Both the position numbers and the translations under genes were made by a program. A stretch of 64,000 nucleotides of DNA from Candidatus Paceibacter sp. GTDB lineage: Bacteria; Patescibacteriota; Patescibacteriia; S139-126. The notes beneath the pieces are model-generated. The model saw nothing but the letters and a program-made list of their open reading frames with translations, did no database searches and was not told where the DNA came from. The stretch spans positions 12,032 to 76,031 of the forward strand of contig DYGA01000002.1 in NCBI GenBank assembly GCA_020724865.1, in the 5' to 3' direction. Shown piece after piece: positions 1-64,000 of the stretch (positions are counted from its first letter, which is position 1; each line of letters opens with the position of its first letter).

Positions 1-2871
1 ATCAAACAAAAAGCTGAGGATCCAACACGATATGGATATCGAACTCCAGAACTGAATTATCTTGTAAGAATGGCGGAAAAAAAACCAAAAGAAGTTGCAG
101 ATATAATGCTTTCAGTGGTTATTTCAAAAGATAATTTTAATCCCGAAGTTATCGACCAATTTTTGAGAATTTGCAGTTCTTTGCCAGCAGAGCAATTAGC
201 GAGAATAGTACCGAAAATTCGCGATGAGGGCTGGGTGCAACTGATGAGTATATTTAATCAATGGGGTTTTGAGTATGAAAAAATATTCCAAACGCTTGCC
301 GTCGCTAAGGACTATGAGAGTATTTTGACTCTCGCCGAAGCGGTGCTTGCCGTAAAGACAAAAGAAGAATATAAGCAAACTTCTCATGGTTATTTATCGG
401 ACAATCCTTTTTATTTCACTGACCTTTCATATACAAAAGTCTTTGAATGTTTAGTGGCTGTAGACGATCAATATCTTGAAAAGGCATTGGAAATTACAAC
501 AAGAGTGATGGCGACAATCGTGCTTTTGGGCGAAGATGCCGAGAAAAATGAAGTGTTTCAGATTCATGAACCTTTTTATCTTTTTGATGTTGATTTCTTT
601 TCTTTGGAATTGGGCGATGAAAAACATCATTCAGACCGAGAAAACGTCAAAGATTTAGCGGCAACCATTAAAGCACTTACTCGAAGATTAATTGGTAACA
701 ATTGCGACAAATCAGAATTGATTAAAGAGGTTTATAAAAAATATATTCAAACTCTACCAGAAAGCAGGTCGATGTGGCGACTGCGTCTTTTCGTTTTGAG
801 TTTGTGCCCAAGCACCTTTCAAATAGAATTGAGACAATCTTTCTCAAGATTATTTGAGGTGATGGATGTTGGTAAGCATTATTACGAAATTGAATCTGGA
901 ACAGAATATAAGAAAGCCCTTAAACAGAGCTTTAGTGTTTTGGATTCTACTTATCAACGTGAATATGTTTCTAATGTCTTTAAGCATTTCGGGCAAAGCC
1001 GTGAAGACAAAAAAGAGGAACAATGGTATAAGCGTGATGGCTGGCAGATTCTTTCCAGTATTTGTGATTCTTTAATTCAAGAAGAAAAAGAAGATTGTGA
1101 AAAAGTATTTGGTAAAAAATGCGATCCTGCTTTTGAACCCGAACCGTCCATTGGGAAAATAGTGAGTGGTTTTGTAAAGCCGAGAGCCGCAATTTCTCAG
1201 GAAGAATTTGGTAAACTTTCCATTGCTGATATTGCCAAAAAATTAAGAGAAGATTGGAAACCAGAAGCTTTAAGGAAAAAGAATACAAGCGATGATTTTT
1301 TGTATCCTCTGAATGCCGAAGGCGTTGGAGAACAATTACGTGCTGATATTGCTAAACGATTACAGGACTATGTTCAAAACGCTAATTTATTCTTTGAGAG
1401 AGATGTTCTTGATGAGCATTATACCTATTCCTTCTTTCGGGGTGTTCAGGAAGCTATACGTTCCGATAAAACAAAGGCAGCAAGTGCCCAGTGGGATAAG
1501 CTGATTGAAACTTTTGTTGCTATTAAGAATTCGGGAACTATAAAAGCCTTTGATCATAAAATCAGAGAGCGAGAAAAATTTGATGCCTGGCTTTCAAGTT
1601 GGACTGGTGTGCACTCTGCGATGACCGATATTTTACAGGAATTATTGAATGAAACTGAAGGGAAAATCATTATAGATTTTCCAAAATATCGCAACCAGCT
1701 TTTTGAGACTATAAGCTATCTTTTAGCGTATCCTGACCCAGAACCGCAAGATGAGGAATTGAAAACAGCAATCATGAAGACCCACGCTCCTGGCAATAAA
1801 GAAGAGTATTTTGTTAGCGATCCATTTACGATGGCAATCAATACAGTACGCGGTCGCGCGTTCCAGGCTTTTGTATTATTTGTTTACCAAGACGGAAAGC
1901 AATTCAAAAAAGAAGATAAAATTAAAATTGCTTCTGATGTAAAAGAGTTATATGAGGAAGTTTTAAGAAAAGAGAACACTCGCGCCTTGATGTTTATGTT
2001 CGGTCACTATCTGCCTTCTTTTTACTTTCGTGATATAGAATGGACTCACAAACTTTTACCTCAAATCTTTCCAGAAGAAACAACTAAAAAACATCTTTAC
2101 CTGGCTGCCTGGGAGGGTTATCTTACTAATAATCTTTACGAGGAGATATTCTTCGATCCAGAATTTCAAAAATTATACGAGAGAGGATTAGTTTTGACTG
2201 GCAGTGAAGATCCAAAACGCAAATATTTCAAAAAACCAGATGAAGGAATCGCTATTCATTTGGCGTTGGCATTTGTTGTCTATCACAAAAAATTTGGATT
2301 TGACCACCCTCTTTTTGAGAGATTCTGGAAACAAAATACTGAACGACAAAGCGAATTCATTAGTTTTATTGGGCGGATGTTTGTCTCTGGTGATAACGCT
2401 CGTGTAAATGAGCAGTTGAAAAAAGACCCAGAAATTAAAAAGAGATTAACTGAATTCTGGGAATGGTTGCTTAAGAATTATAATGACCCGAAACTATTTG
2501 TTGAGTTTGGATTTTGGGTGAATCTTGAGAAAAAAATTTTTGAGCCAGTTTGGCTGGCTAAACAAATAAAGGCGACCTTAGAAAAAACTAAGGGAGTATT
2601 GGAATTGGATTATGCTCTCACCAAGTCTATTAACGAATTGGCTAAAGCCGCGCCCAAAGATACATTGGAAATCGCCCGTTTGTGCTTGTTTGAAGGCGGG
2701 GTACGTGACGGTAAAATGCGCATGCTATTTATGTACTACGAGGAATGGTTTGAGGCAATCAAAATTCTCTATGAAAATATCGAAACAAAAGACGATACTT
2801 ATAAACTTATCAACGATTTGATTCGTGAAGGAGGGAGTACTTTTTGGAAATTAAAAGAGGTTATAAACTAA
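1..2871 (+). CDS. Large uncharacterised protein, 5'-partial. The reading frame is open from nt 1 in the same frame as the ATG at 70, so the gene probably starts upstream of the window. Alpha-helical, with no recognisable catalytic motifs.
   Basis: ORF 70..2871 (933 aa). Frame 1 has no stop between nt 1 and 70. No Walker A or nuclease motifs seen. Only a 6-nt gap to the downstream Mrr-like gene. Confidence 0.55.
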   Translation: MKQKAEDPTRYGYRTPELNYLVRMAEKKPKEVADIMLSVVISKDNFNPEVIDQFLRICSSLPAEQLARIVPKIRDEGWVQLMSIFNQWGFEYEKIFQTLAVAKDYESILTLAEAVLAVKTKEEYKQTSHGYLSDNPFYFTDLSYTKVFECLVAVDDQYLEKALEITTRVMATIVLLGEDAEKNEVFQIHEPFYLFDVDFFSLELGDEKHHSDRENVKDLAATIKALTRRLIGNNCDKSELIKEVYKKYIQTLPESRSMWRLRLFVLSLCPSTFQIELRQSFSRLFEVMDVGKHYYEIESGTEYKKALKQSFSVLDSTYQREYVSNVFKHFGQSREDKKEEQWYKRDGWQILSSICDSLIQEEKEDCEKVFGKKCDPAFEPEPSIGKIVSGFVKPRAAISQEEFGKLSIADIAKKLREDWKPEALRKKNTSDDFLYPLNAEGVGEQLRADIAKRLQDYVQNANLFFERDVLDEHYTYSFFRGVQEAIRSDKTKAASAQWDKLIETFVAIKNSGTIKAFDHKIREREKFDAWLSSWTGVHSAMTDILQELLNETEGKIIIDFPKYRNQLFETISYLLAYPDPEPQDEELKTAIMKTHAPGNKEEYFVSDPFTMAINTVRGRAFQAFVLFVYQDGKQFKKEDKIKIASDVKELYEEVLRKENTRALMFMFGHYLPSFYFRDIEWTHKLLPQIFPEETTKKHLYLAAWEGYLTNNLYEEIFFDPEFQKLYERGLVLTGSEDPKRKYFKKPDEGIAIHLALAFVVYHKKFGFDHPLFERFWKQNTERQSEFISFIGRMFVSGDNARVNEQLKKDPEIKKRLTEFWEWLLKNYNDPKLFVEFGFWVNLEKKIFEPVWLAKQIKATLEKTKGVLELDYALTKSINELAKAAPKDTLEIARLCLFEGGVRDGKMRMLFMYYEEWFEAIKILYENIETKDDTYKLINDLIREGGSTFWKLKEVIN

Positions 2872-2877
2872 AATCAT

Positions 2878-3582
2878 ATGCAAATTAATTTTTGGGAAAT
2901 AATTAAAAGTTCGTTGTCTATCTTGTGGACACTGTGGCCGCTTTGGGCAGTTTTGTTGGCAATTGTTGTTATTAGGTTATTCTTTTATTGGCTTGATTTG
3001 GAGATAGATAATTGGCACATTCGCCGAAAATTCAGAAAAGGAGAAAAATGGCGCTCGGATCGTGATTTGTTGCAATGGCTTCGTGGCATGAAGCCATCGG
3101 AATTTGAAGATTATATCGCTGATTTGTTTTCGCGGCTTGGCTACAAAGCAAAAGCAGTTGGCGGATCGCATGACGGAGGCGTCGACGTTGTTATTGAAAA
3201 AGACGGAGTAAAAAGCTACATCCAATGCAAGAAGTTTATAACATCAGAAGTAACAGTCGGCGATGTCAGAGATTTCTATGGCGCTTTGGCTGACCATATT
3301 GCCAACGGAAAGGCATATTTTATTACCACAAATAAATTTACACTTGAAGCTGAGAAGTTTGCTGAGGATAAGCCAATTGAACTTATAGACGGATACAAAC
3401 TTATTCGGTATATCAAAATGGCTAAAAAGGACAAAGATGAAATAAAGGAAACTCCTCAGGTTTGCCCCCGCTGTGGCGGAAATTTAGTGAAAAGAACTGG
3501 CAAGTTTGGAGTATTTTACGGATGTTCTAACTATCCGAAATGTGATTATACGATTAATCAGAACAAAAAAACATTTTTATGA
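2878..3582 (+). CDS. Membrane-anchored Mrr-family (PD-(D/E)xK) restriction-endonuclease-like protein with a C-terminal topoisomerase-type C4 zinc ribbon
   Basis: N-terminal hydrophobic helices (LSILWTLWPLWAVLLAIVVIRLFFYWL). Mrr_cat-like core GGSHDGGVDVVIEKDGVKSYIQCKKF...GKAYFITTNKFT. C-terminal CPRCGG...GCSNYPKCDY, a zf-C4 topoisomerase-like motif. Confidence 0.75.
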   Translation: MQINFWEIIKSSLSILWTLWPLWAVLLAIVVIRLFFYWLDLEIDNWHIRRKFRKGEKWRSDRDLLQWLRGMKPSEFEDYIADLFSRLGYKAKAVGGSHDGGVDVVIEKDGVKSYIQCKKFITSEVTVGDVRDFYGALADHIANGKAYFITTNKFTLEAEKFAEDKPIELIDGYKLIRYIKMAKKDKDEIKETPQVCPRCGGNLVKRTGKFGVFYGCSNYPKCDYTINQNKKTFL

Positions 3583-3905
3583 AAGAAAGTATCAAGCAAA
3601 AATTAAAGTTAAGGTTAAAAATGGCAGGGTTTATATTATCTTTAGTGGGTTGGTTTTTGCTTGTTGTTGTCCCGCTTGAATTTGCGGGAATCAATCTCTC
3701 TGGCTTAGAAGGTTTTGTTGAAACATCAGCTTTTAAGTGGGGATTAAAAATCTTTGTTATTATTGCCCTTATCTTTTTGATTAAGGGTCAGAGTATTGTT
3801 GAGGGCATCATTGAAAAACATAATTGGCTAAAGTTGACTCTGAAAATAATTTTCTGGGGCGGTGCAATTGGCTGGATTGTTGGACTGGGAAGTTTGTTAA
3901 TCTGA
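3579..3905 (+). CDS. Small integral membrane protein. Its start overlaps the previous stop (ATGA), so it is likely co-translated.
   Basis: 108 aa with 3-4 hydrophobic helices; 4-nt overlap with the upstream gene. Confidence 0.5.
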   Translation: MKESIKQKLKLRLKMAGFILSLVGWFLLVVVPLEFAGINLSGLEGFVETSAFKWGLKIFVIIALIFLIKGQSIVEGIIEKHNWLKLTLKIIFWGGAIGWIVGLGSLLI

Positions 3906-4032
3906 GAAATAGTAAGTAGTATGGCGAAATAGTCTATTTCTCGGCAAAGCCCCTCAAATCTGGAATGTGAATATATTCAGTTTGCCGCTGAATTATCGTT
4001 CTAACGCTGTTCACAATGTTGAGCCATAAAAA

Positions 4033-4066
4033 AATAATGAACTTAGGTTCATTATTTTTTTGTTTG
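4033..4066 (+). terminator. Rho-independent terminator closing the 1..3905 operon
   Basis: aataatgaac-ttag-gttcattatt hairpin followed by tttttgtttgtt. Confidence 0.6.
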
Positions 4067-4113
4067 TTATTGGTAATTTTTTTAAAACTTTTAATTTTTT
4101 TATTTAAAAATGG

Positions 4114-4142
4114 TTGACAAAATCGAAAAAATGTGCTATACT
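4114..4142 (+). promoter_or_regulatory. Sigma70-like promoter with extended -10 (TTGACA-17-TGcTATACT). A 9-bp inverted repeat ATGTGCTAT/ATAGCACAT (4131-4139 / 4163-4171) overlaps it.
   Basis: ttgacaaaatcgaaaaaatgtgctatact. An RBS aaaggag at 4206-4212 precedes the ATG at 4218. Confidence 0.6.
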
Positions 4143-4217
4143 ACTAAGTTATTCAAGTTAAAATAGCACATTGAAAATTAAATAGTTATTAAAAAATAAT
4201 ATAAAAAGGAGCTAGTA

Positions 4218-5342
4218 ATGAACTGGTATCACAAAGTACTTATTATTTTGGTGGTTGGATTATTTATATTTATCCATCAAGATGTATTGGTACAAAATTA
4301 CCGTGATAATTCGCCAGTTCTATCTAGCGAAGAAATCACGAAGCTTGAACAGCAAGTAGCACAGATTAGTGCAACTGCTACTCAAGATATTAAGTCTGGG
4401 ACGTATAGCCCCGCAAAGTGGCAACAGCATGTCTACTTTTTGCAAACACAAGTTTTGCAAAAATTTGGTGGTATCTATAGCCGAGAAAAGTTTTTTGTTG
4501 AAGCTGGTAGAATTCTTGATTATACAATCAAGAATTATTATGAGCCTAGATCGAATGATCCAGTTAAAGGATTATTGTTTCAACAAGAAATAAATAGTGC
4601 TCAAGCCAAAGTTTTGCATGAGAACAACGTGACAGTAGACTGGTCAAAATTTGTTTCCAGCATTTGGAGTTTTTATTTATCATTTTTGCCCTACACCTTA
4701 TTAATCATCTTGATTAGAAGGTCGGTTATTTATAAATTAAAATTCCACTCAGCTGGCGATGTTGCAGTTGTCATACTTAGTACCTTTAGCATTATTGGTA
4801 TTTTTGTTTATAAGCCCAAAAGCTTATTACAAAAAACAATAGATGCTGAACTCAAAGTTTGGCAGGAGAAAATCGGTACAAAAGGCTGGAGATTAGCTCT
4901 GGCTTATACATTGGCAATTATATTTGCCATCGGTACTATACTTCGTCCCGCCAAGGTCTACGCGCAAGAATTTTTCAAGGAAAGGGTAGTAATTACCCAA
5001 ATGGTGGAATTAGATTCGGAAGATGAATCTTTAGAATTTAATTTAGCAATTGTGGCAATATTGCAAAGATATTTTGTGGAAACAATCAGAGCAATTCAGA
5101 AATTTATATTTCTGTTTTTCTCCCCGATGTTCATTCTGTTGAATATCCCGCCGCCACGGAGTTTCATTTTTGTTTCTTGGCAAACGCCAAGAGACAAAAT
5201 AGTATTATCTAAAATGATAGTTGGCTGTAGAACTCCTAGTGTTTTGTTTCAGTTTAACTTAATTAACCGAAACAATAAAAAACACAAAGGAATTTACAGT
5301 GAAAAATATCATTTTAATATTATTAATTTTTTTGGCCGCTAA
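4218..5342 (+). CDS. Hypothetical polytopic membrane protein
   Basis: 374 aa ORF with a strong promoter and RBS and several hydrophobic segments. The 3' end overlaps the next ORF by 44 nt, so the true stop may differ. Confidence 0.5.
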   Translation: MNWYHKVLIILVVGLFIFIHQDVLVQNYRDNSPVLSSEEITKLEQQVAQISATATQDIKSGTYSPAKWQQHVYFLQTQVLQKFGGIYSREKFFVEAGRILDYTIKNYYEPRSNDPVKGLLFQQEINSAQAKVLHENNVTVDWSKFVSSIWSFYLSFLPYTLLIILIRRSVIYKLKFHSAGDVAVVILSTFSIIGIFVYKPKSLLQKTIDAELKVWQEKIGTKGWRLALAYTLAIIFAIGTILRPAKVYAQEFFKERVVITQMVELDSEDESLEFNLAIVAILQRYFVETIRAIQKFIFLFFSPMFILLNIPPPRSFIFVSWQTPRDKIVLSKMIVGCRTPSVLFQFNLINRNNKKHKGIYSEKYHFNIINFFGR

Positions 5343-6111
5343 TGGCCAAATATTTTCTCAGGATTTAACAATTACCCGCAAATATGCCGGTGTAATCTAT
5401 ACCGGAGTAATTGATCAAAAGATAAATATCAACAGCAATGTTGATTATATGTTTGGTTTAGAAACCAAGTATACATTATTTAAGGATAATGATTTATTTT
5501 TTAGATCACGTTACTCAAATCCTGATGAAAGTCTTGGTAGCTTTTGGTACGAGTCAAATTTTTCCGAACTTAAGATTAAGGTCGGTTATATTGCCAGACA
5601 AATCACTCTTACTAGACCTCATCCAATCGGCTCAGGTGGACACTTTGAACCTTTCCCTTACGGAAAAATTCCTGGTGGCGCTCCGGGCGTAGATGTTTCC
5701 TTAAATGGTAAAGAGTGGTCAGTGGGGTTAGGTTATTCCTACAATTCTCAAAAACAAGTCAGTGAAGCAAATTTTGGTGTTGGCTTCAAAGATGAAGATT
5801 TAGAGATAAGAGGTGGACTGGTTTATAGCCAGTTATACCAAGGAGTAGCCGGTCAGGTAATATACCAAAAAGTAAAGCTGATGTGCTTTTTTGAATCAGA
5901 CTCCCTACTAACGAATTTTTTGTTTATCAGTGGCCCTATAAACGGCTACTTAGGATCAAGCTATGATCACAAAGAAAAAGATTGGGAAAGAGTGGAGTTT
6001 GGTCTGACAAAAAATTTATCAGCATCTTACGGTTTAAGTGGGGTAGTAGCTAGTGGATATGATCCCTTAAATAAAAAAATAATAATTTATTTTTGGGTTT
6101 ATATCCAATAA
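5299..6111 (+). CDS. Secreted hypothetical protein, Gly/Tyr-rich and beta-rich, with a signal peptide
   Basis: MKNIILILLIFLAANGQIFSQ signal peptide. No known motif recognised. Confidence 0.5.
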   Translation: MKNIILILLIFLAANGQIFSQDLTITRKYAGVIYTGVIDQKININSNVDYMFGLETKYTLFKDNDLFFRSRYSNPDESLGSFWYESNFSELKIKVGYIARQITLTRPHPIGSGGHFEPFPYGKIPGGAPGVDVSLNGKEWSVGLGYSYNSQKQVSEANFGVGFKDEDLEIRGGLVYSQLYQGVAGQVIYQKVKLMCFFESDSLLTNFLFISGPINGYLGSSYDHKEKDWERVEFGLTKNLSASYGLSGVVASGYDPLNKKIIIYFWVYIQ

Positions 6112-6158
6112 TTAACATATTTTTCCAACTTTCAAATAAGAAAGGAGGTAAAAAATTC

Positions 6159-6187
6159 GAGTCGTCTTAAAAAAGACGACTCTTTTT
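6159..6187 (+). terminator. Rho-independent terminator
   Basis: gagtcgtctt-aaaa-aagacgactc hairpin followed by ttttt. Confidence 0.7.
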
Positions 6188-6261
6188 ATATTTGACAATT
6201 TTTTTTAATTTGTTAATATATCAATATTGATTGATATTTATAATATTAAATTATAGATTAT

Positions 6262-6567
6262 ATGAATTTTAATTGTTGTAAGACTAAAAAATCAAAAGAA
6301 GATTTAGAAAAAATTACAAAATTTTTGCAAGTAATTGCCGAGCCAAATCGGTTAAAAATTTTGTGTATTTTGCGAAAAAAAAGTTTATGTGTTTGTGATA
6401 TCTGGGAATATTTGGATTTACCTCAAAATTTAGTTTCTCATCATTTAAAAGTATTAAAAGATCAAAAATTGGTATTGGCTAAAAGAGAAAGTACTAAAAT
6501 TATTTATACAATTAATCCATCTGTAATAGATGAAAATATTTCATTATTAAACTTATTTATTAAATAA
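6262..6567 (+). CDS. ArsR/SmtB-family metalloregulator
   Basis: Winged-HTH LKILCILRKK...SLCVCDIWEYLDLPQNLVSHHLKVLKDQKLV. It includes the CVCD metal/As(III)-binding motif typical of ArsR. Confidence 0.8.
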   Translation: MNFNCCKTKKSKEDLEKITKFLQVIAEPNRLKILCILRKKSLCVCDIWEYLDLPQNLVSHHLKVLKDQKLVLAKRESTKIIYTINPSVIDENISLLNLFIK

Positions 6568-6573
6568 AAAAAT

Positions 6574-6807
6574 ATGGTAATCAAAATTCTTGGTTCAGGC
6601 TGTCCCAATTGTTTAAAATTGGAAGCCAATGCCAAACAAGCTGTCGCAGAGCTTGGTTTAAAAGATATAAATATAGAACATGTATATGATTTTGAAGAAA
6701 TTTTAGAATATGGCGTTATGGCTACGCCAGCAATTGTGATTGATGAACAAGTAAAAGCAGCCGGAAGAATCGTGCCCGCCGAAGAAATAAAGACTTGGTT
6801 AAAATAA
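6574..6807 (+). CDS. Small thioredoxin-fold protein (redox-active disulfide protein 2 type, CxxC)
   Basis: GSGCPNC motif, 77 aa. Typical companion of ArsP-type permeases. Confidence 0.7.
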   Translation: MVIKILGSGCPNCLKLEANAKQAVAELGLKDINIEHVYDFEEILEYGVMATPAIVIDEQVKAAGRIVPAEEIKTWLK

Positions 6808-7925
6808 AAAATATGAAAAAAGAATTAAAAATCATGGCGTTACTATTGGGTCTATTTTTACTGTTTTATTTTATGCCTCTGAATTCGGTATTATTTACTG
6901 ATGCTGTGTTCTCTGGTTTAGCCTTACTCAATGAATATGCTAGACAACATGTATTAACTTGCTTAGTGCCAGCATTTTTTATTGCCGGTGCAATTTCTGT
7001 ATTTGTTAAAAAAGATTTTGTTTTAAAGTATTTGGGCGGGCAAGCAAAAAAAATCGTTTCGTATTCTTTAGCTTCGGTATCTGGAGCAATTTTGGCGGTG
7101 TGTTCTTGTACTATATTGCCGTTGTTTGCCGGCATTAGGAAAAGGGGAGCAGGACTGGGCCCGGCAATTACTTTTTTATTTTCTGGACCGGCCATCAATA
7201 TCGCAGCTATGTTTCTCACTTTGTCAGTTTTGGGTTTGAATATTGGTTTAGCCAGAATTATTTCAGCTATTTTTCTATCTATCTTAGTTGGTTTGTCCAT
7301 GCAGTTAATATTTAGAGAAAAAACCGAAAACGGTAATCTTTTTATAGAACAAAGCAACCAACCTTCTTATGGTAAAATTACAGTTTTAATTTTTATGTTG
7401 ACTATGGTTGGTATTTTAGTGGTCAATGGTCTGCAGATCGGTGTAACGATTAAATACTTACTCATGGCAGGTTTAACGATAGTAGTGGCGATAATTGCTT
7501 TGACTAAATTCCAAAAACAAACTAACCACGAATGGCTCAAAGAAACTTGGAGTTTTACTAAAATGCTTTTACCAATTTTGTTTATTGGTGTATTTATAGC
7601 CGGGTTTATTATGCCGTTTTTACCAGAAAGTTTAATTGTTAAATTGGTTGGGACAAATTCAGTTTCAGGCAACTTAGTGTCTTCTATTTTTGGCGCTTTT
7701 ATGTATTTTTCTACATTGACAGAAATTCCTATACTACAGGCTTTAATTGCCAAAGGTATGAATCAAGGGCCGGCTCTTGCTTTACTTTTAGCTGGACCAT
7801 CTTTGAGCCTTCCCAATATGTTGGTGGTCAGGCGCATTTTGGGAAATAAAAAAACGGCTGTTTATGTTTTATTGGTTATATTTTACTCAACTATTGCTGG
7901 TCTTATCTTTGGTAGTTTAATATAA
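6795..7925 (+). CDS. DUF318/ArsP-family permease (putative organoarsenical or metal efflux permease)
   Basis: Polytopic membrane protein with the conserved CSC motif (AVCSCTILPLFAG) and Gly-rich LGPAITFLFSGPAIN. Confidence 0.65.
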   Translation: MVKIKNMKKELKIMALLLGLFLLFYFMPLNSVLFTDAVFSGLALLNEYARQHVLTCLVPAFFIAGAISVFVKKDFVLKYLGGQAKKIVSYSLASVSGAILAVCSCTILPLFAGIRKRGAGLGPAITFLFSGPAINIAAMFLTLSVLGLNIGLARIISAIFLSILVGLSMQLIFREKTENGNLFIEQSNQPSYGKITVLIFMLTMVGILVVNGLQIGVTIKYLLMAGLTIVVAIIALTKFQKQTNHEWLKETWSFTKMLLPILFIGVFIAGFIMPFLPESLIVKLVGTNSVSGNLVSSIFGAFMYFSTLTEIPILQALIAKGMNQGPALALLLAGPSLSLPNMLVVRRILGNKKTAVYVLLVIFYSTIAGLIFGSLI

Positions 7926-7937
7926 AATAAAAATAAT

Positions 7938-9137
7938 ATGTATAAAAAAATTTTATTTCTACTATTTTTTGTTTCTTTATTGTTTATTCCTCAGCAAAAT
8001 GTTTTTGCCCAAGATTCATCTCAAACCAATATTTATTTTTTTTGGGGACAGGGTTGCCCTCACTGTGCTAAAGCTGAACCATTTTTGAAAAAACTTGATC
8101 AACAATACAGCGATGTCACTTTATATGATTTTGAGGTGTATTATAATCGTACTAACCAAAAATTATTACAAGAGGTGGGACGAACTTTGGGTATAAATAT
8201 TTCTGGCGTACCAGCAATTATTATTGGCGATCAGGCAATTATTGGTTTTAGTGAAACTATTACTCCCAGTGAAATAGAGCGGCGAGTAGAAATGTGTCAG
8301 CAGTTGGGTTGTCCTGATGAAATCGGTAAAATTTTAGGTATAGAAAAAAAAGAACCAATTGTTGAACCAGTGACAGAAAATATTAAATCTATCAAGATTC
8401 AAGTCCCTTTTTTACATGAGATTGAAACTAAAGATTTTTCTCTGCCAGTCCTGACAATTATATTGGGGGTATTGGACGGTTTTAATCCTTGTGCCATGTG
8501 GGTACTTTTGTTTTTAATCAGTTTACTACTGGGCATGAAAGATAAAAAGCGGATGTGGATTTTGGGCAGTGCTTTTATTATTGCTTCAGCTTTAGTTTAT
8601 TTTATTTTTATGGCCGCTTGGTTGAATTTAATAATTTTTTTAGGTTTTATAGTTTGGATCAGAGTATTGATTGGTTTGATAGCTTTGGCAGGCGGCGGAT
8701 ATAATTTGAAAGAATATTTTACCAACCCCGAAGGTGCCTGTAAAGTTACTAATACGGAAAAACGGCAAAAAGTTTTTACCAAATTGAAAGACATTACTCA
8801 ACAAAAAAGTTTTTATTTGGCTTTAGGCGGAATAATACTTTTGGCTTTTGCTGTCAATTTGGTAGAACTTGTTTGTTCAGCCGGGTTACCAGCTGTATAT
8901 ACTCAAGTTTTGGCTTTAAATGATTTAGCTAAGTGGCAATATTATCTATACATCAGTCTGTATATTTTGGTTTTTATGTTTGATGATTTATTGGTGTTTT
9001 TTGTGGCCATGACTACATTGCAGATAACTGGACTTACTACCAAATATACTCGCTACTCTCATTTAATCGGCGGAATTTTAATGGTAATTATTGGGTTATT
9101 GCTCATTTTTAAACCTGAAGCATTGATGTTTGGGTAG
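7938..9137 (+). CDS. Thioredoxin-like domain fused to a DsbD/CcdA-type thiol:disulfide transporter membrane domain
   Basis: Signal peptide, then WGQGCPHC thioredoxin motif. Membrane part has GFNPCAMWVL and VELVCSAG, the Cys-in-TM pattern of the CcdA/DsbD family. Confidence 0.65.
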   Translation: MYKKILFLLFFVSLLFIPQQNVFAQDSSQTNIYFFWGQGCPHCAKAEPFLKKLDQQYSDVTLYDFEVYYNRTNQKLLQEVGRTLGINISGVPAIIIGDQAIIGFSETITPSEIERRVEMCQQLGCPDEIGKILGIEKKEPIVEPVTENIKSIKIQVPFLHEIETKDFSLPVLTIILGVLDGFNPCAMWVLLFLISLLLGMKDKKRMWILGSAFIIASALVYFIFMAAWLNLIIFLGFIVWIRVLIGLIALAGGGYNLKEYFTNPEGACKVTNTEKRQKVFTKLKDITQQKSFYLALGGIILLAFAVNLVELVCSAGLPAVYTQVLALNDLAKWQYYLYISLYILVFMFDDLLVFFVAMTTLQITGLTTKYTRYSHLIGGILMVIIGLLLIFKPEALMFG

Positions 9138-9354
9138 TTTAAATTGTTTTTTTGATATTAAAAAAATGGTAAATTTATTATATGAGTAGAACAAAATTGT
9201 TTTACCATTATTTAATTTAATGGCGATTTTATTGATAAGAGGAGTAATTTGGTTTTTTGATGGCAATGGGATGATTTCTTGCAATTTATTAACAGAATAT
9301 AAATTTTCTGAAGATTTCTAAAATAGTAGCGTTCCAGTATAATAATTAAAAAAT

Positions 9355-9376
9355 CTCGCTAGCTAGCGAGGTTTTT
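9355..9376 (+). terminator. Perfect 16-nt GC-rich palindrome (ctcgctagctagcgag) plus a T-run; terminator-like hairpin
   Basis: Read directly from the sequence. It sits immediately 5' of the truncated ABC ORF. Confidence 0.55.
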
Positions 9377-9379
9377 CGT

Positions 9380-9811
9380 TTGCGCTATTTAGGATATGTT
9401 TTTCAAGATTATGCTTTATTGCCTGAATTAACTGCTTGGGAAAATGTGGCCGTGCCTTTATTAATGATGGGACAAAGCAAAGCACAAGCTTATGAAAATT
9501 CTGTAGCTGCCTTAGAACAAGTTGACTTAGCTGATAAAATAAACAATTTACCTTCTCAGTTATCTGGGGGACAGCAGCAGAGGGTGAGTATTGCTCGGGC
9601 GATTGCTCATAATCCCAAAATAATTTTTGCTGATGAGCCAACAGCTAATTTGGATAGTATTACTTCAAAAAATATTTTATCAGTTTTTGCAAAATTGCAC
9701 GAAGCTGGACAAACCATTGTAATGGTAACTCACGAGTTAGATTATGCTCGTACAGCCGGTAGAATAATAGAAATATCTGACGGCGTCATCGTATCAGATA
9801 AAAAAGCTTAA
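9380..9811 (+). pseudogene. 5'-truncated ABC-transporter ATP-binding protein (FtsE/LolD/MacB-like). Retains Q-loop, signature LSGGQQQR, Walker B and H-loop. Lacks Walker A.
   Basis: 143 aa ORF starting with TTG right after a hairpin. The first ~80 aa of a normal ABC ATPase are absent. Confidence 0.65.
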
Positions 9812-9830
9812 ATGTTCTGAAACATGTTTC

Positions 9831-9859
9831 TTGACAGATTTTTTTATTTTTCATAAAAT
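9831..9859 (+). promoter_or_regulatory. Promoter of the copper operon (TTGACA-17-TAAAAT). A 12-nt palindrome gaaacatgtttc abuts the -35.
   Basis: ttgacagatttttttatttttcataaaat. Confidence 0.55.
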
Positions 9860-9871
9860 CCCTATATAGGG
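9860..9871 (+). promoter_or_regulatory. Candidate CsoR operator: 12-nt palindrome ccctatataggg immediately downstream of the -10
   Basis: GC-flanked AT palindrome at the expected repressor position, upstream of the csoR-like gene. Confidence 0.45.
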
Positions 9872-9935
9872 GATATATAAAAAATTATAAATTTTAAATT
9901 ATTAATTATAAATTACTAATTATTAAATAATAAAT

Positions 9936-10208
9936 ATGGATCGGCGGAGAAAAACGACAGTTAAGTCCCGAGCTTTGCATCGGATAAAAATTATTCAGGG
10001 GCATTTGCGGTCAGTGGAAAGGATGTTAGACCGTAATTCTTATTGTATAGATATAGTTCATCAGTCACGAGCAATACAAAAAGCTTTAAAGCAATTAGAT
10101 TTGTTGATTATTGAGGATCATCTTAAACATTGCGTTGTCGATCAAGTGCGACATGGTCAAGAACAAAAAACCACTAAAGAATTGTTAAAATTATATGAGT
10201 ATAAATAA
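9936..10208 (+). CDS. csoR: CsoR/RcnR-family metal-sensing transcriptional repressor
   Basis: 90 aa, DUF156-like helix bundle with conserved Cys/His (SYCIDIVHQ...LKHCV). Confidence 0.7.
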   Translation: MDRRRKTTVKSRALHRIKIIQGHLRSVERMLDRNSYCIDIVHQSRAIQKALKQLDLLIIEDHLKHCVVDQVRHGQEQKTTKELLKLYEYK

Positions 10209-11688
10209 AAATATTGAAAAAAAGATTTTTTATGTTGAAGGTATGCATTGCTCATCCTGCGAACTGTTGATTGAAAAAAAATTATTAAAAAAAGAAGGCA
10301 TCAAAGCAGTTGAAGCATCATTAAATAAAGGACAAGTTTGTGTTTATTTTTCAGAAAAGAAAAATTTGGATTTAGACAAAATAAATCAAGAATTTAAATC
10401 TTTAGGTTATAGTTTTTTTACTGAACCACAAATAAAACAAAATAAAAAATTATTTTATCAAACAGAAGGTAAGTGGCAGATAAATAAAGATAAATTGATT
10501 GCTTTTTTAAAAACATCGATTTTAGCTTTTAGTTTTTTATTGGCATTTTATTTTTTAGATAAATGGCAACTAGGCAGATTTATTTCTGTAGATACACGTT
10601 CGTCTTTATCAGCTTTTTTTATTTTAGGAGTTATAGCTAGTGTGTCTAGTTGCGCTGCTTTGGTTGGGGGTGTGCTTTTAGCCATGACAAAAAAATGGCA
10701 TGAGGCTTATATTGATAGTGACAATAATTTTCAGAAAACTTTGCCCCATTGGTTATTTCATTTAGGTAGATTGTTAGCATTTTTTATTTTAGGTGGATTT
10801 TTAGGTTGGCTGGGCAGTGGTTTGTCTTTCAATAATACTTTTGGTTACGCTGTTTTAGTGGGATTGGTATCATTACTAATGATTATTTTAGCTTTGCAAA
10901 TGTTGGAGGTAAGTTGGGCGAAAAAGATTTCTTTGCGCTTGCCAAAATTTATTACTAGAAAAGTAGCTAGTGAAAATAGTTGGCAGGGTAAATATTCACC
11001 TTTTTTACTTGGAGTATTAACTTTTTTTCTGCCTTGTGGTTTTACTTTGATTGCTCAAGGTATTGCCCTGACTACAGGTAGTTTTCTGGCGGGGGCTAGT
11101 ATTATGTTGTTTTTTGCTTTAGGAACTTTGCCAATGTTAGCAAGTATAAGTTATACTGGCTATCGTTTTACTCAAAAACCTCATCTGACTGCTAAATTTT
11201 CCAAGGTTGCCGGCATTATTATAATATTTTTTGCCATTTACAATATCAACGGACAGCTCAATGTTATGGGATTACCCAGCTTACATGATTTAAAAAATTA
11301 TTCTAATGCCAAAATAACCACGCCGTCAGAGCCAATTATTTTATTTGGGCCTGATGCCGGTAAAACTTTATCCGTTAGTAAAAATAATTCTGAAAAAAAG
11401 GTTCAAGTTACAGATGATATTCAACAATTAGAGATTATTGCTCAAGGTTTTGAGTATACAAATTCTGGCAACACAGTTTTGCGAGCAAATGTTCCTACCG
11501 TTATGATCGTTGATAATCAGGGAATTTTAGGTTGCGGTGCTCAAATGGCTGCTCGTGGATTGTTCAGTGGTTTTGTCAATTTAAAACCGGGTATAAATAA
11601 AATTGATTTAGGCAGGCCCAAAGCCGGTAGCTATAAAATTACTTGCTCTATGGGCATGGTTCCGCCAATTACGGTTACTTTTCAATAA
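10195..11688 (+). CDS. Three-part protein: N-terminal heavy-metal-associated (HMA) domain, polytopic membrane domain (DsbD_2/TauE-like, Cys in TM), C-terminal cupredoxin-like domain
   Basis: GMHCSSCELL HMA motif. Membrane segments with SSCAAL and FLPCGF. C-terminal YKITCSMGMVPPITV resembles cupredoxin_1 copper sites. Confidence 0.55.
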   Translation: MSINKNIEKKIFYVEGMHCSSCELLIEKKLLKKEGIKAVEASLNKGQVCVYFSEKKNLDLDKINQEFKSLGYSFFTEPQIKQNKKLFYQTEGKWQINKDKLIAFLKTSILAFSFLLAFYFLDKWQLGRFISVDTRSSLSAFFILGVIASVSSCAALVGGVLLAMTKKWHEAYIDSDNNFQKTLPHWLFHLGRLLAFFILGGFLGWLGSGLSFNNTFGYAVLVGLVSLLMIILALQMLEVSWAKKISLRLPKFITRKVASENSWQGKYSPFLLGVLTFFLPCGFTLIAQGIALTTGSFLAGASIMLFFALGTLPMLASISYTGYRFTQKPHLTAKFSKVAGIIIIFFAIYNINGQLNVMGLPSLHDLKNYSNAKITTPSEPIILFGPDAGKTLSVSKNNSEKKVQVTDDIQQLEIIAQGFEYTNSGNTVLRANVPTVMIVDNQGILGCGAQMAARGLFSGFVNLKPGINKIDLGRPKAGSYKITCSMGMVPPITVTFQ

Positions 11689-11703
11689 TAAATAAAATAA
11701 AAG

Positions 11704-11913
11704 ATGACAAAATTAATAGTCAAAGGCATGCATTGTTCTGCTTGCCAGAGTTTAATAAAAATGGAGCTTGAAGAAAAAGGTTTGCCAGTCCAAGAAGTAA
11801 AATTACTTGCCGGAGATAGGGGCGAGGTTGAATTTGCAGATTTAAATGAAGAACAAATAAATTTAGCTAAAAAAACTATTGAAAAAATGGACAATTATTC
11901 TGTCATTTCTTAA
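11704..11913 (+). CDS. copZ: Copper chaperone, single HMA domain
   Basis: 69 aa with GMHCSACQ. Confidence 0.7.
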
Positions 11914-11924
11914 ATATAAAAAAT

Positions 11925-14396
11925 ATGATTACTAAAATATATCCAATCGTTGGCATGCACTGCGCCTCCTGTAAGAGGTTGATAGAAAAAATGGTAAGTA
12001 AAGTACCCGGAGTAAGTGCTGTGGAGGTAAATTATGCCGCGGAACAAATGAAAGTCGTTTATGATGAAAATAAAGTTAGTACCCAGGATTTAATAGCGGC
12101 CGTTAGCAGCGCTGGAAGTTATCGTTTAATAACTGCTTCTGATTCGGATGAGATTGTTTTAGCAGATCCTAATCAGGCAAAAAAAATTATAGATAAACAT
12201 AAATTATTGTCTGATCATCAGGAACATGCATCAGCTTTGCGGCAACAGGAATACTTGTCTTTGCGCTCAAGAGTTGTGTTGGTTGCCCTGCTGAGCTTGC
12301 CTTTTTTTATTTTGATGATTTACATGATTTTGGCAAAGTTAGGATGGACAAATATGCCGATGTCACCATGGGGTTATTTAAGAATTGATAAATTTAATTA
12401 TCAAATTGATTTGTTTTATTTAGGACAATTTTTATTAGCTACGCCAATAGTATTTATCGGAGGTAAACAATTTTTTCAAAGCGCTTGGTCTGCTTTGCGA
12501 GTAAAATCAGCCAATATGGACAGTTTAATTTCTTTAGGGGTAGCAGTTGCTTGGTTATATTCAACTTTGGTAACATTTTTTTCTTGGCTGTTTAGTGATC
12601 TAAAGGTTGAAGTATTTTTTGAAGCCGCTGTGTTTATTACTTTTTTTATACTTTTAGGGAGATTATTTGAAGCTCGAGCCAAAGGTCAAGCCAGTGACGC
12701 TATTAAGGCGTTATTGCAACTCGGGGCCAAAGAAGCCATAGTTATCAGAGACAATAAAGAAATAAAAATTCCTGTTTCTGAAGTAGTGCAAGGAGATATT
12801 TTAATTGTCCGACCGGGAGAAAAGATTCCTGTAGATGGTGAAATTATTTTTGGCAATAGCACGGTTGATGAAGCAATGATTACTGGCGAATCAATGCCGG
12901 TAGAAAAAAATGTTGGCGATAAGGTAATTGGGGCCACGATAAATAAGATGGGAAGTTTTAAATTTAGGGCAGAAAAAGTTGGCAGTGACACACTCTTATC
13001 TCAAATCATAAAAATGGTTCAAGAAGCGCAAAGTAGTACGCCGCCAATTCAAAAATTGGCTGATAAGATTTCTGCTGTTTTTGTACCGATAGTAATTACC
13101 ATTGCGATTTTGGCTTTTTTGTTTTGGTTATTGTTAGCGCCACGGTTAGGTTTATTGCCACCAGATGTTTCTATTTGGCAGTTAGCAGTTTACATTGCTA
13201 TAACAATTTTAATAATAGCTTGTCCTTGTGCTTTGGGGTTAGCTACGCCGACAGCAGTAATGGTTGGCGCAGGCAAAGCGGCTAAATCAGGGATTTTGAT
13301 CAAAGATGCCACTGCGTTGGAGTGGGCTAATCAGATAAAGAAAATTGTATTTGATAAAACTGGTACTTTGACTAAAGGTGAACCAACGGTTACGGATTGT
13401 CAAATATTAACTGACAAAGATAAAAAAGAAATATTGAGTTTAGCTTACGCTGTTGAACATATTTCTGAACACCCTTTGTCTATGGCTATTACCAATTATG
13501 CCAAACAGTATGATTTGCAATTTGATCTGGAAGTAGAAGATTTCCAGAGTTTAACTGGTTTAGGGGTTAGCGGGGTTGTTGCTGGAAAAAAAATATTATT
13601 GGGCAATGAGAAATTATTAAAAAGTCAAAATATAAATATTAATGCGTTTGATAATTTATCTAAAGCATGGAAAAATAACGGCAAAACTTTGGCTTATATG
13701 GCAATTGACAACGAATTGGTCGCTGTGTTTGCTTTGGCAGACGTAGTCAAAAATGAAGCCAGAGATTCAATAGTTAAATTACACGCTTTAGGAATTACCA
13801 CTATTATGTTAACTGGTGACAATGAAGTTACTGCTCGGGCGATTGCCAAACAGTTAGGAATAGATGAAGTTATTGCTGAAGTGATGCCGCAGGATAAAGC
13901 TGAAATTATCAAAAAAATACAAGCAGAAACTCAAGGCAAAGTGGCTATGGTTGGAGATGGGATCAATGACGCACCGGCTTTGGCTCAAGCGGATATTGGG
14001 ATTGCCATGGGAACCGGCACTGATGTGGCTATTGAAACTGGCAGTGTAGTTTTAGTAAAGGGAAGTTTAGATAAGGTAGTAGAAACAATAGAATTGTCTC
14101 GTTTGACTTTTAGTATTATAAAACAAAATTTATTTTGGGCTTTTGGTTATAATATTATTGCCATTCCAATTGCAGCTGGATTATTGTATCCGAGTATGAA
14201 ATTGTTACTTTCACCGATTATGGCAGCGGCGGCCATGGCTTTTAGTTCTATCTCGGTAGTGCTAAATAGTGTGCGTTTAAAAAGTTTAACCAGCAAAAAC
14301 AAATTAATATCTAATACTTTTTTTTATATTTTTATTTTTACTTTTGTGGTCCTAGTGTTTTATTTTAGTTTTATGCTTAGCATGGAAATGAAATAA
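11925..14396 (+). CDS. copA: Copper-translocating P1B-type ATPase
   Basis: N-terminal HMA (GMHCASC), CPC motif ([10 protein letters not shown]), [15 protein letters not shown]. Confidence 0.9.
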
Positions 14397-14417
14397 AAAA
14401 CAAGTTATTTAGAAAAG

Positions 14418-14450
14418 GACTGTCCTGAGAGTGGGCAGTCTTTATTTTTT
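14418..14450 (+). terminator. Rho-independent terminator after copA
   Basis: gactgtcc-tgagagt-gggcagtc followed by tttattttttt. Confidence 0.6.
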
Positions 14451-14528
14451 TAGATTAAATTTTTTTGGTTTTTTGGGCCAGATGTGAATATAGTACTTGG
14501 CAATGATTGATTTTTTTGTATACAATAA

Positions 14529-14927
14529 TTGAAAATCTTAAAATTAATTATATTATTTATGCGCAAAAGTTTTGTTGTTATTTTAGGGTTGTTACTAGTT
14601 TTTTTTGTAGGTTGTACTACTAAACAAGCTAGTCAAACAGCAGAAACAACATCAGTGAATAGCAATGAAAATGTGACAATTAGTAATTCAACATATACTA
14701 TGTCCGAAGTAGCCAGTCACAATACGCTCAGTGATTGTTGGACGGTTGTAAGAGGGCAGGTATATAATCTAACTGATTGGATTGGTAAGCATCCAGGAGG
14801 TGAGAAAGCTATTACCCAGCTTTGTGGTATTGATGGTACTGATAAATTTGTTGGCAAACATGGTGGTAAAGATTTACCGGAAAATACTTTGGCCGGATAT
14901 AAGATTGGCGATTTAGTTGCTGAGTAG
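14529..14927 (+). CDS. Lipoprotein with a cytochrome b5-like heme-binding domain
   Basis: Lipobox LLVFFVGCTT. HPGG motif (WIGKHPGGEKAI) with the flanking conserved pattern of the Cyt-b5 family. Confidence 0.65.
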   Translation: MKILKLIILFMRKSFVVILGLLLVFFVGCTTKQASQTAETTSVNSNENVTISNSTYTMSEVASHNTLSDCWTVVRGQVYNLTDWIGKHPGGEKAITQLCGIDGTDKFVGKHGGKDLPENTLAGYKIGDLVAE

Positions 14928-14942
14928 ATTTATAAAAATTTT

Positions 14943-14978
14943 AAACCCTTTGTTTTTACAAAGGGTTTTTTTGTTTTT
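14943..14978 (+). terminator. Rho-independent terminator
   Basis: aaaccctttg-tttttaca-aagggttt followed by a T-run. Confidence 0.7.
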
Positions 14979-15039
14979 ATAAACCAGTTTTAGCAGTCAG
15001 GCGAAATATAATATTATTAGTTTATAATTAAGAAGCAAA

Positions 15040-15110
15040 AATATAAATAACTAATTACTAATGATTAATAATTAGTTATTAGTAATTAATAATTAATTTT
15101 AGTATTTCTA
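15040..15110. repeat. Copy of the dispersed AT-rich intergenic repeat family (core attagtaattaataatt / aattactaatgattaat)
   Basis: aactaattactaatgattaataattagttattagtaattaataatt. Related copies at ~9895-9930, 25990-26073 (and its duplicate), 26320-26350, 28570-28600, 30270-30390, 31770-31830. Confidence 0.6.
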
Positions 15111-15187
15111 ATAGTGTAAACAACGGATGTCATGATTCATATTTATTAATATAGTTAATATTTGCTTGAAATATTTGCATTTTACCA

Positions 15188-15219
15188 TTGACAAAATCCA
15201 AAAAATATGCTACCATACT
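15188..15219 (+). promoter_or_regulatory. Promoter and leader nearly identical to the one at 4114 (ttgacaaaatcCaaaaaatAtgcta..atact), followed by RBS aaaggag
   Basis: Direct comparison of the two upstream regions in this window. Confidence 0.5.
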
Positions 15220-15273
15220 ATGTTAGTTCTTAAACAATTTAATATCAAAAACAAAAAATAAAAGGAGTTAGCC

Positions 15274-15729
15274 ATGTTTAAAAGCATGTTTTATTTAGTG
15301 GTCATAATGACCATAGCAGTTTTTTCTTTAATTTATTTTGGAGTTCTGTCAAATTTTTATGATGTATTAGAATATATAATGCATTACATCAATGGCGGAA
15401 CCATGAGCCCGGATTTTGGTTTTTTGTCTTTTTATTTTTATCTGTTTTTCTTATTTGTTATTTTTTTATCGGTTAATTTAGTAAAAACGAATAAATTTGC
15501 CTACAAGGCATTGGATCTTTCTCTGGTATTTTTTATATTTTTTCTAATGTATAACTTAGTTAACAATACTGAATTTATCATTTGGGAACAGTTTTTGTCC
15601 CCAGTAATTACAATATTAGCAATAATGTCAGTTGGATTATTATGGAGATATCGTTTTCCGGAAACATTTAATAAATTAAGTGAATTTTTTAAAAAAGAAA
15701 ATTCATTGGAAGAGAGAACTGATCTATAA
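15274..15729 (+). CDS. Hypothetical polytopic membrane protein
   Basis: 151 aa, 4 hydrophobic helices, good RBS. Confidence 0.5.
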   Translation: MFKSMFYLVVIMTIAVFSLIYFGVLSNFYDVLEYIMHYINGGTMSPDFGFLSFYFYLFFLFVIFLSVNLVKTNKFAYKALDLSLVFFIFFLMYNLVNNTEFIIWEQFLSPVITILAIMSVGLLWRYRFPETFNKLSEFFKKENSLEERTDL

Positions 15730-15739
15730 AAAATATATA

Positions 15740-15772
15740 AACCCGCAACAACGTTTGCGGGTTTTTTATTTT
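15740..15772. terminator. Bidirectional rho-independent terminator between convergent genes
   Basis: aacccgcaaca-acg-tttgcgggtt followed by ttttatttt; an A-run lies on the other side. Confidence 0.7.
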
Positions 15773-15793
15773 GTTTAAATAAATTATTAGTAA

Positions 15794-17485
15794 TCACCAA
15801 CTACCGCCGCCACCACCGCCAAAACCACCACCGCCAAAACCACCGCCACCCGAGCCACTACCCCCACGAGAAGCATGCGAGATGCTGCTAGCTATTTGCG
15901 TATTAAATCCAGATAAGTCACTGGCAAATTGAGTTGCAATAATAGCATTGGTGGTACTACCTTGGTACCAGTCAGGATTTTGAATATAAATATCTTTGAA
16001 TTGTTCTGCCCATTGTTTTTCTACACCCATAGCCACTGCAAACGGCAGATACTGCATAAACTTTTCTGGATTTTTTTCTGGAGCATTGTGAAATTTAAAT
16101 CTTTCTTCGTCAGTCACAGACAAGAATTCTTTGAAGCCAAGTAAGTGATCTTTTATTTCTGCCCCTAGGGTTGTTTTTTTGGGCATCAGCCAACCAAAAA
16201 TCATCACCACACCACCGGTCAGCATTAAAGCTATAAAATAAAGAAAAGCAAAATCACCGATAAAAAATCCCAGCATCATCAGAAAGCCTCCAATTGAGGT
16301 GTATTTAACTTTGATGGTATTGGGGTTTTTATCATACCAACCATTTCTAACCATTTCTTCACTAATATTTTTTTTGAATTCACTTATTCTTTTGGCAATT
16401 GTTTTATCTTTTTTTATCTCTGATAATTTTATGACTCCACCCGATAATTTGTTTTTAGTAAAAAATAGTTCGCTGATAAGTCCATTTATTCCCTCATCTT
16501 TGGTGGGAAGATTTTTAATAATTGTTAGTTCATAATCAACTGTTTTGAAAATACTGGTTTTTTCTATTCTAGTGATTTTTATAAAACCTTGTTGGGCAAG
16601 GTGAATAAGTCCAGCAGTCAGATCACGGTTATCAATTTTTTCATCAATCAAAGCCCCAACCAGAGTGGGAGATACATTTTGTGGGGGCTCATATTCAGCA
16701 ATGACAGTACCACGGCCAACTGGATCTTTACCTTTTCTTTGCCAGATTAAATACATTATCACCAATGCCACAAAAGGCAAGAGTAAAATGAAGTTGTCTT
16801 TAATAATTTTGCCAATTTTTTCCCAGATAGTTGGTGCTTGAAAAAAACCTTTTTCTAACCCCAAAGCAATAGTCAATCCTTCACCCGGATTTAAAGGTTT
16901 GGTAGTTTGATAAGTTATAGTATTGTTTGTCTGTTTTAGTAGACAAGGTGTATTACTACCAGCTGGTCCTTGGTAACAGGTAGTCTGTTTTAGTAGAGCT
17001 CCATTTGGTAAGTTTATTTCGGTTGTCACTTGCAACATGCTAACTCGCCAGTCATTGCCAGTGATATTCCAATATAGTTCATCATAGTCAGTAAAGAAAT
17101 TTATTGCTCCTTCAACTTGATAGGTAATTTGGTATTCTTGCCGGCCAGTAACAGTACTGTCAGCTGAACCAATTTTGATATTTAAATACTTTCCTTGAAT
17201 TTTGTCGGTATAAGGTTCAGTTAGTCCATTGTGTTTTACAGCTAGTACTTTTATGTCGATATTTCTATTAGCTAATTCATTTTGGTATTTAACCGGAATA
17301 TATCGGTAAATACCATGTTGCTGCAAATCGCCAAAATCATAAACAATATTTTCGGTTACTGTAAAATATTTGGGCGACAGTTTTATATCCGCCGTAAAAC
17401 TATTGATAGTTTCAGCTTGAACGGAATTAATACCACTTAGCAAAAAACAAGCCGTAATAAGCAAAATTTTTAAATATTTTTTCAT
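15794..17485 (-). CDS. DUF2207-like membrane protein: signal peptide, extracellular domain, TM helices and a C-terminal Gly-rich tail
   Basis: 563 aa ending GGSGSGGGGFGGGGFGGGGGGSW. This architecture is typical of the DUF2207 family. Confidence 0.5.
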   Translation of the reverse strand: MKKYLKILLITACFLLSGINSVQAETINSFTADIKLSPKYFTVTENIVYDFGDLQQHGIYRYIPVKYQNELANRNIDIKVLAVKHNGLTEPYTDKIQGKYLNIKIGSADSTVTGRQEYQITYQVEGAINFFTDYDELYWNITGNDWRVSMLQVTTEINLPNGALLKQTTCYQGPAGSNTPCLLKQTNNTITYQTTKPLNPGEGLTIALGLEKGFFQAPTIWEKIGKIIKDNFILLLPFVALVIMYLIWQRKGKDPVGRGTVIAEYEPPQNVSPTLVGALIDEKIDNRDLTAGLIHLAQQGFIKITRIEKTSIFKTVDYELTIIKNLPTKDEGINGLISELFFTKNKLSGGVIKLSEIKKDKTIAKRISEFKKNISEEMVRNGWYDKNPNTIKVKYTSIGGFLMMLGFFIGDFAFLYFIALMLTGGVVMIFGWLMPKKTTLGAEIKDHLLGFKEFLSVTDEERFKFHNAPEKNPEKFMQYLPFAVAMGVEKQWAEQFKDIYIQNPDWYQGSTTNAIIATQFASDLSGFNTQIASSISHASRGGSGSGGGGFGGGGFGGGGGGSW

Positions 17486-17536
17486 ATTCTAATTGTAGAA
17501 CTAATTTTATAGTCAATCAAACTATTTTCTTTAAAA

Positions 17537-18067
17537 TTGACGGGGATATATAATAAAGCTATGAAACCAAAAAAGATAACAGTCAATGACAAAATGCAAA
17601 AAGGATATGTTTATTATCTTACTGAACCGGTTGGTAAAAATTTTCATCCTGATTTTAAGCCTGAGTTGACACCTAAAGAGATGTTAGCTTTAGGTGTATT
17701 TGGCGGTAAATATATGAATGATTGTCGGAAGGAATTTCCTAAAAGTTGGTTTAAAAATGCAAAACTAAGTAAGAATAAAAATATTAAATTAAATTATTTT
17801 GGAGTTGATGCTAGTTTGCCGCTAGCTGAATGGCGTCGGAAAGGTTGGATATACCCTGAAGATCCCAGAGGTTGGTTTCAGTGGTATTGCCGGTATTATC
17901 TAGGTAGGCGGATTCCGGAAGAAGACCTAAGGCAAATTAAAAGATGGAAGGCAATGCGTAGGCATTATATGGCCGTAAAGATTCATTGTCTGCGAGGCGA
18001 TTTTGGTTGTCGTCCTAAACAACGACAAGCATTGTTGCATTGGGCGTATGATAGTAGACGAATTTAG
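17537..18067 (+). CDS. Hypothetical basic protein; the start may be the internal Met (MKPKK) at 17561
   Basis: 176 aa ORF, no motif recognised. Confidence 0.4.
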   Translation: MTGIYNKAMKPKKITVNDKMQKGYVYYLTEPVGKNFHPDFKPELTPKEMLALGVFGGKYMNDCRKEFPKSWFKNAKLSKNKNIKLNYFGVDASLPLAEWRRKGWIYPEDPRGWFQWYCRYYLGRRIPEEDLRQIKRWKAMRRHYMAVKIHCLRGDFGCRPKQRQALLHWAYDSRRI

Positions 18068-18098
18068 AAAATTATAAATTTTAAATTATAAATTTTAA

Positions 18099-19100
18099 AT
18101 GGATTTGAGTAAATTAAGTGAAATATTAAAAAGTGAACCAAAGTATCGCCAGCAGCAAGTCAGTCAGGCGGTATTTATTGATTTGGTGACTGATTGGGAT
18201 GAGGTAAAAACTTTACCACAAAAATTGCGGACTGTTTTGAAAAATAGCTGTCCTTTGGAAATTAAAGCTAAGATTTTTCATAGTCAAGACCAGAAAACCA
18301 GCAAAGCTTTGATTACTTTGAACGATGGCAATAAAATTGAAACAGTGTTAATGCGACATGAAGGCGATCGGCATACAGTGTGCGTGTCCAGTCAGGTTGG
18401 TTGTCCTTTGGCTTGTACTTTTTGTGCCACCGGCAGGTTGGGTTTGAAGCGTAATTTAAATGCTGATGAAATTGTTGAACAGGTTTTGTTGTGGAATCGA
18501 GTTTTAAAACAAATCGGGGAAAAGGAGCGAGTAACTAACGTGGTTTATATGGGTATGGGTGAGCCATTTTTAAACTATACCAATGTCTTAAAATCAATCA
18601 GATGGTTGAACGATAAACAAGGTTTCAATATTGGGGCGAGAAAAATTTCCGTTTCAACTTCAGGTATTGTTCCAAAAATAAAAAAATTTGCTGAAGAAAA
18701 AATGCAAGTCAATTTAGCATTGTCATTACATGCGCCTACTGATGAATTGCGTTCTAGCTTGATGCCTATCAATACTCATTTTCCCCTTCAAGAAGTAATG
18801 TCAGCAATTGATTATTATATTAAAAAAACTAATCGCAAAGTAATGTGCGAGTATCTAATGATTGACGGGGTAAATGATTCGTTAGAACAAGCCAAGCAAT
18901 TAGCTAAATTATTAAAAGATAAATTGGTAATGGTAAATTTGATTGCCTATAATCCGACCAATGCTTATCGGCCGGCTAAAGCAAAAAATATTAAAGCTTT
19001 TAAAGATTATCTATCTCAAGCCGGGTTGGAAGTAAGTCAGCGGTTTACTTTTGGCCAAGACATCAAGGCTGCTTGTGGCCAGTTGGCTTTGGATAATTAG
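18099..19100 (+). CDS. rlmN: 23S rRNA (adenine2503-C2)-methyltransferase, radical SAM RlmN/Cfr family
   Basis: CPLACTFCATG radical-SAM cluster motif, GMGEPFLNY, and the C-terminal Cys of the RlmN family. Confidence 0.85.
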   Translation: MDLSKLSEILKSEPKYRQQQVSQAVFIDLVTDWDEVKTLPQKLRTVLKNSCPLEIKAKIFHSQDQKTSKALITLNDGNKIETVLMRHEGDRHTVCVSSQVGCPLACTFCATGRLGLKRNLNADEIVEQVLLWNRVLKQIGEKERVTNVVYMGMGEPFLNYTNVLKSIRWLNDKQGFNIGARKISVSTSGIVPKIKKFAEEKMQVNLALSLHAPTDELRSSLMPINTHFPLQEVMSAIDYYIKKTNRKVMCEYLMIDGVNDSLEQAKQLAKLLKDKLVMVNLIAYNPTNAYRPAKAKNIKAFKDYLSQAGLEVSQRFTFGQDIKAACGQLALDN

Positions 19101-19133
19101 TTTATATTTGATATTCTTATATTGTAATATTTT

Positions 19134-21635
19134 ATGCCAATTACTATAGATGAAAAAAAGATTGTTGGTTTAACTAAAACAGAAGCGGCAGAGAAACTTT
19201 TAGTTTTTGGGCCCAACGAAATTAATGCCAAAAAAAAGTTATCAGCTTGGCTACAGTTTTGGCGCCTTTTCAAAAATCCTCTCATAATTATTTTATTAAT
19301 ATCTGCTTTTTTTTCTGCCATATTGGGTGAATATACCAGTGCTTTGGTTATTTTGGTTATGATTTTGTTTAGCGTTTGTTTGGATTTTTATCAGGAGTAT
19401 AAAACTAGTCGAGAAATAGAAAAATTGCAAGCAAAATTGATGTTAACCGCTACGGTTATTCGTGATAATGTGAAGCAAGAAATTTTTGCCAAGTTTATCG
19501 TACCGGGTGATATTATTTTTCTTTCTGCTGGTGATATCGTGCCAGCCGACGGTTGGTTAATAGATGCTGACGATTTATTTGTTGACGAGTCAGCCTTAAC
19601 AGGTGAAAGTTTGCCGATAGAAAAAATAAGATCTGAAAATAAGGATAAAATTCAAAAGAATAATCAATTATTTGCTGGTACTAATATAATATCTGGAACC
19701 GGTTATTTACAAATAACCGCTACTGGTATAAATACTCAATTTGGCAAGATTGCGCAATCATTGCAACAAACCAAGCAGATTACCGCCTTTGAAAAAGGAG
19801 TGAGATCTTTTGGCAATTTAATTGTTCGGGTAACTGTTTTTATAGTATTAACAATATTTTTGATTATTATTATTAAACCTATTATTTATAATATTCCGTT
19901 TGGCCAATTTGAATTATTGCACGCTTTTATTTTTGCTATTGCCGTTGCTGTTGGATTGACGCCTGAGTTGTTACCAATGATTCTTAGTATCAATATGGCC
20001 AAAGGTTCGATTGCCATGGCTAAAAAGGGAGTGATGGTTAAAAGATTAAATGCCATTCCTGATTTTGGCAGTATTGACGTATTATGTACCGATAAAACAG
20101 GTACTTTAACTGAAGGTAAGATCAATTTAGTTAAATATTTAAATGTCAAAGGTGAGGAGTCAGAACATATTTTATATTTGGCTTATATTAATAGTTTTTT
20201 TCAAACTGGTTTAAAAAATCCTTTAGATTCAGCAATTGTTGATTATAAAAAATTTGATTTGAAAGATTATAAAAAAATAGATGAATTACCCTATGATTTT
20301 AATCGAAAAATGTTATCAATCGTAGTAGAGCAAGCAGGAAAAAGATTTATGTATACAAAAGGTCAGCCCGAAGAGATATTAAAAATTTGCCAATATTATA
20401 ATGATAATAATCAACAGTTTACGATTGATAAATTATTTTTGCAAGAATTTTTGCAAGTTTATCATCAATTGAGTAATGATGGTTTTAAAGTGTTGGCAGT
20501 TTGCGGTCGTGAGGTTGACAATGCCCGGGATGTATACCCTATTAGCGAAGAAAAGGAGATGGTGCTTTATGGTTTAGTAGCTTTTTTTGATCCGCCTAAA
20601 AAAAGTTCCAAGAAAACCTTGCAGCAATTGATAAATTATGGGATAAACATCAAAGTTATAACTGGTGATAATGAATTAGTAACCAAAAAAATATGCAATG
20701 ATTTAGCTATTGAAATTAAAGGTATAATTACCGGCGATGAGATTGAAAAAATAAATGATCAAGCTTTACAAGTTTTGGTATTACAAAACACTATTTTTGC
20801 TAGGTGCTCACCTCAACAGAAAAATCGTATTTTACTTGCCTTGCGTAATCGTGGTCAAGTAGTTGGTTATTTAGGTGATGGTATTAATGATGCTCCGTCT
20901 TTAAAAACGGCTGATGTAGGTATTTCAGTCAACAATGCCGTCGACGTAGCTAAAGAATCTGCTGATATTGTTCTGATGCATAAAAGTTTAGATGAATTGA
21001 CCGCTGGCATTGTCGAAGGTAGAAAAACATTTGGTAATACTATGAAATATATGATGATGGGTATTAGTTCTAATTTTGGTAATATGTTTAGTATGATTTT
21101 TGCTGTGTCTTATTTGCCCTTTTTACCAATGCAGCCGTTTCAGATTTTATTGAATAATTCTTTGTATGATTTGTCGCAAGTTACAATTCCTACTGACAAT
21201 GTTGACGAAGAGTATTTAAAGAAACCGAAGCATTGGAATATAGATTTTTTAAAAAAATTTATGTTTATTTTTGGTGCGATTAGCTCAGTATTTGATATAT
21301 TAACTTTTTTATTATTATTTAATTTTTTTAAATTGACAGCACCAGCTTTCCAAACCGGTTGGTTTATAGAATCTTTAGCGACCCAGACCTTGGTAATTTA
21401 TTTTATTCGTACCCGTCGTTCAATTTTTAAATCAAAACCCAGTAAATATTTATTATTTACAACTTTGGGCGTAGTGTCTTTTGCTGTGTTGTTACCTTAT
21501 ACATTTTTAGGATCATATTTTAGCTTCATTCCTTTACCAATAAATATTTTATTAACATTGTTTATTTTAGTAGCAGTTTATTTGTTGTTAGTTGAGATAA
21601 CAAAAAGATGGTTTTACAGACGTTATGAAATTTGA
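19134..21635 (+). CDS. Cation-transporting P-type ATPase (P2/P3 type, MgtA- or Ca-ATPase-like)
   Basis: [30 protein letters not shown]4 PELLP motif, 10 predicted TM helices. Confidence 0.75.
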   Translation: MPITIDEKKIVGLTKTEAAEKLLVFGPNEINAKKKLSAWLQFWRLFKNPLIIILLISAFFSAILGEYTSALVILVMILFSVCLDFYQEYKTSREIEKLQAKLMLTATVIRDNVKQEIFAKFIVPGDIIFLSAGDIVPADGWLIDADDLFVDESALTGESLPIEKIRSENKDKIQKNNQLFAGTNIISGTGYLQITATGINTQFGKIAQSLQQTKQITAFEKGVRSFGNLIVRVTVFIVLTIFLIIIIKPIIYNIPFGQFELLHAFIFAIAVAVGLTPELLPMILSINMAKGSIAMAKKGVMVKRLNAIPDFGSIDVLCTDKTGTLTEGKINLVKYLNVKGEESEHILYLAYINSFFQTGLKNPLDSAIVDYKKFDLKDYKKIDELPYDFNRKMLSIVVEQAGKRFMYTKGQPEEILKICQYYNDNNQQFTIDKLFLQEFLQVYHQLSNDGFKVLAVCGREVDNARDVYPISEEKEMVLYGLVAFFDPPKKSSKKTLQQLINYGINIKVITGDNELVTKKICNDLAIEIKGIITGDEIEKINDQALQVLVLQNTIFARCSPQQKNRILLALRNRGQVVGYLGDGINDAPSLKTADVGISVNNAVDVAKESADIVLMHKSLDELTAGIVEGRKTFGNTMKYMMMGISSNFGNMFSMIFAVSYLPFLPMQPFQILLNNSLYDLSQVTIPTDNVDEEYLKKPKHWNIDFLKKFMFIFGAISSVFDILTFLLLFNFFKLTAPAFQTGWFIESLATQTLVIYFIRTRRSIFKSKPSKYLLFTTLGVVSFAVLLPYTFLGSYFSFIPLPINILLTLFILVAVYLLLVEITKRWFYRRYEI

Positions 21636-21673
21636 TTAAATATTTTATATTTATTTTTTTGTAATTATTACAG

Positions 21674-22888
21674 TTGATGAAAATTTATAGTAAAAAAATT
21701 TTATTGTTTTTTTTCATTTTAGTGGGCTCAAGTGGCTTGCTTTTTTATATTTTACAAAAACCAACTTTTTCTGAAGAAAAAAAGGTGGAACCTGAAGCGG
21801 TTGTATTTGTGCCGCCTGACAGAATTGTTGAATATGAAATTGTGGCTAACGATACTTATGGGGTGATCATGGCTAATCAAGGCATAAGTTCTATTGATAC
21901 GGCGGCCATATATCAAGCCGCTCAAGAGCAGTACGATTTAGCAAAAATTGGTGTAGGTAAAAAAATAAAATTTTATTTTAAACCGGAAACAGACGAGTTT
22001 TATAAATTGTATTATCAAATTGATAGTGAGGAAGAGTTATGGGTAGAAAAAGGAGATAATGGTGAATGGCAAGCAGCAAGACAAGACATACCTTATGAAA
22101 TAAAAATTGTTACCAGTAGTGGGACAATTGAAAAATTTTTATATGCTGACGCTTTAGCTGCCGGAGTAGACGAGCGGGCAGTAATTGCTTGGGCAGAGAT
22201 GTTGCAGTGGAGTTTGGATTTTGCTATGGATGTACAAGTGGGTGATTCTTATAAGTTTATTTATGAACAAAGGTTTTTAAACGGTGAATATGTTATGCCC
22301 GGTAGGGTATTGGCAGGAAAATTTATTAACGCTGGTAAAGCTTATTATGGTTTTAGCTATACTGATCCCGAAGGCAATAGCGGTTACTATGATGAACAGG
22401 GTAATAATGTGCAAAAAATGTTTCTAAAAGCACCGGTAGCTTTTAAATACATTTCTAGTGGTTTTACTACTGGTGCCAGATATATTCAAGCTTTTAATAT
22501 ATCCACTGGCCATCGGGCAATTGATTATGCGGCTGCGGCTGGAACTCCAGTTCGAAGTGTGGGCGCTGGTACAGTAATTTTTGCTGGCTGGGACGGATCT
22601 TATGGCAATAAAGTAAGCATCAGGCATAATGGTACTTATACCACTAACTATGCCCATTTATCTAAAATTTTAGTAAAACGCGGACAAAAGGTTAGTCAAG
22701 GTGATACTATTGGCTTAGTTGGTTCCACCGGGTTGTCAACCGGACCGCATTTGCATTATGAAATGGTAAAAAATGGCGTAAAAATAAATCCTTTACAGGA
22801 AGTATTGCCCCCCGGAGAACCTTTAAAAACTGAGTATCAGGATGATTATTTTGCTCAGATTGCTGTTTGGCAAGAACAACTTGATTAG
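21674..22888 (+). CDS. M23-family (LytM-like) metallopeptidase with an N-terminal membrane anchor
   Basis: HRAIDYAA...GAGTVIFAGWDGSYGNKVSIRH...GSTGLSTGPHLHYE (HxxxD and HxH motifs). Confidence 0.8.
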   Translation: MMKIYSKKILLFFFILVGSSGLLFYILQKPTFSEEKKVEPEAVVFVPPDRIVEYEIVANDTYGVIMANQGISSIDTAAIYQAAQEQYDLAKIGVGKKIKFYFKPETDEFYKLYYQIDSEEELWVEKGDNGEWQAARQDIPYEIKIVTSSGTIEKFLYADALAAGVDERAVIAWAEMLQWSLDFAMDVQVGDSYKFIYEQRFLNGEYVMPGRVLAGKFINAGKAYYGFSYTDPEGNSGYYDEQGNNVQKMFLKAPVAFKYISSGFTTGARYIQAFNISTGHRAIDYAAAAGTPVRSVGAGTVIFAGWDGSYGNKVSIRHNGTYTTNYAHLSKILVKRGQKVSQGDTIGLVGSTGLSTGPHLHYEMVKNGVKINPLQEVLPPGEPLKTEYQDDYFAQIAVWQEQLD

Positions 22889-22968
22889 AAATAAATTGAC
22901 AACTTGTATTTTTATATCTAAGATATTCTAATTGTTTTGTTTTTTTAAAAATAAATATAGGAGAAAGA

Positions 22969-23163
22969 GTGATGAAAAAGAAAGTAATGTTATTTTTATC
23001 AGTTTTATTTTTATTTTTTGGTTTATCATTTTGTGTGTTGTCTTCGTTTGTTCCTTTGACAATTATCCCAATATCTGGAGATCTTGCTTCCTTGGCTGGT
23101 TTGTTATTTTTGTTTATCTCTTTATGGTTATTGTTTAGGGCTGATCGAGTTAACAGCAATTAA
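22969..23163 (+). CDS. Small hydrophobic protein (two TM helices)
   Basis: 64 aa ORF with an upstream aggag RBS; weak support. Confidence 0.3.
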   Translation: MMKKKVMLFLSVLFLFFGLSFCVLSSFVPLTIIPISGDLASLAGLLFLFISLWLLFRADRVNSN

Positions 23164-23164
23164 T

Positions 23165-24037
23165 TTATGCTTTGCCTTTAGGCAAAGCTTTTTTATTGGT
23201 TTTGATAAATTTTTCAAAGCTAGCTAGATTGTTGAAATATTTTATTAACGGAGAATTAATTTTTTTTTCACTTTCTTTCCAACCATTACCGCCGAAACCA
23301 AGAAAGATATTGTGTTTTTTAGCATAGGTAACTAAATCATTTAAAAATTTTTTATTATTAATTTTAGAATAAGTATTAGTGATACCAATAAAATGTGGTT
23401 GAATTTTTTTTGCGGCTTTAATAATTTCTGTGGCACTGATATTAATACCCAAAATATAATTTTTCCAACCATTGGCTTTTAGTAAGACAGCTATCATTTG
23501 CAATGGAATTTCATGATGATCGCCTTCAGCACAGGCCAGTATAGCTTTGGGTGCTTGGTTGTTAGGTTCTGGTATGATTTGTTCCAATGCGAACAATTGT
23601 AACCGTAAAATAAAACTCATTTGGTGTTCTTCAAAGATAGATATTTTGTTTTGCGCCCAATCGTTCCCAATTTTTACTAGCGTTGGCGTAAAAATATTTT
23701 CCAGTATTTTAATAACAGGATAATTTTTTAAAAATAATTGTTCAATAAATTTTTGGGCGCCAGCAGTATCAGATTTTTTCAAATAATCATAAAATTTAGG
23801 CCATAAAGAATCATTTATTTCTTTGGTTTTTAAGAGCCGAGATAAGGTGTAAGACTGATTAGCTAGTTTTGGATAGTTTTTAATAAATTTTTGTAATTCA
23901 ATTTTACTAATCCGTCGATGGCCGCCAGTTGTTTTTTGAGCTGGCAGCATACCTTTGTCTGCCCATCTTTTAATAGTGGAAACGTTAACGCCAAAGAGGC
24001 GAGCTAATTGGGGTGGTGTAAAATGCACGTTTTGCAT
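23165..24037 (-). CDS. MerR/excisionase-type HTH regulator with a C-terminal cobalamin (B12)-binding domain (CarH/LitR-like architecture)
   Basis: N-terminal HTH (LARLFGVNVSTIKRWADKGML). Middle helical bundle with a conserved Trp. C-terminal DxHxxG motif (AEGDHHEIPLQMIAVLLKANGW) plus ...GFGGNGW. Confidence 0.6.
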   Translation of the reverse strand: MQNVHFTPPQLARLFGVNVSTIKRWADKGMLPAQKTTGGHRRISKIELQKFIKNYPKLANQSYTLSRLLKTKEINDSLWPKFYDYLKKSDTAGAQKFIEQLFLKNYPVIKILENIFTPTLVKIGNDWAQNKISIFEEHQMSFILRLQLFALEQIIPEPNNQAPKAILACAEGDHHEIPLQMIAVLLKANGWKNYILGINISATEIIKAAKKIQPHFIGITNTYSKINNKKFLNDLVTYAKKHNIFLGFGGNGWKESEKKINSPLIKYFNNLASFEKFIKTNKKALPKGKA

Positions 24038-24103
24038 GTTTATAGTTTAACAGCTATATTAAATCTACGCAAATAGTGCGTTTTAATAATTAACCAAAAA
24101 AAT

Positions 24104-24958
24104 ATGAAAAAAATATTGTTTTCTTTAGTTATAGCCGTTTTGGTAGGAGGATTATTTACTCCTAGTGTCAAGGCTTACAGTGATACTAAAGGCAAGGTCC
24201 TTTTGCAAGTTGAGGATAAAGGTCAACTTTGGTATATCGCCAATGACGGCAAATCTAAGTTTTATTTAGGTTCGCCAGTTGATATGTTTCGCCTGATGCG
24301 TTTTCAGGGTGTGGGTATTTCCAATAGCGATTTAGCTAAAATTCCTGAAGCTGGTAAATCGCAGATGGGTGATAAAAATTTTGCCAATCTGCAAAAAGGT
24401 AAAATTTTATTACAGGTAGAGCAAAATGGTGAAGCCTGGTACGTTCATCCGCAAACCGGTGAAAGACATTATTTAGGCACACCTCAAGCAGCGTTTAATC
24501 TGTTTAAATCAATTGCAAGTGGCGCCAGTAATGCTCATTTGAGTAAAATACCTGAAGTTAAAGATATTACCTTGACCGCAATTAATGCCAAATCTTTTAA
24601 TACTTTGGTAGCAGCTCTTAGTGCCGCTGGATTGGCAGATGTTTTGCAAAATAGCGGACCATTTACAGTTTTTGCTCCCACTGATGAAGCTTTTGCTAAA
24701 TTACCAGCTGGTACGGTAGAATCTTTGCTAAATGATATTGATCAATTGACTAAAATATTAACTTACCATGTTGTTCCCGGTAAAGTATTAGCTAAGGATG
24801 TAGTTAAATTAAATTCGGCCCCAACAGTTAATGGTAAAAATATTAGTATTCAAGTTGATAATGGAAAAGTTTTGATTGATAATGCCAAAGTCACAGTAAC
24901 TGATATTATGGCTACCAATGGTGTAATTCATATTATAGATAGCGTTCTTCTACCGTAG
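24104..24958 (+). CDS. Secreted protein with two ~55-aa N-terminal repeats and a C-terminal fasciclin (FAS1) domain
   Basis: Signal peptide. Repeats KGKVLLQVEDKGQLWYI.../KGKILLQVEQNGEAWYV... FAS1 hallmarks TVFAPTDEAF...HVV...VIHIIDSVLLP. Confidence 0.75.
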   Translation: MKKILFSLVIAVLVGGLFTPSVKAYSDTKGKVLLQVEDKGQLWYIANDGKSKFYLGSPVDMFRLMRFQGVGISNSDLAKIPEAGKSQMGDKNFANLQKGKILLQVEQNGEAWYVHPQTGERHYLGTPQAAFNLFKSIASGASNAHLSKIPEVKDITLTAINAKSFNTLVAALSAAGLADVLQNSGPFTVFAPTDEAFAKLPAGTVESLLNDIDQLTKILTYHVVPGKVLAKDVVKLNSAPTVNGKNISIQVDNGKVLIDNAKVTVTDIMATNGVIHIIDSVLLP

Positions 24959-24978
24959 GATTTAGTTCTTTTAGAAAA

Positions 24979-25008
24979 AAAGTCCTAAAATTTAGGACTT
25001 TTTTTTAT
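24979..25008 (+). terminator. Rho-independent terminator
   Basis: aaagtcctaaa-attt-taggacttt followed by tttttt. Confidence 0.7.
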
Positions 25009-25055
25009 AATTAATATATATGTTATACTAGAAATATAAAGATTAATATTTATCT

Positions 25056-25298
25056 ATGATTGATTATCAATTAGCTTTGAACATAATAAAAATTGCCGGT
25101 ATTACCAATATTTTGTTTTTACTACTGACTTTTTTTTCTTGTCGTTGTTTAATGGGTCCCAAATTATCACAAAAGTTAGTACAGTATGAATGGTTTAAAA
25201 AGTTTTATCGCTGGCATTGTTATTTTTGGTGGGGATTTTATATTTCCGTAATTATCCACACTATATTTGCTTGGTATTTGTTTGGCTTTGGTTTTTAG
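25056..25298 (+). CDS. Small membrane protein
   Basis: 80 aa, two hydrophobic helices. Confidence 0.35.
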   Translation: MIDYQLALNIIKIAGITNILFLLLTFFSCRCLMGPKLSQKLVQYEWFKKFYRWHCYFWWGFYISVIIHTIFAWYLFGFGF

Positions 25299-25458
25299 AC
25301 TACGGAATAAAATTTAGTCACTGATATTTAAATGATTAAAATACCTGGAAAAAATAATTAGATAATAAAAATATTTTAAGCAATTTGTCAGGTATTTACG
25401 CGAGAGCGGATTAAATTTTTACCCTACACAAAATTTGTTTCAGTCAAAAATATAATAT

Positions 25459-25950
25459 ATGTATCGGATAATTTTTTATATTTTTTTATTTTTTGTTTTT
25501 ACAGGTTGTGCCACCCAGTCAACATTTACTAATCAGAATATTAATAATAATTATATGCAATTAACTAGTAAAGATTTTTCCGATCATACATATTTATCTT
25601 CTGAATTTACTTGTGATGGCGAAAACAAAAGACCCCAATTAGCTTGGTCACAAGTGCCTACAGCAACCAAGTCGCTGGCTTTGGCCATGTTTGATCCTGA
25701 CGCTCCAGGAGATGGGTTTTTACATTGGTTGGTAGTAAATTTACCGCCGCAGGATTTATCATTGGCTAGCTCTGACAATTTACCTTCACCGGCAATGCAG
25801 ATAAAAAATGATGCAGGAAAATTTGAATATTTTGGACCTTGTCCGCCTCAGGGAGTACATCGTTATCAGTTTACTTTGTATGCTTTAGATGTTCCATCTA
25901 TAAATCCAACAGATTATCAAGATTTTTGCAGCAGATTAATGGACATATAG
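25459..25950 (+). CDS. YbhB/YbcL-family PEBP (Raf-kinase-inhibitor-like) lipoprotein
   Basis: Lipobox FTGCAT. DPDAP and HRY motifs (MFDPDAPGDGFLHW...GVHRYQFTLYALD). Confidence 0.8.
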   Translation: MYRIIFYIFLFFVFTGCATQSTFTNQNINNNYMQLTSKDFSDHTYLSSEFTCDGENKRPQLAWSQVPTATKSLALAMFDPDAPGDGFLHWLVVNLPPQDLSLASSDNLPSPAMQIKNDAGKFEYFGPCPPQGVHRYQFTLYALDVPSINPTDYQDFCSRLMDI

Positions 25951-26327
25951 TTGAACAGGTAAGGCTGACTGGTTTGTATGAGAGAAAGAGATGATTATCA
26001 ATTACTAATTACTAATGATTAATGAATTTTTAATTAGTTAATTAATAAATTAAAACATTGATTAGTAATTAATAATTTGAATATTTTGGACCTTGTCCGC
26101 CTCAGGGAGTACATCGTTATCAGTTTACTTTGTATGCTTTAGATGTTCCATCTATAAATCCAACAGATTATCAAGATTTTTGCAGCAGATTAATGGACAT
26201 ATAGTTGAACAGGTAAGGCTGACTGGTTTGTATGAGAGAAAGAGATGATTATCAATTACTAATTACTAATGATTAATGAATTTTTAATTAGTTAATTAAT
26301 AAATTAAAACATTGATTAGTAATTAAT
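25820..26327. repeat. Perfect tandem duplication, 2 x 254 bp (25820-26073 and 26074-26327). It includes the last ~130 nt of the PEBP gene plus its downstream AT-rich repeat element.
   Basis: Base-by-base comparison of the two copies in the window; no mismatches seen. Confidence 0.85.
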
Positions 26328-26415
26328 AATTAGTTATTAGTAATTTATTAAAACCTTGTTTTATTTTGTTTAAAGTGTTATTATAATTTTGTTTAATTTT
26401 TATATTTAAGATATT

Positions 26416-26563
26416 TATGTCAAAAAAGAAAAAGTCACGATCTAAAAATCCTTCTACCGGAGTGAAATTACCAAAATTTAAAATGAGCCGCCAAAGTAAA
26501 GAATCGATGCATAGTGGTAAGTTGGCTAAAAAAACTTATGGCCGTTTTCGCAATAAAAAATAG
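26416..26563 (+). CDS. Unannotated small, highly basic protein (48 aa, MSKKKKSRSKNPSTGVKLPKFKMSRQSKESMHSGKLAKKTYGRFRNKK) with its own terminator
   Basis: Below the ORF-track size cutoff. A clean rho-independent terminator follows at 26586-26610. No family recognised. Confidence 0.35.
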
Positions 26564-26585
26564 AAAGTAAGTTTTTTATAATATA

Positions 26586-26610
26586 AAACCTGCTTGACGC
26601 AGGTTTTTTT
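26586..26610 (+). terminator. Rho-independent terminator
   Basis: aaacctgc-ttgac-gcaggttt followed by tttt. Confidence 0.7.
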
Positions 26611-26693
26611 GACAAAAAATTTATTTTTATATAAAATATAAAATTGTTTTATTGAACTTTTACAATTAAATAACATAAAAAAGGAGTAAAAAA

Positions 26694-27227
26694 ATGGAAA
26701 AAATTATTAGCGCAGTTATTTGCGGCCAGGCACAATTATTGTTGTATACTAAATTATTAGCCGATGGCAAGAAGAAATATTTTGTAGTGAATGCTAACAA
26801 CTCAGAAACGCCAGGTGGTCATGAAATTTCTTATATAAACTATAAAAAATCAATTGAAAAACATGATCATGTTGTTTTTTTAGTTGATAATGATACAAAA
26901 TATCGCGCTTTAATGATTGAGGGTTTAGATATCCCTTGGGAACCTCTGTTTGATTTATTTTTATTTGAAATGAAAATTGAAAAAATTTTTCAGACACTGG
27001 TTGGTTTAAATGAAAAAATTGATCATTACGAACTATTGGAAGTTGAAAAAGCTTTTTATAGTGATCCTGGGTTGTATGTAAATATAAGAAATAAATTAGA
27101 ATATTGGGCTGAAGATCATTCTCTGCCAATCAATGTTATTGCTAGCGTGGAAAAAATTTGCCAGCAACACGGCTATATTAAATTGGAACAATTATTAAAG
27201 TATTTAACTAATAAAGCTTTAGTTTAA
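26694..27227 (+). CDS. Hypothetical cytoplasmic protein
   Basis: 177 aa; strong RBS aaaaaggag. Confidence 0.5.
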   Translation: MEKIISAVICGQAQLLLYTKLLADGKKKYFVVNANNSETPGGHEISYINYKKSIEKHDHVVFLVDNDTKYRALMIEGLDIPWEPLFDLFLFEMKIEKIFQTLVGLNEKIDHYELLEVEKAFYSDPGLYVNIRNKLEYWAEDHSLPINVIASVEKICQQHGYIKLEQLLKYLTNKALV

Positions 27228-27233
27228 AAAATA

Positions 27234-27262
27234 AAACTGAAAACCATTGGTTTTCAGTTTTT
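27234..27262 (+). terminator. Rho-independent terminator
   Basis: aaaactgaaaacc-attg-gttttcagtttt followed by T. Confidence 0.7.
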
Positions 27263-27297
27263 TATTTGAATTTTGGTGATATGCTAAAATTGAATTT

Positions 27298-27678
27298 ATG
27301 AAAGATTATATTATCAGCGGGCAGGTAATCCATGGTTTTGACAAAGGTAAAAGCATGGGTTTTCCTACTTATAATTTACATTTAAATGCTGATTATCCTC
27401 TGGAAGATTGGCAGGGAGTTTGGTGTAGTTTGACTTATTATCGGGGACAAAAATTGTTTGGAGTTACGCACATAGGTCCAGTGCGGATATTTCAGGAAGA
27501 AAAAATAAGAGTGGAAACCCACTTGTTAGATTGGCAGGGAGATTTGTATGGTGAACAGCTGCAGGTTGAATTATTAGTAAAACTGCGAGATACGATAGAT
27601 TTTACCAACGAAACTGAGCTAATTAGACAAGTAATGGAGGATATCAGACAAGCTCGAGCTTATTTTAAGATTGAATAG
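27298..27678 (+). CDS. Monofunctional riboflavin kinase (flavokinase domain)
   Basis: GKSMGFPTYNL...THLLDWQGDLYGEQLQVELLVKLRDTIDFTNETELIRQVMEDIRQAR matches the conserved flavokinase pattern (GFPTxN; T/EAHLLDF.GDLYG; KLR.E.KF.S...L..Q...D). Confidence 0.75.
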   Translation: MKDYIISGQVIHGFDKGKSMGFPTYNLHLNADYPLEDWQGVWCSLTYYRGQKLFGVTHIGPVRIFQEEKIRVETHLLDWQGDLYGEQLQVELLVKLRDTIDFTNETELIRQVMEDIRQARAYFKIE

Positions 27679-27704
27679 TTTTATCTAAAAAAATTAGTAA
27701 AAGA

Positions 27705-27742
27705 AAAAACCGATTGCCTCGCAATCGGTTGAGATTTTTTTG
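27705..27742 (+). terminator. Rho-independent terminator
   Basis: aaccgattgc-ctc-gcaatcggtt followed by gagattttttt. Confidence 0.65.
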
Positions 27743-27824
27743 GTTTGTATAATGTGCTTATGTTTTTATAATATTGGAATTTTTAAATTGGGTCAAGAGA
27801 AAACTGTGGATAACTATCAAATTA

Positions 27825-27860
27825 AAAGCCGAAACTTTTGGTCTCGGCTTTAGAATTTTT
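27825..27860 (-). terminator. Terminator-like hairpin for the minus-strand gene 27901..28344
   Basis: gccgaaac/gtttcggc-type stem with a T-run on the minus strand. Confidence 0.4.
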
Positions 27861-27900
27861 ACTCTTTTTTAAAATTTATTTCACTAAATAAGCTCTCTCC

Positions 27901-28344
27901 TTATTCGCATATAAAAATTTCTTCATAATCAATTGCCACCAAATCTCCTGGTAAGGTTTGAAATAACCAAATTTCTCTATTTGTTTTGTCAGCAAATTTA
28001 TCAAGGTGGGCGGGAATTTTATTTTTAGCAACCAGGGTTAAGTTATAGAGTATAAACGGATCGCCAAAGCCTAGCGTATAGTTTTTACCAGTAGGTAAGT
28101 CTTTGTGGGGCCTAGTTTGATTGCAAGCGCAGGGTAGAAAGTTGTTTTTTGCGGAAAATTGTTCCAGAGGTATTTCACTTACCAAAGTAATAGTAAAAGG
28201 TGATTCAGCAATATAACCATCACTGGTATAACAAAATGTTTTTTTTCGTAAAGTGTGGTTGATCGGCAAAATTTTTACGGCAGACATTTCTTCTCTCATG
28301 TCTTTTCTCCTATTTAGTGAAGTAATAAGTTGTTTAAGGGACAA
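27901..28344 (-). CDS. Hypothetical protein
   Basis: 147 aa ORF; no motif recognised. Confidence 0.45.
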   Translation of the reverse strand: MSLKQLITSLNRRKDMREEMSAVKILPINHTLRKKTFCYTSDGYIAESPFTITLVSEIPLEQFSAKNNFLPCACNQTRPHKDLPTGKNYTLGFGDPFILYNLTLVAKNKIPAHLDKFADKTNREIWLFQTLPGDLVAIDYEEIFICE

Positions 28345-28670
28345 TTAGAAAATTGTATTTATTTTTTTATAAAAAGTCAAGAAAAATATGGTAGGAGATA
28401 GGATTTAAGATTCAGGATTCAGGAGATAGGATATAGAATAATTAAAATTTATAAATTAAATACTAATTGACAAATACTAAATTCAAAGCACTAAATCCTA
28501 AATAATTTTTAAATTCAAATTATTTAAATTCAAAACAATATAGAAGTCATAAGTTTTGAATATTAGAATTTATTATTTATTTAATTAGTTATTAGTAATT
28601 TTATATAATTTTTACCCTTGAATTTTTATGGTAGCAAAGTTAAACTAAACCCACTTATATTTTTTAAAAA

Positions 28671-29360
28671 ATGACAGAGAAACAATTAAATCATTTAGCA
28701 ATTATTTTGGATGGTAATAGGCGTTGGGCTAAAGCTCGTGGATTACCCAGTTTATTTGGTCATAAAGAAGGAGTTGAGGCAGTCAAACGGACAATAGATG
28801 CTTGTATAAAGTATAAAATTAAATATTTGACGGTGTATGCTTTTTCTACGGAAAATTGGCAACGTTCAGAGGAAGAAGTTGGTTATCTGATGGGACTGGC
28901 TTTAGAGAATATTGGCGGGGGTATAGATTATTTCAACGAACGGGGAGTGAAGTTAAAAATTTTTGGTCGACTTGATAATTTAGAACCAAAATTAGCCAAG
29001 GCCTTCGAAAAAGCAGTTGCTGCTACTGCGACCAATGAGGTATTAAATTTTAATGTTTGTTTCAATTATGGCGGCCGGTCCGAAATTACTCAAGCTATTA
29101 GACAAATAATAAAAACTGGTATTAAAGCAGATGAAGTAACTGAAGAGCTAGTTTCTAATTATTTATATAGTGCTGGCCAACCTGAGCCTGATATGATTGT
29201 TAGAACCAGTGGGGAAGTGAGATTATCCAATTTTTTACCTTGGCAGTCAGTGTATAGTGAATTTTATTTTCCCTCCTATCACTGGCCGGATTTTGATGAG
29301 TCTAAGGTAAAAGAGGTTATTGAAGAATTTAGTCAAAGGCAACGACGGTTTGGAAAATAA
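28671..29360 (+). CDS. uppS: Isoprenyl transferase / undecaprenyl-diphosphate synthase
   Basis: AIILDGNRRWAK...; conserved cis-prenyltransferase core and C-terminal RFG. Confidence 0.9.
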   Translation: MTEKQLNHLAIILDGNRRWAKARGLPSLFGHKEGVEAVKRTIDACIKYKIKYLTVYAFSTENWQRSEEEVGYLMGLALENIGGGIDYFNERGVKLKIFGRLDNLEPKLAKAFEKAVAATATNEVLNFNVCFNYGGRSEITQAIRQIIKTGIKADEVTEELVSNYLYSAGQPEPDMIVRTSGEVRLSNFLPWQSVYSEFYFPSYHWPDFDESKVKEVIEEFSQRQRRFGK

Positions 29361-29460
29361 ATTTTTTAGTTAATAGTGTTAAGTCTATTTCTATTAATAT
29401 AAAAATCTTACTAAAGTTACACTTTTTGGTTTTTTCCCAAATATTCACTATAAATTCATA

Positions 29461-29470
29461 AGTGGTATAA
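29461..29470 (+). promoter_or_regulatory. Extended -10 element (TGgTATAAT) upstream of the secreted-protein gene
   Basis: agtggtataatgg, 30 nt before the ATG at 29500. Confidence 0.45.
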
Positions 29471-29499
29471 TGGAAGTGCTGATTATTAAGTATTAATTT

Positions 29500-30207
29500 A
29501 TGAAAAAAAATAAGTATTTTATTGTAGTAAGTTTGTTTATTTTGGCATTAGTTTTGCTAGCTGGCAATGTTCAAGCCAGAAAAGGAGAAGATGACAACCA
29601 GCCGGTAAATAGTGCCGCTGCCCAAGCACCAGGATTGAAATTGCGCGGTAATGGCAGTGTGGACGATACGCAACCAAATGCTCTTTTATCCACTTCTACA
29701 GGTACTTCAACCGCTACTTCTACAGCAACTACTACGCCGACCACAACTCCACCAGTACAAAATCGCAATCGTGCCTCGATTAATGCTTTGGAACACAGAA
29801 GTGCAGTGGCCAATTTTGTCCAAGGATTATTAAAAGTTGCAGACAGAGAGCCGGGCGGAATTGGTGGACAGGTGAGAGAAGTGGCCAGAGCACAAAGTTC
29901 ATCTACGGAAACAGTAGTGCAGGCCATGGAAAAAGTGCAAACCAGAAGTAAAATAAAAACCTTTTTGTTTGGTTCGGATTATAAAAACTTAGGTAAGTTG
30001 CGCAGTGAAATGGTGCAGACCAGAAACAGATTGGAGCAATTAAATAGATTGCTCAGTGAAGTCACAAATGAAGCAGATAAAACTGAACTGCAAAATCAAA
30101 TCTCAACTTTAGAACAAGAACAGGAAAAGATTCAGACTTTTATTGCCCAAAAAGAACAAGAAGGAAAATATAGTTTGTTTGGCTGGTTGATGAAATTATT
30201 TAATTAG
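29500..30207 (+). CDS. Secreted protein with a Thr/Ala/Pro-rich low-complexity linker and a C-terminal coiled coil
   Basis: Signal peptide. TSTGTSTATSTATTTPTTTPP linker. Heptad-like C-terminus. Confidence 0.55.
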   Translation: MKKNKYFIVVSLFILALVLLAGNVQARKGEDDNQPVNSAAAQAPGLKLRGNGSVDDTQPNALLSTSTGTSTATSTATTTPTTTPPVQNRNRASINALEHRSAVANFVQGLLKVADREPGGIGGQVREVARAQSSSTETVVQAMEKVQTRSKIKTFLFGSDYKNLGKLRSEMVQTRNRLEQLNRLLSEVTNEADKTELQNQISTLEQEQEKIQTFIAQKEQEGKYSLFGWLMKLFN

Positions 30208-30237
30208 GGTTTAGGAACTAGGATACAGGATATAGTA

Positions 30238-30270
30238 AAAACTCCTCGCCTTATGGTTGGGGAGTTTTTT
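30238..30270 (+). terminator. Rho-independent terminator
   Basis: aaaactcc-tcgccttatggttgg-ggagtttttt. Confidence 0.6.
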
Positions 30271-30291
30271 AATTATTAATTATTAATAACT

Positions 30292-30311
30292 CCTGCCTAC
30301 CGGTAGGCAGG
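30292..30311. repeat. Perfect 20-nt GC-rich palindrome cctgcctaccggtaggcagg
   Basis: Read directly. Sister of the palindrome at 32504-32523. Confidence 0.8.
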
Positions 30312-30589
30312 AATGAATTTTAAATTATTTAATTAATAAATTAAGTCATTGATTAGTAATTCGTCATTAGTAATTAGTAATTTATTTTTTTAATAGTTTG
30401 TCAAAAACGCCAGTTTATTTTACTATTAAATCCTGAAATCACCTTGAGTAGGGTACAAGTTTAGAATGATAATAAGATGATAATAATCCTAACTGTCATG
30501 CTGAACTTGTTTCAGCATCTAAAAATAGACCCTGAAACAAGTTCAGGGTGACAAGGGTGAATAAGTTCAGGGTGTCATAATTATATACT

Positions 30590-31213
30590 ATGCAAAAGTG
30601 GTTAGAAAAAATTAGACAAGCTATGGGCAAGCAACCCATGTTTTGGCGTTGGCTGGGAATTTTATTGATATTTTTTGGTTTAGTTATTATTTGGCGGGCA
30701 CAAATGCCAATTAGTAGTCCGACTGATTATGAAAATTATGGAGAACTTAATATTTTACCTTCAGGTGAGGAAATGGATTTAACTCCAGTGGATTTGTCTG
30801 GTATAGATCTGACTAGTAAGAATGGTAATTGGATTGTGATTCCTAAAATGGGAGTGGATAGCGCGATTTTTGAAGGAGGGGAAGAAATGCTCAATCAAGG
30901 TGTGTGGCATTTGCCCAGAACTTCAACACCAGATCAAGGTGGTAATACTGTCTTGTCAGCTCATCGTTGGTTATATAAACCGCCGGATCCCAGGACTTTT
31001 TGGAATATTGACAAAATAGAGGTTGGTGATGAAGTGTATGTTAAATGGCAAGATAAAGAATATACTTATCGGGTAATATCTACTGAAGTGGTGACGCCGG
31101 ATCGGGTGGATATTTTGCGTCCGACTAAAGAACCAATTTTAACTTTTTTTTCTTGCACGCCACTTTATTCAACTTCGCATCGGTTGGTAGTAAAAGCGGA
31201 ACTGGTTGAATAA
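30590..31213 (+). CDS. Sortase-family transpeptidase with an N-terminal TM anchor
   Basis: Catalytic triad context: LSAHR (His), TFFSCTP (the Cys of the TLxTC motif), and a C-terminal Arg (RLVVKAELV). Confidence 0.75.
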   Translation: MQKWLEKIRQAMGKQPMFWRWLGILLIFFGLVIIWRAQMPISSPTDYENYGELNILPSGEEMDLTPVDLSGIDLTSKNGNWIVIPKMGVDSAIFEGGEEMLNQGVWHLPRTSTPDQGGNTVLSAHRWLYKPPDPRTFWNIDKIEVGDEVYVKWQDKEYTYRVISTEVVTPDRVDILRPTKEPILTFFSCTPLYSTSHRLVVKAELVE

Positions 31214-31247
31214 AAAAAAATGTGAAATTAATTTCACATTTTTTTAA
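31212..31247. terminator. Bidirectional terminator (A-run, hairpin, T-run)
   Basis: aaaaaaaaatgtgaaattaatttcacattttttt. Confidence 0.65.
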
Positions 31248-31278
31248 TAAATTTTCTAATTTCTAGTAATTAAACTAA

Positions 31279-31767
31279 TTATTTTAACAGACTCAGGAAC
31301 ATCAAAAAGAAAAAGGCTTGCCAGATTAGTCCGTATTTGAGGGGAATGAGAAAATTTAATTTTCGTTCAAAAAAAGTATGTATGGTTTTGTGAATATTTT
31401 GAAATTTAGCTAGCCAGGGATAGTCTTTGTTGAATTTTCCGTTTAAAACAAAACTTAAGCCAGAAATCAGATCAGGCAAAATCGCTGCTCCTAGACCGAC
31501 AAAAAATAATCCGTAATGAGTAGGAGCAAACATAAGTAGGTAGTAAATAGAAAATAAAAATATTAAAAAACTGTCAATGGTAGCTACCCAAAAAAGTTTT
31601 CGGAATTGAACATTTTTGGGCTGAGTTTTGTCGGTTAGTTTTTCATCGCCATGTGGAATAAAATCAAGTACAAAGTGGGAAAAAAATGACATTAAAAAAA
31701 CGAGCATAGGATTGCCGGTTTGTTGTGATATGACAGTGGCAGCAGCAGTATGCACGATTAAGAACAT
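31279..31767 (-). CDS. Hypothetical membrane protein
   Basis: 162 aa, 4-5 hydrophobic helices. Confidence 0.45.
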   Translation of the reverse strand: MFLIVHTAAATVISQQTGNPMLVFLMSFFSHFVLDFIPHGDEKLTDKTQPKNVQFRKLFWVATIDSFLIFLFSIYYLLMFAPTHYGLFFVGLGAAILPDLISGLSFVLNGKFNKDYPWLAKFQNIHKTIHTFFERKLNFLIPLKYGLIWQAFFFLMFLSLLK

Positions 31768-31854
31768 GGGGAATAATTTATTAATTACTAATTTTTAATT
31801 GCTAATAACTAATTTAATTTTACAATTCTATATCCTAAATTCTAGATTCTACTC

Positions 31855-31931
31855 TGGTGACAGGGGGCGGAGTTGAACCGCCGACCTAGGGGTTATGATT
31901 CCCTCGCTCTAACCAACTGAGCTACCCTGCC
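31855..31931 (-). tRNA. tRNA with anticodon CAU (elongator Met, or Ile if lysidinylated)
   Basis: Manual fold: GGCAGGG acceptor, GCTC/GAGC D-stem, anticodon loop aTCATaa, T-loop TTCAACT, CCA end encoded. Confidence 0.7.
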
Positions 31932-31932
31932 T

Positions 31933-32008
31933 TGGTAGCGGGGGCTGGACTCGAACCAGCGACCTCCAGGTTATGGGCCTGGCGAGCTGCCAACTGCTCT
32001 ACCCCGCG
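31933..32008 (-). tRNA. tRNA-Met (CAU), initiator-like: 5' CGCGGGG...CCCCGCU-A-CCA, very similar to E. coli tRNA-fMet, with an unpaired 1:72 position (C1.U72) and C33
   Basis: Manual fold. 1-nt spacer to the neighbouring tRNA. Confidence 0.65.
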
Positions 32009-32148
32009 TCGATAAATACGCTTAAAGATTATATCTTATTTATCTAAATTTTTCAAGATATTTTTTAATAAACCTTAAAATATTACTTATTTCTTAATAC
32101 TTTATTCTGTTTTACATTAACAGAATTAATCAGGTTAATACAAAAGCA

Positions 32149-32235
32149 TGGTGCCGCGGGAGAGAATCGAACTCTCATGAGCTTGCGCTCACAGGTTTTT
32201 GAGACCTGCGTGTCTACCAATTCCACCACCGCGGC
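32149..32235 (-). tRNA. tRNA-Leu (CAA) with a long variable arm
   Basis: GCCGCGGTGGTGGAATTGGTAGACAC...anticodon loop CTCAAAA...long variable arm...TTCGATT T-loop...CCA. Confidence 0.8.
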
Positions 32236-32242
32236 GTATTTT

Positions 32243-32479
32243 CTATTGTATATTTTTTAAATATTCTTTACCAATTCCTGATTTTAAATATTTCTCTCTT
32301 TTCCGTGCTTGTAACCGTGTGTCATAGGTTTCGTAGATTATCAATTGAAATGGCTTATAAGGCTTTGTCGTTTTATTTAAACCAGTGTTATGTTGATGAA
32401 ACCTTCTTTTTAAATCATTAGTTAATCCTACATATATATAATTTTTGTTTACACTTTTTATGGCGTACACAAAATACAT
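32243..32479 (-). CDS. Stand-alone GIY-YIG nuclease-domain protein (78 aa)
   Basis: YFVYAIKS...YIYVGLTNDLKRRFHQHN... = GIY-YIG core (Y..Y.....YVG...N...R...H) and C-terminal basic helix (RKREKYLK). Confidence 0.75.
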   Translation of the reverse strand: MYFVYAIKSVNKNYIYVGLTNDLKRRFHQHNTGLNKTTKPYKPFQLIIYETYDTRLQARKREKYLKSGIGKEYLKNIQ

Positions 32480-32492
32480 ATTTTTATATTAA

Positions 32493-32538
32493 GTGTCTAC
32501 CAACCTGCCTGCCGGCAGGCAGGTTCCACCACCGCGGC
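32493..32538 (-). other. Duplicated 26-nt 5' segment of tRNA-Leu (acceptor/D-arm) interrupted inside the D-loop by the 20-nt palindrome cctgcctgccggcaggcagg (32504-32523). A decayed second unit lies at ~32584-32615.
   Basis: gtgtctaccaa[cctgcctgccggcaggcagg]ttccaccaccgcggc versus the genuine tRNA gtgtctaccaattccaccaccgcggc at 32210-32235. Confidence 0.7.
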
Positions 32539-32728
32539 ATTTTTATTTTTATTAAAGTAAGTATTAAGTAACCAGTTTGTCAGCAGGTAGGATTCACCAT
32601 TACCGCAAATTTTTATTGCGTATTTATAAAATTAATCAAAAATATTAAATTTGTCAACAAAATCTTTTTGATAAATAAACAAAATATTGTATAATAATAC
32701 TATCTGAATATCATCAGAAAATTATTTT

Positions 32729-33490
32729 ATGGGTAAGATTATAGCACTGGTCAATCAAAAAGGTGGCGTAGGTAAAACCACGACATCAGTAAACCTCGCT
32801 GCTTATTTAGCATTATTTGGTAAAAGAGTTTTGTTGGTTGATATTGATCCTCAAGGCAATGCTTCTTCGGGTTTGGGGATTGTTTTGCGAGAATTTGATG
32901 AACATATTTATCATGCTTTGGTGATACCGGAAAAATTTCCCAAGATTATTAGGAATACCAATATGGATAGTTTGCACGTGGCACCTGCAAACAGCAGCTT
33001 AGCTGGAGCTGCGGTGGAGTTGGTAAATTTTCCCCAACGGGAATATCGATTGCGACAGTTATTAGTTGAAGCTAAAGATAAATACGATTATATAATTATT
33101 GATAGTCCACCTTCACTTGGATTGTTGACCATCAATGGTTTAGTAGCGGCTGATCAAGTGCTGATTCCAGTTCAGGCAGAGTATTATGCTTTAGAAGGAT
33201 TAGGACAACTATTAAAGACTATAAATTTAGTCCAAGCACACTTGCATCCCGAGTTGCAGATTTTGGGAGCAGTTATTACTATGTATGATAGACGCAATCG
33301 TTTATCAGCAGCCGTAATGAATGAGTTGTATCAGTATTTCCCTAAGCGTATTTTTAAATCAGTTATACCACGGAGTGTGAGATTGGCAGAAGCACCATCA
33401 CATGGTATGCCAATTTTACTTTATGATAAAAATTCAACAGGTAGTCGGGCATATCAAGATTTAGCCCAAGAAATATTAAACATCACTTAA
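32729..33490 (+). CDS. parA: ParA/Soj chromosome-partitioning ATPase
   Basis: Deviant Walker A KGGVGKTT; ParA family throughout. Confidence 0.9.
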   Translation: MGKIIALVNQKGGVGKTTTSVNLAAYLALFGKRVLLVDIDPQGNASSGLGIVLREFDEHIYHALVIPEKFPKIIRNTNMDSLHVAPANSSLAGAAVELVNFPQREYRLRQLLVEAKDKYDYIIIDSPPSLGLLTINGLVAADQVLIPVQAEYYALEGLGQLLKTINLVQAHLHPELQILGAVITMYDRRNRLSAAVMNELYQYFPKRIFKSVIPRSVRLAEAPSHGMPILLYDKNSTGSRAYQDLAQEILNIT

Positions 33491-33492
33491 TT

Positions 33493-34407
33493 ATGGCAAA
33501 AAAATTTAGTTTAGGTAGAGGCTTAGGTTCGCTTATTCCTGATGGTAAAAATGAAGAATTTGAGCAACCTATGACTGTTGATGGAATAGATGATTTGGTA
33601 TCAACGCCAATTGAAGTTGATAGTCCTTTAGCTCACCAACAAAAAATTGAATATATTGATCCAAAAAAAATAGTCACTTCACATTATCAACCGCGTCAGT
33701 TATTTGAAAATACTGCTTTGGAAGAATTGGTCAACTCTATCAAAGAGTTTGGTATTTTGGAGCCGTTGATTGTTTCGCCTCTGAGCGGAGGTGCTTATAA
33801 GTTGGTAGCTGGGGAAAGAAGATTACGAGCAGCTAAAATTCTAGGTCTTAAAAGTGTACCGGTTATTATCCGTACTGTTTCCGAACAACAACGATTGGAA
33901 ATATCTTTGATTGAAAATGTACAGAGACGTGATTTAACACCTTTGGAAGAGGCAAACGCATATAAAAAATTGATTGAAGAGTTTAATATTACTCAAGATG
34001 AATTGGCAAAAAAAGTTGGCAAATCCAGATCAAAAATTGCCAACTCTTTACGACTTTTAAATTTACCCGCTGAAGTGCAAGCTTTGCTTGGTAGCGGTCG
34101 TATCACCGAAGGCCATGCAAAAGTTATTTTGGAATTAGCCACGCCGCAGGAACAGATAATTATGGCTAGGCGAGTTGCGGAACAGAATATGTCGGTTAGG
34201 GATGTGGAGAAAAAAGTAGCAATTCGCAAAAGAAAAAACAAACCAGCCGTTGAATTAAATGAAAAGTTGCAAATATTGCAAGACGAATTAAGAAGAATAT
34301 TCAAAACTAAGGTTTACATAAAGCCTAAAAAACAGGGCGGGTTGATTGAGATAGAGTATTATTCTGATGAAGAACTGAACAATTTAATTGACCGATTGGG
34401 GATATAA
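33493..34407 (+). CDS. parB: ParB/Spo0J partition protein
   Basis: ParB box GERRLRAA, HTH, C-terminal dimerisation region. Confidence 0.9.
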   Translation: MAKKFSLGRGLGSLIPDGKNEEFEQPMTVDGIDDLVSTPIEVDSPLAHQQKIEYIDPKKIVTSHYQPRQLFENTALEELVNSIKEFGILEPLIVSPLSGGAYKLVAGERRLRAAKILGLKSVPVIIRTVSEQQRLEISLIENVQRRDLTPLEEANAYKKLIEEFNITQDELAKKVGKSRSKIANSLRLLNLPAEVQALLGSGRITEGHAKVILELATPQEQIIMARRVAEQNMSVRDVEKKVAIRKRKNKPAVELNEKLQILQDELRRIFKTKVYIKPKKQGGLIEIEYYSDEELNNLIDRLGI

Positions 34408-34461
34408 TTGGTTTTAGTATATTAATTGAGTATATAATTTAAATTTAATTTCATTTGTTAG

Positions 34462-35967
34462 CTAAAACGGAGATTTGAGGCGCCAGCGAGATTGTAAATC
34501 TTTATTTAAAGCCTGCCTGATGTGATCTTTTGCGCTTTTGGTTTTGACAATTTTAAGCCAATCTTCATTTGGCTTTTTTCTATTTTTATCAATCATAATT
34601 TCAACCATATCGCCTGAGCGCAATTTGGTGTCCAGAGCTGCTATTTGTTCGTTGATTTTAGCGCCTATACATTTATTACCTAATTCAGAGTGAACATGAT
34701 AAGCAAAATCAATTGGCGTAGCTCCTTCGGGCAATTCTATCACATCTCCTTTGGGGGTAAAAATAAATATACGATCACTAAAAATATCAAGCTTAATTTG
34801 TTGTAAGTATTGTTCAGAGTCTTTGACTTTTTTTTGAATATTTATAAGTTCTTTTATCCATTTTTGTTGTTTTTCAGTTAATTTTATTGCGCCTTTTTCT
34901 TTGTAATGCCAGTGAGCAGCTATACCATACTCGGCTTGATCGTGCATCTCAGGTGTTCTTACTTGAAATTCAACAATTTGTCCTTCAGTGGCAAAAACTG
35001 TGGTGTGAATTGACTGATAACCGTTGGGTTTGGGAGTGGCAATATAATCTTTTATCCTACCTTTAAGTGGGGGCCATATACTATGAATAATTCCAATTGT
35101 GGTGTAGCAGGACTGGATATTGGGAACAATTATACGCAGAGCAATCAGATCATAAATCCGATTGATGTCCCGATCTTTTTGTAAAAGTTTGCGATATAAA
35201 CTGTAAATGCGTTTAGTTCGACCATGTAAGGAGATAAAATTTATACCTTCTTTTTGTAAATTTTCCTCTAAAATTTTTTTTATTTTACTCAAGTTTTTTG
35301 TTTGTCTAGATAAAGGTTCTTGTCGTAGAGACAAAACCCAGTTGTATTCGGCAGGTTGTAAGATAGCAAAAGATAAATCTTCCAGCTGGTGTTTAATTTC
35401 GCCCATACCTAGGCGGTCGGCAATTGGAGCATAGATTTCTAAAGTTTCTAAAGCGATTCTTTTTTGTTTTTCTGCTGGTAAATATTGTATTGTTTGTAAA
35501 TTATGTAAACGATCAGCAAATTTAATAAAAATTACTCTGATATCTTTAGCCATAGCAATAAACATTTTGCGCAGATTTTCTGCATATCTTTCTATGCCTC
35601 GATATTTAAGTCTGCCTAATTTAGTGATGCCATTTACCAGTTTGGCTACTTCTTTGCCAAAATTTTTTTCGATTTCTTGAATGCTAACTGCAGTGTCTTC
35701 TGGTACGTCATGTAAAAGACCGGCTAACAGGGTGGGCATATCAGCTTTCATAGCCGCTAAATTGTAGGTTGTTGCCAAGGGATGACTTATATATGATTCG
35801 CCTGAAAATCTGGTTTGGTCAGCATGAGCTTCAGCCGCAAAATCATAGGCAAGTTTGAGCATAGTAAAATCCTCATCTGGGGGTAGATATTTTTTTGTTT
35901 TTTCTATCAAATCGTCTATGGACATTCTCGTAGTTTGATTTTTTTCTGACGAATTAAAAAAAATCAT
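34462..35967 (-). CDS. rel: Bifunctional (p)ppGpp synthetase/hydrolase, short form (HD + synthetase + TGS; no ACT/RRM C-terminus)
   Basis: HD motif LLHDVPEDT, synthetase RxKD...GYQSIHT, TGS domain; 501 aa. Confidence 0.85.
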   Translation of the reverse strand: MIFFNSSEKNQTTRMSIDDLIEKTKKYLPPDEDFTMLKLAYDFAAEAHADQTRFSGESYISHPLATTYNLAAMKADMPTLLAGLLHDVPEDTAVSIQEIEKNFGKEVAKLVNGITKLGRLKYRGIERYAENLRKMFIAMAKDIRVIFIKFADRLHNLQTIQYLPAEKQKRIALETLEIYAPIADRLGMGEIKHQLEDLSFAILQPAEYNWVLSLRQEPLSRQTKNLSKIKKILEENLQKEGINFISLHGRTKRIYSLYRKLLQKDRDINRIYDLIALRIIVPNIQSCYTTIGIIHSIWPPLKGRIKDYIATPKPNGYQSIHTTVFATEGQIVEFQVRTPEMHDQAEYGIAAHWHYKEKGAIKLTEKQQKWIKELINIQKKVKDSEQYLQQIKLDIFSDRIFIFTPKGDVIELPEGATPIDFAYHVHSELGNKCIGAKINEQIAALDTKLRSGDMVEIMIDKNRKKPNEDWLKIVKTKSAKDHIRQALNKDLQSRWRLKSPF

Positions 35968-36082
35968 AACTTAATTTAGTGGTTATATCATACAATAAAT
36001 TTTAGAAAAAGCAATTATTGACTGGAGATAATTATTTTGTTAAGCTAGCTGGAATTAGTTTATTTACAAAAATGGAGGGAAC

Positions 36083-36682
36083 ATGAAAACTTATTTTGGC
36101 AAACGGTTGTTTGATCTGGTAATGGCATCTGGTTGCTTATTGGTATTATTGCCACTTTTTATAATTATAAGTTGTTTAGTTTTGATATTTGCCGGACGTC
36201 CGATATTTTATCGTCAGGCCCGAAACGGTTTATTTGGGAAAAAATTTTATATTTATAAATTTAGAACAATGTACAACGGAGCTCACGAGCAGATTGAACA
36301 ATTATTAGTTAATACTACCCAACATCGTTATTGTCATCGGTTAAAAGAAGATCCTCGAGTGACCAAAATTGGCAGAATTTTACGTCGATGGAATTTAGAC
36401 GAGTTACCACAATTAGTTAATATCATTCGCGGCGATATGAGTTTCGTTGGTCCAAGACCTGGCGAGGATTATTTTAGTGCAGATTTAAAGTATCGTTATC
36501 AAGTTGATCACTTACGTCCGGGATTGACTGGATATTACCAAATTTTTTCCCATACTACCGATATTAGTGATGTCTCTATTCGTATCAAACTTATAGATAA
36601 ATATTGGCAAGAAATATCATTTTTGACAGATGTTAAAATAATTTTACTAACCTTTAAGGTTATATGGAAACAGAAATTTTAA
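36083..36682 (+). CDS. Polyprenyl-phosphate sugar phosphotransferase (Bac_transf family, WbaP/WcaJ C-terminal-domain type)
   Basis: KFRTM...DELPQL.NI..GDMS.VGPRP signature. Confidence 0.85.
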   Translation: MKTYFGKRLFDLVMASGCLLVLLPLFIIISCLVLIFAGRPIFYRQARNGLFGKKFYIYKFRTMYNGAHEQIEQLLVNTTQHRYCHRLKEDPRVTKIGRILRRWNLDELPQLVNIIRGDMSFVGPRPGEDYFSADLKYRYQVDHLRPGLTGYYQIFSHTTDISDVSIRIKLIDKYWQEISFLTDVKIILLTFKVIWKQKF

Positions 36683-36685
36683 AAA

Positions 36686-36708
36686 GACCCTTGTTGCAGG
36701 GTCTTTTT
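36686..36708. terminator. Bidirectional terminator between the sugar transferase gene and rpmB
   Basis: aaaaagaccc-ttgttgca-gggtctttttt. Confidence 0.65.
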
Positions 36709-36715
36709 TACTAAT

Positions 36716-36949
36716 TTATTTATTAACTAGCTTTCGTAGATCATAAACTTTTCCTTGTTGCCGCCATTTAGCCAGAGTTTTTAGAGCTTGATTTGATAAT
36801 TTAATACGCAGGTATTTGCCCGTGGCTGGATTTAGTAATCTCTTGGTTTGTAAATTGACAGCAAATTTTCTTTTAGTTTTACGGTTGCTGTGAGAAACAT
36901 TGTGGCCGCGTAAATCTCGCTTGCCAGTAATTGCACATTTTTTTGCCAT
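36716..36949 (-). CDS. rpmB: 50S ribosomal protein L28
   Basis: MAKKCAITGKR...NVSHSNRKTKRKF..NLQ. Confidence 0.9.
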   Translation of the reverse strand: MAKKCAITGKRDLRGHNVSHSNRKTKRKFAVNLQTKRLLNPATGKYLRIKLSNQALKTLAKWRQQGKVYDLRKLVNK

Positions 36950-37005
36950 ATAGAATATCTAATTATAAAACAGTTGCTTTAATATACAGTAAAGTTATTT
37001 TATCG

Positions 37006-39285
37006 TCAAGCTGATTTGCTTTTTTTGGGCTTATCTTTTGCTTGGCTGATTAATTCTAAACATTCAGCTAAGGATAATTTTTCCGGATCTTTTTCTTTGG
37101 ACAATCTGATATTGTTTTCTCCATCAGTAATATAAGGACCAAAGCGACCACGTAAGATTTTTATATTATTTTCAGGGAATTCCTTGACAGTTTTCTTTTG
37201 TTTTTTGGCAATGGCTTCAGCGATATATTGCTTAGCAGTCTTTTCATCTATAGTTAGGGGATTTTCATTTTTGATTGAAATATAATCACTGCCAATTTTT
37301 AAATAAGGACCAAAGCGTCCAAAACCGGCAAAGATTTTTTCTCCCTGTTCACTCAAGCCAACTTCTCGGGGTAGTGCCAATAAAGCCAAGGCGTCATTGA
37401 GAGAAATTTCTTCAATCATTTGTCCAGGTAATAAGGAAGCGAATTTTGGTTTTTCTTCGTCATCTTTGGTACCTAGTTGAACATAAGGTCCAAAGCGACC
37501 AACTCTAACACTGACGGGTTTTTTGGTTTTAGGATCAATTCCCAATTCTTTGACGGGCATAATATCTGTTTTAGAAATAGAATTTTCTTTTTCTTCTAAA
37601 ATTTTGGCAAATGGTTTATAAAAATCCATAATAACTGCGGGCCAATCTCGTTTACCTTCGGCAATTTCATCCAATTCATTTTCCATTTGGGCGGTAAAAT
37701 TATAATCCAAAATTTGACTGAAATGTTCAGTCAATAAATCATTGACCACAATGCCAATATTAGTTGGTTTTAATTTACGATCAATTAAATTGACGTAGTT
37801 TCTTTCAATAATAGTAGAAATTGTAGGTGCATAAGTGGAGGGGCGACCAATACCCTTTTCTTCCAAAGCTTTAACTAAACTGGCTTCAGTATAGCGGGCT
37901 GGCGGTTGAGTAAAGTGTTGTTCGGGTTTTATTTCTTGGCATTCAAGCCGATCGCCAACAGTCAAGGTGGGCAAGGTGTTTTCTTGAATTTTGTCAGGAT
38001 AAATTTTTAACCAGCCAGCAAAAGTTATTTCCGAACCATTAGCCCGCCAACTATAATTACCCGTATGAATATCAACAATATTTTGTTTTATTTTTGCTGG
38101 CGCCATTTGACTGGCGATAGCTCTTTCCCAAATCAATTCATACAGTTTGTATTGATTGATATTCAGATATTTTTTAATAGACTGCGGTTGGCGGTGGGCG
38201 CTAGTCGGTCTAATCGCCTCATGAGCCTCTTGAGCTGATTTGTTTCTAGTTTTATATCGGGTGGGATGGCTGTAGTTGGCTCCATAAGAGTCAGTTAAAT
38301 AGCTGGTTGCTTCTTGAATAAATTTTTCTGATAAGTTTAAAGAGTCAGTACGCATATAAGTAATTAGTCCAGTTTGACCGAGGTTGCCCAATTTAATGCC
38401 CTCATACAGTTGTTGTGCTATTACCATTGTTTGTTTGGCAGAAAAACCTAAGCGACTATTAGCAGCCTGTTGTAAGGTTGAGGTAGTAAAAGGCGGATAA
38501 GGGTTTTTGTTTATCTCTTTACTATCAACATTGCTCACGATAAAATTTTCTTTATTGATAGCCTCGACAATTTTTTTAGCCGCAGTTTCTGAGCCAATGG
38601 CAAATTTATCCAGTGTTTTGTTATTGATTTTTATCAGTCGGGCGGGGAAAATATTTGTTTGGTGTTTTAAATCAGCGGTTATTGTCCAATATTCTTCAGG
38701 TTTAAAATTGTTTATTTCTCTTTCTCTTTCTACAATCAATTTTACGGTTACTGATTGTACTCGACCAGCTGAAAGACCGCGGGCTACTTTTTTCCACAAA
38801 AAAGGTGAAAGCTTATAACCTACTAAACGATCAAGAATGCGCCTGGCTTGTTGGGCGTTAACTAATCGTAAGTCAATTGTCCGCGGCTCTATTAAAGCTT
38901 GCTTGATAGCATCTTCAGTTATTTCATGAAAAACAATCCTTTGAGATTTTTCCGGATCGATGCCGATGATATTAGCTAGATGCCAAGCAATTGCTTCGCC
39001 TTCTCGGTCTTCGTCAGTTGCAAAATAGATATTTTTACTGTTAGCTGTTTTCTTTTTAAGTTCGGTAACGGTTTTTTGTTTGTTACGGGGAATGACATAA
39101 GTTGGGGTAAAATTATTTTCAATATCAATGCCTAATTTACCCTTAGGTAAATCACGAATATGACCATAAGAAGATAAAACCAGATAATCTTTACCCAGGA
39201 ATTTATTTATAGTTTTGGCTTTAGTCGGTGATTCGACAATAATTACATTTTTTGACATAAGTTTAACTGTTTTTGAACATAGCAC
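37006..39285 (-). CDS. topA: DNA topoisomerase I
   Basis: Toprim (IIVESPTKAKTI, ATDEDREGEAIAWH), catalytic Tyr region, C-terminal repeats. Confidence 0.9.
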   Translation of the reverse strand: MLCSKTVKLMSKNVIIVESPTKAKTINKFLGKDYLVLSSYGHIRDLPKGKLGIDIENNFTPTYVIPRNKQKTVTELKKKTANSKNIYFATDEDREGEAIAWHLANIIGIDPEKSQRIVFHEITEDAIKQALIEPRTIDLRLVNAQQARRILDRLVGYKLSPFLWKKVARGLSAGRVQSVTVKLIVEREREINNFKPEEYWTITADLKHQTNIFPARLIKINNKTLDKFAIGSETAAKKIVEAINKENFIVSNVDSKEINKNPYPPFTTSTLQQAANSRLGFSAKQTMVIAQQLYEGIKLGNLGQTGLITYMRTDSLNLSEKFIQEATSYLTDSYGANYSHPTRYKTRNKSAQEAHEAIRPTSAHRQPQSIKKYLNINQYKLYELIWERAIASQMAPAKIKQNIVDIHTGNYSWRANGSEITFAGWLKIYPDKIQENTLPTLTVGDRLECQEIKPEQHFTQPPARYTEASLVKALEEKGIGRPSTYAPTISTIIERNYVNLIDRKLKPTNIGIVVNDLLTEHFSQILDYNFTAQMENELDEIAEGKRDWPAVIMDFYKPFAKILEEKENSISKTDIMPVKELGIDPKTKKPVSVRVGRFGPYVQLGTKDDEEKPKFASLLPGQMIEEISLNDALALLALPREVGLSEQGEKIFAGFGRFGPYLKIGSDYISIKNENPLTIDEKTAKQYIAEAIAKKQKKTVKEFPENNIKILRGRFGPYITDGENNIRLSKEKDPEKLSLAECLELISQAKDKPKKSKSA

Positions 39286-39311
39286 AAAATAATTTTATTT
39301 GGCAAGCGCAA

Positions 39312-40481
39312 TCAGTTTTTGGCAATTTTTCCATTGGTCATTTTTCTGATTTTTTTATTTAGTTCCATAATTGAAATTTGGGTATTTACCGTGGCGGCTG
39401 GTAAACCCGTTTGTCGGATAATTTCATCAATTTCCATAGGTTCAGTGGCAAGAATTTGCCAAATTAATTTTTGTTGGGGGTCAGTCGGTTCGCTGGAGTG
39501 ATTAGTTTGAGAAATTTCTTTAAGATCAAAGATTTCAATAATGTCGTGATGATTTCTGATTAGATGGGCACCTCTTTTTATTAGTTCATTGGGTCCGGCT
39601 GAATTTGAGCTGTAAATTGAACCAGGTATAGCCATAACTTCACGATTTTGTTCTAGGGCTGCCGCGGCGGTAATCAGAGAACCTGATTCAATATCCCCCT
39701 CAATTATAAGCACACCTTGAGACAATCCAGAAATAATCCGATTGCGTCTAGGAAAATGTTGTTTCAGTGGCATAGTGCCTGGTGGATATTCAGAGATTAT
39801 TGATCCGCCATTATCTATAATTTTTTTAGCTAAGTAGCGATTGGAAGAAGGATAAAGATTAGCATCATCTAGACCATTGCCCAGCACGGCAATTGTTTTT
39901 CCTCCGACTGCCAAAGTTTCTTGATGTACTAACGCATCGACCCCCAGAGCCAGTCCGGAGACGGTAATAAAATTGTACTGACATAAAGGTGGAATTATAT
40001 CTTTTACCAGTTGTGTCCCGTAAGGAGAAATTTTTCTGGTCCCCACTATAGCTAAGGTAATTCCTTCATTAATAATTTTTCCACGATAATACAAAATTGC
40101 TGGAGGATCATATATTTCTTTCAGTAAAGGCGGATAATTTTTATCGGAAAATAAACAAACGCCAATGTGGTGGCGTTCTAGTTCCATCAGTAATTCATCA
40201 GGATCGATAGATTTTTTTTCCATAATTAAATGATCAACGGTTCGTTGGTCAAGTCCAGCGGCTAAGTATTCTTCGGGCAGAGCTTCCCAGGCAATTTTAA
40301 GATTGGTGAAATATTTTTGTAAACGTATTAATCGGGCGGGACCTATTTGGTTTATCCGGCTGAAGGCCAGCCAATATTTTAAATCATCTTCCATATTTAT
40401 AATATAAGCCAAATATTTTATCGGGTAAATGATAAAATTATCTATAAAATAAATTTTTTTATATTTTTTTGATTGTCGCAA
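39312..40481 (-). CDS. dprA: DNA processing protein DprA/Smf; the true start is probably the internal Met (MEDDLKYWLAF)
   Basis: Rossmann-like DprA core ...GLALGVDALVHQ...GGKTIAVLGNGLD; winged helix C-terminus. Confidence 0.85.
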   Translation of the reverse strand: MRQSKKYKKIYFIDNFIIYPIKYLAYIINMEDDLKYWLAFSRINQIGPARLIRLQKYFTNLKIAWEALPEEYLAAGLDQRTVDHLIMEKKSIDPDELLMELERHHIGVCLFSDKNYPPLLKEIYDPPAILYYRGKIINEGITLAIVGTRKISPYGTQLVKDIIPPLCQYNFITVSGLALGVDALVHQETLAVGGKTIAVLGNGLDDANLYPSSNRYLAKKIIDNGGSIISEYPPGTMPLKQHFPRRNRIISGLSQGVLIIEGDIESGSLITAAAALEQNREVMAIPGSIYSSNSAGPNELIKRGAHLIRNHHDIIEIFDLKEISQTNHSSEPTDPQQKLIWQILATEPMEIDEIIRQTGLPAATVNTQISIMELNKKIRKMTNGKIAKN

Positions 40482-43400
40482 TTAATTCCTCCAGCCAATC
40501 ATTATTTACTGTAGATATTTTAATTTTTAAAGTCTGTTGATTAGTTGTCCAAGGAAAATTTAGTTTTTTTATATTATTAATTATTTCAGAGGTAATTTTT
40601 TTGTTAAAAATTATAGTTATTGTCGCTATGGATTTTTTTATGTTTAATACATTGATGGAATTGATTCCTTTTTGTTGACAAATAATTTTCAAGTGTAACA
40701 CTCGCAGAAGATTTTGGTATTCCATCGGCAGGGTTTTATTGGAAAAAAAATTTTTACTAAGCGTCAATAATTCCTCGTTGGTTTTACAGTTGCTTAGTTT
40801 TTGGTAAAAATCGAAACGTTCATCAGGTGCAGATATTAAAGATTCAGGGATATAGTAGGTGAGAGGCAATTGAATTTGTATGTCGTTTTCTTCAGGTTCA
40901 GTGTTACCGGTTTTTATTTCTTGAACCGCTTGATCTAAGAGTCTTAAATATAAATTTAATCCCACCGCTTTGATGTGGCCGTGTTGTTTTTTGCCCAATA
41001 AATTTCCAATTCCTCTTATTTCCATATCTCGTCTGGCTAATTCTAAACCGCTACCCAGTGCTTGAGCCGATTGTAGAGCTGATAGTCTTTTAGCTGCTAA
41101 ACCACTTAATTTTTGGGAGGAATAAAAAAAGTAAGCATAGGCTTGCCTGTTACCTCGGCCAATCCGACCTCTTAATTGATAAAGTTGGGCCAGGCCAAAA
41201 TTGGCAGCTTGTTCCACAATTAGCGTATTGACATTGGGTAAGTCAAGGCCGTTTTCAATAATTGTTGAACAAACCAAGATGTCAATTTTTCCTTCATCAA
41301 ATTGGTGCATGATTTGACTTAATTCTTTGCCCGGCATTTGCCCGTGAGCAAAAGCAATTTTTGCTTCTGGTACCAGTTTTGCCAACTGTTTAACTTTGCT
41401 GGCCATAGTTTCAACTTTATTGTAGAGATAATAAGTTTGCCCTTGACGGTTAAATTCTGTTTGTAAAGCATGTTTTATTTTGTTTTCATCATAAGGCTCT
41501 ATGGAACTAATAATTGGCAGTCGACCTGGCGGCGGTGTTTGAATAAGACTGACTGGTTTAATACCGGCCACTGAAAAATATAGTGTGCGGGGAATTGGAG
41601 TAGCTGACAAAGTTAACACATGACTTAGTTGGCGATGTTTTTTTAATTTTTCTTTATGAATCACACCGAATTTTTGCTCTTCATCAATTATTAAAAGTTG
41701 CAAATTTTTAAAATTTATATCATCAGATAAAATTCGATGAGTGCCAATGACAATATCAGTTCTGCCCAATTTTATATTTTCAATTATTTCCGTTTGTTTT
41801 TTCTTTTCCTGCCAACGGGTTAATAGATCTATTTGGATGCCAAATTTTTGCAAGCGATTATTGAAGGTATCAAAATGTTGTTGAGCTAAGATAGTAGTCG
41901 GACAAAGTAACGCCACTTGGCCGCCATGAAAGATAATCCGAGCAGCAGTTCGAATGGCTAATTCAGTTTTTCCAAAACCAACATCGCCACAGATTAAACG
42001 ATCCATTGGTTTGGTATTTTTTAAATCATTCACAATATCGGCCCAAGCTTTTTTTTGATCAATGGTATCTTGATAAGGAAAATCAGCTATAATAGATTTT
42101 TCTTCCGGAAAATTATTGAGTAAAGGTTCAGTGTAACCAGTTTCTCTTTGGGCTTGGGTTTGGATAATTTCTCGGGCTGAACTAAGTAAATCGGTTTTTA
42201 TCTTATTTTTTAACTGTTGCCAGCTACTACTGGAAAGTCGGTTGATAGTGGGGCGGGTGAGCCCAATATATTTTTCCAATCTATCGGCTTTTTCTACTGG
42301 AACATATAAACGGTCGCGGTCAGCATAACTAATAACAAAAAAATCTCTGGTGGTACCGTCAAAATTTTGTTTTATTATTCCGGTCATTTTCCCTACTCCG
42401 TGATCGATATGAACAACATAATCATCAATTTTGAAATTTTGTTTTAACTTATTTAGACTAGCAGTTAAAGTTTGATTGTTAGCTGGCAATTCACGTTCTG
42501 TCAGAATTGCCAATTTTAACTGTTGGCTAACTAAACTTTGGACAAGCGGTTGTTCGATGATTTTTAAGTTAGATATTTTTTGCTGAAAATAATTTTCAGT
42601 TTTATTGGTTAAGATAAAAAACCAATCAGTTTTATTTTTTAACCAGTTGTCAAGTTCATTTGGAGTATAACGAAAAGACGGCGCTTCAGTGAAGTCAGTA
42701 TCTATGCCATCTTGACTGGCCAGGTTAAGAAATAATATTTTCCAAGTAGATTGAATTGGAATTGATGATGTTTGGCTAGATAAAAATAGGGAATTGGTAG
42801 GCAAGTATTCATTAATGTCCGCTGTACCGGGAGGTAGGCTTTTCGGAACAATGTTTATATCTGTTAAATTAGCTAAATGTTTTTGTGATAAAATAGCAAA
42901 GGAAAAAATTTCTTCAATTTTGTTTTGTTTCCAGATTATGCGCACCGGGTCAGTAAAATTTATAGGAAAAATATCTATAATTTCTCCGCGCTTAGCATAC
43001 TCCCCTTTAGCAAAAACTCTAGTCTGCCGTTCATAACCTAGTTGAGCAATTTGGTTTAAAAAATTTTTTTGTAAGTAATTTTTATTTATTTTAACGTTTG
43101 TAATCAGCTCATTTTGCCAAATTGATTTATTGGGCAGATTGATCGGAAGGTTTTGTAAAGAAAAAATTATTAACTGCGGCGTAGCCGATATTAAATTGTT
43201 TAAAATTGTGCTTGCTTGAGTCGGCCAAATGTTGATTGAAATATTGGCCGGATAAATTTTTTGCCAAAACAATAAATTTTGTTGATAAGAAAGTTGCTGT
43301 TTATCATCAATAGCCATTAGTAAAACGGCTGATGGATTAATCAGAGGGGTGATAATCATTTGCCAGGTTAACCAAGTAGCAGCCGTATCATTGGGAATTT

Positions 43401-43500
43401 TACCGACACTGACAGTGGTAGTGGGCAATAGTTTTTTGATTATAGATTCAATAACTGTCATTAGCATAATTACCTTAACTAAAAAAATAAAAAAAAGCAA
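40459..43500 (-). CDS. mfd: Transcription-repair coupling factor
   Basis: CarD/RNAP-interacting domain, DEAD-box helicase motifs (GDVGFGKTE, DEEQKFG), TRCF C-terminal domain. Confidence 0.9.
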   Translation of the reverse strand: MLFFIFLVKVIMLMTVIESIIKKLLPTTTVSVGKIPNDTAATWLTWQMIITPLINPSAVLLMAIDDKQQLSYQQNLLFWQKIYPANISINIWPTQASTILNNLISATPQLIIFSLQNLPINLPNKSIWQNELITNVKINKNYLQKNFLNQIAQLGYERQTRVFAKGEYAKRGEIIDIFPINFTDPVRIIWKQNKIEEIFSFAILSQKHLANLTDINIVPKSLPPGTADINEYLPTNSLFLSSQTSSIPIQSTWKILFLNLASQDGIDTDFTEAPSFRYTPNELDNWLKNKTDWFFILTNKTENYFQQKISNLKIIEQPLVQSLVSQQLKLAILTERELPANNQTLTASLNKLKQNFKIDDYVVHIDHGVGKMTGIIKQNFDGTTRDFFVISYADRDRLYVPVEKADRLEKYIGLTRPTINRLSSSSWQQLKNKIKTDLLSSAREIIQTQAQRETGYTEPLLNNFPEEKSIIADFPYQDTIDQKKAWADIVNDLKNTKPMDRLICGDVGFGKTELAIRTAARIIFHGGQVALLCPTTILAQQHFDTFNNRLQKFGIQIDLLTRWQEKKKQTEIIENIKLGRTDIVIGTHRILSDDINFKNLQLLIIDEEQKFGVIHKEKLKKHRQLSHVLTLSATPIPRTLYFSVAGIKPVSLIQTPPPGRLPIISSIEPYDENKIKHALQTEFNRQGQTYYLYNKVETMASKVKQLAKLVPEAKIAFAHGQMPGKELSQIMHQFDEGKIDILVCSTIIENGLDLPNVNTLIVEQAANFGLAQLYQLRGRIGRGNRQAYAYFFYSSQKLSGLAAKRLSALQSAQALGSGLELARRDMEIRGIGNLLGKKQHGHIKAVGLNLYLRLLDQAVQEIKTGNTEPEENDIQIQLPLTYYIPESLISAPDERFDFYQKLSNCKTNEELLTLSKNFFSNKTLPMEYQNLLRVLHLKIICQQKGINSINVLNIKKSIATITIIFNKKITSEIINNIKKLNFPWTTNQQTLKIKISTVNNDWLEELIATIKKI

Positions 43501-43505
43501 AGTTT

Positions 43506-44210
43506 TTAAACTTTGCTTTGAGAAAAATAATATCTGATAGTATTGATTATTTCTTTTTTTAAATTAATTTTATTTTTCAGACAGACCAGTAGAGGAATTT
43601 CCGTAAAATTAATTTGTTTGAATGTCTTTATAACTGAACTAGTAGGTGGTTGAAAAAACGCCCATGGATAAGTAGCGGTTGAAGTATCGATTATTAATTT
43701 AAAACGATTTTGTTTTAAATGATCAATAAGTTCATCTTCGGTGTAATTGTTTATCAATACACCGGGATATTTATTTTTAATATTTTTTTCTTCTTGGCCG
43801 CTAAAAGTAGTTATTTGTTCAGCGTAGGACTTAAAATAGATTAAAATTTCCCCATCCTTTTTGATGGCTGCTTGTGAATTGACGGTACCATTTAGGGTTG
43901 GTAGTTCCCACTGATTGATAATAAAGGCATCAAAGCCTTCAATAATCGATTTTAAATTTTGACTGTATTTTTTTTCGGCGTAGACTATTTTTTTGGTGGG
44001 AAATAGCCTAGTTTCTTCAAGAATTTGAAAATTTTTGTAGTAGTTTTGCGAACCTAAACTGATAATTAGCCAGTCAAAGTTTTCGTTTTTTGTTCTTTGA
44101 ATCAGTTCACTTTGGCTTTTGGTTTGTTCCATATATTCCCATGGTAGTAAAGGGGAAATTTTTTTGTTGATTTTCGGTAAGTGGCAAATAATCTTTTTTT
44201 GCTTTTTCAT
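43506..44210 (-). CDS. Hypothetical protein, first gene of the mfd operon
   Basis: 234 aa ORF; no motif recognised. Confidence 0.45.
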   Translation of the reverse strand: MKKQKKIICHLPKINKKISPLLPWEYMEQTKSQSELIQRTKNENFDWLIISLGSQNYYKNFQILEETRLFPTKKIVYAEKKYSQNLKSIIEGFDAFIINQWELPTLNGTVNSQAAIKKDGEILIYFKSYAEQITTFSGQEEKNIKNKYPGVLINNYTEDELIDHLKQNRFKLIIDTSTATYPWAFFQPPTSSVIKTFKQINFTEIPLLVCLKNKINLKKEIINTIRYYFSQSKV

Positions 44211-44477
44211 TTTTTATACTCCTGATTGTTAAATTGCGAATTAAAATATTTTTTCATATTATTATCAGTAAGTCAAATCATTAAATATTATTAAGTAAAT
44301 TATTATTTTTATTCAAGATAATTTATATTTTAATCTGGAATCATGATTATGATTAAACATAATGTTTAGTTTTAAATATTATTGTTTTTTTATGATGATG
44401 ACAGTGATTTTTTATTTTTTTGCCCAGTGATATAATTAGTTTAGCTGATAAATATTAAATAATTAATAAACAATTTT

Positions 44478-45245
44478 ATGGTGGAAACAAATGGTAAAAA
44501 GTGTTTATGGCGAGAGCCAAAATACATTTTAATTTTGCTGGGAATATTATTGTTAGCGGGTATAGTTATTGTGGCAATCTTACGTGATCGTATTGTAAAT
44601 CAACCAAATTGGCAGGTCAGTGTAACGGGCAGAGGAACAGTTAGCTATGAACCTGATGTGGCTATTATCACCATGGGTGTACAGGTTGATAAAGTGAATA
44701 AAGCTGACCAAGCTTTGACGCAATTAAATGAAAAAATAAATAATGTTATTAAAGCTGTCGAAGAAGTTGGAGTGACCAAAGAAAATATTAAAACCCAAAA
44801 CTATTCTTTGTATCCTCAGTATGATTGGATAAACAACGTGCAAACTCCAGGTGGTTATACTGCCAGTCAATTATTAATGGTTAAAGTAACAAATTTATCT
44901 GTCAACAAGGATTTGGTTTCCCAAGTAATTGCCGCAGCAACCAAAGCCGGGGTAAATCAAATTCAGGGTGTCAGTTTTGACAGTTCAAATATTGAAGATC
45001 TAAAACAGGAGGCCAGACTTAAGGCAATTGCTGATGCTAAAAAGAAAGCCGGTAGTATTGCTAGTAATTTAGGCGTTCGTTTAGGTAAAGTGATAGGTTG
45101 GTGGGAAAATCCGGTAACTTTACCAGGAATGCCTTATTATAATGAGATGGGCGGTTATGGTGGTGGAGGTAATTCTACTCCCAGTGTTCCCAGTGGCAAT
45201 CAGGAAATCATTATGGATGTTAGTATTAATTATGAAGTCAAATAA
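44478..45245 (+). CDS. SIMPL/DUF541 (YggE-like) periplasmic/secreted protein
   Basis: VSVTGRGTVSYEPDVAII...QNYSLYPQYDW...GVRLGKVIGWWE matches the conserved DUF541 pattern. Confidence 0.7.
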   Translation: MVETNGKKCLWREPKYILILLGILLLAGIVIVAILRDRIVNQPNWQVSVTGRGTVSYEPDVAIITMGVQVDKVNKADQALTQLNEKINNVIKAVEEVGVTKENIKTQNYSLYPQYDWINNVQTPGGYTASQLLMVKVTNLSVNKDLVSQVIAAATKAGVNQIQGVSFDSSNIEDLKQEARLKAIADAKKKAGSIASNLGVRLGKVIGWWENPVTLPGMPYYNEMGGYGGGGNSTPSVPSGNQEIIMDVSINYEVK

Positions 45246-45260
45246 AGGTCAATTAATTTA

Positions 45261-45292
45261 AACTCCCTAAAATTTTATTTTTAGGGAGTTTA
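45261..45292 (+). terminator. Hairpin terminator after the SIMPL gene
   Basis: aactccctaaaa/ttttagggagtt stem. Confidence 0.5.
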
Positions 45293-45297
45293 AAGTC

Positions 45298-45325
45298 TTG
45301 ACAAATTTTTTTTATTTGTTAAAAT
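45298..45325 (+). promoter_or_regulatory. Promoter TTGACA-16-TAAAAT driving the candidate sRNA
   Basis: cttgacaaattttttttatttgttaaaatg. Confidence 0.5.
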
Positions 45326-45332
45326 GTTTAAA

Positions 45333-45505
45333 CATTAAAAAATTAATACTCATTAGGTTCCTAGCACAGTGGTGAAAGCAAAAGCATCCCTCCTTGCTTT
45401 TGACGAGTAACTCTAAGTCAAGGGTTCTAGATTTTTCTAGTTACCTTTGCACTGACTAGGAGCCTAATGAGTATTAAAAATCCCGCTTAGAGGCGGGTTT
45501 TTTTT
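45333..45505 (+). ncRNA. Candidate structured small RNA (~170 nt), class unknown. A long imperfect closing helix (ctcattaggttcctagcacagtg / cactgactaggagcctaatgag) encloses two internal hairpins. It ends in a rho-independent terminator (cccgcttagaggcggg + T8).
   Basis: Own promoter and terminator; no coding potential; GC-enriched relative to its surroundings. Strand assignment rests on the promoter. Confidence 0.45.
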
Positions 45506-46079
45506 ATTGATTATTAAAAAGACTTTGGGCTTTAGGTATTCCTTCATTTAGAGCTGTATCCAGAGCAGTGAAAATTTTTTCTTGGGCTTGGCGGATACTA
45601 TTTTGTTCAGCGGCAGTTGGTGGTTTTAAGACATAATTACTGATTTTACCAAAAAATTTAGGCCTACCAATCCCGATACGAAATCGCACAAAATGTTTGT
45701 CACCCAATGCATCTATTATGGAAGCTACCCCATTATGTCCGCCAGCCGAAGTATTGTATGATATTTTTATTTTTCCTGGTGTTAGATCAAGGTCATCATG
45801 AATTACCCAAATATTTTCATTAGCCAATTGATAAAATGATTTTATTTTTTCAACTGCTTGTCCAGATAGATTCATGAAGGTGAGAGGTCTAACTAATAAT
45901 ATTTTTTTATCATCCCAAGTGCCAGAGGTAATTTGTGAAGAAAATTTTTCTTGGGGAGTAAAATCAGGAAAAATATCGGCATGTTTTTTTTGCCAAGCGG
46001 CGATAACCTGCCAACCTAAGTTATGTCTAGTGAGTTCATATTTTTTTTCTGGATTGCCCAGACCAAAAATCGCAATCAT
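45504..46079 (-). CDS. pth: Peptidyl-tRNA hydrolase
   Basis: MIAIFGLGNPEKKYELTRHNLGW...HNG. Confidence 0.9.
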   Translation of the reverse strand: MIAIFGLGNPEKKYELTRHNLGWQVIAAWQKKHADIFPDFTPQEKFSSQITSGTWDDKKILLVRPLTFMNLSGQAVEKIKSFYQLANENIWVIHDDLDLTPGKIKISYNTSAGGHNGVASIIDALGDKHFVRFRIGIGRPKFFGKISNYVLKPPTAAEQNSIRQAQEKIFTALDTALNEGIPKAQSLFNNQ

Positions 46080-46122
46080 TTTATAATTTAAAATTTATAA
46101 TTTTGTTTACTATTTTCTAGTT

Positions 46123-47487
46123 TTATTTTACTGAAGTAATAAAAAGCCGCAATGGTGTTCCCTGAAAATCAAATTCTTTGCGCAAATTATTTTCGATAAA
46201 ACGTAAATAAGAACCGTGTAATGATTTTTTATATTTGATAGTGATTTGAAAGGTCGGGGGATTAACGCCAACCTGTTTAAGATGATAAATGTAGGGGTGT
46301 CCTGCTCCTTTGCCTCGAGCCGGCGGATGTTTGCTGATTATTTTTTTTAAGAATTTTTGTAAAGCACTGTCAGAAATTTTTGTAAACCTTTTATTGTAAA
46401 TTTCAATTGCTTGGTCTAGCATCGTATGAGTGCGTTGTTTGGTAAGGGCAGAAGTAAAAATTATCGGTGCCCAGGTTAGATGAGGGAAAGTATTATAAAT
46501 ATATTTTGTATAAGTATTAATAGTAGTTTCATCCTTATCAGGCACAAGATCCCATTTATTAGCTACAATCAGAATGCTGTTGCCACTTTTGACTGCATGT
46601 TCAGTTAAGTGTCTATCTTGAAAAGTTAGAGGCTCTGATATGTCTAAAATTAACAAAGTTATATCTGAATTTGCTATTTTGTGTAAAGTTTGGTCAATAC
46701 TAAATTTTTCTAAGCGGTCACTTTTTTGCGCTTGGCGTCTGATGCCGGCTGTATCGGTTAAAATCAAATTATGCTCTTTGTATTGAACAGCAATATCTTG
46801 AGCGCCTCTGGTTGTATGAGCTTGGCTGGAAACAATTTGTTTTTCAAAACCTAAAATTGAGTTGATTAATGAGGATTTGCCCACATTAGGTTTGCCAATA
46901 ATAGCTAGACGAATAGTTGATTCTTTTTTTATATTTTGATCTTTGATATTTTTACCGGTCGGTAAAAATTCAACAATCGCATCAAGTAAATTGCCTGTCC
47001 CTATGCCATTGACTCCAGAAACTGGAAAAATTTTATCAATGCCGAGTTCTGACCAATCAAGTATAGCTGAATGCCATTTTTTGGCATTATCAAGTTTTGT
47101 TATTACCAAAAAACAAGGTCGGCCAATTTTTTTAATTATTTTAAAAACATCATAATCTTCAGCTACTAAACCAGTTTTACCATCTACTACCATTAGTATT
47201 AGTTTAGCGTTCTTGGCAGCGACTAATGTTTTTTCATAGATTTGTTTGCTAAAGACTTGTTGTTTGTCAGTACTAATACCGCCAGTGTCAATTAAGGTAA
47301 ATTTTTTACCGTTCCATTCGATATCATTTTCTTGAGAATCTCTGGTAGTTCCAGCAAGCGGTGAAATTAAAGCCGCGGGAGTTTCGGTTAAACGGTTAAA
47401 AAGAGTGGATTTGCCAACGTTAGTTCTACCCAACATAACCACTTTGGGCAGTTGTTTTTTTCTAGGTGATGAAGTTATTTTATCCAT
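46123..47487 (-). CDS. der: GTPase Der/EngA (tandem GTPase domains + KH-like domain)
   Basis: Two G1 motifs GRTNVGKSTLFN and GKPNVGKSSLIN; DTAG G3 motifs. Confidence 0.9.
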   Translation of the reverse strand: MDKITSSPRKKQLPKVVMLGRTNVGKSTLFNRLTETPAALISPLAGTTRDSQENDIEWNGKKFTLIDTGGISTDKQQVFSKQIYEKTLVAAKNAKLILMVVDGKTGLVAEDYDVFKIIKKIGRPCFLVITKLDNAKKWHSAILDWSELGIDKIFPVSGVNGIGTGNLLDAIVEFLPTGKNIKDQNIKKESTIRLAIIGKPNVGKSSLINSILGFEKQIVSSQAHTTRGAQDIAVQYKEHNLILTDTAGIRRQAQKSDRLEKFSIDQTLHKIANSDITLLILDISEPLTFQDRHLTEHAVKSGNSILIVANKWDLVPDKDETTINTYTKYIYNTFPHLTWAPIIFTSALTKQRTHTMLDQAIEIYNKRFTKISDSALQKFLKKIISKHPPARGKGAGHPYIYHLKQVGVNPPTFQITIKYKKSLHGSYLRFIENNLRKEFDFQGTPLRLFITSVK

Positions 47488-47489
47488 AT

Positions 47490-48935
47490 TTAGGGGGTAT
47501 TTTGATTGCCAATAACTATTACAAAATCAACTGGTTGCTTGTTCATTTGTAAATTTGGTTCTTGGTTTAATTTTTCTTGAAGTTCAAAAGGCAGCTCATC
47601 TTGAATAATTGCGCCTAATGATGATATTAAATAATCTCGCGAACTATTTTTATTTTTTTCAGTTAAATCATAAGCAATAGTTCGTTTCCAATCTCTAGTT
47701 GGGGCATTACCGGTAGCTAAAACTATATAACCGGCTTGGGTAAGAGTTTGCGAGGTTTCCGCTGCCAAGCCGGTGATATTGGTGCCATTGTAAATTATTA
47801 CTGTGCTAGCTTCATCTTGGATATTAGTTGTTGCGAAAATGTTATTGAAAAATTCATGAATTTTGGTCCAATCATTTCCGCGCGGACTTAAAACGTAAGC
47901 TCCAGTATCAGATATATAAGAATAGAGTAAACCGTCAGGGCTACTGTCTAATACTTTGTGAATTATATCTTCTGGTTTAATATTCCTACCCAATTGAGCC
48001 AAGCGTAAGGCTTCAAAAGCGTTTAAATTGGTATCAATATTGTCGGTGAGATTATTATATAGATCGTTGATTTTAATTGGGTTTAGCAGGGTACCGGCTG
48101 ACATAATTTTATTTTTTACAGCTATAAGTAAATTCATTTGTCGTCGCGAGCGAGAAAAATCTGAACCCTGACCATTGTTACCGTGTCGTGAACGTGCGTA
48201 TTGTAAAGCCCGTTCTCCATTCATATGTTCTATCCCTTTATTAAAAGATATAGTTTGGTAACCGTATTCATAGTCAGGATATTGATTGTCTGTAAAACTG
48301 TTTTCAATATTGACATCAACACCACCTAAATCATCAATAAGTTTTTTGAAACCATTGAAGTCAACTCTAATAAAATAGTCAATCGGTTGACCAATAACCT
48401 GACTAACCATTTGCGAACTAAAGGCTGCGCCACCGCCGGGATAGTTGTTACTTTCACCTAAAGCATTGGCACTATTTATTTTCCGCCAACCGTAACTACC
48501 CATATCTACATATAAGTCTCTGGGAATGGAAACCATCGCTAGTTGTTTGGTGGTAGTTTTAAAACTAACAACAATCATTGTATCAGTTAAATAGGCGCCG
48601 TCATGACCTTCACCGCCCATGCCTAACAGTAAAATATTAACCCGATCTCTTTGTTCGGCAGAGCTTAGTTTGTCGGCATTGGTAAACAGATGTTTAAAAC
48701 CAGCTAGCCAAGAAAAGTCATTTAAAGTGGCTCCCAGTGGGGTGGCAGAAATACGAATGTAGACGAACAGTGAACCTAAAAAAATCATTAAAGCCATAAC
48801 AAAAATAACACCTTTTATCAAACCGCGCCTAGAGTTAGATGGTTTAGTGATTAAATCACTTGTTTGATTAGCGTCGGAATTTTCGGTGTCAGATTTTAAA
48901 AAATCCAATTGTATGTCATTGTTTTGTTTAGACAT
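47490..48935 (-). CDS. LytR-CpsA-Psr (LCP) family cell-envelope phosphotransferase
   Basis: N-terminal TM; LCP core NILLLGMGGEG...DTMIVVSF...AMVSIPRDLYV; C-terminal LytR_C-like region. Confidence 0.8.
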   Translation of the reverse strand: MSKQNNDIQLDFLKSDTENSDANQTSDLITKPSNSRRGLIKGVIFVMALMIFLGSLFVYIRISATPLGATLNDFSWLAGFKHLFTNADKLSSAEQRDRVNILLLGMGGEGHDGAYLTDTMIVVSFKTTTKQLAMVSIPRDLYVDMGSYGWRKINSANALGESNNYPGGGAAFSSQMVSQVIGQPIDYFIRVDFNGFKKLIDDLGGVDVNIENSFTDNQYPDYEYGYQTISFNKGIEHMNGERALQYARSRHGNNGQGSDFSRSRRQMNLLIAVKNKIMSAGTLLNPIKINDLYNNLTDNIDTNLNAFEALRLAQLGRNIKPEDIIHKVLDSSPDGLLYSYISDTGAYVLSPRGNDWTKIHEFFNNIFATTNIQDEASTVIIYNGTNITGLAAETSQTLTQAGYIVLATGNAPTRDWKRTIAYDLTEKNKNSSRDYLISSLGAIIQDELPFELQEKLNQEPNLQMNKQPVDFVIVIGNQNTP

Positions 48936-49182
48936 AATTGTTGTTCGTATAGATAAGTCTATATAATAATACCTAAGAAACAGATATTAGGTCAATATAA
49001 ACATTTGCTTTTTTGTGATATTTTAAGTATTATAGCAACGACTTGAAAAGAGACCGTTTTTATTTTACACTTAGAACACTTTATGTAGCACACTTTATGT
49101 TTGTTTTTTGGAAATTTATTTAAGCATGGGTCAGTGGTATTTATTTAACAAATTTTCTTATTTTGCAGATTAAGTTTATTTT

Positions 49183-49259
<77 letters not shown>

Positions 49260-49349
49260 GTATTAAATTTAAATAAGAACAATTTTGACCATAATTTATT
49301 TAGCCAGTTAACAAAAATTATCAATATTATTGATAAAATATTAAAATTT

Positions 49350-49946
49350 ATGATAAACGACAAAGAGTTAAACAACGTTGCAAATAAACAGAAAGTCAAA
49401 GAATTTATTTTGGAAATAATTAGAATTATTGTTATTTCTGTAGCTATTATCGTGCCAGTTCGTTATTATTTGATTCAACCCTTTTATGTTAAAGGAGCCA
49501 GTATGGAGCCGAATTTTCATGATCATGAGTATTTATTGATTGATGAAATCTCGTATCGTTTTCGAGAGCCAATGCGGGGGGAAATAGTAGTTTTTAAATT
49601 TCCTTTAAATACCAAGGAATTTTTTATTAAAAGGATAATTGGCTTACCTGGAGAGACGGTTGCTTTGCGAGACGGCAAGGTTTATATATATAATAATGAA
49701 AATCCAGAAGGATTTTTGTTGGATGAATCAAAATATTTGCCACCAGATGTTAAAACTCTGCCTATGGGTGAAAGTACATTTACTTTAGGGCGTGATGAAT
49801 ATTTTTTAATGGGTGATAATCGTGCCCGGAGTATGGATTCGCGCCAATTTGGCAGTGTTAAATCTGATTTAATTGTCGGTCGGACAATAATTCGTGGTTA
49901 TCCTTTTGATCGTTGGCAGACTTTTTTTACCACTTCTTTATATTAA
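49350..49946 (+). CDS. lepB: Signal peptidase I. The ORF-track start at 49224 overlaps tRNA-Val, so the start is more likely the Met at 49350.
   Basis: Catalytic Ser motif GASMEPNF; GDNRARSMDSR box. Confidence 0.8.
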   Translation: MINDKELNNVANKQKVKEFILEIIRIIVISVAIIVPVRYYLIQPFYVKGASMEPNFHDHEYLLIDEISYRFREPMRGEIVVFKFPLNTKEFFIKRIIGLPGETVALRDGKVYIYNNENPEGFLLDESKYLPPDVKTLPMGESTFTLGRDEYFLMGDNRARSMDSRQFGSVKSDLIVGRTIIRGYPFDRWQTFFTTSLY

Positions 49947-49952
49947 AAAAAT

Positions 49953-51320
49953 ATGATTAAAAAAAATACTAAAGAAGAAAATACAGAAAGAGTTGAAAAA
50001 TCAAAAAATCCTACGTTTCAGTTGGTAAGGGGCACTAAAGATATTTTACCTGATGAACAAAGTTACTTTCTCTGGATATTTGATCAGGTTAGGGCGGTGG
50101 CGAACAGTTATGGTTTTAGCTTGATTGAAACACCAATTATTGAAAAAACAAATTTATTTGTCAGAGGAGTAGGTAAACAAACCGATATAGTTGAAAAGGA
50201 GATGTTTTCTTTTACTGATCAGGGTAATGAAAATTTAACTTTACGTCCCGAGGGCACTGCCCCCGTAGCCAGAGCATATATTGAACACGGCATGGTTACT
50301 TGGCCGCAGCCAGTCAAGTTATGGTATTTTGGCAAAATGTTGCGCCACGAAAGACCTCAAGCCGGAAGGTTGCGCGAATTTCATCAGTTTGGTTTTGAGT
50401 CTTTGGGTAGTGATGATCCTATGATTGATGCGCAAATTATTTTCCTTAGTTATAAAATTATGAAACAGTTAGGTTTAGATGTATCAGTGGCTATCAATAG
50501 TATTGGCACAGAAGAATGTCGCAATCAATACAAAAAGGTTTTAGTGGATTATTTCCGTACTAAACGCAGTGAATTATCTGATGAAGCCAAAAAGTTACTC
50601 ACCAAAAATCCTTTGCGTATTTTAGATTCCAAAGATGAAAATTTATTACCAATTATTGAACAGGCTCCGCAAATTTTTGATTATTTAAGCAATGCCAGCC
50701 GTGAACATTTTTTAAAAGTCATGGATTATTTGGATGAACTTGATGTGCCTGTAATTTTGAAACCAACCTTGGTAAGGGGTTTGGATTACTATACTAAAAC
50801 TGTATTTGAAATTTGGTCTGGCGAAGAAGAAACATCCCGTCAATCAGCATTGGGCGGTGGTGGGCGTTATGATGATTTAGTTGAGTTGCTAGGTGGTAGA
50901 CCAACGCCAGCCGCGGGGGTTGCCGTAGGTGTCGAGCGAGTAATTAGTTTATTAAAAGAGAAAAACATTACTCCTCCAAGTGACTATCAGCCAGATATTT
51001 TTGTGGCGCAATTAGGCGAGGAGGCAAAGAGAAAAAGTTTGCTACTTTTTGAAGAATTACGTAGCGCCGGTATAAAAGTGGCAGAGAGCTTATCTAAAGA
51101 AGGCCTTAAATCACAGTTAGAAAAAGCTGATAAGTTGAAAGTAAAATATGCAATAATCTTAGGTCAAAAAGAAATTTTGGATGGAACAGTAATGTTACGT
51201 GACATGGAAAATGGCATACAAGAAGTAATAGATATGAAAAAAGTTGTAGTAGAAGTTAAAAAAAGGTTAGAAAAACAGATTCGTGTGCAAGCTGAACAAA
51301 TAAAAGAGGAAAAAGTATAA
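49953..51320 (+). CDS. hisS: Histidine--tRNA ligase
   Basis: Class II motifs (LRPEGTAP, RHERPQAGRLREFHQ, GGGRYD), C-terminal anticodon-binding domain. Confidence 0.9.
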   Translation: MIKKNTKEENTERVEKSKNPTFQLVRGTKDILPDEQSYFLWIFDQVRAVANSYGFSLIETPIIEKTNLFVRGVGKQTDIVEKEMFSFTDQGNENLTLRPEGTAPVARAYIEHGMVTWPQPVKLWYFGKMLRHERPQAGRLREFHQFGFESLGSDDPMIDAQIIFLSYKIMKQLGLDVSVAINSIGTEECRNQYKKVLVDYFRTKRSELSDEAKKLLTKNPLRILDSKDENLLPIIEQAPQIFDYLSNASREHFLKVMDYLDELDVPVILKPTLVRGLDYYTKTVFEIWSGEEETSRQSALGGGGRYDDLVELLGGRPTPAAGVAVGVERVISLLKEKNITPPSDYQPDIFVAQLGEEAKRKSLLLFEELRSAGIKVAESLSKEGLKSQLEKADKLKVKYAIILGQKEILDGTVMLRDMENGIQEVIDMKKVVVEVKKRLEKQIRVQAEQIKEEKV

Positions 51321-51414
51321 TGATTTTAGTTTGACAAATACCGGTAAAAAGTGTTATACTTAAAATAATTAATTAATTTAAAAAATAATTCTTTAGAAAG
51401 GAAGGTGTATTTAT

Positions 51415-51672
51415 CTGGTAGAGGTAAAAAGAAAAGAAAATGAATCTTTTGATCAATTTTTACGAAGGTTTACCAAGAAAAATAGAGATTCAGGCGTCTT
51501 GCTAGAAGCAAAAAAATTACGCTGGCACGAAAGAAAAAAAAATAAGCGGCAAAAAAAAGAATCTGCTTTACGCAAGATGAAAATTAATGAAAAAAAAGAA
51601 TGGCTTAAACGAATTGGTAAATTAGACGATTATACTGACAGCTTTGGTCGTGTAAAAATTAAAATAAAATAA
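51415..51672 (+). CDS. rpsU: 30S ribosomal protein S21, absent from the ORF track. No in-frame ATG/GTG/TTG start; the most plausible start is CTG at 51415 (9 nt after RBS aaaggaagg), or ATT at 51409.
   Basis: Translation ...VEVKRKENESFDQFLRRFTKKNRDSGVLLEAKKLRWHERKKNKRQKKESALRK... matches the S21 consensus (MPxIKVRENESFD.ALRRFKR...G). Confidence 0.6.
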   Translation: MVEVKRKENESFDQFLRRFTKKNRDSGVLLEAKKLRWHERKKNKRQKKESALRKMKINEKKEWLKRIGKLDDYTDSFGRVKIKIK

Positions 51673-51674
51673 AA

Positions 51675-52127
51675 ATGAATTTATCAAGCCAGTTGGAGCA
51701 AGATTTAAAAGACGCTTTAAAACAAGGTGATAAAGAAAAAGCGTTGACTTTGCGTATGTTGAAAGCTGGTTTGGTTAATGAACAGATAGCACAAAAAAAA
51801 GATAAAAATAGTTCTATTGCAGATGATGTATTCCTAGCAGTTTTAAAAAGAGAAGTAAAAAAAAGAAAAGAAGCTTTAGTCAGTTATGAGCAGGCAGGAA
51901 GAAAGGATTTGGCTGATAAAGAAAAAGCCGAACTTGATATCTTATTAAAATATTTACCAGCTCAGCTATCGGTTGAAGAGATTGCCAAGATAGTTGATGA
52001 TGTATTAGCTAATCTATCTGCGGGTGAAAAAAATATTGGTCAGGTAATGAAGCAAGTTTTAGCCAAAGTTGGTTCGCAAGCTGATGGTAAAACTGTTTCC
52101 GATATAGTTAAAAAGAAATTAGTTTAA
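51675..52127 (+). CDS. yqeY: GatB/YqeY-domain protein
   Basis: 150 aa; YqeY-like helical protein with a conserved N-terminus (L..DLK.A.K..D). Confidence 0.7.
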   Translation: MNLSSQLEQDLKDALKQGDKEKALTLRMLKAGLVNEQIAQKKDKNSSIADDVFLAVLKREVKKRKEALVSYEQAGRKDLADKEKAELDILLKYLPAQLSVEEIAKIVDDVLANLSAGEKNIGQVMKQVLAKVGSQADGKTVSDIVKKKLV

Positions 52128-52136
52128 ATAATTTCC

Positions 52137-55100
52137 ATGCAATTATTTTCTTTTCCGCAAAGCAGAATTTCGGAAAAACATTGTGCTTTTCCTGTTTTTG
52201 GTTCTCATTTTTTTAAATCATTTATAAATAATTTTCTAGCTACAATTATTTTGGGAGCTATTTTTTTTGTTCCTACTTTGGTTTCAGCGCAGGGTGTTGA
52301 TTTCGGATTGGGTTATGGCAGCGCAATTGGTTTGGGTACACAGGATATTAGGGAAACTGTAGCCAGAATTATCAAGATTGCTTTGGGGATTTTGGGCATT
52401 ATTGTTACTTTGATAATTATTTATGGTGGTTATGTTTGGATGACCGCGGGTGGTAGTGAACAAAAAGTTAGCTTAGCCAAAAAAATATTAATCAATGGGG
52501 TAATCGGTTTGGTTATTATTATTTTAGCTTACGCTTTGACAGTTTGGATTTTTAGAATAATTATTGGTGGTACGACTGGTGGCGGGAGTGGCAGTTGTGT
52601 TGAAGGTCAAATTAGCGGCTGTACCCGCTGTGTGGGCGGCACCTGGATATATGATGGGAGTATTCCTGGTTGTGTCTTGCCCGGAGCAGATTTTCGGGTG
52701 AAAAATATTCAAACAACTCACGGAGGAAATAACCCCGCTCAAGATGTTTATTTGTGTTCCCGGATACAATCAAATTTTAGCAATCGTATTGCTGCTCAAT
52801 CAGTAGCCGATGCTTTAAATGCTAATCAATTGAGAATTGATACCTTTGCTGGTAATTGGCAGGTGACCAGTAATGTTTTAACTTTCAAACATGATGATAA
52901 TTTATTTTCCATAAATACTGCCTATAGATTATTACTGCCTCGACAAGGTAATACCACACCATTGTTTGATCAAAACAACTTAAATTTAACCCAATGTGAT
53001 CCAATTGTGGGTTGTGCCAGTACTTTGGAGCATTTTACTTGGGATTTTGTTACTGGAGAAGATAATGATGATGTTGCTCCTGAAATAACCAATACTTATC
53101 CAGTATCTGATATAACCAGTCCAACTTATCCTGATCGTAATGTATCTCGTTCGCCAATAATGGAGGTAAATTTTTCGGAAAGTATTGATGCTACTTCAGT
53201 GGCTGATAGTAACGGTAATCCATTGGCTGGAGTAATAACTTTGGAGCGATTAAGCGATCGGGGAGGTAGCGTTGATTTAACTATACCTAACAATCAATTG
53301 GAAGTATATTTTACTAGCAATGGTTTTCGTTTTAATTTAATTGAACCAAATTTACTCGATAGTTTCCGTTGGTATCGAATTACTGTCCAAGGCGTAGAAG
53401 ATTTATGTGGTAATCAAATGGCTGCGCCCAGAGTCTGGGAGTTTCAAACCAATGACAGTTCCCCAGGGGTAAGAACTTGGTATCCTACCGGGACCAATCA
53501 GTGTTTGGATGTTGATGTAATTGTTGGTTTTAATAGTTCAATGTTTGATCAACAAGTTACTTTTGTTATTTCTGGCAGTGACGGCAGTGTTTATAGCGCC
53601 ACAATGAGACCATCCTTATTGGAACCAGGACCTTATCAGGTAGCTGGCAGCGGTGGTAGCTTATCCGTAGCTGATCCGGGGCAACCTTATAGTAACAATT
53701 TTAAATCTTTTGTTTTTAGAGCAAATAATGGTTGGCGCGCTAATACCACTTATTCTGTGACAATAACTACTGATTTAGTGATTAATACCAATGGTGATAC
53801 TTTGTCACATAATTGGAATTTTAGCACCTCGGATGCTGCTAGTTGTGTTTGTTCACCTTATATAATGTCGATTAATCCTAATCAGGGAATGGCCGGTCAG
53901 TGTGTGACGGTTCAAGGTAGATGTTTTACTGGTACTTCAGCTAAACCAGCTGAAATTACGAATGTATCAATTAATGGTCAAACTGTAACCGTTGGTGGTT
54001 CTGATAGTAATTATTTTACTACCAGCATTCCTGACAATTTACCAGTCGGCACGCAAGCGCCGGTGGTTGCCACTATTACTTATCAAGATCCAGAATTGGG
54101 GAGTATTACCAGTAATAACAATGTTAATTATTATGTTAATCAACCGGGTATATATAATGGTCCTTGCTTATGGTCAATAGTGCCATCACTTGGTTGCGCT
54201 GATACTAGTGTTACTTTAAATGGTATTAGATTTGGTACTGATCCGGGTAATTATCAAACTGATCAAAATAATGTAACTTTCAATTTAAACCGCAGAGCTA
54301 GGCAGTCAGATTTTAGTTTGTGGTCAGACACTTCAATTCGTACCCGGGTGCCTCAGGCAACAGTAGATGGTAATGTTTATGTAACTGCCAATAGTTTAGT
54401 AACCAATGGCGTGCCTTTTGATATGTCTTGTGGATCAGGAGGTGCCTGTTCGGCCGATCCTAATATTTGTAGTCCTAACCCCACCAGTTGCGCTGTTGGT
54501 TACGAATGTAATACTAGTTGTATTTGCCAAGCAGTAGGTGGGAGCGTAGGCGACCCTTGTTCTTCAGATCCCAATAGTTGTGTGCCAGACGATACTTTAT
54601 GTTCGAGTTCTTTGTTTTGTGATCCTAATAGTTGTACTTGTCAATCAAATGGTGAAACCACAACTCGATTTAACGTGATTGCTAATTGGCCGACTTGTGA
54701 AGGTGTGTGTGTAAATTCTGAAGTGGGTTTAAGATTTTCTACCAGCGTTGATCCGACTACTGTTACCAATGCCAATATTGCCATATTTGATTATCGGGAT
54801 AGTGGTTACACCCAAATGGTAGGCGAAGAACAAATTACTGTTTTCCTTAATTCTAGCACTAATGAAGTTTATATTTATCCCAACGGTGGTTTGTCTCGTG
54901 GTTATTATATGAGAGTGGTAGTTAGAAATGGAATTTTAAGTAGTAGCGGACAAACAATCCAGAATTTAAATTTTGATGAAGACGGTAACGGGGTAAATGA
55001 TAGTTATGCTTGGACCTTTAGTGCCGGTAACGAGACTTGTACTTTGACGGCAATAGAAAATAGTCCTGTCCTGATGACTTTCAATAACATCAACCAAAAT

Positions 55101-58100
55101 CAAACTATTTATGGCAGGGCTATATCCAGTCAGCAGTGCGGACCAAATCAATATGTCAATCCTTGGGATCATGATTGGAAATGGGAAGATACAAATAATG
55201 GCAATATTGCCAAAGTTACCAATCGAGATATAAATAATGATAATAAATATGATCCCGCTCAAACTGTTACTTCAATTGCAGCAGGCACTACGCAAATAAG
55301 AAGTGAAGTTGATAGTAATTTAACAGCTTTAAGTGATGTTATTGTTGGCAGTGGTAGTAGTGGTGTGGGGACAGTTTGCGATGCCGATCCAAATACTCCA
55401 CAGTGTGATCTAAATAATAACATCTGTGGCAATTTTGGTTTAGTCTGTGATCCTAATGCTAATTGTACCTGTCAGCAAGCAGGTTACACGCCTTTGACTC
55501 CCGGTGTGGTTAGTGTAATTCCTATTAATAATCAGACTGATGTTTGTCGTAATAGTATAGTTCAAGTCACTTTTAATCAAAAAATGGATACCGGTTCTAT
55601 TGTTTGGCAGTCCACATTCAAGATCAATGACAATGACCGTGATGATGTGAGAGGAAATTTGAATTTTATTACGGTCAACAATGGTGTCTATGGCTGTAAC
55701 AATCCTCAAGGTTGTACAGTGGTTAGATTTTATCCATCGCGAGCTTATGTTCAAAACAGTCTACACACGATAACACTGACTACTGGGATTAAAAATTTAT
55801 CCGGATTGTCACTACCTGCCAATTTTGTATCTAGTTTTACGACTGGTAGTCAGATTTGCAAAGTCAATACTGTTGACCTGCAGCCAAATTATCATTTATT
55901 TACCACTTTAAATGAGAGTGTAGTATATATGGCTACCGCTAAAGATTTACGCGGTGGTTTAGTAGCGCCAATCCCCGGTTTTTATGATTGGAATTGGCAG
56001 TGGGTCAAAGCTGATGATGATAATGTGGTCAATATGGAGGATGTTGGTAATCCTGACCGGAGAAATATTGTTGCCCAATCTAGTAATGGCCTAGCCAGAA
56101 TTAAAGCCACAGCAGAAATTACTACGGCTGATGTTTCAATTGGTGATAGTGTTGGCAGAAAAATTAGCGATAGTAGCGAGGCGGAAGTATTTATTTGCAT
56201 ATATCCTTGGCCAGCCACACCACCGATGCAGGATTCACAGTATGGTTTTCAAATGAAATATTGTCGCGGCAATGATAGCGCTAATTTGTTGGGTATGTTG
56301 TCAGATCCGACTAATTCTATTATTTCTCTTACCACTTCTGATCCAGATTTAGAAAGAGAATATTTATTTAATTATCTGGTTTCTTCTTTGCCCGTGGGCG
56401 GACAAACAGAACCATTTATTATCAGTAAATTACAAAGGTTTAAAATTGGTCAGTTATTAGTTTTATGGTGGAAAAACTTATTAGCTATGTTCAATAAACA
56501 GTCAGTTTGGGCACAGGTACCCCAAGATGTGATTGGATTGCGGATTTATAATAATCCTAATCGCTTGGGTCCGAGAGCTTGGTATGAACAAAAATCATTC
56601 CCCAAGGGTAATCCGCAAGATATTACTGTTGATGGATTTCCCGCCATAAAGGATGGTACTTCAGTTTATATACTTGGCCCTCGACGCGCGGGTTCAATTG
56701 AAACTTATATTTATGTTTTGTCTTACAATGATTTATCCAGTCAGAATAATATTGCCATTTTTAATCAGTTAATAAAAAATTTCCGTTTTTATACTTTAAC
56801 GCCGGAAGAAAAACCAGCCGTTGCAAGGGATTTAAAAAGATTGGCTGATGCCAGTTTTATAGCGACGCAATTAGAACGTTATAAAAATCGAACTGGAAAT
56901 TATCCAGCTTTGTCCGCGGGAAGTTATATTGCCGGCATGTCAACCAGTAAATGGCCTTCTTGGCAGGCTACTTTAGGAAACCAATTAGGTGTAAGTATTC
57001 CCAATGATCCAATTAATAAATTTGCCAGTTATTGCTCTAATAATCCCAATCAAAGTTGTTGGCAAAATAGTGATTGTGGCACTGGACAGTGTTTATCAGG
57101 TTGTGGCGAAGAGGCAAATCCTGATACCTGTTGGAACGAAGTGACTCAAGAATATTCTTGTCCGGCTGGTTCAGCAGTTTATCAGTACCGACGTTATGGG
57201 ACTAATGATTTTCGTATTGGTGTATTATTGGAAGTAAATGATTATGAAGCTTTGCCAACTTATTTAGATGTAAATGAAGCTTATTGTAATGGTACTATTT
57301 ATACTGGCGATGGTTTTTGCGGTGATGGCATAGTTCAAGCATCTTTAGGGGAGCAGTGTGAAGTAGGGCAACAAATTTTAGCCTGCAATCCTACTTGGCC
57401 CAATTATTACAATCCTATTTATCAGCAATGTGAATCAGATTGTAGTTGGCCTGATGCTCAAGTATCTACTTGTGGCGGTTATTGTGGTGATGGTGTATTA
57501 CAGTCAAGTAATGAAATTTGTGATGGCACTGCCGGTCTGGGAGGAGTAGGGCCAGCCACTTGTTATACTGATTGCAGTGGTTTTTATTGTAATCCCGGTT
57601 ATGTTTTAGTAGGCGGTGTTTGTCAGCTTGATTGGTGCAATCCTGCTACTCAGGATTGTTCTAGTCAAATACCCAATGGCAATGGTCAATATCAATCTTG
57701 TAATTATGTCAGTGGTAATTGGCAGTGGTCAGATTGTCAGGTAACCAGTTGTAACCCCGGTTATGTGATTAGTGGAAATAGTTGTGTTTTACCTCAACCC
57801 ACAGTAACTATAACTAGCCCAGCTAACAATACTAACGGCGGCAGTAGTGTTACTATGACTTTTGTAGTAAATCAAGGTGGGGTATACAACGTGCTGCGTG
57901 ACGGAGTGATTGTTTATACCACCGGTGTCAATGCCGGAACTTATACTTACAATTTTACTGGACTAACTGCTGGACCTCATGTTTTAGGAGTATCTATTAC
58001 CAATGCCAATGGCACTGGTAATGCGCAAATAAACTATACTGTTAATCCACCACCTCAACCCACAGTAACTATAACTAGCCCAGCTAACAATACTAACGGC

Positions 58101-60164
58101 GGCAGTAGTGTTACTATGACTTTTGTAGTAAATCAAGGTGGGGTATACAACGTGCTGCGTGACGGAGTGATTGTTTATACCACCGGTGTCAATGCCGGAA
58201 CTTATACTTACAATTTTACTGGACTAACTGCTGGACCTCATGTTTTAGGAGTATCTATTACCAATGCCAATGGCACTGGTAATGCGCAAATAAACTATAC
58301 TGTTAATCCACCACCTCAACCCACAGTTACTATTACTAACCCTACTAATGGTAGTACTGGCACTAGCACTGTTTTTCTAACCTTTAATATTAGTCAAAGT
58401 GGAGTATATACCATTTCGCGCAACGGCTCACTTGTTTATACTAGTGGCAACGTAGCAACTGGTAGTCATACTTATGTTTTGGGGGGATTGTCACCCGGAC
58501 CACATATTTTAGGTGTATCTATTACCAATGCCAATGGTACGGGTAATGCTCAAGTTATTTACAATGTTAATCCACCCCCGCCAGATCCGCCGACCGTTAC
58601 TATAAACAGTCCTGCCAATAATACCACGGGTGGTAGTAGCGTGACTATGAATTTTACGATTAGTCAAAATGGTACTTATAATATTTTACGTAATGGGGTG
58701 GGTATTGCCACCAGCACTGTATCAGCCGGAACCTATACTTATACTTTCAACAATTTAACTAATGGTAATTATATTTTAGGAGTATCTATTACCAATGCCA
58801 ATGGCACTGGTAATGCGCAAATAAACTATACTGCCAATACACCTCCCCCTACCGTCACTATCAATAGTCCTGCTGATGGCGGCACTAGTAATTCTAGTAT
58901 TGTTGTTATGCAATATACAGTTAGTGCCGCAGTAACAGCTTCATTTTTTGTTGATGGTTCTTTGGTAGGTGGAACCAGTCATAGTAGTAGTGGCACATAC
59001 AGCTTTGATTTTACTGGTCTTACTAATGGTACTCATATATTACAGGTCAATGTTAGTAATTCTTATGGGAATGCTAGTGCTCAAATTACTTACAATATAA
59101 GTGTGCCGCCGGTTGTTACTATTTTAAGTCCGGTTAACAATAGTAGTGGTGGTAGTAGCGTGGTAATGCAATTTAATATTAGCCAGGCTGGAACTTATAG
59201 ATTATTTTTGGATGCCACACCAGTATTTACTACCACTGCTAACGCTGGAACTTATACGTATAATTATACTGGTTTAACCACCGGTAGTCATGTCTTGCGA
59301 GTAGAATTATCAAACAGTTATGGTAATGATAGTGATCAAGTAACATATAATAAGATAGCAGAAATACCAGCTGCTCCGTCGGGATTAACTGCTGTTGCCA
59401 GTGGTAATAATATAACTTTAAATTGGACAGATAATTCTAACAATGAAACAAATTTTGTAATTGATCGGGCAGTTGGTAGTCCAACATCTTGGACGATTGG
59501 GTATACTATGGTTGGTGCCAATGTTACCACCTTCCAAGATACTGGTTTATCAGATGATACATATTATTATCGAATTCGAGCAGAAAATGTTGATGGTTTT
59601 AGTGCTTACTCCAATACAGCTAGTGCCGTAGTGTTATCACAAGCTACCATTTTTGTTTCCAGTCTTTCAACGCAGGGCAATGTGGGTGCTGGTTATATAG
59701 AAAATGTTGATCAATTTTGCCAAAACTTAGCTAATGCTTCAAGTTTAGTCAGACCTGGACAATGGCGGGCTTGGATTTCAGGTTTGTCAATGTCAGGGAT
59801 CAATATAAACGCAAAAGGACATTTTACTGGCTATCAATCTGTCCCATTATATAATAAAAGTAGTTCAAATATGTTTTTAGTCGCTAGTAATGTGTCAGCA
59901 TTATGGACCACTGGAATTCAAGCAAATGTTTTGTATGATGAAAATGGGATTAGTAGGCCGACTGATATCTATACTGGTACTTATAGTGATGGCTCAGCTT
60001 CTGGTATAAATTGTAATAATTGGTCAAATAATACTTGGTATTATGGTGGAGGAGTTGGCGTAAATGATTATTATCCTATTGCAGGTCTTCCTCTTTGGAC
60101 TAATTCTCATCAACTTAGTTGTAATATGAACGCAAATATTTATTGTATTTGGTATAGACCATAA
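52137..60164 (+). CDS. Giant (2675 aa) cell-surface protein. Layout: N-terminal signal-like segment plus two hydrophobic helices (membrane hairpin), long Cys/Asn/Thr/Gly-rich region with clustered Cys knots, six ~87-aa Ig-like tandem repeats, an FN3 domain, and a C-terminal Cys-containing globular (lectin-like?) domain.
   Basis: Continuous ORF. Repeats QPTVTITSPANNTNGGSSVTM...GVSITNANGTGNAQINYTVNPPP x6 (two identical at the DNA level). FN3-like APSGLTAVASGNNITLNWTDNSNNETNFVIDRA...YYYRIRAENVDGFS. Confidence 0.7.
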   Translation: MQLFSFPQSRISEKHCAFPVFGSHFFKSFINNFLATIILGAIFFVPTLVSAQGVDFGLGYGSAIGLGTQDIRETVARIIKIALGILGIIVTLIIIYGGYVWMTAGGSEQKVSLAKKILINGVIGLVIIILAYALTVWIFRIIIGGTTGGGSGSCVEGQISGCTRCVGGTWIYDGSIPGCVLPGADFRVKNIQTTHGGNNPAQDVYLCSRIQSNFSNRIAAQSVADALNANQLRIDTFAGNWQVTSNVLTFKHDDNLFSINTAYRLLLPRQGNTTPLFDQNNLNLTQCDPIVGCASTLEHFTWDFVTGEDNDDVAPEITNTYPVSDITSPTYPDRNVSRSPIMEVNFSESIDATSVADSNGNPLAGVITLERLSDRGGSVDLTIPNNQLEVYFTSNGFRFNLIEPNLLDSFRWYRITVQGVEDLCGNQMAAPRVWEFQTNDSSPGVRTWYPTGTNQCLDVDVIVGFNSSMFDQQVTFVISGSDGSVYSATMRPSLLEPGPYQVAGSGGSLSVADPGQPYSNNFKSFVFRANNGWRANTTYSVTITTDLVINTNGDTLSHNWNFSTSDAASCVCSPYIMSINPNQGMAGQCVTVQGRCFTGTSAKPAEITNVSINGQTVTVGGSDSNYFTTSIPDNLPVGTQAPVVATITYQDPELGSITSNNNVNYYVNQPGIYNGPCLWSIVPSLGCADTSVTLNGIRFGTDPGNYQTDQNNVTFNLNRRARQSDFSLWSDTSIRTRVPQATVDGNVYVTANSLVTNGVPFDMSCGSGGACSADPNICSPNPTSCAVGYECNTSCICQAVGGSVGDPCSSDPNSCVPDDTLCSSSLFCDPNSCTCQSNGETTTRFNVIANWPTCEGVCVNSEVGLRFSTSVDPTTVTNANIAIFDYRDSGYTQMVGEEQITVFLNSSTNEVYIYPNGGLSRGYYMRVVVRNGILSSSGQTIQNLNFDEDGNGVNDSYAWTFSAGNETCTLTAIENSPVLMTFNNINQNQTIYGRAISSQQCGPNQYVNPWDHDWKWEDTNNGNIAKVTNRDINNDNKYDPAQTVTSIAAGTTQIRSEVDSNLTALSDVIVGSGSSGVGTVCDADPNTPQCDLNNNICGNFGLVCDPNANCTCQQAGYTPLTPGVVSVIPINNQTDVCRNSIVQVTFNQKMDTGSIVWQSTFKINDNDRDDVRGNLNFITVNNGVYGCNNPQGCTVVRFYPSRAYVQNSLHTITLTTGIKNLSGLSLPANFVSSFTTGSQICKVNTVDLQPNYHLFTTLNESVVYMATAKDLRGGLVAPIPGFYDWNWQWVKADDDNVVNMEDVGNPDRRNIVAQSSNGLARIKATAEITTADVSIGDSVGRKISDSSEAEVFICIYPWPATPPMQDSQYGFQMKYCRGNDSANLLGMLSDPTNSIISLTTSDPDLEREYLFNYLVSSLPVGGQTEPFIISKLQRFKIGQLLVLWWKNLLAMFNKQSVWAQVPQDVIGLRIYNNPNRLGPRAWYEQKSFPKGNPQDITVDGFPAIKDGTSVYILGPRRAGSIETYIYVLSYNDLSSQNNIAIFNQLIKNFRFYTLTPEEKPAVARDLKRLADASFIATQLERYKNRTGNYPALSAGSYIAGMSTSKWPSWQATLGNQLGVSIPNDPINKFASYCSNNPNQSCWQNSDCGTGQCLSGCGEEANPDTCWNEVTQEYSCPAGSAVYQYRRYGTNDFRIGVLLEVNDYEALPTYLDVNEAYCNGTIYTGDGFCGDGIVQASLGEQCEVGQQILACNPTWPNYYNPIYQQCESDCSWPDAQVSTCGGYCGDGVLQSSNEICDGTAGLGGVGPATCYTDCSGFYCNPGYVLVGGVCQLDWCNPATQDCSSQIPNGNGQYQSCNYVSGNWQWSDCQVTSCNPGYVISGNSCVLPQPTVTITSPANNTNGGSSVTMTFVVNQGGVYNVLRDGVIVYTTGVNAGTYTYNFTGLTAGPHVLGVSITNANGTGNAQINYTVNPPPQPTVTITSPANNTNGGSSVTMTFVVNQGGVYNVLRDGVIVYTTGVNAGTYTYNFTGLTAGPHVLGVSITNANGTGNAQINYTVNPPPQPTVTITNPTNGSTGTSTVFLTFNISQSGVYTISRNGSLVYTSGNVATGSHTYVLGGLSPGPHILGVSITNANGTGNAQVIYNVNPPPPDPPTVTINSPANNTTGGSSVTMNFTISQNGTYNILRNGVGIATSTVSAGTYTYTFNNLTNGNYILGVSITNANGTGNAQINYTANTPPPTVTINSPADGGTSNSSIVVMQYTVSAAVTASFFVDGSLVGGTSHSSSGTYSFDFTGLTNGTHILQVNVSNSYGNASAQITYNISVPPVVTILSPVNNSSGGSSVVMQFNISQAGTYRLFLDATPVFTTTANAGTYTYNYTGLTTGSHVLRVELSNSYGNDSDQVTYNKIAEIPAAPSGLTAVASGNNITLNWTDNSNNETNFVIDRAVGSPTSWTIGYTMVGANVTTFQDTGLSDDTYYYRIRAENVDGFSAYSNTASAVVLSQATIFVSSLSTQGNVGAGYIENVDQFCQNLANASSLVRPGQWRAWISGLSMSGININAKGHFTGYQSVPLYNKSSSNMFLVASNVSALWTTGIQANVLYDENGISRPTDIYTGTYSDGSASGINCNNWSNNTWYYGGGVGVNDYYPIAGLPLWTNSHQLSCNMNANIYCIWYRP
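57792..58313. repeat. Perfect in-frame tandem duplication, 2 x 261 bp (57792-58052 and 58053-58313), encoding two identical 87-aa Ig-like repeats inside the giant gene
   Basis: Base-by-base comparison; identity continues ~14 nt into the third, diverged repeat. Confidence 0.85.
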
Positions 60165-60169
60165 AATAT

Positions 60170-60661
60170 ATGGAAGAAATTAATCAAAAAGTAAAAGAAT
60201 TTAAAGAAAAAAGAAAAATTAAATTTCTAATTATTTTATTGTTAGTTTTAATTGTTGTAACCGCTGGAATAATATATTTTTTTTGGAACAATGAAATAAA
60301 GTTGGCGATGCGTGGTCGGGATGGCAAACAAGTAGATTTAACCATTGGTAATAAAGAGGTTATAGATGCCACGCTTGATTCTGATGGCGACGGGTTGACT
60401 GATGTTATAGAAAATCGTCTAGGCACTGATAAAAATAAGACTGACTCTGATAATGATGGTATTATTGATGGCGAAGAATTGATGGGTTGGGGGACTAATC
60501 CTCTCAAATTAGATAGTGATAATGATGGGTTGTCTGATTATAATGAAGTTAAAGCTTATGGTACTGATCCGCTAAAACCAGATAGTGATGAGGATGGTTT
60601 TGCTGACGGTTGGGAAGTTTTTAATAATTTTAACCCCAAAGGAAAAGGAAAGTTAGAATAA
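60170..60661 (+). CDS. Membrane-anchored protein with thrombospondin type-3-like Ca-binding repeats (DxDxDGxxDxxE)
   Basis: N-terminal TM; DSDGDGLTDVIE, DSDNDGIIDGEE, DSDNDGLSDYNE, DSDEDGFADGWE. Confidence 0.65.
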   Translation: MEEINQKVKEFKEKRKIKFLIILLLVLIVVTAGIIYFFWNNEIKLAMRGRDGKQVDLTIGNKEVIDATLDSDGDGLTDVIENRLGTDKNKTDSDNDGIIDGEELMGWGTNPLKLDSDNDGLSDYNEVKAYGTDPLKPDSDEDGFADGWEVFNNFNPKGKGKLE

Positions 60662-60712
60662 TTATAATTTTTTTTGTATAATAATATTATAATAAAATAT
60701 TATTGATATCTT

Positions 60713-61354
60713 ATGTTTGATGATATAAAAAATAATAGCCAAATTATGAATGATAATAGTTCTGATAAAAATGTTTCTAAGCCAGTGGAAGATATTTTTT
60801 CCGAAACAGAAAAAAACAATCCCACTCCTCAACTGCAGGAAATTTTAGATACAAATACTATGCCCGCTGCTTATCAGCCAACTAATAATATGTATGAATC
60901 GGGTAAGAATAAAAAAAATGTATTAAAGTTATTGTTACTAATTATTTTTGTTGCCATTGTGGGAATAGGTGGTTATATTGCTTATGGTATGTATCAAGAT
61001 AGTCAGGTTAAAAAAGTTTTAAATGAACCAGAAACATCTTCAGTTAACAACGATGAAAATTCTTCTAATACTAACTCCGATGTTACTATTATCTCAGGAA
61101 ATGTAGTTGATACTGACAATGACGGTTTATCAGATCAAGAAGAGTCTACCTTTGGTACTGATATAAATTTGCCCGATACAGATAGTGACAATTTATTTGA
61201 TCGGGAGGAAATAAAAATTTATGGAACCGATCCTTTGAATTCCGATACTGACGGTGATGGTTATCTTGATGGTGATGAGGTTAAAGCAGGTTATAATCCA
61301 TTGGGACCAGGCAGGTTATGGCCGGAAAATCCCAATCCAAATATTGAAGAATAA
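60713..61354 (+). CDS. Paralogous membrane-anchored TSP3-repeat protein
   Basis: TM helix; DTDNDGLSDQEE, DTDSDNLFDREE, DTDGDGYLDGDE. Confidence 0.65.
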   Translation: MFDDIKNNSQIMNDNSSDKNVSKPVEDIFSETEKNNPTPQLQEILDTNTMPAAYQPTNNMYESGKNKKNVLKLLLLIIFVAIVGIGGYIAYGMYQDSQVKKVLNEPETSSVNNDENSSNTNSDVTIISGNVVDTDNDGLSDQEESTFGTDINLPDTDSDNLFDREEIKIYGTDPLNSDTDGDGYLDGDEVKAGYNPLGPGRLWPENPNPNIEE

Positions 61355-61362
61355 ATATATTT

Positions 61363-62703
61363 ATGGTTTCAGAACAGAGTAATTTTGATCAATTCAATAG
61401 TTATGACCAAGCCCCGGCTATTTATACCATGCCAGAAAAATTTTTGCCTAAGCAAAAGAAACAAAAAAATAAATCTGGTAAAGGTATAATAATTTTTTTG
61501 TATTTTTTGATCGCTGTAGTTTTGATTGGAGCTGGTTTTGCTGTGTGGTTTTTATTTTTAAGACAGGAACCAGAAGTTATTGAACAGCCAAAAGTTATAC
61601 CCCAGGTAAATATAACCAATCCGACTAGTACACCAGCGGTGCAAGAGGAAATTACTCCGGTTGAAGTTAAATTTGTTGCGCGTGATGCACAGGGTAATGA
61701 GTTCTCCCACGTTTTGATCAAATTAACTGATGTTGATACTGAATTAGCAGAAAAAATCAAAGTAACATCATTATTGCCTGAACAAATGACTGGAAGAGCT
61801 AGTCGTGCCATTGGGGCTATTTATTTATTTACCATAGAAGACAGTAAAAATTTATCTCGCCCCACCACTTTTATTTTTTCTTATACAGAACCTGATGATT
61901 TAACAAGTAAAAAGGAGAACAGCTTGCAATTAGCAGAAGAAATATCACCCGGTACTTGGAAGTATTTGACCGGTAGTAAACTTGATATAGTAGCCAATAC
62001 TATAAGCATAGAACTATCGTCTTTCCCTCAAGGACAAGTAACTATTTTGTCGAATTTAGAAGAAGAAGAAAATTTTGATTTTTACAACCCTCTGTCCGAT
62101 GAACAACCACAAGATAATGACATTTTAGTAACAACTCCTTTAAGTTCAACTTTAGATTCTGACAACGATGGTTTAACTGATGTTGAAGAACAGCTTTATA
62201 AATCTAACCCATCTTTACCCGATACTGATGGAGATGGATTTTTAGATGGGCAGGAGGTAATTAATAAATATAGTCCAATTAGCGCTGATAGTTTATTAGC
62301 TGCTGGTTTAGTTAATGAATATAAAAATGATGATATGAAAATAAGTTTATTTTATCCATCTAGCTGGACAGTAAGAATTGGTAATGCGGAAACACAATCG
62401 GTTTCTTTCGAATCAAGTGGTGATGATTTTATTCAGATTTCTATTCAAGATAATCCTGATAATTTAGATGTTTATGCTTGGTATAGTAAATTGGCTCCCA
62501 ATATTGATCAAACCTTACTTGCTAAAACTACAATTGCTGGTTTAGACGCTATTTATTCTCCAGATATGGCCAACTTATATGTAGCGCAAAATAACAAAAT
62601 ATATATTTTGACCTATAGTGCTGGGTTAAAAACTCAAGTAGATTATTTGACTACTTTTGCAATGATGCAGGCCAGTTTAAACTTTTTAACAAATGGCAAT
62701 TAA
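61363..62703 (+). CDS. Larger paralogous membrane-anchored protein with TSP3-type repeats and N- and C-terminal globular domains
   Basis: TM helix; DSDNDGLTDVEE...DTDGDGFLDGQE. Confidence 0.6.
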   Translation: MVSEQSNFDQFNSYDQAPAIYTMPEKFLPKQKKQKNKSGKGIIIFLYFLIAVVLIGAGFAVWFLFLRQEPEVIEQPKVIPQVNITNPTSTPAVQEEITPVEVKFVARDAQGNEFSHVLIKLTDVDTELAEKIKVTSLLPEQMTGRASRAIGAIYLFTIEDSKNLSRPTTFIFSYTEPDDLTSKKENSLQLAEEISPGTWKYLTGSKLDIVANTISIELSSFPQGQVTILSNLEEEENFDFYNPLSDEQPQDNDILVTTPLSSTLDSDNDGLTDVEEQLYKSNPSLPDTDGDGFLDGQEVINKYSPISADSLLAAGLVNEYKNDDMKISLFYPSSWTVRIGNAETQSVSFESSGDDFIQISIQDNPDNLDVYAWYSKLAPNIDQTLLAKTTIAGLDAIYSPDMANLYVAQNNKIYILTYSAGLKTQVDYLTTFAMMQASLNFLTNGN

Positions 62704-63139
62704 AGTTTTTTTTTATTCTGCTAAGCCAAGCAGTATAAATAAAAAAATAGTAGATTTAGTAGTTAAGCAAACTATTAGTTTGGCTGTTGGCAAAAATTTA
62801 TCTTCAGAATTGTCAGTGGTTTTATTGCCGGATAGTTCGGTTAAAGTATTAAATAAAAAATATCGCCATATAGACAAACCTACAGATGTATTGTCTTTTC
62901 CGGGTAAAAGTGAAAAAATGCCCAATTTTGATAATTTTTTAGGGGAAATTGTAATTGCCAGAGGTGTTTGTCAAAAACAAGCCAAGATACATAAGCACAG
63001 TTTTAAAAAAGAGTTTATTATTCTCTTGATTCATGGCCTGCTTCATTTATTGGGTTACGATCACAAGAAAAATAAAGAAGCGATAATTATGGAAAGTTTA
63101 GAAGCAAAAATATTAAAAAAGGTGTATGAAGTTGTTTAG
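62693..63139 (+). CDS. ybeY: rRNA maturation endoribonuclease YbeY
   Basis: H..LHLLGYDH metal-binding motif (HGLLHLLGYDH). Confidence 0.85.
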   Translation: MAIKVFFYSAKPSSINKKIVDLVVKQTISLAVGKNLSSELSVVLLPDSSVKVLNKKYRHIDKPTDVLSFPGKSEKMPNFDNFLGEIVIARGVCQKQAKIHKHSFKKEFIILLIHGLLHLLGYDHKKNKEAIIMESLEAKILKKVYEVV

Positions 63140-63497
63140 TAATTTTTTGAGTAGTTTGCGCAATGCTTTAAGTGGCTGGCGTTATTTATTTGTCAGCCAA
63201 CAAAATTTTCGTATTCAAGTTTTTTTTGGTTTGATGGTTTTCATCACAGCTTGGCTACTAAAAGTCAAAAGACAGGATTGGTTAGTTTTATTATTATTAG
63301 TTACTATGGTTTTGGTGTTAGAAACTCTAAATACAGTTTTTGAATTTTTTTTAGATATGGTGAAGCCAAAAATAAATAGCTATGTAAAAATGTTTAAAGA
63401 TATGTTGGCAGCAATGGTTTTATTGGCTTCATTGGCAGCCGGAATTATTGGTATCATTATATTCTATCCTTACTTGAGAAATATATTTGTTCAATAA
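63126..63497 (+). CDS. dgkA: Diacylglycerol/undecaprenol kinase DgkA family
   Basis: Three TM helices; conserved E..N...E region (LETLNTVFEF). Confidence 0.75.
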   Translation: MKLFSNFLSSLRNALSGWRYLFVSQQNFRIQVFFGLMVFITAWLLKVKRQDWLVLLLLVTMVLVLETLNTVFEFFLDMVKPKINSYVKMFKDMLAAMVLLASLAAGIIGIIIFYPYLRNIFVQ

Positions 63498-63579
63498 GAT
63501 TTAGAATTTTAATTTTATTTTTTTAAAAAATATTGTATAATACAGAGGTAATTATCAGGTAATATTAAATATTGTCAGC

Positions 63580-64000
63580 ATGGGGAAAAGTAATATTATT
63601 AGCGGTTTGGATATTGGGACTACTCATATTAGAGTGGTAGTTGGTCAGTCTGCAGGTGAACAATTAAATATTATGGCTGCAGCGGAAGTGCCTGCTGAAG
63701 GGGTGAGTAAAGGAGTAATTAACAGCATAGAAGATGCTGTTTCTTCTGTATCTTTAGCTTTAGAAAAGGCAGAAAGACTATCTGGATTGCCGATTGAAAG
63801 TACTTTTGTAGCTATTTCTGGTTCCCATATAATTTCTGAGGATAGTCACGGTGTGGTAGCGGTAGGAAAAGCTGATGGCGAGATAAGAGATGATGATGTT
63901 GAGCGCGTAATTGAGGCAGCTCAAGCTGTAGCTAGCCCACCTAATTATGAGATTTTGCATGTTATACCAAGATCTTTTAGTGTGGATAATCAAACTGGAA
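63580..64000 (+). CDS. ftsA: Cell-division protein FtsA, 3'-partial (runs off the window end)
   Basis: GLDIGTTHIRVVVGQ...INSIEDAVSSVSLALEKAERL...LHVIPRSFSVDNQ matches the FtsA N-terminal actin-like domain. Confidence 0.75.
   Translation, partial: MGKSNIISGLDIGTTHIRVVVGQSAGEQLNIMAAAEVPAEGVSKGVINSIEDAVSSVSLALEKAERLSGLPIESTFVAISGSHIISEDSHGVVAVGKADGEIRDDDVERVIEAAQAVASPPNYEILHVIPRSFSVDNQTG

What the first reader, a model, noticed from the sequence alone, without database searches (positions are those of the whole stretch)
30292..32523. Family of 20-nt GC-rich perfect palindromes with compensatory centre changes
cctgcctACCGGTaggcagg (30292-30311) and cctgcctGCCGGCaggcagg (32504-32523) differ at two symmetric position pairs, so both remain perfect palindromes. 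That implies selection on structure, either a hairpin or a dimeric protein site. Both are GC islands in AT-rich DNA. One sits inside a duplicated tRNA fragment, and a half-site remnant (gcaggtagg) occurs at 32587. A third unrelated perfect GC palindrome is at 9355.
Basis: seen in the sequence. Interest (0 to 1): 0.5.

Follow-up and report, generated by a model that had tools for sequence, protein, structure and literature searches.

The report
Hairpin repeat tied to tRNA-invading nuclease
The two palindromes are copies of a 20-base hairpin repeat, found almost unchanged in many bacterial phyla, that accompanies a tiny nuclease gene which inserts itself next to tRNA genes and leaves hairpin-plugged tRNA fragments behind; I found no published description of this pairing.

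Summary
Both palindromes are real: 30291-30312 and 32502-32525, the only strong GC hairpins of this kind in a 34% GC window. They are not a private pair. The 20-mer CCTGCCTGCCGGCAGGCAGG ("P") and its one-base variants occur in more than 120 species of many phyla and in 48 viral contigs. Copy 2 sits at the D-loop position of a displaced 5' piece of tRNA-Leu(CAA). Next come a 78-aa GIY-YIG nuclease gene and an intact tRNA-Leu. This layout recurs in essentially all 80 closest homologue loci. 63 of 78 distinct loci carry a P-like 20-mer within 150 nt of the nuclease gene, a 190-fold local enrichment. Relatives show the same locus empty, occupied, decayed or re-invaded, as expected of a selfish mobile gene. 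Copy 1 is a solo copy already present in the sister species. The "compensatory" reading is only partly right. One-sided variants are common, and covariation supports two shifted 6-bp hairpins rather than the full palindrome. Even so, both centre changes of copy 1 arose in this lineage. The most likely mechanism, which is inferred, is that P is the structured DNA site of the Slx1-like nuclease. I found no prior description.

The parts
30292..30311 (.). Palindrome copy 1, a solo copy with the A8/T13 variant. The perfect palindrome extends to 30291-30312. It is intergenic, about 20 nt after the terminator of the 235-aa gene.
   Evidence: The sister species L280 has a canonical copy at the same place, split by a 30-nt insert at position 12/13.
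32504..32523 (.). Palindrome copy 2, the canonical 20-mer. The perfect palindrome extends to 32502-32525. It lies between nt 15 and 16 (D-loop) of the displaced tRNA-Leu 5' piece.
   Evidence: It is 20/20 identical in sister species L141.
32493..32538 (-). Displaced 5' piece of tRNA-Leu(CAA). tRNA nt 1-15 are at 32524-32538 and nt 16-26 at 32493-32503, interrupted by copy 2.
   Evidence: The 26 tRNA-derived bases are 100% identical to the intact tRNA. 45 of 46 bases match the sister species, while the neighbouring spacers are 56-83% identical. In relatives L276 and L279 the outermost fragment has the same upstream flank as the intact tRNA of the empty locus L277.
32243..32479 (-). Gene for a 78-aa protein that is a GIY-YIG catalytic domain and nothing else.
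   Evidence: Pfam PF01541, E 1.2e-18. The catalytic-type residues are invariant in 30 homologues. The AF2 model has pLDDT 96 and is closest to UPF0213 and to the Slx1 nuclease domain. There are more than 1000 homologues.
32149..32235 (-). Intact tRNA-Leu(CAA). It starts 7 nt after the stop codon of the nuclease gene.
   Evidence: ARAGORN and Rfam. The same position relative to the nuclease gene is seen in 52 of 78 homologue loci.
32561..32610 (-). Decayed older copy of the unit. It has a tRNA-like 5' piece (32592-32606), a palindrome remnant CCAGTTTGTCAGCAGGTAGG (32572-32591, 14 of 20 matches by my count) and the 'acttaata' junction.
   Evidence: It is absent from the sister species, where the alignment shows a 43-nt gap.

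Best explanation
The palindromes are copies of a 20-nt hairpin-forming repeat, P, with consensus CCTGCCTGCCGGCAGGCAGG. P is the constant companion of a family of very small (about 78 aa) Slx1/UPF0213-like GIY-YIG nuclease genes that colonise tRNA genes.

Shown: in this window the nuclease gene sits between an intact tRNA-Leu(CAA) and the displaced original 5' end of that tRNA. P lies exactly at the D-loop position of the displaced piece. The same arrangement, or its mirror image with a 3' piece, recurs in many phyla. Relatives show the orthologous locus empty, occupied, decayed or re-invaded.

Inferred: P is the structured DNA site, a hairpin or cruciform, on which the nuclease acts. Breaks at P next to tRNA homology would drive recombination. 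That recombination would copy the nuclease gene, together with a working tRNA or tRNA part, into other tRNA genes. It would also build tandem arrays and nested copies and leave solo P copies such as copy 1 behind. A further consequence is that a displaced piece carrying P cannot recombine back into a working tRNA, which helps the element persist.
For: 1. Spread. P or its one-base variants occur in at least 120 species of many phyla, with unrelated flanks, and in 48 viral contigs.
2. Link to the nuclease. 63 of 78 distinct loci of the closest GIY-YIG homologues have a P-like 20-mer within 150 nt of the ORF. The density is 3.25 per kb there against 0.017 per kb more than 400 nt away. When a GIY-YIG gene lies in a P-centred locus it is 39-161 nt from P in 5 of 6 cases.
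3. Link to tRNA-Leu. All resolvable loci lie at tRNA-Leu genes: 52 with the layout 5' piece+P - nuclease - tRNA and 19 with tRNA - nuclease - P+3' piece.
4. Precise insertion. P is an exact 20-nt insertion, with no loss or duplication of tRNA bases. It falls in or at the edge of the D-loop, the anticodon loop or the T-loop, and in two loci at the start of the variable arm.
5. Repeated insertion. Nested P-in-P and tandem copies exist.
6. A non-tRNA case. In L111, P lies 21 nt from a GIY-YIG gene inserted in an hsdS-like gene, with no tRNA present.
7. Mobility. L277 is empty. L279 has a nuclease pseudogene with remnants on both sides. L276 has three other GIY-YIG genes, with other palindromes, at tRNA-Met and tRNA-Leu. 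Third codon positions of the nuclease gene are 79% identical to the sister species, against 54% for ParA.
8. Split resident tRNA. In L169 the two remnants fit together as one resident tRNA split at the anticodon loop around a different intact tRNA.
9. Conservation. P next to the active gene is 20/20 conserved in the sister species, whereas the older unit at 32561-32610 has decayed to 14/20 (my count).
10. Fold. The predicted structure is closest to structure-specific Slx1.
11. Hairpin potential. P variants keep it through changes on both sides.
Against: No biochemical evidence shows that this nuclease binds or cuts P.

About 95% of P copies in genomes are not next to a GIY-YIG gene. Action in trans, or loss of the gene after insertion, therefore has to be assumed.

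The type of palindrome does not track nuclease sequence simply. A 41%-identical nuclease in L111 has canonical P, while equally distant ones in L276 have other palindromes.

GIY-YIG enzymes hydrolyse DNA and are not known to carry out strand transfer, so how a precise 20-nt insertion is made remains unexplained.

Some disrupted copies leave a 69-nt perfect repeat beyond P (L222), so P cannot in general block recombinational loss.

Only 12% of P copies sit in an obvious pre-existing hairpin loop.
Confidence: 0.5

Rival explanations
1. P is an independent miniature mobile repeat of the REP or MITE kind, moved by some other enzyme such as a Y1 (IS200-like/RAYT) transposase. It prefers exposed loops of structured single-stranded DNA. 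It shows up in dead tRNA copies only because hits in live tRNA genes are lethal. On this view the GIY-YIG element merely creates the dead copies.
For: Most P copies are solo, and 81% are intergenic against 27% of random positions. About 95% are far from any GIY-YIG gene. A Y1_Tnp gene starts 25 nt after P in L068. In 9% of copies, 7-nt direct repeats flank P, against 0.6% of control positions. T is avoided at position -1. P-bearing tRNA fragments exist without a nuclease gene in L064 and L023.
Against: Y1_Tnp lies near P in only 1 of 120 loci, and the Y1_Tnp gene in L030 is flanked by different palindromes. REP sequences are lineage-specific as a rule (my knowledge), whereas P is near-identical across phyla, as is the nuclease family. 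The 190-fold enrichment next to the nuclease gene and the hsdS case with no tRNA are not expected on this view. No Y1_Tnp gene is found in the window or in the 80 nuclease loci.
Confidence: 0.17
2. P is a passive plug. It is inherited with the element and kept by selection on the element, and it is not a nuclease substrate. By interrupting the displaced tRNA piece it destroys the nuclease's own target there, giving immunity. It also shortens the direct repeat that could delete the element, and it makes recombinants that keep P lethal.
For: P always lies in the redundant copy and never in the working tRNA. In the window it splits a 26-nt repeat into 15 and 11 nt. Some loci carry two plugs in one fragment, for example L115 and L169. 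P position partly follows the nuclease phylogeny, as expected for inheritance. The fragment plus P is conserved like a functional element between sister species.
Against: It does not explain the many solo P copies elsewhere. It does not explain nested and tandem P copies, or why one particular 20-mer would be needed. In L222 and L171 a 69-70-nt near-perfect repeat remains beyond P. The working tRNA next to the gene would stay cleavable if the target were the tRNA gene.
Confidence: 0.2
3. P acts at the RNA level, as a stable hairpin in the untranslated region of the nuclease mRNA. It would lie in the 5' region in this window and in the 3' region in the mirror-image loci. There it would protect the transcript or guide its processing, or it would act as a terminator or insulator for the host.
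For: P lies 35-87 nt upstream of the start codon in one layout and roughly 20-110 nt after the stop codon in the other. The G-T one-sided variant would still pair as G-U in RNA. REP hairpins are known to stabilise upstream mRNA (my knowledge).
Against: Neither window copy is followed by a T-run, and copy 1 sits just after a conventional terminator. The one-sided variant occurs in both orientations, 25 against 19, so half of them would be A-C mismatches in RNA. Solo copies show no preference for gene ends or gene starts. This view does not explain nested insertions.
Confidence: 0.08
4. Chance, or a simple-sequence by-product: (CCTG)n/(CAGG)n-like tracts that happen to be palindromic.
For: The arms are built from CCTG/CAGG tetramers, so slippage could produce similar strings.
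Against: The flanks are unrelated, insertion is precise relative to intact tRNA copies, and the copies cluster next to one protein family.
Confidence: 0.01

Closest known systems
Free-standing GIY-YIG homing endonuclease genes (e.g. phage T4 Seg proteins such as SegB in the tRNA gene cluster; I-TevI as the paradigm) - from my knowledge
   Same: It has a GIY-YIG catalytic domain and sits in or next to a highly conserved gene. Close relatives differ in presence or absence, and degenerate copies exist. This is the invasion-decay-loss cycle typical of homing genes.
   Different: The protein is only 78 aa and has no DNA-binding domain. It is always accompanied by a duplicated or displaced tRNA part carrying a specific 20-nt palindrome. 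No homologue was found in the phage or plasmid collections. No intron is involved.
REP / REPIN repeats with their RAYT (Y1, HUH) transposases - from my knowledge
   Same: P is a short, GC-rich, mostly intergenic palindrome dispersed in the genome, with copies next to a small single-domain nuclease gene. Tandem and nested copies occur.
   Different: The associated enzyme is a GIY-YIG hydrolase, not an HUH tyrosine transposase. The repeat lacks the conserved 5' GTAG head. It is nearly identical across phyla instead of lineage-specific. It is strongly tied to tRNA gene fragments.
Slx1 and UPF0213 (YhbQ/BH0048-type) structure-specific GIY-YIG nucleases
   Same: These are the best structural matches to the predicted fold: 1zg2, then 6seh and 7cq4, with query TM-score about 0.7. 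Slx1 cuts branched and stem-loop DNA (my knowledge), which fits a hairpin substrate.
   Different: Sequence identity is only about 26-28%. There is no Slx4 partner and no RING domain. The gene behaves as a mobile element rather than a housekeeping repair gene.
Integrative elements that target tRNA genes and restore the tRNA end (integrase-mediated) - from my knowledge
   Same: Insertion is into a tRNA gene and tRNA function is kept through a duplicated tRNA segment flanking the element.
   Different: No integrase is present. Either the 5' or the 3' part may be duplicated, and the length varies from 26 to about 85 nt. The cargo is just one 78-aa gene. The leftover copy is plugged by a palindrome.
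Mobile GC-rich palindromic clusters of AT-rich fungal mitochondrial genomes (yeast GC clusters, Neurospora PstI palindromes, double-hairpin elements) - from my knowledge; related papers surfaced
   Same: Both are GC-rich hairpin elements scattered in AT-rich DNA, and both co-occur with GIY-YIG/LAGLIDADG endonuclease genes and tRNA genes.
   Different: No sequence relation is known. Here the elements are bacterial and chromosomal, have a fixed 20-nt unit, and sit at defined positions in tRNA loops next to one nuclease family.

Membership tests
GIY-YIG nuclease superfamily (the adjacent protein) | Match to the GIY-YIG catalytic domain profile, with conserved Tyr/Tyr/Arg/His/Glu positions | tested here: met
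   PF01541, E 1.2e-18, 67.6 bits against a cut-off of 22.6. Y5, Y14, Y16, R26, H30 and E62 are invariant in 30 homologues. The AF2 model matches Slx1, UPF0213 and the I-TevI catalytic domain.
Homing endonuclease gene (free-standing) | Presence/absence polymorphism at the same site in close relatives, plus degenerate copies | tested here: met
   L277 is empty. The window and L141 are occupied. L279 carries a pseudogene with stop codons.
Homing endonuclease gene (free-standing) | A DNA-binding module that recognises a long specific target | tested here: not met
   The protein is 78 aa and consists of the catalytic domain only.
Homing endonuclease gene (free-standing) | Cleavage of the element-free allele and copying of the gene by break repair | not testable with these tools
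   This needs enzyme assays or crosses.
REP/RAYT system | Short imperfect palindrome, dispersed and extragenic | tested here: met
   81% of P sites are intergenic against 27% of random positions. The hairpin fold z-scores are -4.6 and -5.2.
REP/RAYT system | A cognate Y1 (HUH) transposase gene flanked by the repeats | tested here: not met
   A Y1_Tnp gene is adjacent to P in 1 of 120 loci, with P on one side only. None is found in the window or in the 80 nuclease loci.
REP/RAYT system | Conserved 5' GTAG-type head on the repeat, and a lineage-specific sequence | tested here: not met
   The canonical repeat starts with CCTG. The same 20-mer is found across many phyla.
MITE / classical transposon | Target-site duplication of fixed length | tested here: inconclusive
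   There is no duplication or loss at any insertion that could be checked against an intact tRNA copy. However, 7-nt direct repeats flank 9% of other copies, against 0.6% of controls.
Intrinsic terminator | GC-rich stem followed by a T-run | tested here: not met
   Neither copy is followed by a T-run, and the scan reports neither as a terminator. The palindrome at 9355 does meet this feature.
tRNA-targeting integrative element | A site-specific integrase, with att repeats formed by the tRNA 3' end | tested here: not met
   No integrase is present in the locus. In this window the duplicated part is the 5' end.
Known RNA families (Rfam) | Match to a curated covariance model | tested here: not met
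   Only the three tRNAs pass, and nothing covers either palindrome.

The most novel reading that the evidence does not exclude
The 20-nt hairpin and the 78-aa Slx1-like GIY-YIG nuclease together form a previously undescribed class of structure-guided mobile DNA. The hairpin would be both the address and the end of the element. The nuclease would act on the hairpin or cruciform rather than on a long sequence. The pair would invade tRNA genes across phyla by splitting the resident gene and supplying a replacement. That would be a hydrolase-based way of making precise insertions without target duplication, distinct from HUH, DDE, serine and tyrosine recombinase mechanisms.
Probability: 0.3. Interest if true: 0.9.

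Novelty: new variant of a known kind. Interest (0 to 1): 0.75.

Why it matters
If correct, this identifies a very compact selfish system: one 78-aa nuclease and one 20-nt hairpin. It is widespread in Patescibacteria, Bacteroidota and other phyla, and it reshapes tRNA gene loci.

It would explain several recurring oddities in metagenome-assembled genomes: tRNA pseudo-fragments, tandem tRNA remnants, and contigs that break at these loci.

It gives a testable substrate for the large, uncharacterised family of stand-alone UPF0213/YhbQ-like GIY-YIG proteins.

It may also reveal a new way of inserting DNA precisely at structured sites. Cultured carriers exist, for example Flavobacterium azooxidireducens and Ekhidna lutea, so experiments are feasible.

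Tried and rejected
1. "P always inserts into the loop of an existing hairpin." After P is removed, the flanks pair over at least 6 bp in 12% of cases against 1.5% of controls. This is an enrichment but not a rule.

2. "P is a REP with a RAYT." A Y1_Tnp gene is adjacent in only 1 of 120 loci.

3. Search for another conserved neighbour gene. Clustering of all ORFs within 1.5 kb of P gave only ParB, the GIY-YIG family and a few small groups of 2-3 loci. The ParB cluster probably reflects conserved gene order next to tRNA-Leu, as in this window.

4. A more sensitive profile search for GIY-YIG genes near solo P copies found no further cases.

5. "P serves only to block recombinational deletion." This does not fit loci where a repeat of about 70 nt remains beyond P.

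6. Strict pairing of palindrome type with nuclease lineage is not supported.

7. Rfam gave nothing on the palindromes.

8. Literature searches found nothing relevant in bacteria. They covered the exact sequence and sub-strings, GIY-YIG with tRNA-Leu or tRNA gene, and the Candidate Phyla Radiation. One search on UPF0213/YhbQ names was uninformative.

9. The phage and plasmid collections hold no homologue of the nuclease.

10. parS or another ParB site upstream of parA was considered. I rejected it from memory of the parS consensus and because P occurs in unrelated contexts.
Full report
**The observation**

With their flanks they form perfect palindromes of 22 nt (30291-30312) and 24 nt (32502-32525), in a window of 34% GC. 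The pattern CCTGCC-N8-GGCAGG with up to two mismatches occurs 3 times against 0.48 expected. No other GC-rich hairpin in the window has a 9-bp stem. As single-stranded DNA the two fold at -8.7 and -10.6 kcal/mol, with z-scores of -5.2 and -4.6. The palindrome at 9355 sits between an A-run and a T-run and looks like an ordinary bidirectional terminator.

**Local anatomy, read on the minus strand from the parA side**

- A decayed unit at 32561-32610.
- An exact 26-nt copy of the 5' end of tRNA-Leu(CAA), split between nt 15 and 16 (D-loop, GGAA^TTGG) by palindrome copy 2.
- 13 nt further on, a 78-aa ORF at 32479-32243 that is a bare GIY-YIG catalytic domain (Pfam E 1.2e-18).
- 7 nt after its stop codon, the intact tRNA-Leu(CAA), followed by two tRNA-Met genes.

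The "half-site remnant" is a second, older copy of the same unit. It has a tRNA-like 5' piece, a palindrome remnant matching 14 of 20 bases (my count) and the same junction sequence.

Copy 1 is solo. It lies about 20 nt after the terminator of a 235-aa gene.

**The palindrome is not private to this genome**

I scanned one genome per species for CCTGCCTNCCGGNAGGCAGG. The loci come from Patescibacteria, Bacteroidota, Omnitrophota, Planctomycetota, Saccharibacteria, proteobacterial lineages and others, and their flanks are unrelated. Another 48 loci came from viral contigs.

The centre is G/C, the canonical perfect palindrome, in 79 of 127 instances. A single one-sided change accounts for 44 (25 in one orientation and 19 in the other). 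T/C accounts for 3. The double A/T form of window copy 1 accounts for 1.

P sites are 81% intergenic, against 27% of random positions. T is avoided just before the element, at 7% against 27%.

**Link to the nuclease gene**

The 78-aa protein has more than 1000 homologues. The 120 best are 62-87% identical to it. The named ones come from Bacteroidota, Patescibacteria (including Pacebacteria) and Ignavibacteria. I fetched 80 loci from metagenomes.

- Every resolvable locus lies at a tRNA-Leu gene, and all five anticodons occur: caa 36, gag 17, cag 13, taa 8, tag 1.
- 52 loci have the window's layout: 5' tRNA piece - nuclease gene - intact tRNA.
- 19 loci have the mirror image: intact tRNA - nuclease gene - 3' piece or near-complete copy.
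- In 63 of 78 distinct loci a P-like 20-mer (up to 3 mismatches) lies within 150 nt of the ORF. That is 3.25 per kb against 0.017 per kb further away.

Aligning each disrupted copy to the intact tRNA shows that P is a precise 20-nt insertion, with no loss or duplication of tRNA bases. It falls in or at the edge of the D-loop, the anticodon loop or the T-loop, and in two loci at the start of the variable arm. There are several elaborations:
- Some fragments carry two P copies.
- Nested P-in-P and tandem copies occur.
- One locus has five 108-nt repeats of "3' piece with P plus terminator".

Other findings extend the link beyond tRNA-Leu:
- More distant homologues, 40-53% identical, show the same design at tRNA-Arg, -Lys, -Val and -Met.
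- One homologue sits in an hsdS-like gene with canonical P 21 nt away and no tRNA present.
- Cultured Flavobacterium azooxidireducens and Ekhidna lutea carry the arrangement.

**Mobility**

At the orthologous parA/tRNA-Leu junction, four states are seen.

| Locus | State |
|---|---|
| L277 | Empty: no nuclease gene, no fragment, no P |
| L141 (sister species) | Same as the window |
| L279 | Nuclease pseudogene with stop codons, a decayed 5' piece with truncated P, and a 3' remnant with P in the T-loop |
| L276 | Three different GIY-YIG genes (about 40% identical) at tRNA-Met(i), tRNA-Met(e) and tRNA-Leu, each with other GC-rich palindromes in the remnants |

The outermost 5' piece in L276 and L279 has the same upstream flank as the intact tRNA in L277. 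So it is the resident gene's original 5' end, and everything from the palindrome onward is inserted.

In L169 the two remnants fit together as one resident tRNA split at the anticodon loop. "cacga-P-ctcaaaatc" appears on both sides. The intact tRNA between them has a different anticodon stem and variable arm, so it was brought in.

Between the window and its sister species, third codon positions are 79% identical in the nuclease gene but 54% in ParA. This suggests exchange after the species split. The fragment plus P is 45/46 identical, while the spacers are 56-83% identical.

**Copy 1**

The sister species has canonical P at the same place after the homologous gene's terminator, split at position 12/13 by a 30-nt insert. 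Copy 1 is therefore old, and both of its centre changes (G8>A, C13>T) arose in the window's lineage. By my calculation, two substitutions falling on partner positions and being complementary has a chance of about 1/57. Template-switch correction of a quasi-palindrome would give the same result without selection (my knowledge).

**Structure signal in the family**

On 30 distinct variants the full 10-bp palindrome pairing shows no covariation beyond shuffles (0.126 against 0.126). The two shifted pairings do: 1-6 with 11-16 (0.225 against 0.142, 0/500) and 5-10 with 15-20 (0.201 against 0.130, 0/500). Variants such as CCTGTCTACCGACAGGTAGA follow the formula a-b-c-a'-b'. Each DNA strand therefore keeps a 6-bp hairpin even where the overall palindrome is lost. 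The number of independent events is small and the variants are related, so this is suggestive only.

**The protein**

The AlphaFold model is confident (pLDDT 96). Its best matches are UPF0213 (1zg2) and the nuclease domain of Slx1, with query TM-score about 0.7 and rmsd about 2.2 Å. The I-TevI catalytic domain comes next. Slx1 is a structure-specific nuclease (my knowledge). That fits a hairpin or cruciform substrate and the absence of any DNA-binding domain.

**Interpretation**

Shown:
- P is a widespread 20-nt repeat.
- P is tightly linked to this nuclease family.
- The nuclease gene is a mobile insertion at tRNA genes.
- Window copy 2 marks the displaced resident 5' end.

Inferred, at about 0.5: P is the structured site on which the nuclease acts, and breaks at P next to tRNA homology drive spread, arrays and solo copies.

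Rivals:
- An independent REP-like repeat moved by another enzyme (0.17).
- A passive plug giving immunity or blocking reversion (0.20).
- An RNA-level hairpin (0.08).
- Chance (0.01).

Unexplained:
- How a hydrolase could make precise 20-nt insertions.
- Why about 9% of solo copies have 7-nt flanking direct repeats.
- Why most P copies are far from any nuclease gene.

**Prior knowledge**

I found no paper containing the sequence or describing GIY-YIG genes at bacterial tRNA-Leu genes in the searchable library. Subscription literature was not covered. No homologue of the nuclease is in the phage or plasmid collections.

Noticed in passing
window 9355-9370: A 16-nt perfect GC palindrome, CTCGCTAGCTAGCGAG, with an A-run before it and a T-run after it. 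It looks like a bidirectional intrinsic terminator and is unrelated to the P family.
   Followed up: partly
window 31214-31245: A 32-nt perfect AT-rich palindrome, AAAAAAATGTGAAATTAATTTCACATTTTTTT, between the convergent sortase and 162-aa genes. It is probably a shared bidirectional terminator.
   Followed up: no
window 30499-30575: Upstream of the sortase gene there are inverted 11-mers (GAACTTGTTTC / GAAACAAGTTC) and two GTTCAGGGTG repeats. The CCCTGAA...TTCAGGG arms resemble those of the other palindrome type that fills tRNA remnants in relative L276. Rfam gave only a spurious sub-threshold microRNA hit here.
   Followed up: partly
L276:1660-5330: A relative carries three GIY-YIG genes, about 40% identical to the window's, at tRNA-Met(i), tRNA-Met(e) and tRNA-Leu. 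Their remnants hold different palindromes (TCCCGCGGNCGCGGGA and CCCTGAACCACNGAGGGTACAGGG) and long tandem arrays of them.
   Followed up: partly
L280:3290-3345: In the sister species the orthologue of copy 1 is split at position 12/13 by a 30-nt insert, tcttcgaccccgaggctcagactcgaggag, of unknown origin.
   Followed up: no
window 31279-32008 versus L276, L277, L279: The block holding the two tRNA-Met genes and the 162-aa gene is inverted relative to tRNA-Leu/parA in the window and L141, compared with three more distant relatives.
   Followed up: no
window 32243-32479 and 32729-33490 versus L141: Third codon positions of the nuclease gene are far less diverged from the sister species than those of ParA (79% against 54% identical). 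This suggests the element was exchanged after the species split.
   Followed up: partly
window 32245-32274 (minus strand): The last codons of the nuclease ORF contain promoter-like hexamers, TTGGTA-18-TACAAT, ending about 9 nt before tRNA-Leu. The element may carry a promoter for the tRNA. This is a consensus match only.
   Followed up: no
L111:3711-4330: An hsdS-like restriction specificity gene is interrupted by canonical P, which causes a frameshift. Twenty-one nt further on it is interrupted by a GIY-YIG gene. No tRNA is involved.
   Followed up: partly
L068:3671-4175: An IS200-like Y1 transposase gene starts 25 nt after a P copy in a Chitinophagaceae genome. This is the only such adjacency in 120 loci.
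   Followed up: yes
L001-L020 (same species as the window): Many independent assemblies of this species end within or next to the tRNA/nuclease/palindrome region. That is consistent with repeats or hairpins breaking assemblies.
   Followed up: no
P-flanking DNA in L092, L101, L229, L237, L258 and others: Solo P copies often sit within runs of short tandem motifs of 7-9 nt, or have 7-nt direct repeats on both sides. The right-hand repeat often starts with T or TTCG.
   Followed up: partly

What the first reader, a model, noticed from the sequence alone, without database searches (positions are those of the whole stretch)
32149..32620. GIY-YIG ORF inserted at tRNA-Leu(CAA), flanked by a duplicated tRNA 5' segment carrying a palindrome
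A 78-aa stand-alone GIY-YIG nuclease gene lies immediately upstream of the tRNA-Leu 5' end (minus strand). On its far side, 26 nt of the tRNA 5' end (acceptor + D arm) are repeated, split precisely in the D-loop by the 20-nt palindrome. A further decayed unit follows. This looks like the footprint of a tRNA-targeting mobile element of the homing-endonuclease type, or repeated insertion and excision at this tRNA. I do not think it is a described element.
Basis: partly seen in the sequence, partly recalled or inferred. Interest (0 to 1): 0.65.

Follow-up and report, generated by a model that had tools for sequence, protein, structure and literature searches.

The report
Mobile GIY-YIG gene targeting tRNA-Leu
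A 303-base selfish cassette sits on the 5' end of this bacterium's tRNA-Leu gene: a tiny GIY-YIG nuclease gene, a copied piece of the tRNA and a 20-base palindrome. The same design recurs at tRNA-Leu genes in three bacterial phyla, and I found no paper describing it.

Summary
tRNA-Leu(CAA) lies at 32149-32235 (-). A 78-aa GIY-YIG ORF ends 7 nt upstream of it. Beyond the ORF, tRNA nt 1-15 and 16-26 are repeated exactly and are split by CCTGCCTGCCGGCAGGCAGG. A statistically supported decayed second unit follows.

It is mobile. Two assemblies of the same species (ParA 99%) lack precisely the 303-nt segment 32236-32538. More distant relatives carry it intact, carry a degenerate copy, carry a different GIY gene (41% identity) at the same tRNA, or are empty.

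It is general. In 74 of 80 species-level loci from Patescibacteria, Bacteroidota and Ignavibacteriota, homologues (58-87% identity) lie within 150 nt of a tRNA-Leu gene on the same strand. Most have fragments of that tRNA on the far side, interrupted by the same palindrome at positions that encode cloverleaf loops.

Best reading: a homing-type selfish nuclease cassette that uses tRNA-Leu sequence as its landing site and regenerates an intact tRNA. The palindrome is probably its cognate hairpin. Mobility is shown; the cleavage and copying steps are inferred.

The closest known systems are the Ssn/NTS hairpin nucleases and free-standing GIY-YIG homing endonucleases such as T4 SegB. It meets the full definition of neither.

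The parts
32149..32235 (-). Intact tRNA-Leu(CAA), 87 nt including CCA. This is the functional copy regenerated next to the cassette.
   Evidence: ARAGORN. Rfam tRNA, 59 bits. Identical or one substitution away from the tRNA at empty sites in relatives.
32236..32242 (-). 7-nt spacer between the GIY-YIG stop codon and tRNA nt +1.
   Evidence: Read directly from the sequence. In 45 ORFs of this type in other genomes the gap is usually 1-14 nt.
32243..32479 (-). 78-aa stand-alone GIY-YIG nuclease gene. It encodes the catalytic domain only.
   Evidence: Pfam PF01541, E 1.2e-18. AlphaFold pLDDT 96 with the canonical beta-beta-alpha-beta-alpha-alpha order. Foldseek matches UPF0213 BH0048, Slx1 (TM about 0.7) and the I-TevI catalytic domain. 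dN/dS is 0.14 against the L011 orthologue.
32480..32492 (-). 13-nt AT-rich leader between the tRNA-derived fragment and the ATG.
   Evidence: The gap from fragment to ATG is 0-18 nt in most other loci.
32493..32503 (-). Copy of tRNA-Leu nt 16-26: the 3' part of the D loop plus the 3' strand of the D stem.
   Evidence: Exact 11-nt match.
32504..32523 (.). 20-nt perfect palindrome CCTGCCTGCCGGCAGGCAGG inserted at tRNA position 15/16, with no target-site duplication.
   Evidence: As single-stranded DNA the MFE and centroid folds show a hairpin with a 10-bp stem. The same sequence sits at the same D-loop position in Bacteroidota, Ignavibacteriota and other Patescibacteria.
32524..32538 (-). Copy of tRNA-Leu nt 1-15: the 5' acceptor strand, the 5' strand of the D stem and the start of the D loop.
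   Evidence: Exact 15-nt match. The left boundary of the 303-nt presence/absence indel is 32538.
32570..32606 (-). Decayed older unit: a degraded tRNA 5' fragment plus a degraded palindrome. It is the scar of an earlier occupation.
   Evidence: Alignment score 28, with 0 of 2000 shuffles reaching it. It is present in the same-species empty allele L227/L228, varies in L003, and is absent from L011-13.
32607..32728 (-). Ancestral ParA-to-tRNA spacer with a conserved TTGACA (32657-32652, minus strand). It is the presumed tRNA-Leu promoter region, now upstream of the whole insertion.
   Evidence: Homologous to the 129-nt spacer at the empty site of L214; the homology ends about 10 nt before tRNA +1. 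The promoter scan is inconclusive.
30292..30311 (.). Second, dispersed copy of the palindrome (CCTGCCTACCGGTAGGCAGG; a paired G-C to A-T change at positions 8/13). It is intergenic and has no tRNA-like flanks.
   Evidence: Fixed in 8 strain contigs.

Best explanation
The locus holds a 303-nt selfish cassette that has colonised the 5' end of the tRNA-Leu(CAA) gene. The cassette is: tRNA nt 1-15, the palindrome, tRNA nt 16-26, a leader, the 78-aa GIY-YIG gene and a spacer.

Shown:
- The cassette is present or absent between strains of one species. Across relatives it is gained, degraded, lost or replaced.
- The same architecture recurs at tRNA-Leu genes of all five anticodons in three phyla: a full tRNA-Leu on one side of the ORF and fragments of that tRNA on the other.
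- The gene is under purifying selection and has a complete GIY-YIG core.

Inferred:
- The nuclease, which has a Slx1/UPF0213-like fold, makes a nick or break in or beside the tRNA-Leu gene. It may act on single-stranded or extruded DNA, whose cloverleaf loops are where the insertions map.
- Repair then copies the cassette from an occupied allele, using tRNA sequence as the homology arms. With a donor of the form [1..x]-GIY-[1..87], synthesis-dependent strand annealing from a break at x reproduces that structure. An intact, essential tRNA-Leu is therefore always regenerated and a fragment is left behind. This would explain specificity for tRNA-Leu without a DNA-binding domain.
- The cassette probably rides on the tRNA promoter, which now lies upstream of it.
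- The 20-nt palindrome is most likely the nuclease's cognate hairpin or dyad site, as in Ssn/NTS systems. Its insertion into the displaced fragment also splits the 26-nt direct repeat, which would hinder precise excision.
For: - Same-species empty allele lacking exactly 32236-32538 in two independent assemblies.
- Patchy occupancy along a ParA identity ladder: 100% occupied, 99% empty, 93% occupied, 89% empty, 85% degenerate pseudogene, 84% either a different GIY gene or empty, 77% and 74% empty.
- Third-codon-position identity between the window and L011 is 79% for GIY but 54% for ParA (Fisher p = 6e-5). The cassette is therefore younger than the host split, or homogenised.
- dN/dS is 0.14.
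- 74 of 80 species-level loci have a tRNA-Leu within 150 nt, all on the same strand. 62 of 80 have the palindrome within 120 nt of the ORF.
- Fragments match the neighbouring tRNA exactly. They start at nt 1 when the ORF is upstream of the tRNA, and end at the 3' end when it is downstream.
- Palindrome insertions cluster at the D loop, the D-loop/stem junction, the 3' edge of the anticodon loop, the start of the variable arm and the T loop.
- Tandem arrays and solo scars occur.
- Mean identity is 64% within phyla and 62% between phyla, so there is almost no phylum-level structure.
- More distant subfamilies (35-50% identity) show the same design with the same palindrome beside tRNA-Asn, tRNA-Ser and tRNA-Lys genes. 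An 81-aa GIY-YIG gene at tRNA-Met in L216 repeats the design with different GC-rich palindromes. One 49% homologue ends 3 nt before a tRNA-Arg gene with no palindrome found.
- The fold and conserved residues support an active enzyme. Y5, Y16, G18, H30 and E62 are invariant and R26 nearly so; Y5, Y16, R26 and H30 correspond to I-TevI Y6, Y17, R27 and H31.
Against: - No cleavage, target site or copying step has been observed.
- The protein has no DNA-binding domain, unlike characterised homing endonucleases.
- The intact tRNA next to the gene is identical to the presumed target, so self-cleavage is unexplained.
- In several loci the duplication extends beyond the tRNA ends (15 of 15 nt of flank identical). 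In most it does not. The origin of the duplication is therefore not uniform.
- Most copies of the palindrome in an unbiased metagenome sample are nowhere near a tRNA or a GIY gene. They show no significant preference for hairpin apices (p = 0.14). The link between palindrome and nuclease rests on local enrichment only.
- Variants of the palindrome are mostly one-sided, not compensatory.
Confidence: 0.6

Rival explanations
1. The gene encodes an Ssn-like, host-retained single-strand DNA nuclease whose job concerns the dispersed palindromes, for example restricting or shaping incoming or replicating single-stranded DNA. On this view it is not a homing element. The gene and the palindromes simply accumulate at tRNA-Leu because tRNA fragments are tolerated landing pads, and the gene moves only passively.
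For: Small single-domain GIY-YIG proteins flanked by their own hairpin repeats are proven site-specific ssDNA nucleases (PMC11893778). The family profile aligns to an Ssn-type protein with hhalign probability 96%. The palindrome is widely dispersed away from GIY genes. The window has a second copy 2 kb away.
Against: The strict, same-strand adjacency to tRNA-Leu in 74 of 80 loci, with regenerated tRNAs, is not expected for a housekeeping nuclease. The gene itself, and not only the palindrome, is present or absent within a species and degenerates in relatives. The published SRM motif is absent: 0 hits in 304 kb, against 4 flanking the control gene.
Confidence: 0.2
2. The palindrome is an independent miniature mobile element unrelated to the GIY-YIG protein. 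It lands in the non-essential tRNA fragments by chance or by sequence preference. The GIY cassette is mobile on its own.
For: Eighty-five dispersed copies occur in contigs of 29-71% GC, mostly without a nearby GIY gene. Some GIY loci lack a recognisable palindrome (18 of 80 at 3 or fewer mismatches). The GIY gene of L216 has different hairpins.
Against: Local density near the ORF is enormous: 62 of 80 loci have a copy within 120 nt, against 1 other copy in this 64-kb window. An invariant 20-mer across phyla needs a conserved protein partner. The palindrome-to-ATG distance is confined to about 15-36 nt in upstream-type loci. GIY subfamilies at other tRNAs carry the same palindrome.
Confidence: 0.12
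3. The GIY-YIG protein has a cellular function tied to tRNA-Leu RNA, such as processing, quality control or a toxin-like tRNase. It is kept next to the tRNA for co-expression, and the fragments are incidental duplications.
For: The tight same-strand linkage suggests co-transcription. An older survey noted a prokaryotic Slx1-cluster GIY-YIG fused to a TrmH-like tRNA Gm18 methyltransferase and suggested a role in RNA metabolism (PMC1564403).
Against: The gene is absent from a strain of the same species and from many close relatives that keep the tRNA. It is pseudogenised in one lineage. It occurs in tandem arrays, on either side of the tRNA, and at any Leu isoacceptor. The nearest folds are DNA nucleases.
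Confidence: 0.05
4. The repeat is a leftover att-type duplication from a larger integrase-borne island that inserted at and excised from the tRNA, or it is an assembly artefact.
For: tRNA genes are classic integration sites, and partial tRNA duplications are their hallmark (general knowledge).
Against: The polymorphic unit is only 303 nt and encodes no integrase. It duplicates the 5' end of the tRNA, not the 3' end. The identical structure appears in more than 10 independent assemblies and in about 70 other species.
Confidence: 0.03

Closest known systems
Ssn nucleases with NTS/SRM hairpin repeats (Chenal et al. 2025, PMC11893778)
   Same: Both are small single-domain GIY-YIG proteins. Both genes are flanked by copies of a roughly 20-30 nt GC-rich hairpin-forming repeat that is also dispersed in the genome. 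Both occur across phyla. The family profile aligns to an Ssn-type protein (34% identity, hhalign probability 96%).
   Different: The repeat here is a perfect 20-nt palindrome without the oriented GTC flank, and the published SRM pattern gives 0 hits. The protein lacks the C-terminal 25 aa or so of the Ssn-type protein. The gene is tied to tRNA-Leu genes with partial tRNA duplications, which that paper does not mention ('tRNA' occurs 0 times in its main text). The gene itself behaves as a presence/absence element.
Free-standing GIY-YIG homing endonucleases, e.g. phage T4 SegB in the tRNA gene cluster (PMC2330249), and I-TevI
   Same: A GIY-YIG catalytic core. The gene sits between or beside conserved genes (tRNAs for SegB). 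It is present or absent between close relatives. There is a cycle of invasion, degeneration and loss.
   Different: Those enzymes are 200-250 aa with linker and DNA-binding modules; this one is 78 aa. They occur in phage or organelle genomes; only 6 hits turned up in 2.9 million viral contigs. They do not duplicate part of the target gene and are not associated with a palindrome.
REP elements with RAYT, and IS200/IS605 (hairpin-recognising single-strand transposition)
   Same: A short palindromic repeat dispersed in the genome and clustered beside the gene of a small nuclease. Insertion occurs without target-site duplication.
   Different: The enzyme class is unrelated: HUH Y1 transposases form covalent intermediates, whereas GIY-YIG enzymes hydrolyse. 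Those systems have no tRNA specificity.
UPF0213 proteins (YazA, YhbQ, BH0048, EF2693) and the Slx1 nuclease domain
   Same: These are the nearest in sequence and structure. Slx1 is a structure-specific nuclease acting on branched DNA.
   Different: UPF0213 proteins have no assigned function and no reported link to tRNA or palindromes. Identity is only 26-39%.

Membership tests
GIY-YIG nuclease superfamily (Pfam PF01541) | Match to the family profile above the curated threshold | tested here: met
   67.6 bits against a cut-off of 22.6, E 1.2e-18.
GIY-YIG nuclease superfamily (Pfam PF01541) | Three-stranded sheet with flanking helices, and conserved Tyr, Tyr, Arg, His and Glu | tested here: met
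   AlphaFold pLDDT 96. Foldseek hits to Slx1, UPF0213 and I-TevI. Y5, Y16, G18, H30 and E62 are invariant and R26 nearly so in 89 homologues. The equivalence of E62 to I-TevI E75 is inferred.
Free-standing GIY-YIG homing endonucleases (Seg, I-TevI type) | Presence/absence polymorphism of the gene at a fixed site among close relatives | tested here: met
   empty alleles within the same species and in related species.
Free-standing GIY-YIG homing endonucleases (Seg, I-TevI type) | C-terminal DNA-binding module joined to the catalytic domain | tested here: not met
   The protein is 78 aa and is entirely covered by the catalytic domain.
Free-standing GIY-YIG homing endonucleases (Seg, I-TevI type) | Site-specific cleavage of the allele that lacks the gene, followed by gene conversion | not testable with these tools
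   Needs biochemistry and crosses. Indirect support only: the cassette is less diverged at synonymous sites than the host gene.
Ssn family (CDD cd10448) with SRM repeats | Single-domain GIY-YIG protein of about 80-100 aa | tested here: met
   78 aa, one domain.
Ssn family (CDD cd10448) with SRM repeats | Gene flanked by SRM motifs (HGTCWY...RNCYNB) | tested here: not met
   0 SRM hits in the window and in 304 kb of homologue loci. A Shinella Ssn-type gene used as positive control has 4.
Ssn family (CDD cd10448) with SRM repeats | Placement in the cd10448 clade | tested here: inconclusive
   CDD is not available here. Identity to an Ssn-type protein is 34% with the C-terminal extension missing. 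The best sequence neighbours are UPF0213 proteins.
Ssn family (CDD cd10448) with SRM repeats | Sequence-specific cleavage of single-stranded DNA next to the hairpin | not testable with these tools
   Needs an enzyme assay.
tRNA-targeting integrative islands (tyrosine or serine recombinase) | An integrase gene inside the element, and att repeats matching the tRNA 3' end | tested here: not met
   The 303-nt unit holds only the GIY ORF, and the repeat is the tRNA 5' end.
Group I intron in tRNA-Leu carrying a homing endonuclease | The tRNA is interrupted by an intron RNA fold | tested here: not met
   The tRNA is uninterrupted. There is no intron family hit at E up to 1.
REP/RAYT or IS200/IS605 | HUH Y1 transposase | tested here: not met
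   The only protein is GIY-YIG.

The most novel reading that the evidence does not exclude
This is a previously unrecognised class of minimal mobile element. A catalytic-domain-only GIY-YIG nuclease and an invariant 20-bp palindrome invade tRNA genes at the positions that encode cloverleaf loops. Sister subfamilies take other tRNAs: Asn, Ser and Lys with the same palindrome, Met with different ones. The element recognises DNA structure, not sequence. It regenerates the tRNA by local duplication and spreads across phyla, because tRNA sequence itself supplies the homology.
Probability: 0.35. Interest if true: 0.9.

Novelty: new variant of a known kind. Interest (0 to 1): 0.8.

Why it matters
If the model holds, tRNA-Leu genes in a large part of the bacterial tree carry a dedicated parasite. 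It shows how a nuclease of under 80 aa can achieve target specificity without a DNA-binding domain, by relying on DNA structure and on the universal conservation of tRNA sequence. That would also explain its spread between phyla.

It has practical consequences for annotation. The element accounts for many tRNA-Leu fragments. Some called homologues also carry N-terminal extensions of 20-60 aa upstream of the 78-aa core.

It offers a candidate structure- or hairpin-specific nuclease with a defined 20-nt site, a property already being exploited for Ssn enzymes.

The within-species occupied and empty alleles make the homing question directly testable.

Tried and rejected
- Hairpin-apex preference. 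I tested whether dispersed palindromes sit preferentially at the apex of longer hairpins. They do not to a significant degree: a stem of 6 bp or more in 4.9% of cases against 2.4% of controls, p = 0.14. The 'loop-targeting' idea is therefore limited to tRNA contexts.
- Flank motif. There is none around dispersed palindromes, apart from depletion of T at position -1.
- In-silico excision of palindromes. This restored only one extra tRNA call. The fragments are truncated copies, not whole tRNAs that are merely interrupted.
- RNA-level (mature tRNA) origin of the fragments. This is unlikely, because some duplications extend 15 of 15 nt beyond the tRNA ends.
- Compensatory change in the palindrome. 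Variants are mostly one-sided at positions 8 and 13.
- Terminal inverted-repeat model, in which the palindrome is an excision footprint of the cassette. Rejected: the cassette is not bounded by half-palindromes.
- Phage vector. Only 6 weak or edge hits in the viral contigs.
- Polymorphism of the second palindrome at 30292. None was found in 8 strain contigs.
- Promoter scan. Inconclusive.
- PADLOC, PHROGs and NCBIfam. Only generic hits to homing endonucleases or GIY-YIG proteins.
- Co-occurrence of palindrome and GIY among relatives. There is too little sequence for a test: 0 copies in the roughly 37 kb of empty-site loci fetched.
Full report
**1. The observation**

The window is AT-rich (34% GC). 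The named ParA homologues point to the Patescibacteria group: Falkowbacteria and Parcubacteria.

ARAGORN and Rfam place tRNA-Leu(CAA) at 32149-32235 on the minus strand. A 78-aa ORF at 32243-32479 on the same strand matches Pfam GIY-YIG at E 1.2e-18. It ends 7 nt before tRNA nt +1.

On the far side of the ORF, tRNA nt 1-15 recur exactly at 32538-32524 and nt 16-26 at 32503-32493. Exactly the 20-nt perfect palindrome CCTGCCTGCCGGCAGGCAGG (32504-32523) separates them. In the cloverleaf the split is A15|U16 in the D loop, and nt 26 closes the D stem. The chance expectation for such a split 26-mer is about 3e-11 per window.

The 'decayed unit' (32570-32606) aligns to the proximal unit with score 28. 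Shuffles give a mean of 10.8 and a maximum of 18 in 2000 trials.

**2. Mobility at this locus**

Contigs encoding the identical GIY protein show the same locus. I then built a ladder of relatives ordered by ParA identity.

| ParA identity | Loci | State of the tRNA-Leu 5' site |
|---|---|---|
| 100% | window, L001-L010 | Occupied, plus the old scar |
| 99% | L227, L228 | Empty, old scar kept |
| 93% | L011-L013 | Occupied (GIY 87% identical), no old scar |
| 89% | L214, L229 | Empty |
| 85% | L230-L232 | Degenerate copy |
| 84% | L216 | A different GIY gene (41% identity) |
| 84% | L233 | Empty |
| 77%, 74% | L217, L218 | Empty |

- **Same-species empty allele.** L227 (a MAG) and L228 (a sequencing-run assembly) have near-identical flanks and keep the decayed unit. 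They run from ...AATAAAAATAAAAAT straight into an intact tRNA-Leu. They lack exactly window 32236-32538, which is 303 nt bounded by the 26-nt direct repeat.
- **The 93% lineage.** The fragment-plus-palindrome unit is 45 of 46 nt identical to the window's. The ancestral spacer next to it is only about 65-79% identical.
- **Empty relatives.** L214 and L229 have a 129-nt ParA-to-tRNA spacer. The L214 spacer aligns to the ParA-proximal part of the window's spacer, including a conserved TTGACA.
- **The degenerate copy.** It has a GTG start, a stop after 51 codons, loss of the invariant Gly18, a truncated palindrome and a degraded fragment. A tRNA 3' fragment with a palindrome lies downstream of the tRNA as a further scar.
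- **The different GIY gene (L216).** It sits at the same place behind two copies of tRNA nt 1-12, each followed by different hairpin repeats. One of those units has lost its ORF.

This is the invasion, degeneration, loss and re-invasion pattern expected of a selfish homing-type gene.

GIY is under purifying selection (dN/dS 0.14). It is less diverged at third codon positions than ParA between the window and L011: 79% against 54% identity, p = 6e-5. That suggests the cassette is younger than the split of the hosts, or has been homogenised.

**3. Generality**

- **Family size.** The protein has more than 1000 close homologues of 60-87% identity. It has 14,220 cluster representatives at E of 1e-3 or better among 1.84 billion.
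- **Linkage to tRNA-Leu.** I examined 80 species-level genome loci from Patescibacteria, Bacteroidota and Ignavibacteriota. In 74, a tRNA-Leu lies within 150 nt of the ORF, always on the same strand. All five anticodons are used. The ORF lies either just upstream or just downstream of the tRNA.
- **Fragments.** On the far side of the ORF, most loci carry fragments that match the neighbouring tRNA exactly. Upstream-type ORFs have nt 1 to about 24-44, occasionally to about 70. Downstream-type ORFs have about nt 18-45 through to the 3' end.
- **The palindrome.** The fragments are interrupted by the same 20-nt palindrome or close variants. There is no target-site duplication. The insertion positions are few: the D loop (14/15-15/16), the D-loop/stem junction (23/24), the 3' edge of the anticodon loop (39/40), the start of the variable arm (44/45) and the T loop (68/69-69/70). 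In 62 of 80 loci a palindrome lies within 120 nt of the ORF.
- **Arrays.** Tandem arrays repeat the unit of fragment, palindrome and GIY.
- **Phylogenetic structure.** Mean identity is 64% within phyla and 62% between them. This is best explained by horizontal spread.
- **Other tRNAs.** More distant homologues (35-50% identity) repeat the design with the same palindrome at tRNA-Asn, tRNA-Ser and tRNA-Lys genes. An 81-aa GIY-YIG gene at tRNA-Met in L216 repeats it with other palindromes. One 49% homologue abuts a tRNA-Arg gene with no palindrome found.

**4. The palindrome**

The 85 copies examined lie in contigs of 29-71% GC. Only 7 were within 600 nt of any tRNA, none was near a tRNA-Leu, and 4 were within 500 nt of a GIY homologue. 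The palindrome is therefore a dispersed element in its own right, strongly concentrated beside this gene family.

My impression that it lands at hairpin apices did not survive a control (p = 0.14). There is no clear flank motif. Variants are mainly one-sided changes at positions 8 and 13.

**5. The protein**

AlphaFold gives a confident canonical GIY-YIG fold (pLDDT 96). The nearest structures are UPF0213 BH0048, the Slx1 nuclease domain (TM about 0.7) and the I-TevI catalytic domain. Slx1 is a structure-specific nuclease. The catalytic Tyr, Tyr, Arg, His and Glu positions are conserved. There is no room for a DNA-binding domain.

**6. Mechanism**

Shown: the 303-nt unit is gained and lost, and the design always leaves an intact tRNA-Leu.

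Inferred:
- A nuclease-induced nick or break in or near the tRNA gene is repaired from an occupied allele.
- With a donor of the form [1..x]-GIY-[1..87], strand invasion by the left end into the fragment, synthesis through the cassette, and annealing of the right end in the full copy reproduce the donor structure. Only tRNA sequence is needed as homology.
- This would explain strict tRNA-Leu specificity, switching between Leu isoacceptors, subfamilies on other tRNAs, and cross-phylum spread, all without a DNA-binding domain.
- The ancestral promoter region now lies upstream of the insertion, so co-transcription with the tRNA is likely. The promoter scan itself is inconclusive.
- The palindrome may be the enzyme's cognate hairpin or dyad site, by analogy with Ssn. 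It may also protect the end of the mRNA: it lies 15-36 nt before the ATG, or after the stop, always on the side away from the tRNA. And it breaks the direct repeat that could otherwise delete the cassette.

Open problems:
- It is unexplained how the adjacent intact tRNA escapes cleavage.
- Duplication boundaries are heterogeneous.
- There is no direct evidence linking the palindrome to the protein.

**7. Comparison with known systems**

*Ssn/NTS* (PMC11893778) is the closest functional analogue. A Shinella plasmid gene of that type, flanked by four SRM motifs, served as positive control. The published SRM pattern is absent from the window and from 304 kb of homologue loci. The family profile aligns to that protein at 34% identity and lacks its C-terminal extension. 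That paper does not mention tRNA.

*Free-standing GIY-YIG homing endonucleases*, such as T4 SegB in the phage tRNA cluster (PMC2330249), share the lifestyle but not the architecture.

Other candidates are excluded: no integrase, no intron, no HUH transposase.

Full-text searches for the palindrome, or for GIY-YIG together with tRNA-Leu or tRNA-fragment terms, found no description. The 2006 survey of the superfamily mentions no link to tRNA genes. The library is incomplete, so prior description cannot be excluded.

**8. Verdict**

- The locus is one member of a very widespread tRNA-Leu-specific GIY-YIG-plus-palindrome cassette, for which I found no published description.
- I rate it a new variant of a known kind (a homing-type selfish nuclease gene, or hairpin-associated GIY-YIG nuclease).
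- There is a real chance (about 0.35) that its mechanism is new.
- Interest: 0.8.

Noticed in passing
window 30495-30552: Two inverted hairpin elements, GTCATGCTGAACTTGTTTCAGCATC (+) and GTCACCCTGAACTTGTTTCAGGGTC (-). Their layout (GTCAY, stem-loop, RTC) resembles the Ssn NTS/SRM design, but they do not match the published SRM pattern. The window contains no second GIY-YIG gene.
   Followed up: partly
window 30292-30311: A second copy of the palindrome with a paired change (G8-C13 to A8-T13), lying just after a terminator-like hairpin. It is fixed in 8 strain contigs and has no tRNA-like flanks.
   Followed up: yes
L216 1-480 and 1800-2400: A related species carries two other GIY-YIG subfamilies. 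One sits at the same tRNA-Leu site with CCCTGAACC... and CCTGCACC...GGTGCAGG hairpins. The other sits just after tRNA-Met(CAT), with its stop codon inside a copy of the anticodon loop; the tRNA-Met 3' fragment is interrupted by three TCCCGCGNCCGCGGGA palindromes and a 34-nt one in the T loop.
   Followed up: partly
L088 1668-1761: A tRNA-Ile(TAT)-like gene is called by ARAGORN only after the palindrome in its D loop is removed in silico. An uninterrupted copy lies 150 nt upstream.
   Followed up: no
L043 2236-3086: Five tandem tRNA-Leu(CAA) copies with a period of 192 nt. Four of them carry the palindrome in the D loop, downstream of one GIY gene. ARAGORN still calls them as tRNAs by using part of the palindrome.
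   Followed up: no
palindrome positions 8 and 13, loci L014-L093: One-sided transitions at the two symmetric positions (G8 to A in 12 copies, C13 to T in 12 of 85) dominate the variation. This is a mutational hot spot in the central GCCGGC, possibly due to deamination or methylation.
   Followed up: no
L011/L014 (CAZINS010000001.1): The record is titled 'uncultured Gammaproteobacteria bacterium'. Its gene order and the ParA relatives match the Patescibacteria-like lineage of the window, so the label is probably wrong.
   Followed up: no
proteins P0241-P0390: Many called homologues are 100-140 aa long, with N-terminal extensions of 20-60 aa upstream of the 78-aa core. They may be gene-calling read-through into the palindrome and tRNA fragment; I did not inspect the sequences.
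   Followed up: no
window 9355-9370: An isolated 16-nt GC-rich perfect palindrome, CTCGCTAGCTAGCGAG.
   Followed up: no
literature (PMC1564403): The 2006 GIY-YIG survey noted a prokaryotic Slx1-cluster GIY-YIG domain fused to a TrmH-like tRNA Gm18 (D-loop) methyltransferase. This is a possible independent hint of a link between this branch of the superfamily and tRNA.
   Followed up: no

What the first reader, a model, noticed from the sequence alone, without database searches (positions are those of the whole stretch)
45333..45505. Candidate novel structured sRNA between the SIMPL gene and pth
A TTGACA-16-TAAAAT promoter is followed by ~170 nt that is non-coding and GC-enriched. A ~22-bp imperfect terminal helix (with compensatory-looking mismatches) encloses two hairpins, and the region ends in a strong rho-independent terminator. 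The length is in the 6S RNA range, but the three-way-junction shape is not the classic 6S rod. It does not resemble SRP RNA, tmRNA or RNase P RNA.
Basis: partly seen in the sequence, partly recalled or inferred. Interest (0 to 1): 0.55.

Follow-up and report, generated by a model that had tools for sequence, protein, structure and literature searches.

The report
New conserved small RNA in CPR bacteria
Between the SIMPL and pth genes lies a real, separately transcribed, highly conserved structured small RNA gene that matches no known RNA family; its one invariant exposed loop copies the ribosome's anti-Shine-Dalgarno sequence, in a bacterium where few genes use a Shine-Dalgarno site.

Summary
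Window 45298-45505 (+) holds a TTGACA-16-TGtTAAAAT promoter, a non-coding stretch of about 170 nt, and an intrinsic terminator shared with the convergent pth gene. The RNA folds at -72.9 kcal/mol (z = -10.3).

I found 7 distinct clear homologs at the same site in related Patescibacteria (CPR) genomes (Pth 55-96% identical). An eighth, more distant one scores 38.4 bits with a core-only model.
- Promoter and terminator are kept in all 7.
- The RNA core is 87-96% identical where pth DNA is 71-77%.
- 95.9% of pair cells are paired, against 31-48% in slid controls.
- 13 pairs changed on both sides.

The fold is a three-way junction: a roughly 29-bp closing helix P1, hairpin P2 with the invariant unpaired loop UCCCUCCU, a 16-nt junction, and hairpin P3 stacked on P1.

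Rfam 15 gives no match (6S, SRP, tmRNA, RNase P, RsaE, 6C and Y RNA all absent). It is single-copy, so it is not a MITE.

Only about 6 of 50 window genes have a Shine-Dalgarno site.

Best guess (inferred): a trans-acting small RNA whose anti-SD-like loop blocks the few SD-led mRNAs. The strong conservation of the whole core leaves a protein-binding or sensing role open. It is a new RNA family with a narrow known distribution.

The parts
45260..45291 (+). Hairpin after the SIMPL stop codon (AAACUCCCUAAAA/UUUUAGGGAGUUU). It is the likely end of the SIMPL transcription unit and separates that unit from the RNA's promoter (context, not part of the RNA).
   Evidence: Read from the sequence. A hairpin with a different sequence sits at the same place in relatives (CCCC..GGGG).
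45298..45303 (+). -35 hexamer TTGACA
   Evidence: 11/12 promoter match. Invariant in all homologs. L032 has a 12/12 promoter at the equivalent place.
45317..45325 (+). Extended -10 element, TGtTAAAAT
   Evidence: TGnTAARAT is conserved in all 7 close homologs.
45332..45505 (+). Predicted transcript of about 170 nt. The start is inferred at 6-9 nt after the -10 element, and the end lies in the U-tract.
   Evidence: Inferred from the promoter and terminator positions. The sequence between the -10 element and P1 is variable and A/U-rich in homologs. No RNA data are available.
45343..45371 (+). P1, 5' strand of the closing helix. The outer half covaries. The inner half, UAGGUUCCUAG, plus CAGUG is invariant in the close clade.
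   Evidence: helix 1 has 29 pairs, 8 with changes on both sides, and 94% of cells paired.
45372..45378 (+). J1/2 junction, GUGAAAG
   Evidence: It is moderately variable (GUCAACG, GCCAACG) and is expanded by about 45 nt in L032.
45379..45402 (+). P2 hairpin: an 8-bp stem with the 8-nt loop UCCCUCCU (45387-45394), which is anti-Shine-Dalgarno-like.
   Evidence: The stem covaries (G-C to A-U, A-U to G-C). The loop is invariant in all 8 homologs. Its predicted unpaired probability is at least 0.97 in the window (0.79-1.0 across the 7 close homologs).
45403..45418 (+). J2/3 junction, ACGAGUAACUCUAAGU. AGUA and AAGU are invariant in the 7 close homologs; AGUA is also kept in L032 (where AAGU reads AGGC).
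45419..45449 (+). P3 hairpin: 7 + 5 bp with a U-rich loop. It abuts the P1 3' strand with 0 nt between them, so coaxial stacking is likely.
   Evidence: With L032 included, 9 of 12 pairs show changes on both sides.
45450..45477 (+). P1, 3' strand (CACUG A CUAGGAGCCUA...). It contains an SD-like AGGAG that is paired through a G.U.
45482..45505 (+). Intrinsic terminator (CCCGCUUAGAGGCGGG followed by U8). It is bidirectional and also ends the convergent pth gene (45504-46079, - strand).
   Evidence: Each of the 7 close homologs has a terminator hairpin with a different sequence at this place.

Best explanation
This is an independent gene for a structured small non-coding RNA of about 170 nt. It is a new family found in a narrow Patescibacteria/CPR clade.

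**Transcription.** It is transcribed from a near-consensus sigma-70-type promoter with an extended -10 element. It ends at an intrinsic terminator shared with the convergent pth gene.

**Fold.** The RNA forms a three-way junction. A long closing helix, P1 (about 29 bp), stacks on hairpin P3. Hairpin P2 projects from the junction and presents an invariant, fully unpaired loop, UCCCUCCU. This loop copies the anti-Shine-Dalgarno core CCUCC(U) of 16S rRNA.

**Proposed mechanism (inferred, not shown).** The loop pairs with GGAGG-type Shine-Dalgarno sites and blocks ribosome binding. Most genes in this genome have no SD, so the RNA would act in trans on the small SD-led subset. In a distant relative (L032) the RNA lies directly upstream of an SD-led GGDEF gene and could act in cis. 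P1 would give stability or serve as an RNase III processing stem.

**Confidence by part.** About 0.9 that it is a genuine conserved structured RNA gene on the + strand. About 0.35-0.4 that SD pairing by the loop is its mode of action.
For: **Shown**
- Promoter, fold and terminator are present.
- Homologs sit at the same site downstream of pth in 7 distinct genomes (Pth 55-96% identical), all with the promoter and a terminator.
- The RNA core is 87-96% identical in homologs where pth DNA is 71-77% identical. In the most distant close homolog (L029) the figures are 74% and 63%.
- 95.9% of pair cells are paired, against 31-48% when the partner is slid. 13 pairs changed on both sides. The covariation score is 0.293 against 0.137 for shuffles (0/500 reach it).
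- With the distant homolog L032 added (core-only model: 38.4 bits, E=2.6e-7, next-best hit 14.7 bits), 98% of P2/P3 cells pair and 11 of 20 pairs changed on both sides.
- The + strand scores 166 bits and the - strand 41 bits. There are 26 G.U cells that would be A.C on the other strand.
- No ORF of 30 aa or more overlaps the region.
- No Rfam family matches.

**Supporting the mechanism**
- The loop UCCCUCCU is invariant in all 8 homologs. Its predicted unpaired probability is at least 0.97 in six of the 7 close homologs (0.79-1.0 in L029).
- Only about 6 of 50 genes in the window carry an AGGAG/GGAGG site. Translation start regions pair with the loop no more often than background (18% against 19%).
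- The neighbouring gene X keeps an SD in four of five relatives checked, while der, pth, SIMPL and mfd have none.
- The best predicted target in the window is the Bac_transf gene at 36083 (UGGAGGGAAC): -14.2 kcal/mol with the loop against -10.4 with a standard anti-SD.
- In L032 the RNA has no terminator and ends about 35 nt before AAGGAGGUGA-GUG of a GGDEF gene.
- There is a precedent: unpaired UCCC/C-rich loops of RsaE and RNAIII bind SD sites and block initiation (PMC2790875).
Against: - No transcript or interaction data exist.
- Complementarity of CCUCC to an SD is generic and carries little information.
- Base-pairing small RNAs usually conserve only their seed. Here P3, J2/3 and the inner half of P1 are also nearly invariant. 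That pattern is more typical of an RNA that binds a protein or ligand or has a tertiary fold.
- There is only one C-rich loop, where RsaE and 6C have several.
- Target prediction covered only 50 genes.
- In L032 the motif is predicted to be sequestered by an upstream GGAUGGAUU (unpaired probability about 0.02). The SD of the GGDEF gene is not predicted to pair with it in the minimum-energy fold.
- The known distribution is narrow and the sample is small (8 sequences). The second covariation count used an alignment fitted to the model.
Confidence: 0.4

Rival explanations
1. A protein-binding or ribonucleoprotein RNA (scaffold, sponge or decoy). The invariant inner P1, J2/3, P3 and the pyrimidine loop would be recognition surfaces for a protein. 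One example is a factor that normally binds the 3' end of 16S rRNA. The RNA would then titrate or deliver that protein rather than pair with mRNAs.
For: - About 100 of 141 positions are invariant across genomes whose Pth is only 55-78% identical. This includes helical positions that could have covaried but did not.
- The promoter is strong and close to consensus.
- The long terminal stem plus pyrimidine-rich loop resembles the general plan of Y RNAs and other RNP RNAs (my own knowledge).
- The loop matches AUCACCUCCUU of 16S rRNA at 10 of 11 positions with one deletion (sequence comparison from memory of the E. coli 16S 3' end).
Against: - No candidate partner gene is linked. The neighbours are LytR, der, pth, SIMPL, X and mfd, and SIMPL is lost in L020 and L030 while the RNA stays.
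- There is no match to Y RNA, 6S, SRP or CsrB-type models.
- In L032 the inner P1 sequence is entirely different, so that part is not universally needed.
Confidence: 0.3
2. A cis-acting leader or sensor (riboswitch-like or protein-responsive). The three-way junction would sense a signal and gate the anti-SD-like sequence, which in turn masks the SD of a downstream gene. The window-clade copies would be orphaned versions. They would act in trans, or control read-through transcription antisense to pth-der.
For: - In L032 the RNA has a 12/12 promoter and no terminator. It sits about 35 nt upstream of an SD-led GGDEF gene.
- L032 also shows an anti-anti-SD (GGAUGGAUU), anti-SD (AAUCCCUCC) and SD (AAGGAGG) arrangement.
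- The junction residues are highly conserved, as in aptamers.
Against: - In all 7 close homologs the RNA is followed at once by a terminator and then by the 3' end of a convergent gene, so there is nothing to regulate in cis.
- P1 is 24-31 bp long, far too stable to be a switching helix.
- No alternative pairing exists between P1 and the terminator, and the terminator sequences differ freely.
- No known riboswitch model matches.
- Only one genome shows the leader arrangement.
Confidence: 0.12
3. A divergent 6S-type RNA that binds RNA polymerase holoenzyme by mimicking open promoter DNA.
For: - The length is about 170 nt.
- It has a strong housekeeping-type promoter and a long closing stem.
- In L032 it may be co-transcribed with a downstream gene, as E. 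coli 6S is with ygfA (my own knowledge).
Against: - No match to any 6S model even at E<=10 in a 361-nt search.
- The covariation-supported fold has 0 nt on the 3' side of the junction.
- There is only an 8-bp hairpin where 6S has a long internal stem, so there is no two-sided central bubble.
Confidence: 0.05
4. Not an RNA gene: a DNA-level palindrome, a miniature inverted-repeat element, or merely the terminator region of two convergent genes.
For: A 21-bp near-perfect inverted repeat flanks about 90 nt. The terminator is shared with pth.
Against: - It is single-copy in 64 kb.
- It sits at the same site across genomes with 50-96% Pth identity.
- The arms change by compensatory substitutions, with G.U pairs valid on one strand only.
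- The promoter is conserved on that strand.
- The interior is more conserved than the arms, the opposite of a transposable element.
- The pattern was absent from viral contigs.
Confidence: 0.03

Closest known systems
UCCC / C-rich-loop small RNAs of Gram-positive bacteria (RsaE/RoxS, hairpins of S. aureus RNAIII; 6C/B11 of Actinobacteria)
   Same: - A stand-alone gene with its own promoter and intrinsic terminator.
- A conserved, unpaired C-rich motif in a hairpin loop that is complementary to Shine-Dalgarno sequences (PMC2790875).
- No obvious dependence on a linked chaperone gene.
   Different: - No sequence or structure homology: no RsaE or 6C hit at E<=10.
- One C-rich loop instead of two or more.
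- The loop is a full anti-SD copy (CCCUCCU), not just UCCC.
- The hairpin sits in a three-way junction closed by a helix of about 29 bp.
- Almost the whole core is conserved, not only the seed.
- The host genome is SD-poor.
6S RNA (ssrS)
   Same: Similar length, a strong promoter and a long closing stem formed by the 5' and 3' ends. In L032 it may be co-transcribed with a downstream gene.
   Different: No two-sided central bubble and no long internal stem. The fold is a three-way junction with a 0-nt J3/1. No Rfam 6S hit.
Y RNAs (eukaryotic Y RNAs; bacterial Yrn1/YrlA)
   Same: A long stem made from both termini, enclosing loops and hairpins that include a pyrimidine-rich loop. Size is 100-170 nt.
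   Different: No match to Y RNA models. No tRNA-like module (ARAGORN negative). No Rsr/Ro60 gene in the neighbourhood; the rest of the genome was not examined.
Translational riboswitch or leader expression platforms that use an anti-SD sequence
   Same: A CCUCC-type element that can mask an SD. The L032 copy lies in a 5' leader with anti-anti-SD, anti-SD and SD elements.
   Different: In 7 of 8 genomes there is a terminator and no downstream gene. P1 is too long to switch. No known aptamer matches.

Membership tests
6S RNA | Match to the 6S covariance models (Rfam RF00013 and relatives) | tested here: not met
   No 6S hit at gathering thresholds in the window. None among the 44 matches with E<=10 in 45200-45560.
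6S RNA | A rod with a large two-sided central bubble between a closing stem and a long internal stem | tested here: not met
   The consensus fold with covariation is a three-way junction: J1/2 7 nt, J2/3 16 nt, J3/1 0 nt, and P2 only 8 bp.
6S RNA | Binds the sigma-70 holoenzyme and templates product RNA | not testable with these tools
   Needs biochemistry.
C-rich-loop SD-targeting small RNAs (RsaE/RoxS, 6C) | A conserved unpaired C-rich motif in a loop | tested here: met
   UCCCUCCU is invariant in 8 homologs. Predicted unpaired probability is at least 0.97 in six of the 7 close homologs (0.79-1.0 in L029).
C-rich-loop SD-targeting small RNAs (RsaE/RoxS, 6C) | Homology to the RsaE or 6C models | tested here: not met
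   Neither family is among the hits at E<=10. Only the working principle can be shared, not membership.
C-rich-loop SD-targeting small RNAs (RsaE/RoxS, 6C) | Pairs with the ribosome-binding sites of target mRNAs and blocks initiation | tested here: inconclusive
   Complementarity to the few SD-led genes is predicted; the best is Bac_transf at -14.2 kcal/mol. Such pairing is generic, and no experimental data exist.
SRP RNA (4.5S) | Domain IV hairpin with a GNRA-type tetraloop and conserved internal loops; match to the SRP models | tested here: not met
   No SRP hit. The P2 loop is 8 nt of pyrimidines and the P3 loop is UUUU.
tRNA / tmRNA / RNase P RNA | Detected by ARAGORN or Rfam | tested here: not met
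Riboswitch / cis-regulatory leader | Lies upstream of, and co-oriented with, the gene it controls | tested here: not met
   In the window and 6 other genomes the RNA is followed by a terminator and the 3' end of the convergent pth. Only L032 has a co-oriented downstream gene.
MITE / inverted-repeat mobile element | Multiple dispersed copies, with arms more conserved than the interior | tested here: not met
   Single-copy in 64 kb, at the same site in all genomes. The arms covary while the interior is invariant.
Y RNA | Match to Y RNA models; linked Rsr/Ro60 gene | tested here: not met
   No Rfam hit. The neighbouring genes are LytR, der, pth, SIMPL, X and mfd. The rest of the genome was not examined.

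The most novel reading that the evidence does not exclude
The RNA may be a new class of structured regulator specific to SD-poor CPR bacteria. It would be an abundant mimic of the 3' end of 16S rRNA. Its three-way junction would bind a protein or small molecule and so gate an anti-Shine-Dalgarno copy. That would give global control over the small set of SD-dependent genes: in trans in the window clade, in cis at the GGDEF gene in L032. Alternatively, it would titrate a factor that acts on the 16S 3' end.
Probability: 0.2. Interest if true: 0.75.

Novelty: new variant of a known kind. Interest (0 to 1): 0.55.

Why it matters
- My searches of Rfam and the literature found almost no described regulatory RNAs in Patescibacteria/CPR bacteria, which have tiny genomes. 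A strongly conserved, strongly promoted structured RNA would be one of the first candidates there.
- Its only invariant exposed loop is an anti-Shine-Dalgarno copy, in a genome where about 6 of 50 genes use an SD. That makes a specific question testable: is SD-dependent translation a separately regulated channel in SD-poor bacteria?
- The RNA is short, has a well-supported fold, and has clear mutational targets (the loop, J2/3, inner P1).
- Limits: the family is so far seen only in a narrow, uncultured clade, and its function is inferred, not shown.

Tried and rejected
- **Rfam 15:** searched at gathering thresholds on the whole window and at E<=10 on the locus and on L032. The only hits were driven by terminators or plain hairpins.
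- **ARAGORN:** no tRNA or tmRNA.
- **MITE or repeat:** no second copy in the window.
- **GTDB genomes:** the pth scan gave only distant relatives (43% identity or less) with no RNA next to pth. With filters off, the full model matched only long plain hairpins there. This showed that P1 alone can give 20-32 bits, so I built a core-only model to test L032.
- **Metagenome scan:** a loop-plus-junction pattern returned a single contig identical to L019. **Viral contigs:** none.
- **Sequence-only profile (nhmmer):** L032 scored only E=0.72. The structure-aware core model gave 38.4 bits.
- **Genomes where the RNA was not found beside pth:**
  - L023/L024 (Pth 59%): not found in the fetched stretch.
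  - L025-L028 (Pth 61%): a diversity-generating retroelement cassette occupies the site.
  - L034-L036 (Pth 49%): not found in the fetched stretch.
- **Coding:** only non-conserved 21-27 aa ORFs. The AGGAG-N4-AUG mini-ORF in the window is not kept in relatives (GUG, UUG or CUG, with no shared stop).
- **Ideas considered by inspection and dropped:**
  - A sarcin-ricin motif between J1/2 GAA and J2/3 AGUA. The G varies to C.
  - A pyrimidine-motif triple helix of the loop on the AGGAG tract of P1. The required UCCUC is absent.
  - A small third hairpin in J2/3. It is not conserved.
  - A mimic of the whole 16S 3' minor domain. The shared 5-6-mers are in a different order and vary, and there is no SSU hit.
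  - An antiterminator pairing with the terminator. None exists, and the terminators differ freely.
- **Unresolved:** an alternative pairing UUGAC (45400-45404) with GUCAA (45417-45421) is possible, but it is invariant and so untestable by covariation.
- **Literature:** searches found no prior description.
- **Organism names:** the cluster look-up gave none.

Full report
**1. The observation**

- The best promoter-like site in 44400-46200 is TTGACA (45298) - 16 nt - TAAAAT (45320-45325), with TG two bases upstream. This is an 11/12 match.
- A G+C-rich hairpin followed by T8 lies at 45482-45505. It scores as a terminator on both strands. The stop codon of the convergent pth gene (45504-46079, - strand) lies inside the T-tract.
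- The stretch between is 41% G+C, against 17-24% in the flanking spacers.
- It has no ORF of 30 aa or more on either strand. The only small ORFs are 21-27 aa.
- As RNA, the + strand folds at -72.9 kcal/mol (z = -10.3, 0 of 200 shuffles as good). The - strand gives -62.3 kcal/mol (z = -7.5).
- The promoter match alone is weak evidence. The 64-kb window has 9 sites at 11/12 or better, against 5.3 expected by chance.
- The 20-nt helix arm occurs only at its two complementary positions in the window.

**2. Known families**

Rfam 15 finds only four tRNAs in the window at gathering thresholds. A permissive scan (E<=10) of 45200-45560 lists 44 weak matches. All are carried by the terminator or the long stem. 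None is 6S, SRP, tmRNA, RNase P, RsaE, 6C, Y RNA, a riboswitch or a ribozyme. ARAGORN finds nothing.

**3. Organism and relatives**

The flanking proteins are SIMPL (Pfam), Pth, Der, LytR and Mfd. A scan of one genome per GTDB species with Pth found only relatives of 43% identity or less, all labelled as Patescibacteria/CPR groups.

The large protein collection holds a graded series of Pth relatives from 96% to 49% identity. I fetched their contigs.
- **RNA present.** The order LytR-der-pth is conserved. Downstream of pth, on the opposite strand, the same RNA is present in L014/L015 (Pth 96%, RNA identical), L016/L017 (78%), L018 (72%), L020-L022 (74%), L030 (70%), L019 = L031 (65%) and L029 (55%).
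- **SIMPL is not needed.** SIMPL is absent in L020 and L030, yet the RNA stays. It is therefore tied to the pth / X-mfd junction, not to SIMPL.
- **RNA not found beside pth.** This holds for L023/L024 (59%), for L025-L028 (61%), where a reverse transcriptase plus bAvd cassette sits at that site, and for L034-L036 (49%).

**4. Conservation**

- In all 7 distinct sequences the -35 and extended -10 hexamers are invariant or nearly so.
- The 10-15 nt between the predicted start and the stem are variable and A/U-rich.
- A terminator hairpin with a different sequence follows the stem in every case.
- The 141-nt body has no indels in six sequences and two 1-nt deletions in L029.
- Against the window, the RNA core is 87-96% identical in the five homologs where pth DNA is 71-77% identical. 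In L029 the figures are 74% and 63%.
- The RNA is thus under stronger constraint than the essential gene beside it.

**5. Structure**

RNAalifold and a covariance model give the same fold. In window coordinates:

| Element | Coordinates | Notes |
|---|---|---|
| P1 | 45343-45371 with 45450-45477 | 29 pairs, one bulge |
| J1/2 | 45372-45378 | GUGAAAG |
| P2 | 45379-45386 with 45395-45402 | 8 bp |
| P2 loop | 45387-45394 | UCCCUCCU |
| J2/3 | 45403-45418 | 16 nt |
| P3 | 45419-45449 | 7 + 5 bp, U-rich loop |
| J3/1 | none | 0 nt, so P3 very likely stacks on P1 |

On the 7-sequence alignment:
- 95.9% of pair cells are standard pairs, against 31-48% when the 3' partner is slid by 1-3 columns.
- 13 pairs show changes on both sides (1 of 500 shuffles reaches this).
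- The covariation score is 0.293 against 0.137 (0 of 500).
- All three helices contribute: 8, 2 and 3 pairs with double changes.
- 26 cells are G.U, which would be A.C on the other strand.
- The model scores 166 bits on the + strand and 41 on the - strand.

The pattern within P1 is informative. The outer half changes freely with compensation. The inner half (UAGGUUCCUAG / CUAGGAGCCUA, then CAGUG/CACUG) is invariant in six sequences and partly changed in L029.

**6. A more distant homolog**

In L032 (Pth 50%) the full model gave a 25.6-bit hit with filters off. It lies between a GGDEF gene and mfd, on the strand opposite pth.

Plain long hairpins elsewhere also score 20-32 bits with that model. 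A sequence-only profile gave only E=0.72. I therefore built a model of the core without P1.
- That model scores L032:4263-4336 at 38.4 bits (E=2.6e-7 in about 100 kb). The next-best hit is 14.7 bits.
- L032 keeps AAGCAAUCCCUCCUU, the 16-nt J2/3 (AGUAGCCUUA, identical to L018), a 15-bp P3 with a UUUU loop, a 0-nt J3/1, and a 24-bp P1 of wholly different sequence.
- With L032 added, 98.1% of P2/P3 cells pair and 11 of 20 pairs show double changes, 9 of 12 of them in P3. This alignment was fitted to the model, so the counts lean toward the structure.
- L032 differs in three ways. J1/2 carries an insertion of about 45 nt. There is a 12/12 promoter but no terminator. The RNA ends about 35 nt before AAGGAGGUGA-GUG, the start of the GGDEF gene.

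**7. What it might do**

Shown:
- The element conserved in all 8 sequences and predicted to be fully exposed is the P2 loop. Its unpaired probability is 0.97-1.0 in six of the 7 close homologs and 0.79-1.0 in L029.
- The loop, UCCCUCCU(U), contains the anti-Shine-Dalgarno core CCUCCU.
- A crude gene call of the window shows that only about 6 of 50 genes have an AGGAG/GGAGG site upstream. The rest have A/T-rich leaders.
- Start regions pair with the loop at -6 kcal/mol or better in 18% of genes, against 19% of random 25-mers. There is therefore no general SD signal.
- The SD-led genes are mostly small proteins with no Pfam match, plus a Bac_transf sugar transferase.
- Gene X (234 aa, next to the RNA in the ancestral order) keeps an SD in four of five relatives checked, while der, pth, SIMPL and mfd never have one.
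- The best predicted partner in the window is the Bac_transf leader UGGAGGGAAC. It scores -14.2 kcal/mol with the loop, against -10.4 with a standard anti-SD.

Inferred:
- The RNA uses the loop to occlude SD sites, as the unpaired UCCC/C-rich loops of RsaE and RNAIII do (PMC2790875).
- In an SD-poor genome this would single out a small regulon.
- In L032 the same element could act in cis on the GGDEF SD. There an upstream GGAUGGAUU is predicted to mask it.

The weakness of this reading is that the complementarity is generic. The near-invariance of P3, J2/3 and inner P1 also goes beyond what a base-pairing small RNA needs. A protein-binding or sensing role is a serious rival. The long P1 may be a stabilising or RNase III processing stem; this was not tested.

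**8. Rivals rejected or down-weighted**

- **6S RNA:** no model hit and no two-sided bubble.
- **SRP RNA, tmRNA, RNase P RNA, tRNA-like:** no hits and the wrong loops.
- **Riboswitch or leader:** 7 of 8 copies are followed by a terminator and a convergent gene. P1 is too long to switch. No antiterminator pairing exists.
- **MITE or DNA palindrome:** single-copy, at the same site in every genome, with an interior more conserved than the arms and strand-specific G.U pairs.
- **Small ORF:** not conserved.

**9. Novelty and limits**

No Rfam family and no paper found in five literature searches describes this RNA.

One scan of JGI metagenome contigs with a 24-base loop-plus-junction pattern returned a single contig, identical to L019. 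Viral contigs returned none. With these tools the family therefore looks confined to a narrow CPR clade. More diverged members like L032 would have escaped that pattern.

There are no expression data, only 8 sequences, and the function is inferred.

**10. Verdict**

This is a real, conserved, structured small RNA gene of a new family. Its working principle most resembles C-rich-loop small RNAs that target SD sites. Its architecture and conservation pattern are unlike theirs.

- Interest: 0.55.
- Confidence that it is a genuine RNA gene: about 0.9.
- Confidence in the proposed mechanism: about 0.35-0.4.

Noticed in passing
window, whole (gene starts listed): The genome is Shine-Dalgarno-poor. 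Only about 6 of 50 genes have an AGGAG/GGAGG site (4218, 15274, 26694, 27901-, 36083, 43506-). Five of these six have no Pfam match. Gene X (43506-44210) keeps its SD in four of five relatives checked, whereas der, pth, SIMPL and mfd never have one.
   Followed up: partly
window 46080-46122 (der-pth spacer, - strand); L016, L018, L019, L020, L026, L029 upstream of pth: The short spacer before pth is built of tandem 7-8-nt A/T-rich units: ATTATAAATTTTAAATTATAAA here, TTCTAAATTCTAAATTCTAAA or CCTAAATCCTAAATCCTAA in relatives. The repeat architecture is conserved while the unit sequence drifts. Its function is unknown.
   Followed up: no
L025 3063-4483; L026/L027 downstream of pth: In relatives with Pth at 61% identity, the site that holds the RNA elsewhere is occupied by a cassette like a diversity-generating retroelement (split RVT_1 reverse transcriptase plus bAvd). 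A P3-like hairpin, UCUAGGUUUUUCUAGU, also lies inside pth at L025/L026 2557-2579 (14.7 bits, probably chance).
   Followed up: no
L032 4556-4610: A perfect palindromic hairpin of about 27 bp sits just upstream of mfd, between mfd and the RNA's promoter.
   Followed up: no
window 25820-26327: A perfect tandem duplication of a 254-nt unit, in or next to an A/T-rich intergenic region.
   Followed up: no
window 52137-60164 (repeats 57791-59365): A giant ORF of 2675 aa contains five to six tandem copies of a 261-267-nt (87-89-aa) unit. Two copies are identical. It is probably a repetitive surface protein.
   Followed up: no
window 15007-15101, 25997-26095, 26251-26352, 30312-30389, 31772-31839: A dispersed A/T-rich intergenic repeat of about 33-75 nt (TAATTAGTTATTAGTAATT...) is present in direct and inverted orientation at several spacers.
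   Followed up: no
window 31858-32235 (- strand) and 49183-49256 (+): A cluster of three tRNA genes and one isolated tRNA gene. These are the only Rfam hits in the window.
   Followed up: no
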